In this document: positions 1 through 12,544 of the stretch, in pieces
Layout of the letters: the number at the start of each line of letters is the position of its first letter
Numbering within the stretch: position 1 is the stretch's first letter
Origin: Candidatus Babeliales bacterium
GTDB taxonomy: Bacteria > Babelota > Babeliae > Babelales > Vermiphilaceae
Reading direction: 5' to 3'
Assembly (NCBI GenBank): GCA_044451405.1
Contig: JBIOKB010000025.1
Coordinates: 1 to 12,544 of the forward strand
Length of the DNA stretch: 12,544 nucleotides
Notes under the pieces: generated by a model
Told to the model about the DNA's origin: nothing
The model's input: the letters and a program-made list of their open reading frames with translations, nothing else
Database searches by the model: none
Made by a program: the position numbers and the translations under genes

Positions 1-284
1 GTATGAGTTCTTGCGTGTCTGACCAAATGACTTTTATATGCAAAAACTTCGCCACATGTATCGCATACATGAGCTTTTTCTTTTTTGACGTTAGTTTTTT
101 TATCCCCATCAAATTTTCTTTTAATTCCTCTAGTTACTCTTACAGATTTCTGAGCAGTGGCTGCTTGGGTAGCAGAAGTATCAGATAAAGTAGGTAATTC
201 GCCAATGGCTTCTTCCATTGCACTACTCATGCTCGTTGCACAAATAAGAAGCAATAGGGTTAAATTGGTGAATGTTGTTTTCAT
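1..284 (-). CDS. Secreted C2H2 zinc-finger protein, paralog D (partial; runs off the window at base 1)
   Basis: Not in the ORF track; translated by hand from ATG at 284: MKTTFTNLTLLLLICATSMSSAMEEAIGELPTLSDTSATQAATAQKSVRVTRGIKRKFDGDKKTNVKKEKAHVCDTCGEVFAYKSHLVRHARTH... It has the same signal peptide as the other paralogs, a basic patch and one complete C-x2-C-x12-H-x3-H finger. Its ATG overlaps the TGA of 281..1435 (ATGA). Confidence 0.93.
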   Translation of the reverse strand, partial: MKTTFTNLTLLLLICATSMSSAMEEAIGELPTLSDTSATQAATAQKSVRVTRGIKRKFDGDKKTNVKKEKAHVCDTCGEVFAYKSHLVRHARTH

Positions 285-297
285 AGATTCCCGTCTT
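208..297. repeat. Dispersed direct repeat, copy 1 (EDGNL/stop-start junction plus signal-peptide coding block)
   Basis: gcttcttccatNgcNctactcatgc...ttcatagatt(t/c)ccgtc recurs at about 1359, 2417 and, without the junction, 3256. Confidence 0.85.
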
Positions 298-1435
298 CTC
301 TTGTTTTTTCGGGAGGTTTTACATGTGCATTACCCGCATCAGGCATAGATAATGATTCGCCACCACGTGGGTAAGATATTGCTGGTGCTACTGCTTGCTC
401 ACTAAGTTGTGTTTGTCCTCCGGCTTGTTCTACAGAGCCCTGTGCGAGGGAGGGCGCATGATAATGGGAATGAGAATGATAATGTGTATGCATAGGGGCT
501 GATGAAGCTAACAGCGCAAAGTATAATGAGATTGGTAAAGGAAATTGTGGCATTAGTGTTGCGGCTGCTGGAAAGTATGCATAAGTTGTATGAGCGCTTT
601 GTCCTGTTGTTTGTGCAAGAGAAACTGAGGCTGATGACTTAGGTATATGAGCTCTTCCTATATGGGCAGTTAAATTAGCTTTCTTCCCATAACCTGCACC
701 ACAGGTAGCGCATTTATAAATGCCGCTTTCTTCTGTATGAACTTTTGAATGTTTTTTTAACGAATGTGATTGTGTATATTTTTCTCCGCACCCGGGGTGG
801 ATGCATACGTAAGCTTGTTCTTTAGTATGAGTTTTTATGTGTTGAGTTAAACCGCATTTTTGTGCAAAATCTTTGCCACATTTAGTACACTTGAAGGGTC
901 TTTTTCCGGTATGAGTTCTTACGTGAATTTTCAAACTACCGTTACTTAGAAAATCTTTGCTACATCCAGGATGCTTACATTTGAAAGGTCTTTCTCCAGT
1001 GTGAGTTTTTATATGATATTTTAAGCCGTTTTTAGATGTAAAACCTTTGCCACATTGATCACATGAGTAGCTTTTTTCAGAATCTTTCGTGCTCTCCGTA
1101 GCTTGCCGAGCTTGATTGCCCGGATAAGCAGAGGAGAGTTCTTGTTCAGCTTTTCTTGCAGCAACAATTTTTCTTTTTTTGTAAATGGAGCTCTGTGTAG
1201 ATGTTTCTTCAGAGCGTTCAACATTTCTTTTTTTAGTTCCTATTTGTGCTTGGCTCACTGAGTCAGCTGCGGCAGATATGGGCGCTTGTGCGGCCAAAAT
1301 CATGGCAGTTGTTTGTGGGTTAGCAGGGGCAGTAGATAAAGCGAGTAAGCCTTCAATAGCTTCTTCCATCGCACTACTCATGCTCGTTGCACACAAAAAG
1401 AGTAATAGAGTGAAATTAGTGAATAATGTCTTCAT
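281..1435 (-). CDS. Secreted multi-C2H2 zinc-finger protein, paralog C (5 fingers)
   Basis: Signal peptide MKTLFTNFTLLLFLCATSMSSA; basic motifs TKKRN and YKKRKIV; five C2H2 fingers (about 647-1069) with linkers TGERP, TGKRP, TKEQA, TEESGI; Ala/Pro/His/Gln-rich tail ending EDGNL. Confidence 0.95.
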   Translation of the reverse strand: MKTLFTNFTLLLFLCATSMSSAMEEAIEGLLALSTAPANPQTTAMILAAQAPISAAADSVSQAQIGTKKRNVERSEETSTQSSIYKKRKIVAARKAEQELSSAYPGNQARQATESTKDSEKSYSCDQCGKGFTSKNGLKYHIKTHTGERPFKCKHPGCSKDFLSNGSLKIHVRTHTGKRPFKCTKCGKDFAQKCGLTQHIKTHTKEQAYVCIHPGCGEKYTQSHSLKKHSKVHTEESGIYKCATCGAGYGKKANLTAHIGRAHIPKSSASVSLAQTTGQSAHTTYAYFPAAATLMPQFPLPISLYFALLASSAPMHTHYHSHSHYHAPSLAQGSVEQAGGQTQLSEQAVAPAISYPRGGESLSMPDAGNAHVKPPEKTREDGNL

Positions 1436-1452
1436 AGATTTCCGTCCTCTGG
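1359..1452. repeat. Dispersed direct repeat, copy 2
   Basis: gcttcttccatcgcactactcatgctcgttgcaca...ttcatagatttccgtcctctgg. Confidence 0.85.
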
Positions 1453-2493
1453 AGTCAATGAAGGGCCAAAAAGTACGCTGTTAGAATCAGATTCTGGTAA
1501 AGCGAGCGGCCCAATCAATGGAGTGGCAAATTCCTCCTGAAACGTGTCTCGATTCTCATTAGACATGCTCAATGATAATCCACCAGAATAAGGGATTGGT
1601 AATGGCACCACTGGTAACAGGGCGCTTGATTGTGTTTGAAGATAATGGTCTGTATGCATAGAAGCCGCGGTTAGCGGTGGCGCTTGAGATTCTGATGGCA
1701 CACCTGAATCGCTGCTGCTATGGCTGTGTGTAGCAGGTTCTGGTGTGTGAACACAGTGTTCTGCTAGGGTTAATTTAATTTTTTTCTCGGCATGAGTTTT
1801 TTCGTGTCTGGTTAAATTATATTTAGCTTCAAAGTTTTTGCCGCATATGCTGCATTTGAAAGCTTTTTCGTTATGAATTTTCATATGTCGAATTAGACTA
1901 CTTTCATGGAAAAAATTTTTACCGCATGTTTCACATAAGTAAAGTTGTTTTTCAGTGAAAGACTTTTCTCCAGTATGTGCTCTTATGTGGGTGATCAAGG
2001 TAACTTTATCAGAAAATTTTTTATTGCATCCATAACAGGTGATAAACTTCTTTTTGATATGTGTTCTTATATGTTTAGTTAAAAGTTTTTTGTCTGTAAA
2101 TTCTTGCCCGCATTTTTCACAGGTTAGTTTTGTATGAGTTTTTATATGTTCGGTTAAAATACGTTTGTATGGAAAAGCTTTATCGCATCCAGGATGATCA
2201 CATTTGCAAGGTGTTTCTCCAGTGTGTCTTCTGAAATGGTCGGCCAAATGACTGCTTCTTGAAAAGTTTTTTCCACACTTAGAGCATATATGTTCGCTCG
2301 TGCCCCGTTTTCTTTTAGTTCCCTTTTTTACAGTGGGCGACTCTTGGCTTTCTGAACCAGCGCCAGCTTCGGCTTCGATAGTTGAAGTTGTGTGTGTAGG
2401 CACACTATTTTCAACGGCTTCTTCCATAGCGCTACTCATGCCTGCTGCACACAGAAGAAATAATAGGATGAGATTGGTTAATACTGTCTTCAT
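1432..2493 (-). CDS. Secreted multi-C2H2 zinc-finger protein, paralog B (6 fingers)
   Basis: Signal peptide MKTVLTNLILLFLLCAAGMSSA; basic patch KKGTKRKR; six C2H2 fingers (about 1792-2292), e.g. CSKCGKNFSRSSHLADHFRRH-TGETP; Ser/Pro/acidic tail ending PEDGNL. Confidence 0.95.
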   Translation of the reverse strand: MKTVLTNLILLFLLCAAGMSSAMEEAVENSVPTHTTSTIEAEAGAGSESQESPTVKKGTKRKRGTSEHICSKCGKNFSRSSHLADHFRRHTGETPCKCDHPGCDKAFPYKRILTEHIKTHTKLTCEKCGQEFTDKKLLTKHIRTHIKKKFITCYGCNKKFSDKVTLITHIRAHTGEKSFTEKQLYLCETCGKNFFHESSLIRHMKIHNEKAFKCSICGKNFEAKYNLTRHEKTHAEKKIKLTLAEHCVHTPEPATHSHSSSDSGVPSESQAPPLTAASMHTDHYLQTQSSALLPVVPLPIPYSGGLSLSMSNENRDTFQEEFATPLIGPLALPESDSNSVLFGPSLTPEDGNL

Positions 2494-2510
2494 AGATTTC
2501 CGTCTTCTGG
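2417..2510. repeat. Dispersed direct repeat, copy 3
   Basis: gcttcttccatagcgctactcatgcctgctgcaca...ttcatagatttccgtcttctgg. Confidence 0.85.
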
Positions 2511-3332
2511 ATTCGATGAAGCGCCAAAAAGTATACTGCTAAAATCAGGTTCTGGTAAAGTAAGCGGTGGTTCTGAAGGTGGCTCAGCTAATGGATTGCC
2601 AAATTCATCCTGATTAAACGTATTTCCATTCTCATTAGGCATGCTTAATGAGAATCCACCAGATAAATCAGCAGCTGGTGATGGTTCCACTGCTGGCGGT
2701 AGAGCAAGTGGTTGATAAGAATGGGAATGGGAATGATCTTCTAAAGTAGCTGGTGAAGGTGTGAATTGTGGCATCGGGCCTGCTGGAAGAAATGCATAAG
2801 GTGCATGAGCAGCGGGCTCTGCCGCTTGCGCAGCTAAAGATGGAGTAGGAGTTGTTTGGTTAGGGTTATGAACTCTGCTTATATGCTGAGTTAGTGCTCC
2901 TTGTTTTTTATAACCTATGCCACATATTGTGCATGTGTAACGCCGTTTTCCTGTATGAGCTTTTAAGTGTCTTTGTAAATCACGTGGGTCTGCGTAGCTC
3001 TCGTTACATTGAGCATAGGTACATTTGTATGGTCTTTCTCCAGCATGAGTTCTTTGGTGTCTGGTTAAATGTGCTTTATCGATAAAAGATTTGCCACATC
3101 TAGAAAAAGTACATTTATAAGGTTTATTTTTTTCAGAAGATCTTTTTCTTTTTCGCTCTTTTTTTATAGTGTGTGTTTCACTACCCGCACCGGCTCCGGC
3201 AGATACAGCTAGTTGGGTAGCAGGAGTATCTGATGAAACAAGTAAGCCATTAGAAGCTTCTTCCATAGCGCTACTCATGCTCGTTGCACACAAGAGAAAT
3301 AATAGAGTTAAATTGATTACTCGTGTTTTCAT
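2490..3332 (-). CDS. Secreted multi-C2H2 zinc-finger protein, paralog A (3 fingers; first gene of the operon)
   Basis: Signal peptide MKTRVINLTLLFLLCATSMSSA; basic patch KKERKRKR; three C2H2 fingers (about 2868-3119) with AGERP and TGKRR linkers; Pro/Ala/acidic tail ending PEDGNL; SD-like GAGGGG at 3345-3340. Confidence 0.95.
   Translation of the reverse strand: MKTRVINLTLLFLLCATSMSSAMEEASNGLLVSSDTPATQLAVSAGAGAGSETHTIKKERKRKRSSEKNKPYKCTFSRCGKSFIDKAHLTRHQRTHAGERPYKCTYAQCNESYADPRDLQRHLKAHTGKRRYTCTICGIGYKKQGALTQHISRVHNPNQTTPTPSLAAQAAEPAAHAPYAFLPAGPMPQFTPSPATLEDHSHSHSYQPLALPPAVEPSPAADLSGGFSLSMPNENGNTFNQDEFGNPLAEPPSEPPLTLPEPDFSSILFGASSNPEDGNL
3256..3332. repeat. Dispersed direct repeat, copy 4 (signal-peptide block only)
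   Basis: gcttcttccatagcgctactcatgctcgttgcaca...ttttcat. Confidence 0.85.
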
Positions 3333-3401
3333 ATATTTACCCCTCTTTTTCTGAGGCTTTTATACCTTAAATTTCTTGACTATTGTTTTATTCTATTAGA
3401 A

Positions 3402-3429
3402 ATATTATCAAATATACACCAATTGTCAA
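3402..3429 (-). promoter_or_regulatory. Putative sigma70-type promoter of the zinc-finger operon
   Basis: The minus strand reads TTGACA (3429-3424), a 16-nt spacer ending in TGn, then TAATAT (3407-3402), about 70 nt upstream of the ATG at 3332. Confidence 0.65.
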
Positions 3430-3486
3430 AGGGGTTATTTTATATCCCAATAGTTTATACATTCGTATGGGAAAAGAAATGTCTTG

Positions 3487-3502
3487 CCCTGAGTTCTCAG
3501 GG
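3487..3502. promoter_or_regulatory. Inverted repeat (possible operator or hairpin) in the divergent intergenic region
   Basis: CCCTGAG-TT-CTCAGGG, with overlapping outer arms CTTGCC (3483-3488) and GGCAAG (3506-3511). Confidence 0.35.
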
Positions 3503-3539
3503 AATGGCAAGGTAGGGGGTAGATTGGGTAGGAGAGTCT

Positions 3540-4037
3540 ATGAGGAATAGCGGGTATACACTGGTTGAACTGGTCATTGTTATGTGCTTACTTATGCTGC
3601 TTATAGGGATCACCGTAGGCAATAGAGGTACTTCTAAGATAGGTGCCTGTTCTGCAGTATATACCCTGCACAGTGTTTGTAATTATATGCACATGCGTGC
3701 TCGTGCAACGAACCAAACCCACATACTTAGTTTTGATATAGAGCATAATACCTACTGTTATAATGGCATGCGTGAGCAGTTGCCATCAGGAGTAGTGTTC
3801 GGCGTTCTTGATAGAGCATGCGGGCCCCCTTCATCACCAGTGCGCCCTATAACGCATCCCATTACGGCTGAAAATCAATGTATAACTTTTACGCCCCATG
3901 GTATTATACAGCCTGGTGCAATCTATATAAAAACAACTGATAATAGCTGTATGTATGCGTTAAGTGTGTCAGTTGCACAAGCATCGTTTGTACGGATGTA
4001 TGAGTATCGTCATGGAACATGGATTTTATTAACATAA
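3540..4037 (+). CDS. Prepilin-type N-terminal cleavage/methylation domain protein (FimT/GspH-like minor pilin or pseudopilin)
   Basis: Class III signal MRNSG|YTLVEL followed by a hydrophobic helix; ITFTPHG resembles the C-terminal motif of GspH/FimT; SD AGGAG at 3530-3534. Confidence 0.8.
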   Translation: MRNSGYTLVELVIVMCLLMLLIGITVGNRGTSKIGACSAVYTLHSVCNYMHMRARATNQTHILSFDIEHNTYCYNGMREQLPSGVVFGVLDRACGPPSSPVRPITHPITAENQCITFTPHGIIQPGAIYIKTTDNSCMYALSVSVAQASFVRMYEYRHGTWILLT

Positions 4038-4047
4038 GAAGCTAATC

Positions 4048-6768
4048 ATGATAGTGCGCTCTGCCAGTATTGGATTATTAATTGGATCTCTCATAACACT
4101 GGTGTGCATGCAGTATGATCCATGGGTTAAACAGCGTGTAGGAAAAGCATTTAAAGAGCTGTTTGAAACATCCATTGGATGCCGTATGCACTGCAGTGTG
4201 CAGTCGTTGCATTTGTGGCAACCGGCATTAGTGTTGCAGGATGTTCGCGTAACACCGCGTGATGAACAGGCACCATGGTACTGGACAGCCAAGCGCCTTA
4301 TTGTTTCATGTAACTGGTGGCATGTGTGCTGTTATGGCATTATTGATTTACATGTAGTGTTGGAAGATAGTCATACCTATAGTTCAGTTTCTCATGGCGT
4401 GTTAGCAATTAATGATCATGTTAATACCTTGTTTTTCGGCTCTTCTTCTTCAATTCCGTTATTTACTAAATCAGTGATCTATAAACGAGCGCACCTGCAT
4501 CTTGCTGATACTGATTCAGCAACTGATATGCATGTTACGTGGAATAGTGAATCAAAAAAAATCGATAATCATTTTAAATCTACTCTATATTGTATTGATG
4601 GTTCTTTAGCAGATAAAAATAAAACCTATGTTAGCGATATGCAGGGATCCGTATATCTTGATATGATCTTTGCCAATCAGCAGGTAGAACATAGTATGCG
4701 TGCTGATTGCTCAGTACGTCTTGCCTGTTTACCTCCTGCTCATCAAGAATGCCATATTGATGCAGAGTGGTATGGCAATCAGGGAACGCTACATATTGCC
4801 AATGATGATCATTCACTCCATATTACACCGGTTGCCATTTCCTCTGATAATAACGAATATACTGCCCATATGCAGGGTACCATTCCTCTTAATGTGCTTG
4901 CGTATTACGGGTTTGCGCATCAACATGACGCGTGTGCTGGTACGTGCAGTGTTGCTCTGCACGTAAAAAAAGATGCACATGGTGTTACTGCAGATGGAAC
5001 AGGTACGGTTGATGACGGTGCGTATCATAAAACATCATTAGGTGCCATTACGATGACTGGTAGTGGAGAGCGTGATGCATGGCATGGTTCACTTACTTGG
5101 ATGCCAACGCAGGATGTGCGTGTTGAAGGCGCGTGGCAGTGGCAGCAAGGGCGTGCGCAGATAGAATGTATGTTGCGTGGTGAAACACCGATTTCTATCA
5201 TGAATCAGTGGTATGTACAACCAGGAAGCACCGGATGTACTATCGCCTATGATCATACGGGAATAACCGGATCCTACCACAGTACTCTTCATAACACATA
5301 TCAGGATACAACAGTACAGCTCAACGGACATGGTACGTATAGTGATGGGATAGGAACATGGCATGGTACGGTGAATGATTGTGCCCATGTTGGCTCTCTT
5401 GCATGCACTGATACGGGATATGAAGGATCACTACGGTATAACGATGATAAACAGGCGATAGCTACTTTTGCGCTGCATAACACACAACTTTCAGGGTCTA
5501 TTCATATTCCATGGATTAAAGATATTGTTGTAGCACTGTATGGAGGCGATATACAGGGTGATGGCTCTGTGCGGTGGGATGTAGCAGATTATCAACACAC
5601 TCCATTAACCATAACGTGTACCCTTGATGGTACGCTGCGTATTCCACAAACATATAATGCTATTAATGAAGCACAGGGAATTATAGAGTGGGATTATAAC
5701 GCACGCACGATGCGTATGAAAAACGTGCAGGGTACGTTGTATAAAGGTTCCTTTGCCTGTCATCAAGCAACAGTATTCTATGATGATACGTGGCATCCTT
5801 TTTTTATACAGGCGCCCTGTATTTTTAATGACTGTTTATTAAATGTAAAAAAAGATTTATTTGCGCTTATGTCTGGCCATATGACGTACACGTATCAGGA
5901 TGCGCAAGCCCGTTTAACAGGACTTCTTACTATTGATCATTCACAACTAAAAGAAAATATTTTTTCTGAAGCATTTGCCAATCGTTTTTTACATGCTACT
6001 GGTATGATGATTCCGGTACGGGATAATTCCCTTATGTGTGATGTAACGATAAAAACAAAAGTTCCTACGCACATAAAAACGGCCTTTCTGGATACAACAG
6101 CTGCCATTGATCTTCATGTGACTCATTCACTCGCTTGTCCAGAAGTAGCAGGCACACTATCAATCGGGTCAGGACAATTATCATTTCCCTACAAGCCATT
6201 GTATATTACCCAGGGCTCTTTGTATTGTGTGCCCGGCCGTTTATATGATCCTCTTATTGAATTTACGGCAAAAAACAGTATTAAAAATCATACGATATCT
6301 CTGCATGTTACTGGTTCTCTTTCAAAACCGCATGTGACGCTTGAATCATGGCCGCCCTTAACGCAAGAACAAATTGTTTCGTTATTGTTGGTAGGTTCAT
6401 ATCAAGAATCATTGAATATGGTTATGCCTGCGTTGGTTATGAATAACATCACATCACTGTTATTTGGCGAGAATCACACAACGCATACATCAACGAATAA
6501 ATTCGTATCATTATTAGAGCCATTTAAACGCATCAGGCTGGTGCCTAGTTTTACTGATCAAACAGGCCGTGGCGGGCTACGTGGTGCTATTGAAGTGGAT
6601 GTAAGTGATCGCGTGCACGCAGTTATTCAAAAGAACTTTAGCTTAACGGAAGATACCTATTTTGAATTAGGGTATCTGTTATCAGATGATATTAATGTCC
6701 GCTTGCTGCGTGATGAGCGGCGTGATATGGGGGCAGAAGTTGAAATGCGGTGGAAGTTTGGGAGTTAG
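4048..6768 (+). CDS. tamB: TamB/AsmA-like translocation and assembly module protein (C-terminal DUF490-like domain)
   Basis: N-terminal membrane anchor, long beta-rich body, and C-terminal motifs VTGSLSKPHVTLESWPPLTQEQIVSLLLVG and GAEVEMRWKF typical of TamB/DUF490. Confidence 0.75.
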   Translation: MIVRSASIGLLIGSLITLVCMQYDPWVKQRVGKAFKELFETSIGCRMHCSVQSLHLWQPALVLQDVRVTPRDEQAPWYWTAKRLIVSCNWWHVCCYGIIDLHVVLEDSHTYSSVSHGVLAINDHVNTLFFGSSSSIPLFTKSVIYKRAHLHLADTDSATDMHVTWNSESKKIDNHFKSTLYCIDGSLADKNKTYVSDMQGSVYLDMIFANQQVEHSMRADCSVRLACLPPAHQECHIDAEWYGNQGTLHIANDDHSLHITPVAISSDNNEYTAHMQGTIPLNVLAYYGFAHQHDACAGTCSVALHVKKDAHGVTADGTGTVDDGAYHKTSLGAITMTGSGERDAWHGSLTWMPTQDVRVEGAWQWQQGRAQIECMLRGETPISIMNQWYVQPGSTGCTIAYDHTGITGSYHSTLHNTYQDTTVQLNGHGTYSDGIGTWHGTVNDCAHVGSLACTDTGYEGSLRYNDDKQAIATFALHNTQLSGSIHIPWIKDIVVALYGGDIQGDGSVRWDVADYQHTPLTITCTLDGTLRIPQTYNAINEAQGIIEWDYNARTMRMKNVQGTLYKGSFACHQATVFYDDTWHPFFIQAPCIFNDCLLNVKKDLFALMSGHMTYTYQDAQARLTGLLTIDHSQLKENIFSEAFANRFLHATGMMIPVRDNSLMCDVTIKTKVPTHIKTAFLDTTAAIDLHVTHSLACPEVAGTLSIGSGQLSFPYKPLYITQGSLYCVPGRLYDPLIEFTAKNSIKNHTISLHVTGSLSKPHVTLESWPPLTQEQIVSLLLVGSYQESLNMVMPALVMNNITSLLFGENHTTHTSTNKFVSLLEPFKRIRLVPSFTDQTGRGGLRGAIEVDVSDRVHAVIQKNFSLTEDTYFELGYLLSDDINVRLLRDERRDMGAEVEMRWKFGS

Positions 6769-6798
6769 GAGAAAGACTGGCATAGCCATTCTTTTTAG

Positions 6799-6840
6799 TG
6801 GTATACTGCAGACAATCTAAGAATGTAGATTTCAGGAGGT
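6799..6840 (+). promoter_or_regulatory. Putative extended -10 promoter and RBS of the PLD gene
   Basis: TG-G-TATACT at 6799-6807; AGGAGGT at 6834-6840, 6 nt before the GTG at 6847. Confidence 0.5.
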
Positions 6841-6846
6841 AGATAC

Positions 6847-7599
6847 GTGAAGCATACCCTTTCATATTCCCACGCTCATGGTGCAGTACTAATTTTTAGT
6901 CTACTTTTTTTAAGCATCTGTTTTTTTGATGGCACATGGTTGAGCAATGCGTACAATACCTATCTGCAACCGCATACAACAGCAGTTAATAAAACCCATG
7001 TTGTTATTGGTGCACCTAACAAACAATCATCAGTTGATAAACCAGCGCCGAGTGTATTGCCAGCTCACGCCTATTCACGGGTGCTTTTTTCTCCCGATGA
7101 TGACATCGCACAAGAATTGATTACCTTAATTAATCAAGAAAAAAAGAGTATTCGTGTTGCTATATTCACGTTTACTGATAGTAGGATTGCTCAAGCGCTT
7201 ATTGATGCAGCGCAGCGCAAGGTTGCTGTGGAAGTGATAGCAGATACGTCATATTTACGGGATCAGTACAGTAAAATTCCCGTGTTGCAACAGCATAACA
7301 TAGCAATTTTTACCTATAATCCTCATTACAAAGGCGTACGAACTCATAAAAAAAGAGAATACCTTGGTATCATGCATCATAAATTTATGGTTTTTGAACA
7401 GAACAAAAACAATGAAGAGATAGTTGTTTTTGGTTCATATAATCTTACGCGGTCTGCTAATTTATATAATCAAGAAAATGTAGTGATATCGAATAATCAG
7501 GAAATAATTAAACCATTCGAGCGTCAATTTGAACGACTTAAAAAGCGATGTGACAATTGTTTTGAAGAGTTACCTCAAGGACGTACAGCTATCGCATAA
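6847..7599 (+). CDS. Phospholipase D/Nuc-family protein (single HKD-type motif), N-terminal membrane anchor
   Basis: FSPDD...LINQEKKSIRVAIFTFT...IAQALIDAAQRKVAVEVIAD, MHHKFMVFE, GSYNLT and NQEN form the motif set of Nuc/MitoPLD-like PLD proteins. Confidence 0.88.
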   Translation: MKHTLSYSHAHGAVLIFSLLFLSICFFDGTWLSNAYNTYLQPHTTAVNKTHVVIGAPNKQSSVDKPAPSVLPAHAYSRVLFSPDDDIAQELITLINQEKKSIRVAIFTFTDSRIAQALIDAAQRKVAVEVIADTSYLRDQYSKIPVLQQHNIAIFTYNPHYKGVRTHKKREYLGIMHHKFMVFEQNKNNEEIVVFGSYNLTRSANLYNQENVVISNNQEIIKPFERQFERLKKRCDNCFEELPQGRTAIA

Positions 7600-7695
7600 A
7601 TAATTACGCTTTAATCAAGATCAAGACAAGAGCTAAGGGTGTGGATACAAAAAGAGGCTTCATTACTACAATTCCTTCTTAGCTCGAGCACAAGG

Positions 7696-8712
7696 CTATT
7701 CGTCTTTTGAAAAATTGCAAGAACTTTTAGGGTTTAACGGCATTGATTTAATAAGTTGTGCCATATCAGTGGGCAGCGGACAGGTAAAAGAAAATGGCAT
7801 CCCATCAAAGGTAAATGATAAAGCAGCGGCATGAAGTGCGTGGCGTTTAATGGGTGCTGGTAATGGATTATTATTATACGTAGTATCTCCGAGTAATGGG
7901 TGCCCTATGGCAGCACAATGTACCCTAATTTGGTGGGTGCGGCCCGTTACTGGTGTACATTCAACTAATGCATAGGCATCAAAATAATCTAATACCCGAT
8001 AATGAGTTAATGCATGACGTTCTTTGCCATTCATCATTGCGGCAGGAAAAGAGGCCATTTTATGTTTGTGTACTCGGTTGCGCCCAATGGCAAAATCAAT
8101 GCTGCCCTGCGCCGGAGGGTGTCCTTGTACGAGTGCAAGATAAGTTTTTGAAATAGCCCGCTGTTTAAACAGTTCAGTAAAGTGAGTATGTGCATAGTTA
8201 GTGCGTGCAATAATAAGTAGGCCAGAGGTATCTTTATCAAGGCGATGTACAATACCAGGACGATCAACAGAGCCAACATGGGCAAGGGTTGCCTCATGGT
8301 GTATGAGCCAATCAGCCAATGTTGGTTTTTCGCGTGTTGCAGCGGCATGGTGCATAATAAGATTTGCTGGTTTATTGATAATGAGAAAATGTTCGTGGGT
8401 ATAGATGATTTCTATAGCAAGCCCATGTGCTGTCAGATCAGCAGGAACAACGGCCGGTTTTTGAGGGAATGTGATAGTGATCGTATCCCCTTTCTTTAAT
8501 GGAGAGCTGGGTTTAACCGATTTTTGAGTGTTAATGTGGACGCAGTTTTGCACAATGAGATCTTTTAAAAAACTGCGGGAATAGGCAGTAAATACCTGAG
8601 CTAGGTAGGAATCAAGACGTATCTGTATATGATTGATATCAACAGTCAGGATGTGCGTAGATCCTGGTGTTGCCCGCCCTTCATCGATTCCCTTCACAGT
8701 ATTTCCCCCCAT
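7696..8712 (-). CDS. rluD: RluA-family 23S rRNA pseudouridine synthase with S4 domain (RluD-like)
   Basis: S4-like RLDSYLA...SRSFLKDLI, INKPA, catalytic RPGIVHRLDKDTSG, TGRTHQIRVH, GHPLLGD, ALHA. The exact start codon is uncertain. Confidence 0.9.
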   Translation of the reverse strand: MGGNTVKGIDEGRATPGSTHILTVDINHIQIRLDSYLAQVFTAYSRSFLKDLIVQNCVHINTQKSVKPSSPLKKGDTITITFPQKPAVVPADLTAHGLAIEIIYTHEHFLIINKPANLIMHHAAATREKPTLADWLIHHEATLAHVGSVDRPGIVHRLDKDTSGLLIIARTNYAHTHFTELFKQRAISKTYLALVQGHPPAQGSIDFAIGRNRVHKHKMASFPAAMMNGKERHALTHYRVLDYFDAYALVECTPVTGRTHQIRVHCAAIGHPLLGDTTYNNNPLPAPIKRHALHAAALSFTFDGMPFSFTCPLPTDMAQLIKSMPLNPKSSCNFSKDE

Positions 8713-8744
8713 ACGGTATCTTTAAAAAATAGTCTTTCTTATTA

Positions 8745-8772
8745 AGAGTAGAAACTGATACGTTAAAGTCAA
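8745..8772 (-). promoter_or_regulatory. Putative sigma70-type promoter of rluD
   Basis: Minus strand TTGACT (8772-8767), 16 nt, TACTCT (8750-8745). Confidence 0.45.
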
Positions 8773-8880
8773 ATGGACAATTGAAATAGACAAGGAAGGC
8801 TGAATGCTTTAATCTTGAGGTTCAACCCTCAAAGATTCCGCTGGTTACCCCATAACAACTATCAATCGTAGGAGTTACTT

Positions 8881-10236
8881 ATGAACGCCCCAAAGAATAT
8901 AATAGAAAACGTTCAAGGTCATTTAGACGATGTAATTCAAGGGTCTCCCTCAGGCCAATCATTATGGCGTGATTTTTTAACGGTGCATCCTGCAGACATC
9001 GCCCAGTTTTTTGCAGATAATGATCGGGATGTTTTAAAAACGCTGTTTTTAAAGTTGCCTCTTGAACTTAAACTTCACGTATTTGAAGAACTTTCCGATG
9101 TTTTAAAGGTGTATTGTCTTTCTTTTATGGATGAGGCAGAAAAAGTTGCTGCACTCAATACTCTGTCGGTTGATAAACTCACTGACTTATTTGATTTATT
9201 TTCTGATGAAGAGCTGAAAAAATATCTTAATTTATTACATAGTAATGCACGGCAAGAAGTTATCTCATTGATGAAATTCCACCCAGAATCAGCTGGTGGG
9301 ATTATGGATGTTCAAGTATTAACCTTTATGGATGATTTTACCGTTGAGCGGAGTATCCATCTGTTACAGCGCTTGCGCCCACGGCGTGAAGTTCATCAAC
9401 AAATTTATGTTACCGATAAACATCACAAATTAGTAGGTCATGTACAACTTGAAGATTTGGTGTTGGAAGCCCCTAATAAACGGATTTCTTCATTTATGCA
9501 CCCCAATGAATTTGTTGCTCAAGCTGATGAAGATCGAGAGGTTATTGCACAAAAGATGGTCCACTATGGGTTAATGACGGTGCCGGTAGTAGGCAAAGAG
9601 AATCGCTTTTTGGGTGTTATACCAAGTGAAACGTTGGTGGATGTTCTAGTAGAAGAAGCAAGTGAAGACGTACAAAAAATGGCGGCATTAACGCCCATGA
9701 AATATCCCTACTTTGAAACGTCTTTTTGGCGATTGCTCTGGGAACGGAGCTATATTTTGGTAGCATTGCTTCTTGCTGAATCATTTTCAGGTACCATCGT
9801 TCGTTCATATGAGACTATGCTCGGTGTTTTTTTCTTATCTTTTATTCCGATGCTTATTAGTGCTGGTGGCAATACCAGTAGCCAAACATCAGCGATGGTA
9901 ATCCAAGGTATGGCCTCAGGCGACATTCACTCTGCTAATGTGAGTCGTTTTTTACGGCGAGAATTGTTCATGGCTTTCATGCTCGCAACTATTTTAAGCA
10001 TCGTCGCTTTTATGCGAGTCTATGTAACCCTTGGCTCGCTGTTACATAGCTTTGTAGTAGCAATGGCTCTGGGGGCTATTGTGATGGTTTCTGGCGTGCT
10101 TGGCAGCTGCATTCCGTTTATCCTTAAACAGTTCCGTATAGACCCAGCATTTTCAGCCGGACCATTTTTGGCAACCATCATGGATATTCTTGGTGTGCTT
10201 ATCTATTGTTATCTAATCTCATTTATTTTGGCTTAA
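8881..10236 (+). CDS. mgtE: Magnesium transporter MgtE
   Basis: HPADIA N-domain, PESAGGIM, CBS pair (IYVTD...LVG; VPVV...FLG), transmembrane domain with GGNTSSQT and DPAFSAGPFLATIMDILG; SD AGGAG upstream. Confidence 0.96.
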   Translation: MNAPKNIIENVQGHLDDVIQGSPSGQSLWRDFLTVHPADIAQFFADNDRDVLKTLFLKLPLELKLHVFEELSDVLKVYCLSFMDEAEKVAALNTLSVDKLTDLFDLFSDEELKKYLNLLHSNARQEVISLMKFHPESAGGIMDVQVLTFMDDFTVERSIHLLQRLRPRREVHQQIYVTDKHHKLVGHVQLEDLVLEAPNKRISSFMHPNEFVAQADEDREVIAQKMVHYGLMTVPVVGKENRFLGVIPSETLVDVLVEEASEDVQKMAALTPMKYPYFETSFWRLLWERSYILVALLLAESFSGTIVRSYETMLGVFFLSFIPMLISAGGNTSSQTSAMVIQGMASGDIHSANVSRFLRRELFMAFMLATILSIVAFMRVYVTLGSLLHSFVVAMALGAIVMVSGVLGSCIPFILKQFRIDPAFSAGPFLATIMDILGVLIYCYLISFILA

Positions 10237-10270
10237 TTTTACTAGCCTGCTATGAAGATGGAGTGAAGAC

Positions 10271-10289
10271 TGGCGTCCTACCAGGGACT
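10271..10289 (-). other. tRNA 3'-end-like fragment (possible att site remnant)
   Basis: The minus strand AGT-CCCTG-GTAGGAC-G-CCA fits tRNA positions 58-76: T-loop end, 5-nt T stem strand, 7-nt acceptor strand, discriminator G, CCA. No complete cloverleaf is present. Confidence 0.45.
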
Positions 10290-10471
10290 ATTTTATAACT
10301 TTTGATCCCAGGTCTGTGGATGAGTTCCGGTATGCTTACAAGGGGTGTCCTACATAAATTTTGAGTATCGTTCTCAATTCATTGTTTTTTAACATTGCTA
10401 AGTGATAAATTCACATTGTTAATTATAATACAAAAACAAGTGTAGAAATTTCTATTGTTGGGGGCAAAATC

Positions 10472-11560
10472 ATGGATAGTTTCTCTAGGATACTCTATTT
10501 TTCATCGCTTTTAGTTTGTATGACTTTATCTGCCAATGAAACAGCTGATACAGCTCTTTTTGATGCTATTAATACATCTGATTTAGAAGGGGTAAAAGAA
10601 GCATTTAGGAACGGTGCCTCTACTGATGCTAAAGACAAAAATCAATGGAATCCATTTGCAAAAGCACTATTTCGTTATGGCATGTCTAAAGTAGGAAAAA
10701 AGATCAATAAAAATAAAGTTGACGCTAACAAGGCTGTTGTTTACGAGATTTATAATCATATGGAAACAGTTAACCCTGATGATTTTATAACAGCAGCATC
10801 CTTGGGCGGTTTAAGTGATCTAGTAGAAAAAATGATCAATGACGGCATGTCGGTTGATGTAAGAGGCACTCTTGGTCGAACAGCATTGATGACGTTGGTA
10901 CATGGGTATCCTGATTTAGACGATGTAAAATTCCTGGTGGCAAAAGGCGCTGATGTTAATGCAATAGATAAAAGAAAATCTGTACTGGCTGGAGGAAAGA
11001 CTATAGAGAGCAATGTTCTTGATTATGCACTTTCACCGGGAACCTCAGAAGCCTTAAGGGCAGCGATCTATTTGATTGATAAAGGTGCTCGGGTTACGCC
11101 ACAGCACTTTGTTCGTGCTGCCGGTAACCACAATTTTAATCTTGAGTTGGTAAAAAAGATTGATGCAAAAATAAGAAACGTTGATGCTGTTGATAATTCA
11201 GGTTTGACTGCTTTGCGCAAAGCTATCGAGTTTGGAGGAAGCAGTGAAGGCATCAATTACTTATTAGATAAAAAAGCTAATGTAAATGCCATGGTGCAGG
11301 GCGATCCGGATTCAATATTATTTACCGCAATTTTTCAATATTATTACTATAACAATATTGGTCTTACAATCATTGAGAAAATATTGAAAAACGGTGCTCA
11401 GGTTGATGACATGGCTATGGCCCTTGCTCAGGGCGACTTTCCAAAACTTATTAACTTGCTTGGTGCAGAAGAGGGTGCTGTATATGTTAATTATAAACAG
11501 CCAGATCCAGTAAAAAAAGAGCAGGTTTTGAAGTTATTACAAAAGTATAGCCAACAATAA
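10472..11560 (+). CDS. Secreted ankyrin-repeat protein
   Basis: Signal peptide MDSFSRILYFSSLLVCMTLSA; ankyrin motifs GRTALM...VKFLVAKGADVNAID, GLTALRKA...YLLDKKANVNA, ILKNGAQVD; SD-like GGGGG upstream; TATAAT at 10424-10429. Confidence 0.88.
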   Translation: MDSFSRILYFSSLLVCMTLSANETADTALFDAINTSDLEGVKEAFRNGASTDAKDKNQWNPFAKALFRYGMSKVGKKINKNKVDANKAVVYEIYNHMETVNPDDFITAASLGGLSDLVEKMINDGMSVDVRGTLGRTALMTLVHGYPDLDDVKFLVAKGADVNAIDKRKSVLAGGKTIESNVLDYALSPGTSEALRAAIYLIDKGARVTPQHFVRAAGNHNFNLELVKKIDAKIRNVDAVDNSGLTALRKAIEFGGSSEGINYLLDKKANVNAMVQGDPDSILFTAIFQYYYYNNIGLTIIEKILKNGAQVDDMAMALAQGDFPKLINLLGAEEGAVYVNYKQPDPVKKEQVLKLLQKYSQQ

Positions 11561-11585
11561 TAGCTTTCATATTAAAGGACTTCAT

Positions 11586-11765
11586 ATGCCAAAATATGAA
11601 TATAAATTTGTTAAATTAGATATAGGATGGTCAGATCCTGATTATGAAAAAGTAATTCGAGAACATGCAAATGAAGGTTGGCGGCTAACACAAATTTTTA
11701 CGTATAATTATGGATGGTGGGGTGTAGCTACTCACCTTAAAATAATCTTCGAACGTGAAATATAA
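11586..11765 (+). CDS. Small DUF4177-like protein (59 aa)
   Basis: Below the ORF-track cutoff; translated by hand: MPKYEYKFVKLDIGWSDPDYEKVIREHANEGWRLTQIFTYNYGWWGVATHLKIIFEREI. The YEYK...EGWRL...IFER pattern is typical of DUF4177. SD AAGGA at 11575-11579. Confidence 0.8.
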   Translation: MPKYEYKFVKLDIGWSDPDYEKVIREHANEGWRLTQIFTYNYGWWGVATHLKIIFEREI

Positions 11766-11766
11766 A

Positions 11767-12234
11767 ATGAGTTTTATTATCCGCACCTTACAAGAATCAG
11801 ATATATCGCAAATCAACCAGTTATTCATCGATACTGTTCACGCAGTTAATATCCATGACTACACGCAAGAACAATTAGATGTCTGGGCCCCTAAAAATAG
11901 AACTGCTGAACATTGGAAAACAAGATTGAGGGATCACATCGCATACGTTGCTGATGCAGACGGATTAATTGTTGGTTTTGCTGATATTACAAAAGATGGT
12001 TATGTAGATCATGTATATATACACAAGGATTTTCAAGGCAAGGGCATCGCAAGCGCCTTATTGCAGCGGTTAGAAAACGATGCTCAAGCAATGGGGTTAC
12101 ATGAATTGCGTACAGAGGCGAGTATCACTGCAAAACCATTCTTTGAAAAAAAAGGTTTTATCGTAACATCTAAACAGGATAAAACGTTCAATGGCATGGT
12201 GTTTACCAACTATTGCATGCGTAAAAAGATATGA
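11767..12234 (+). CDS. GNAT-family N-acetyltransferase (YafP-like)
   Basis: DYTQEQLDVWAP, IVGFADI, YIHKDFQGKGIASALL (acetyl-CoA motif A), EASITAKPFFEKKGF. The ATG at 11767, just after the DUF4177 stop, is preferred over the GTG at 11755. Confidence 0.9.
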   Translation: MSFIIRTLQESDISQINQLFIDTVHAVNIHDYTQEQLDVWAPKNRTAEHWKTRLRDHIAYVADADGLIVGFADITKDGYVDHVYIHKDFQGKGIASALLQRLENDAQAMGLHELRTEASITAKPFFEKKGFIVTSKQDKTFNGMVFTNYCMRKKI

Positions 12235-12243
12235 TTGATGTAG

Positions 12244-12544
12244 CTAACCAATACATTGACCATATTTATAATAATGTTTTTCATTCATATGCTTGTCTTT
12301 TAATAATTGGCCTATGCAATTTCGTTGCTCATCAGTTAATTTTTCAGGACTTTGTTTTTTATATTGAAACATATCGAGCATCTTAATCTGCTCTTCATAT
12401 GCAGTAACACCATCGGCATCTAATGAAGGGACGTATTCTTTAAGATTCCTTCTAATTTCATTCTTCGCGTCTTCTTTTTCATAGCCCAATTTTTGCATGG
12501 CTCCATACAATAGCCCGATACGGATGCGAAGCACACGATCAACA
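12244..12544 (-). CDS. Hypothetical protein, C-terminal part (frame open to the window edge)
   Basis: The frame continues upstream of 12534 (V-D-R) with no stop; charged, helical-looking sequence; convergent with the GNAT gene. Confidence 0.6.
   Translation of the reverse strand, partial: VDRVLRIRIGLLYGAMQKLGYEKEDAKNEIRRNLKEYVPSLDADGVTAYEEQIKMLDMFQYKKQSPEKLTDEQRNCIGQLLKDKHMNEKHYYKYGQCIG

Follow-up and report, generated by a model that had tools for sequence, protein, structure and literature searches.

TAL effectors of Xanthomonas and Ralstonia combine an export signal, a modular tandem array that reads DNA, a nuclear localization signal (NLS) and an acidic C-terminal region, and their paralog families diversify. 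They are delivered to plant hosts by type III secretion and are built from 33–35-residue repeats with RVDs. Ros/MucR proteins stay in the cytoplasm, where they control genes of the bacterium itself, and have only one finger, which differs in structure. Anaplasma AnkA and Ehrlichia TRP32, TRP47 and TRP120 feature ankyrin or tandem acidic repeats and use type I or type IV secretion; in the 'zinc finger' passages of two nucleomodulin reviews the fingers belong to host proteins or to a MYND-binding domain, and a bacterial C2H2 effector is absent (PMC7232420, PMC7819608). MoHTR1 and MoHTR2 of the fungus Magnaporthe oryzae are described as secreted proteins that reach the host nucleus and reprogram transcription (PMC12488382). 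Within the Dependentiae, Chromulinavorax destructans has signal peptides on 44% of CDS and on 78% of its ankyrin proteins, which were read as secreted effectors; where that paper mentions zinc, it is solely as a transported metal (PMC6561590). No published description of exported C2H2 arrays of the kind analysed here was found in the literature.

The analysed window is one whole contig of 12,544 nucleotides (C25) from a 1.02 Mb genome that is 95.7% complete. Taxonomic placement, in line with the bacterial origin suggested by the sequence-only reading, assigned the genome to a reduced bacterium of the Dependentiae/Babeliales. Four minus-strand ORFs occupy positions 1–3332: Z1 (2490..3332; 280 aa, three C2H2 fingers; Pfam zf-C2H2 E 1.8e-15), Z2 (1432..2493; 353 aa, six fingers; E 7.1e-30), Z3 (281..1435; 384 aa, five fingers; E 1.6e-20) and the 5' part of Z4 (1..284; 94 codons, open at the contig end; fragment E 5.1e-06). 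All four scores lie above the gathering score, and the finger counts first given as 3, 6, 5 and at least 1 were reproduced by a regular expression. The start of C25 and contig C68 have 141 exact bases in common; this overlap completes Z4 (234 aa, two fingers) and adds a fifth gene to the array, Z5 (221 aa, three fingers; Pfam zf-C2H2 5.8e-12), followed on C68 by a convergent gspE (T2SSE E 5e-142). The tandem, ATGA-coupled arrangement noticed at the outset extends to five genes. Stop and start codons overlap by four bases on the minus strand at 2490..2493 (Z1/Z2), 1432..1435 (Z2/Z3) and 281..284 (Z3/Z4), and at 4/4 junctions of the array it is the first ATG that overlaps the upstream stop. A Shine-Dalgarno-like GAGGGG (3340..3345, minus strand) is located 8–13 nt upstream of the Z1 start codon. 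The proposed sigma-70-like promoter was found upstream of Z1 as TTGACA-16-TAATAT with TG (3402..3429, minus strand; 10/12 matches), but such sites are no more frequent in positions 1–4100 than in shuffled sequence (9 versus 10.5 ± 3.3), so that it counts as a consensus match only.

The array is inserted, in inverted orientation, between gspE and a pseudopilin-like gene (3540..4037, plus strand) that is divergent from it and carries an N-terminal methylation motif (N_methyl E 5.2e-4, below the gathering score). In relatives the pseudopilin-like gene directly follows gspE, and it is 31–39% identical to the syntenic gene of five of them. A TamB-like gene (4048..6768, plus strand; TamB E 3.5e-20) borders the insertion site on its right, a flank that is conserved, and the gspE and pseudopilin-tamB flanks are neighbours in 5/5 relatives examined. 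The Pfam search identified TamB, an RluD-type pseudouridine synthase and MgtE, the typical bacterial neighbours recognized earlier. The GC content of the array (0.37–0.42) is that of the ORFs of the genome (0.405 ± 0.029). Synteny, GC content and the presence of the same gene type in closed genomes of relatives support the conclusion that the zinc-finger genes are native to the bacterium. Elsewhere in the window (10472–11560) lies a gene for an ankyrin protein whose N-terminus is likewise signal-like.

The Z proteins follow a common layout. Each has a signal-like segment at residues 1–22, encoded on the minus strand at 3267..3332 (Z1), 2428–2493 (Z2), 1370–1435 (Z3) and 219–284 (Z4). A classical NLS-like K/R patch follows at residues 57–64 of Z1 (3141..3164), 56–63 of Z2 (2305–2328), 86–95 of Z3 (1151–1180) and 52–70 of Z4 (75–131), where it looks bipartite. 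The fingers span residues 74–155 of Z1 (2868..3113), 70–234 of Z2 (1792–2286) and 125–263 of Z3 (647–1063), and the first finger of Z4 covers residues 74–94 (3–65). The C-terminal tails (residues 156–280, 235–353 and 264–384 of Z1, Z2 and Z3, respectively) all end in EDGNL, and that of Z1 is acidic and Pro-rich. Consistent with the low complexity noted in the three complete genes, the tails are rich in Pro, Ser, Ala and His, have net charges of -14, -10 and -2, and are disordered in the structure model. No relatives of the tails were found outside the array, so that a role in activation is backed by composition only. KRAB, BTB, SCAN and SET partner domains were absent in the Pfam search.

The fingers are of the classical eukaryotic type rather than the Ros/MucR type, as had been proposed; Pfam, the structure model and Foldseek agree on this, and the ROS_MUCR family is absent among Pfam matches at E up to 0.01. 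Zinc ligands are complete in 19/19 fingers of the five genes, with an aromatic residue at X4 in all 19 and Leu at X10 in 18. In the AlphaFold model of Z2, residues 2–23 form a continuous helix and the fingers fold into six beta-beta-alpha units (pLDDT about 85–92), with residues 23–64 and 246–353 below pLDDT 50. The best Foldseek matches are DNA-bound PRDM9, ZFP568, Aart, CTCF, ZBTB24 and TFIIIA (E about 1e-11 to 1e-8), and a WT1-RNA complex is also among the fold matches. The best outside sequence matches are animal finger proteins (30–43% identity, over the fingers only), and both Z2 and Z3 appear as singletons in the protein collection. Of the TGE(K/R)P-like linkers initially described, half hold up: 7/14 match TGE[KR]P at three or more of five positions, two of them strictly, and the other half do not. 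Among 391 fingers of relatives, TGEKP follows 115 and TGERP 27, and variability across the 12 inner finger positions is highest at helix +3, +6 and -1, where such fingers canonically contact bases. Several fingers of the array have unusual contact residues, for example Y/I/E or S/G/S/I.

Strong zf-C2H2 matches occur in 46/261 Dependentiae genomes and 29/145 genera, compared with 0/301 genomes of a control phylum and 1/14 reference genomes in the same search. In relatives the genes often form tandem arrays and are found also in closed single-contig genomes; the NCBI annotation of one such protein already reads "C2H2-type zinc finger protein". The genes are accessory, expanding and phylum-specific.

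A signal-like N-terminus is present in 5/5 array proteins, and the segments of Z1–Z4 end in SSA followed by MEE. This segment is the best conserved part of the five paralogs (69% mean identity versus 35–44% elsewhere). It was called by our own hydrophobicity heuristic, uncalibrated on proteins of known location, which flags 344/938 ORFs of the genome (37%) and hence discriminates weakly. Among 72 5'-complete finger ORFs of relatives, 54 pass from the first ATG and another 10 from a later Met, and hydrophobic N-termini are kept in relatives that are otherwise unalignable, which supports a predicted signal-peptide-like N-terminus as a trait of the whole Dependentiae finger-protein family. The basic patch reported at first sight was recovered as K[KR]x[KR] upstream of the fingers in 5/5 array proteins, 3–35 residues from the first finger. 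In relatives it precedes the fingers in 30/72 proteins versus 28/341 control windows, an enrichment. Because paralogs and related genomes are non-independent, the Fisher tests overstate the support.

The genome encodes signal peptidase I, two secretins, two GspF and GspE, and so has the components of the Sec signal peptidase step and of type II secretion on which signal-dependent export relies. A type II system with two gspD genes is described as common to the TM6 genomes compared in one study (PMC4776705). Markers of T3SS, T4SS, T6SS and TolC gave no FHIPEP, VirB4, VipB or TolC family match in the genome. DsbA, Thioredoxin_4 and DsbB were likewise not found there, leaving no Dsb-type match to oxidise the finger cysteines.

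With a probability of about one half, we infer that Z1–Z5 are effectors that leave the bacterium by the Sec/T2SS route, reach the nucleus of the host and bind DNA. In this Babeliales parasite of protists, the five tandem genes would form one family of effectors aimed at the host, translationally coupled by the ATGA overlaps and expressed from the array's own promoter-like site. Each protein would carry a Sec signal peptide when synthesized and pass through the inner membrane in an unfolded state; cleavage after SSA by signal peptidase I would leave a Met-Glu-Glu N-terminus, and exit from the bacterium could proceed via the type II secretion apparatus or vesicles. Once the protein is in the cytoplasm of the host, its K/R patch may serve as a classical nuclear import signal, after which the 2–6 classical fingers would bind host DNA and the disordered, acidic Pro/Ser tail might recruit host factors and alter transcription. 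The argument that a regulator of the bacterium's own DNA has no need of an export signal is reasonable, although weakened by the very large share of Dependentiae proteins with signals, as in C. destructans.

RNA- or protein-binding C2H2 fingers are well established. The Z proteins might be exported into the host yet work away from the nucleus, or on targets other than DNA; the fingers would then bind host RNA, host proteins or, in cytoplasmic factories, the DNA of giant viruses that co-infect the cell. With half of the array linkers degenerate and the contact residues of several fingers atypical, some fingers may recognize RNA or protein and not DNA; TFIIIA and the WT1-RNA complex among the fold matches, and the absence of the basic patch from 42/72 proteins of relatives, point in the same direction. 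We regard this reading as possible but unlikely, given the patch in all five array proteins, the dominance of canonical TGEKP linkers in relatives and the peak of variability at base-contact positions. Retention in the bacterial envelope, with the hydrophobic N-terminus as an uncleaved anchor or periplasmic retention signal, would fit the single continuous helix of the Z2 model. It is improbable, since the hydrophobic core is short (about 10–15 uncharged residues) and runs into a polar stretch of small residues ending in SSA, the anatomy of a signal peptide and not of a 20-residue membrane span; nor is it obvious what a tandem array of DNA-type fingers, preceded by a basic patch, would do in the periplasm.

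If translation began at the conserved internal Met23, no signal peptide would be made and the proteins could be cytoplasmic regulators of the bacterium's own genes. In 5/5 array proteins the residue right after the hydrophobic segment is Met, and Met followed by E, D, Q or N stands at that place in 34/64 proteins of relatives. This start is nevertheless highly improbable: the ATGA overlap uses the first ATG at every junction, the 22 codons before Met23 form an open, hydrophobic stretch that is the best conserved among the paralogs, hydrophobic N-termini persist in the unalignable relatives, and inspection of the sequence revealed no strong Shine-Dalgarno motif before Met23. Equally little credence is given to functionless remnants of eukaryotic gene transfer under neutral drift. 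The patchy distribution, the singleton status of Z2 and Z3 and outside matches confined to the fingers of animal proteins would suit such remnants, but the five ORFs are intact with every zinc ligand in place, GC content follows the genome, coupling between the genes is tight, a reduced genome of 1 Mb would rarely retain 4.4 kb of junk, and the architecture recurs in 29 genera. A chimera joining eukaryotic DNA to a bacterial contig could be suspected because the window is one short contig in a genome assembled from a metagenome; it is very unlikely, bordering on the incredible, in view of the missing introns, the coupling and Shine-Dalgarno-like site, the genomic GC content, the flanks that are neighbours in all five relatives and the same gene type inside single-contig Dependentiae genomes.

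Compared with known systems, the host-nucleus effectors proposed here share the finger motif, with its conserved aromatic residue and Leu, the TGEKP-type linkers and the beta-beta-alpha fold of the eukaryotic Kruppel-type factors, such as PRDM9, ZFP568, CTCF, ZBTB24 and TFIIIA, with sequence identity of 30–44% across the arrays, and differ in being bacterial, encoded in a coupled operon, and equipped with a signal-peptide-like segment and an orphan tail. With Ros/MucR they share bacterial origin, a zinc site of the Cys2His2 type and, presumably for the array, DNA binding. The label of a zinc-finger analogue of TAL effectors holds for the layout and not for membership, as RVD repeats are replaced by zinc fingers and the T3SS has no marker here. 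AnkA and TRP32/47/120 have in common with the array the proposed role, namely host-nucleus entry and host DNA binding, as the reviews summarize it (PMC7232420, PMC7819608). The ankyrin effectors of C. destructans, as presented in that genome paper, come from the same phylum and likewise pair a Sec signal with a eukaryote-type domain in expanded families, the domain here being a DNA-type finger array (PMC6561590). MoHTR1 and MoHTR2 have the layout of N-terminal signal peptide, NLS and C2H2 finger that is predicted for the array proteins; they are fungal and use the eukaryotic secretory pathway instead of the putative bacterial Sec/T2SS route, and MoHTR2 has 110 aa and one finger domain as opposed to 2–6 fingers per protein in five tandem genes (PMC12488382). 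By analogy of layout, these two proteins are the closest working precedent for the mechanism that the Z proteins would follow.

The array comprises five tandem zinc-finger genes on the minus strand, here called Z1 to Z5. Z1 (2490-3332) encodes 280 residues with 3 fingers by regular-expression count (zf-C2H2 E 1.8e-15, 56.8 bits), Z2 (1432-2493) 353 residues with 6 fingers (E 7.1e-30, 102.2 bits) and Z3 (281-1435) 384 residues with 5 fingers (E 1.6e-20, 72.7 bits). Z4 (3-284; E 5.1e-06, 27.1 bits) is a fragment ended by the contig edge; the window makes up contig C25 in full. A second contig, C68, begins with 141 bases that match the reverse complement of the window's start exactly, and across this join Z4 becomes a protein of 234 residues with 2 fingers. 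C68 also carries Z5 (221 residues, 3 fingers; E 5.8e-12, 45.8 bits) and, beyond it, a convergent gene for a GspE-type ATPase (T2SSE, E 5e-142). Each neighbouring gene pair, Z4/Z5 included, overlaps by ATGA. The genome spans 1,023,543 bases in 89 contigs (completeness 95.7%, contamination 0.3%), and every zf-C2H2 match in it falls inside the array: the window has 11 and C68 has 3, a finger in the overlap being counted in both. The sequence-only reading had described tandem, ATGA-coupled finger genes with signal peptides, and the ORFs and Pfam matches confirm this observation for an array of five genes.

A promoter-like TTGACA-16-TAATAT site with a TG element lies ahead of Z1 at 3429-3402; promoter-like sites near the array are no more frequent than in shuffled sequence. 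GAGGGG stands 8-13 nt ahead of the Z1 start. Four plus-strand ORFs of 61-99 residues (157-348, 1185-1484, 2300-2542 and 3169-3354) have in common a stretch SSIALLM...NRVKLV; they are most likely shadows rather than genes because they are antisense to the conserved signal-peptide and junction regions.

The genome belongs to a Babeliales member of Dependentiae (TM6, Babelota). This placement by MgtE, a check that the sequence-only reading had proposed, rests on a search with an alignment of the window's MgtE and that of relatives, which recovered 80 loci. Those that carry names and reach 52-67% identity are 'Candidatus Dependentiae', 'Candidatus Babeliales' or 'candidate division TM6' MAGs; Vermiphilus pyriformis stands at 58%, and other phyla start at 30%. 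The array is native to this genome. Its GC content is 0.374-0.416, compared with 0.405 ± 0.029 for the genome's ORFs. In all five relatives examined, gspE, a pseudopilin-like gene and tamB are co-directional neighbours, with a gspE-pseudopilin gap that measures 14-23 nt in three of them and about 600 nt in the other two. The finger genes sit inverted and exactly within this gap, which provides independent support for the join to C68. Since the inverted array occupies a gap between genes that are adjacent in relatives, it is an insertion into the type II secretion operon, not a part of it. A DNA run labelled soil metagenome contains 0.08 of the sampled words. Compared with window positions 1-4200, this run gave three exact contigs of 151-153 bases within Z2 and three partial pieces near 1096-1133, and no piece spanning 3332-3540 or the contig end.

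In the relative G009 (locus L148, 7045-7640) the gspE-pseudopilin gap contains two small paralogous ORFs of 92 and 101 residues without fingers. Each has a signal-like N-terminus with Met behind it and a C-terminal PKL; the gap may repeatedly have taken in exported accessory genes. In G006, the closest relative examined, gspE appears broken up into three ORFs (213, 90 and 215 residues; locus L147, 1246-2963), which may reflect a pseudogene or a sequencing error. The window also encodes, on the plus strand, an ankyrin-repeat protein with a signal-like N-terminus (10472-11560; Ank_2 E 7.7e-15) and a PLD-like protein with an N-terminal hydrophobic stretch (6847-7599; PLDc_2 E 1e-26), both candidates for further exported host-interaction proteins.

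By domain, Z1-Z5 are members of the classical C2H2 family, defined here by C-x2-4-C-x12-H-x3-5-H spacing, an aromatic residue at X4, Leu at X10 and a score above the Pfam PF00096 gathering score of 25.2 bits. All four window proteins exceed that score, the Pfam check suggested earlier; X4 is aromatic in 19/19 fingers and X10 is Leu in 18 of the 19. The repeat unit is a finger of 28-30 residues. One Z5 finger (finger 2, residues 93-121; plus strand of C68, locus L153:835-921) has an unusual C-x1-C spacing; the 29-residue linker behind it has five further cysteines, which may form an additional zinc site of non-classical type.

An AlphaFold model of Z2, built on a 7-row alignment (mean pLDDT 63), contains a helix at residues 2-23, disorder at 23-64 and in the tail from residue 246 on, and six predicted β-β-α units (pLDDT about 85-92). 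The modeled fold is the β-β-α fold expected of C2H2 fingers: 141 PDB chains match the model at E ≤ 0.001, and the best matches are DNA-bound PRDM9, ZFP568, Aart, CTCF, ZBTB24, TFIIIA and WT1, with E values of about 1e-11 to 1e-7 and 25-44% identity. The further claim that many linkers resemble TGE(K/R)P is half right, as 7 of the 14 linkers match TGE[KR]P at three or more of five positions, two of them strictly, and the other seven do not. Among 391 fingers from relatives, TGEKP (after 115) and TGERP (after 27) are the dominant linkers, and the three highest entropies of the 12 inner positions are those of helix positions +3, +6 and -1. This combination of linkers and variability is what DNA-reading arrays would be expected to show. 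The fingers of the array described here are less canonical than those of the relatives, and some of them could conceivably bind RNA or protein.

All five proteins begin with MKT, followed by an uncharged hydrophobic stretch, a polar end SSA and then MEE. By sequence, the N-termini of 5/5 have the anatomy of a Sec signal, with a positive n-region, an h-region of about 10-15 residues and small residues at -3/-1. The first 27 residues are the best conserved part of the five paralogs (69% mean identity vs 35-44% elsewhere). A home-made signal rule (K/R near the start, then at least 10 uncharged residues averaging 1.9 or more in hydropathy), uncalibrated on proteins of known location, flags 344 of 938 ORFs in this genome (37%); the five array proteins pass it. 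From the first ATG, 54 of the 72 five-prime-complete finger ORFs of relatives pass the rule; 10 more do so from a later in-frame Met, and several of the remaining 8 begin, by eye, with a hydrophobic stretch. The p-values for signal enrichment (3e-10) overstate the support, as paralogs and related genomes are non-independent. A lipoprotein reading was rejected, since the signals lack a lipobox (L-[AS]-[GA]-C); the h-region Cys is preceded by L-L or L-I and is Ser in Z5.

An Ala-Met pair marks the junction behind the signal (codons 22-23 of Z1, window 3264-3269, and the equivalent place in Z2-Z5), and M23 is invariant in the finger-protein alignment. Met followed by Glu, Asp, Gln or Asn stands right behind the hydrophobic N-terminus in 5/5 proteins here and in 34/64 of the relatives (20/43 loci; L011-L019 and L108-L146). 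Met after the signal is not a genome-wide habit: under a lax rule it occurs in 81/354 signal-like ORFs of this genome, and under a strict rule M[EDQN] follows the signal in 32/286 others. The junction could reflect a cleavage-site constraint, an internal start, a mature N-terminus of host-like Met-acidic type or a trace of an ancestral fusion between signal and gene. The common junction of signal peptide, Met and an acidic residue or Gln/Asn suggests that an export signal was joined to a finger gene a single time, long ago, and that finger number and contact residues diversified afterwards.

The spacer between signal and fingers is poorly conserved and contains a K/R patch. The candidate nuclear-localisation motif K[KR]x[KR] precedes the fingers in 5/5 proteins here and in 30/72 of the relatives, vs 28/341 control windows of the same length taken after the signals of other ORFs in this genome.

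The tails of Z1-Z4 are rich in Pro, Ser, Ala and His and end in EDGNL; those of Z1-Z3 have net charges of -14, -10 and -2. The Z1-Z3 tails (about 2493-2867, 1435-1791 and 284-646, minus strand) contain HSHSH-type His-Ser or His-Tyr runs in a disordered context, with the common blocks G-G-x-S-L-S-M and L-F-G-x-S. A search with the Z1 tail against 1.84 billion representatives found only Z1 itself and Z2, and a tblastn search of the genome with the signal and tail modules found no carrier outside the array at E < 1e-3. EDGNL (codons at 2493-2507, 1435-1449 and 284-298 on the minus strand, and at about 545-559 of C68) occurs only in the four genes that precede a coupled gene; the last gene, Z5, has a shorter tail without it. 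Its codons, GA[AG] GAC GG[AG] AA[TC] [CT]T followed by ATGA, sit where the following gene would be expected to have its ribosome-binding site. What is conserved may therefore be the nucleotide sequence, and EDGNL may reflect coupling or a duplication unit rather than protein function; alternatively, it may be a sorting motif.

The genome encodes signal peptidase I (contig C29) and parts of a type II secretion system (T2SS), namely two secretins, two GspF, the GspE adjoining the array and a pseudopilin-like gene. Z1-Z5 combine a Sec-type signal with an encoded machine, as T2SS substrates do, the presence of the machine not being the same as its use by these proteins. No match to VirB4, VipB, FHIPEP or the TolC family was found in this genome, which is 95.7% complete, so that absence is not proof. 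Given these parts and these missing matches, signal-dependent passage through Sec and then a T2SS is the only export route recognised. DsbA, Thioredoxin_4 and DsbB likewise gave no match, with the same caveat on completeness, and the cysteine-rich fingers would be unhindered by any known disulfide-forming system of the bacterium. Sections of PMC6561590 report signal peptides on 44% of the CDS and 78% of the ankyrin proteins of C. destructans, read there as secreted host-modifying factors, and parts of PMC4776705 describe a T2SS with two gspD copies as common to the compared TM6 genomes. Export of the finger proteins by Sec and T2SS would fit both findings.

At E ≤ 1e-5, PF00096 matches 46 of 261 Dependentiae genomes, 35 of 189 high-quality genomes and 29 of 145 genera, so the proposed search for homologs in Babelota found them. 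The matching genomes include single-contig ones, and several hold tandem arrays of at least five genes. The identical search found none in 301 genomes of a control phylum (that containing the record 'Proteobacteria bacterium') and one among 14 reference genomes, Methanocaldococcus. With 46/261 genomes and 29 genera against 0/301, the family is frequent enough to bear on Dependentiae biology. Z2 and Z3 are singletons in the protein collection, and a pattern search with Z3 for related loci gave 50 pattern matches and no true relatives. Outside the array, Z2 is matched best by finger proteins of various animals; these align over the finger half only, with 30-43% identity, and point to no particular finger donor. 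One relative's protein is named 'C2H2-type zinc finger protein [Candidatus Dependentiae bacterium]' at NCBI; the domain call is therefore already in databases.

Z1-Z5 are thus native, export-tagged, eukaryote-type poly-zinc-finger proteins, encoded as a tandem array of five in a protist parasite. Of the earlier proposal that they are exported effectors of the host nucleus, the native origin, the signal-like N-termini and the eukaryote-type fingers hold, and secretion and nuclear action are plausible. Each step of such a route, from signal cleavage to DNA binding, is one that we infer. In its broadest form the proposal is tentative, and we give it a probability of roughly 0.4: Dependentiae would possess, across the phylum, a family of poly-C2H2 proteins that expands in tandem and whose members are exported by Sec and the T2SS, pass into the nucleus of the protist and recognise specific sequences of the host's DNA. 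It would be a natural bacterial counterpart of TAL effectors, based on the finger code of eukaryotes. The five-gene array would then be one radiation of this exported family, inserted into a T2SS operon. If nuclear entry is true, the family would be a second independent class of modular DNA-reading effectors in bacteria beside TAL effectors, using the eukaryotic zinc-finger code. It would also offer a concrete mechanism by which the poorly known Dependentiae reprogram protists, and its compact finger arrays would form a natural library whose specificities might be predictable.

In the literature searched, no listed paper appeared to treat C2H2 or zinc-finger proteins in Dependentiae, TM6, Babeliales, Babelota, Babela, Vermiphilus or Chromulinavorax, or to describe bacterial exported C2H2 arrays; zf-C2H2 genes could still figure in the supplementary orthologue and domain tables of PMC4776705 and PMC6561590, even where the main text is silent on them. 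Where two nucleomodulin reviews (PMC7819608, PMC7232420) mention zinc fingers, the passages concern host proteins or a MYND-binding domain.

Compared with known systems, the fingers are distinct from Ros/MucR, as had been proposed: Ros/MucR proteins have a single Ros-type finger, whereas Z1-Z5 have 2-6 classical fingers each, and ROS_MUCR is absent among the families matching the four window proteins at E ≤ 0.01. The description 'zinc-finger analogue of TAL effectors' survives as an analogy only. TAL effectors are built from 33-35-residue repeats with RVDs and carry a type III secretion signal, whereas the array has 28-30-residue fingers in place of such repeats, and no FHIPEP, the type III gate, was found in the 95.7% complete genome. 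The proteins are plausible candidates for nucleus-directed, eukaryote-like bacterial effectors, the novelty of which would lie in the DNA-reading module. By proposed function, their closest precedent is fungal: MoHTR1 and MoHTR2, described in part of PMC12488382 as combining a signal peptide, an NLS and a C2H2 finger and as being secreted into rice nuclei.

Follow-up and report, generated by a model that had tools for sequence, protein, structure and literature searches.

We identified five paralogous genes (A–E) in tandem in a 1.02-Mb Babeliales/Dependentiae genome, whose products join a Sec-type leader and an NLS-like basic patch to eukaryote-type C2H2 zinc fingers; on balance they are probably exported nuclear effectors with paralog-specific DNA targets, which would work in the manner of TAL effectors. 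Genes A–D lie in the window (the whole stretch of 12,544 nucleotides that was analysed), and the end of D and gene E are located on contig C68.

2490..3332, minus strand: gene A, 280 aa, with leader, NLS-like patch, 3 C2H2 fingers and a disordered tail ending in EDGNL.
1432..2493, minus strand: gene B, 353 aa, with leader, KRKR patch, 6 fingers and a tail ending in EDGNL.
281..1435, minus strand: gene C, 384 aa, with leader, a long KKRK-bearing linker, 5 fingers and a His-rich tail ending in EDGNL.
3..284, minus strand: 5' part of gene D, 94 aa, with one finger, cut at the contig end.
Contig C68, L001 2–559: remainder of gene D, with the second finger and a tail ending in EDGNL.
Contig C68, L001 559–1221: gene E, next after gene D.
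3402..3429, minus strand: site resembling a promoter (TTGACA, a 16-nt gap, TAATAT with TG), located upstream of gene A by about 70 nt, a consensus match alone.
3540..4037, plus strand: pseudopilin gene (prepilin-type, N_methyl), divergent from the array.
4048–6768: tamB, following the pseudopilin gene.

The two pieces of gene D are joined by an exact 141-nt overlap, and its frame is intact across the contig break; the frames of A, B, C and E are complete, and no introns are present. Neighboring genes share 4-nt ATGA overlaps at all four junctions, the ATG of gene B overlapping the stop of gene A, and, as read from the sequence, genes A–E are a translationally coupled operon. Gene E contains one C-x1-C knuckle and a Cys-rich remnant, lacks EDGNL, and may be decaying. 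Promoter-like sites in the region upstream of gene A as a whole were no more numerous than in its shuffles. The array sits, inverted, between pilB (T2SSE, 5e-142) and the pseudopilin–tamB pair on the same contig pair, and its GC content in 500-bp bins (0.35–0.45) is similar to that of the genome (0.40). In relatives, pilB lies directly upstream of the pseudopilin–tamB pair, and pilB and the pseudopilin gene are adjacent in most of them; pilB and tamB shared a contig in 19 family genomes, and in 18 of these the two matches were 0.5–1.8 kb apart, a spacing obtained by arithmetic on match positions, with four loci read directly. Elsewhere in the window, an ankyrin gene with a signal peptide is located at 10472–11560.

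The fingers are arranged in the window as follows.

2868..3119, minus strand: finger array of A (F1–F3), which carries the GCC-GGC prediction.
1792..2292, minus strand: finger array of B (F1–F6).
647..1069, minus strand: finger array of C (F1–F5).
3–65, minus strand: the one finger of D in the window.

The first-pass annotation had described 15 C2H2 fingers with intact zinc ligands, and a regular-expression search with translation recovered exactly those 15, on the minus strand, its matches spanning 2868–3113 in A (3 fingers), 1792–2286 in B (6), 647–1063 in C (5) and 3–65 in D (1); the seven-residue helices (−1 to +6) and coordinates it had quoted were identical to ours, and all 15 helices were distinct. 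This distinctness extended to 18 of 18 helices when the second finger of D and the two clean fingers of E on contig C68 were added. The C-x2-4-C-x12-H-x3-5-H spacing was found in 15/15 window fingers and in 18/18 clean fingers of A–E, and was missed only by the extra unit in E with the C-x1-C knuckle. The hydrophobic core is also in place, with F/Y at c+4 in all 18 fingers and Leu at helix position +4 in 17 of them. Whole-protein E-values for Pfam zf-C2H2 were 1.8e-15 (A), 7.1e-30 (B), 1.6e-20 (C) and 5.1e-6 (D fragment), and the PF00096 scores of 56.8, 102.2, 72.7 and 27.1 bits, respectively, all exceeded the Pfam gathering cut-off of 25.2 bits; Pfam gave zinc-finger families alone for A–D. 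Genome-wide, PF00096 matched 14 times, 11 times on contig C25 and three times on C68 and nowhere else, and every ORF with at least two finger-motif matches was on one of these two contigs, far more than chance would give.

An AlphaFold2 model of A, built from a 5-row alignment, contained three beta-beta-alpha units, with block-mean pLDDT of 77–88 over residues 70–158. Residues 70–156 of A aligned end to end with the DNA-bound PDB arrays of ZNF568, Aart, PRDM9, CTCF, YY1, WT1, KLF4 and Zif268, and TFIIIA was also among the PDB matches of these fingers. The finger repeat in A–D is roughly 28–30 residues long. Linkers of the T/AGE(K/R/T)P or TGKR type connect the fingers at 2/2 positions in A, 1/5 in B and 2/4 in C, the others being 4 to 13 residues long or without Gly/Pro. 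Linkers between the fingers of C are regular (7–8 residues), and those of B are irregular, including one of 4 and one of 13 residues, which fit poorly with continuous DNA wrapping.

Distinct helices are normal for any polydactyl C2H2 protein and are unremarkable alone; the position of the variation is informative. The earlier expectation of excess variation at base-contacting positions was upheld insofar as the contact set (−1, +2, +3, +6) varied more than other non-structural positions, but it did not extend to positive selection at the locus, where the array's own finger pairs were saturated (contact pN 0.674 vs pS 0.675). Base-contacting positions ranked with the most variable ones in this array as well as in the recently duplicated fingers of relatives, and the nonsynonymous divergence of the contact set was reached by only 5 of the 715 four-position subsets in the window's own fingers and by 2 of 715 in those recently duplicated fingers. 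Among relatives' finger pairs at 90–100% nucleotide identity (23 pairs), contact pN was 0.134 vs pS 0.041, and the relatives' ratio of 3.5 rests on about two synonymous differences and on non-independent pairs. Structural positions showed pN of 0.04 for own pairs vs 0.00 for relatives, and the zinc ligands and F/L core never change. The family would evolve as genes are duplicated in tandem, fingers are gained and lost, and contact residues change fast.

On the canonical recognition mode, the two to six eukaryote-type fingers would bind nucleic acid, most likely specific DNA sites, and the sites would vary from paralog to paralog with the base-contacting residues, which are not the same in corresponding fingers of different paralogs. 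The proposal that each paralog reads a different DNA sequence was supported in part, as regards canonical fingers and differing contact residues; the support did not extend to specific reading by B, given its linkers, or by C, given its small and neutral contacts. The contact residues of C-F1 and C-F2 in particular carry little predicted base preference. It is also conceivable, if unlikely, that the proteins are exported effectors whose fingers have RNA or proteins of the host as ligands, or bind DNA with no useful specificity, in which case relaxed constraint would explain why the helices differ. Binding of RNA and proteins besides DNA is established for C2H2 fingers, as in TFIIIA, and the irregular linkers of B and small or neutral contact residues of C are compatible with such binding, as are, for relaxed constraint, the own contact pN close to pS (near neutral or saturated) and the positions c+3 and c+5, which vary as much as the contact sites. 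However, A, C and part of B keep 7-residue linkers of the TGE(K/R)P type, and the young duplicates of relatives differ preferentially at −1, +3 and +6, which is the pattern of DNA-reading arrays.

Unspecific binding is also opposed by A-F1 and A-F2, whose Arg/His/Asp contact sets are of the classic kind and correspond to published DNA modules. As had been noted from the sequence, A-F1 and A-F2 share key residues with two engineered modules, which published tables indeed list as targeting GGC and GCC, respectively; the shared residues are −1, +3 and +6 in both fingers, and also +2 in A-F2. Paralog A is therefore predicted to read GCC-GGC. This hexamer was not enriched in the bacterium's own genome (74 observed vs 87 expected) and was absent from the window.

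The N-terminal regions bear on the destination of these proteins.

3255..3332, minus strand: leader of A (aa 1–26), with a basic n-region, an uncharged hydrophobic core, and small residues followed by Met-Glu-Glu.
2416–2493 (B), 1358–1435 (C) and 207–284 (D), minus strand: leader copies, with many synonymous differences between copies.
3141..3164, minus strand: basic K/R cluster of A (aa 57–64), 10 residues before finger 1 and similar to a classical monopartite NLS.

In 5/5 paralogs n-, h- and c-regions can be told apart in the leader, which has been kept as protein through synonymous change. By an in-house heuristic score rather than a trained predictor, the leaders of A, B, C and E are signal-peptide-like, that of D aligning with them, and so are 39/48 finger ORFs of relatives vs 190/639 other ORFs of at least 200 aa in this genome. 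Two other assignments were rejected: a lipoprotein signal, because a lipobox is missing and E lacks a Cys at that place, and a Tat signal, because there is no twin arginine. A K[KR]x[KR] NLS-like patch, likewise called heuristically, occurs in 5/5 paralogs and in 21/42 finger ORFs of relatives vs 26/190 control ORFs; short K/R motifs turn up often in AT-rich genomes. Two secretins and two T2SSF genes were found in this genome (95.7% complete), and VirB4, FHIPEP and VipB were not found in it, leaving a type II secretion/type IV pilus-like secretin system as the only outer-membrane export machinery detected. The Sec-type signal peptide would thus lead to the periplasm, where, given a VKOR homologue in the genome, the finger cysteines may meet oxidising conditions; release would presumably proceed through the type II secretion/type IV pilus-like secretin system, and the KRKR-type patch would direct the protein to the host nucleus. 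For release by type II secretion to reach the host nucleus, either the bacterium must be cytosolic or a further translocation step must exist. The cultured relative Chromulinavorax does sit in the host cytoplasm, and signal peptides are found on 44% of its CDS and on 78% of its ankyrin proteins, according to the available text of its description (PMC6561590).

Second and third in-frame Met codons are conserved just after the hydrophobic core of the leader (..SSA-M-EE), a feature that would suit use by the bacterium itself, either as periplasmic or surface proteins binding zinc or other metals, or as leaderless isoforms started at an internal Met and regulating its own genes. The His-rich tails, with HSHSHS-type tracts in A and C, and the location of the array within a pilus/T2SS gene neighborhood point the same way. 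Nevertheless, we regard such own use as quite improbable: the predicted GCCGGC core shows no enrichment in the genome, a bacterium would have no evident use for NLS-like patches and TGEKP-type linkers, and the leader is conserved as protein. The bacterial Cys2His2-type DNA binders of the Ros/MucR family coordinate zinc through a single domain of a different fold and are cytoplasmic regulators of their own genes; A–E differ in having 2–6 tandem classical fingers, and ROS_MUCR was absent from the Pfam matches of A–D at E-values up to 0.01. To our knowledge, no bacterial regulator family is built from polydactyl Krüppel-type arrays.

The tail of A (2493..2864, minus strand) is Pro/His-rich and predicted to be disordered, and it has SLSMP.E and the C-terminal EDGNL in common with the tails of B (1435–1791) and C (284–646). 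A profile of the tail run against 1.84 billion representatives gave the five own proteins and one weak match (5e-4). The EDGNL codons of the four copies differ at five nucleotides, all synonymous, which ruled out that EDGNL serves solely as the ribosome-binding site of the next gene. These codons do give a GAGGA/GAAGA element 10–14 nt ahead of the following ATG, and the motif is missing from E, the last gene; protein and ribosome-binding constraints may thus both act. With its two conserved motifs, the disordered Pro/His-rich tail may have an effector or sorting role.

PF00096 was found in 75/230 genomes of the phylum vs 1/14 control genomes, and a similar leader-plus-finger architecture recurs across the phylum. 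In a full-length search with A, the leader and tail were matched by the own paralogs alone, and the other 12 of the 15 matches covered 20–57% of A, fingers only, the best outside this genome being eukaryotic ZNF proteins. A related-locus search with protein B, leaving out its own genome, returned only four archaeal loci with single-finger matches, ESM Atlas gave only generic C2H2 clusters, and no published description of such a bacterial zinc-finger effector array was found in the literature. No RNA dataset was listed among the sequencing runs for the locus, and two soil-metagenome DNA runs contain small shares of it; these listings speak neither for nor against the effector reading. The eukaryotic best matches, together with the degenerate look of E, could suggest recently acquired host (eukaryotic) sequence in functionless drift, or a metagenome-assembled genome contaminated by eukaryotic DNA. 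This is very improbable, and contamination is already largely refuted: intact intron-less frames with ATGA overlaps lie on the same contigs as the conserved bacterial genes that flank them, at a GC content similar to that of the genome. Drift is further opposed by the invariant zinc ligands and F/L core, by a leader and EDGNL terminus kept through synonymous change, and by the recurrence of the architecture across the phylum. The MgtE of the window has its nearest named relatives in Candidatus Babeliales/Dependentiae, and the bacterium has intracellular protist parasites among its relatives. The Sec-type leader, NLS-like patch, operon and phylum-wide distribution together make a host-directed repertoire plausible.

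With eukaryotic Krüppel-type C2H2 factors (ZNF568, EGR1/Zif268, WT1, KLF4, CTCF), the fingers share PF00096, C-x2/4-C-x12-H-x3/4-H spacing, the F/L core, the beta-beta-alpha fold and, in part, TGE(K/R)P-type linkers, but A–E lie in a bacterial operon, have an N-terminal Sec-type leader and an orphan tail, lack KRAB, BTB or SCAN partner domains, and have Lys at +1 in 11/18 fingers. Under the proposed effector reading they would resemble the TAL effectors of Xanthomonas and Ralstonia as bacterial, exported, NLS-bearing, modular DNA readers with diversifying specificity residues. They differ in their unrelated fold, with no 33–35-aa RVD repeats in A–D and three bases per module vs one, in the Sec leader and the lack of a detected T3SS (FHIPEP (SctV/FlhA) had no match in the 95.7%-complete genome), and in having no demonstrated activation domain. 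A 2017 paper described TALEs as the one effector family known to have DNA as a direct target (PMC5570926, available part).

MoHTR1 and MoHTR2 of Magnaporthe oryzae similarly combine a signal peptide, a C2H2 finger and nuclear targeting (putative in A–E), and are described in the available text as secreted into host cells, where they reprogram host transcription; unlike A–E, they are fungal and use the eukaryotic secretory pathway, and MoHTR2 has 110 aa and one finger domain (PMC12488382). Homology between them and A–E would not be expected beyond the finger. The putative zinc-finger proteins of Cardinium (cEper2, cEhis1) are likewise eukaryote-like fingers from a bacterium that lives inside cells and have been put forward as candidates for regulating host genes, but they belong to Bacteroidota and are single small proteins (86 and 203 aa); the available part of that paper reports no tandem array, leader, NLS or diversification analysis for them (PMC12560110). 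Closest in lineage are the signal-peptide ankyrin proteins of Chromulinavorax destructans, in which a eukaryote-type domain behind a Sec signal has expanded in copy number and is presumed to be host-directed, except that the repeat binds protein and does not read nucleic acid; zinc appears in the available text of that paper only in metal transport (PMC6561590).

A bolder version, possible but to our minds doubtful, is that the C2H2 proteins of Dependentiae might constitute a programmable effector system, with Sec/T2SS export, an NLS, tandem duplication at hot spots (e.g., the pilB–pseudopilin junction), an arms race with protist hosts at the contact residues, different host promoters for each paralog, and a leader (small residue-Met-Asp/Glu) acting as a lineage-specific export or maturation signal common to other effectors.

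At minimum, A–E represent a lineage-specific candidate effector family whose leader and tail are orphans and whose genomic site is recurrent. Very few bacterial effectors bind DNA sequence-specifically, and one in three of the searched genomes carries such fingers. Prediction of the specificities is feasible in principle, which would offer a direct handle on host range, as candidate host genomes could be searched for predicted sites. The family would show bacterial domestication of eukaryotic domains and would provide a natural library of compact, secretion-compatible finger arrays. Should proteins of the A–E type bind host DNA, protist parasites across an entire phylum would be manipulating transcription in their hosts by means of the type of DNA reader that the hosts themselves use.

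Translation of the window, which makes up the entire contig C25, revealed three complete finger genes and the 5' part of a fourth, and the left end of the window shared 141 exact bases with contig C68 of the same genome (window 1–141 = L001 1–141). C68 supplied the rest of D (second finger and tail), then E, and then the gene of a T2SSE/PilB ATPase in convergent orientation (Pfam 5e-142); completion of D and addition of E thus gave an array of five genes.

3332 to 2490, minus strand: gene A, 280 aa, complete (translation)
2493 to 1432, minus strand: gene B, 353 aa, complete (translation)
1435 to 281, minus strand: gene C, 384 aa, complete (translation)
284 to 3, minus strand: gene D, 5' part, cut at the contig end (translation)
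L001 559–1221: gene E, fifth paralog, on C68, after D

The genome assembly comprises 1.02 Mb in 89 contigs, with 40% GC and an estimated completeness of 95.7%. The contig break lies inside gene D and was probably caused by repeated paralog sequence, and therefore the assembly may have merged or lost additional copies. Among named relatives, those nearest to the MgtE of the window come from Candidatus Babeliales and Candidatus Dependentiae. Each of the four junctions has an ATGA overlap between the upstream stop and the ATG of the following gene, which indicates that A–E would form a single translationally coupled operon. A promoter-like site approximately 70 nt upstream of A is a match to the consensus only.

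The minus-strand translation and motif scan reproduced all 15 fingers listed in the first-pass annotation (at 647–3113 and 3–65), together with their helices and the four intact zinc ligands in each. Pfam zf-C2H2 scores far exceeded the cut-off; 11 of the 14 PF00096 matches in the genome were located on C25, three on C68 and none on other contigs, and the rest of the genome contained only isolated single matches to the finger motif pattern. The finger array was confirmed not to be a chance pattern, and at the domain level A–E are unexceptional PF00096 proteins. A, B, C and D contained three, six, five and two clean fingers, respectively, with irregular linkers between those of B. E looks degenerate: besides two clean fingers, it carried a unit whose knuckle is C-x1-C and a Cys-rich, non-canonical remnant.

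The leader, comprising the first 26 residues, was almost identical across the five paralogs and ran from a basic start through an uncharged hydrophobic core and small residues to Met-Glu-Glu. Many synonymous substitutions separate its copies, so it is translated and constrained. It was read as a putative Sec signal peptide by our own heuristic rather than a trained predictor; a lipoprotein or Tat leader was considered and rejected (no lipobox, no twin arginine). The linker that follows is variable, predicted to be disordered, and ends in a K/R cluster immediately before finger 1 in all five paralogs. The Pro/His-rich tail is also predicted to be disordered (pLDDT <50) and contains two conserved motifs, one of the SLSMP.E type and a C-terminal EDGNL in A–D.

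3255–3332, 2416–2493, 1358–1435 and 207–284, minus strand: leaders of A, B, C and D
2490–2510, 1432–1452 and 281–301, minus strand of the window, and L001 540–562: EDGNL codon sites (sequence comparison)

The EDGNL codons give GAGGA or GAAGA, a purine-rich Shine-Dalgarno–like element located 10–14 nt ahead of the start codon of the next gene; the same codons are similar to non-coding sequence that precedes A. E has a short tail without EDGNL, which fits a ribosome-binding role of these codons, since E is the last gene. The four copies show five nucleotide differences, all of them synonymous, and thus the EDGNL peptide itself also seems constrained. A genome-wide look found neither leader nor tail motifs in the rest of the genome, a full-length search of 5.8 billion proteins matched leader and tail in these paralogs only, and a tail profile run against 1.84 billion representatives returned only the five proteins and one weak match. 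By sequence similarity, relatives exist for the finger module only.

Across the 18 fingers of this genome, entropy was low at scaffold positions (c+4, 0.85; +4, 0.31; +1, 1.83) and high at the base-contacting helix positions −1, +2, +3 and +6 (2.8–3.2); the values at c+3 and c+5 (3.13) matched those of the contact positions. Corresponding fingers of paralogs, such as the terminal H-x4-H finger of A, C and D, or the second finger of A (A-F2) and the fourth of C (C-F4), carried different contact residues.

Nei–Gojobori values for 91 pairs of the 14 complete fingers in window 1–3400, with the contig-end finger of D left out
Contact positions (−1, +2, +3, +6): pN 0.674, pS 0.675, saturated
Other non-structural positions: pN 0.466, pS 0.430, saturated
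Structural positions: pN 0.04, pS –

The contact value was reached by 5 of 715 four-position subsets in these saturated and non-independent pairs. Among relatives, 117 finger pairs of at least 80% nucleotide identity from 15 loci showed a contact pN of 0.285 versus 0.127 elsewhere, a value reached by 2 of 715 subsets; in the 23 pairs at 90–100% identity, contact pN was 0.134 versus a pS of 0.041, a comparison resting on approximately two synonymous differences. The excess variation expected at base-contacting positions was thus present in both sets. As for the anticipated dN/dS signal, positive selection is suggested by these comparisons for the wider family, but at the locus itself pN was about equal to pS, with saturation.

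Zinc-finger arrays dock antiparallel on DNA. The first-pass annotation had likened the first two fingers of A to engineered modules and proposed a GCC-GGC target; the engineered helices are paired with GGC and GCC in Table 1 of PMC7317221 and Table 2 of PMC3607563, and the resemblance held, with −1, +3 and +6 in common between A-F1 and the GGC module and −1, +2, +3 and +6 between A-F2 and the GCC module. Because of these matches and the antiparallel docking, the predicted site of A would be 5'-(A/N)NG-GCC-GGC-3'. A simple recognition code gave far weaker predictions for C and parts of B than for A. GCCGGC was not enriched in the genome (74 observed versus 87 expected) and did not occur in the window; this non-enrichment speaks mildly against self-regulation.

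Of 40 related genomes searched with protein A, 11 contained finger ORFs, and PF00096 matches were present in 75 of 230 phylum genomes at least 80% complete (55 of the 75 above the cut-off) and numbered 1 among 14 control genomes. In the loci analysed, 48 finger ORFs had an intact 5' end, and our heuristic rated 39 of them as signal-peptide–like, compared with 190 of the 639 other long ORFs in the genome studied here. Of 42 such finger ORFs, 21 had a K[KR]x[KR] patch in the stretch separating the leader from the first finger, versus 26 of the 190 signal-peptide–like controls. Some Dependentiae genomes contain very large tandem finger arrays; in one (L018 = G052:C1:234800-237868), matches spread over approximately 234–241 kb of one contig, at least 35 of them scored, and neighbouring genes there had near-identical leaders. 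Searches with protein B also gave single C2H2-like matches in Nanoarchaeota, Parvarchaeum (ARMAN-4) and Nitrosopumilus MAG contigs (L012–L015).

In the window paralogs and in leaders of loci L003–L046, a small residue, Met and Asp, Glu, Lys or Gln directly follow the hydrophobic leader. This motif was found in 23 of the 39 signal-peptide–like finger ORFs of relatives versus 20 of the 190 such other ORFs in the genome studied here; approximately 10 of these 20 read ..AMD/..AME or near variants (contigs C4, C11, C16, C22 twice, C30 twice and C62). It may mark cleavage or maturation in a way specific to the lineage, or serve as an alternative start.

On the plus strand of the window, the gene order is pilB, the inverted array E-D-C-B-A, a prepilin-type pseudopilin gene and tamB. 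Match tables for the 19 other genomes of the same taxonomic family with pilB and tamB on one contig gave a distance of 0.5–1.8 kb in 18. The pseudopilin gene alone fills the gap in G016 and G218, and in G009 it is accompanied by two small leader-bearing ORFs without fingers (L049 = G009:C1:754800-760500, 1745–2340; 92 and 101 aa, ..SLAMRN and ..SYGMDK). The exception, G192 from another genus, has a gap of 8.5 kb, which is occupied by a separate inverted array: five finger genes, each with a leader, that encode 1, 1, 8, 16 and 5 fingers.

L046 (G192:C3:219000-232200), 1864–9690, inverted: five-gene array of G192 at the pilB/pseudopilin junction

Two of its proteins, of 619 and 987 aa, begin identically and are built of repeated modules that combine 2–4 fingers and a basic patch with long poly-Asn/poly-Asp tracts. 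Because the gap is short in 18 of 19 genomes and G192 holds a second array, the A–E array is an insertion specific to its lineage, at a site that has been used two or more times; the junction may receive leader-bearing genes in general.

Full-text literature outside subscription-only papers and supplementary tables yielded no zinc-finger or C2H2 proteins of Dependentiae, Babeliales or phylum TM6, and that on eukaryotic-like proteins, symbionts and amoebae no zf-C2H2 among the matches listed. Titles and abstract openings among the matches listed described no secreted C2H2 proteins of intracellular bacteria, and the passages on zinc fingers and DNA binding in a 2021 nucleomodulin review (PMC7819608) named no bacterial C2H2 effector; a domain tally in supplementary material may have escaped notice. 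The cultured Chromulinavorax lives in the host cytoplasm, with signal peptides reported on 44% of CDS and most ankyrin proteins (PMC6561590), and serves as the example for the phylum. An ankyrin-repeat protein of the window (10472–11560; Ank_2, 7.7e-15) has a hydrophobic N-terminus and belongs to this class of presumed secreted effectors. A PLD-like protein (6847–7599; PLDc_2, 1e-26), with an N-terminal hydrophobic segment, may be a nuclease or phospholipase that the cell secretes.

In the proposed mechanism, the leader would direct Sec export, a T2SS/T4P-like secretin system would release the proteins, the basic patch would mediate nuclear import, and each paralog is predicted to bind DNA with its own specificity. 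The genome encodes two secretins and two T2SSF; VirB4, FHIPEP and VipB were not found in it. Bearing on periplasmic oxidation of the Cys-rich fingers, DsbA and DsbB families were likewise not found and a VKOR homologue was present (G000:C17:12024-12392); this homologue, the irregular B linkers and the degenerate-looking E were counted as caveats against the mechanism. As a system, the nearest functional counterparts would be TAL effectors, which have another fold and another secretion route, together with MoHTR1/2, secreted C2H2 effectors of a fungus, and the uncharacterised finger proteins of Cardinium.
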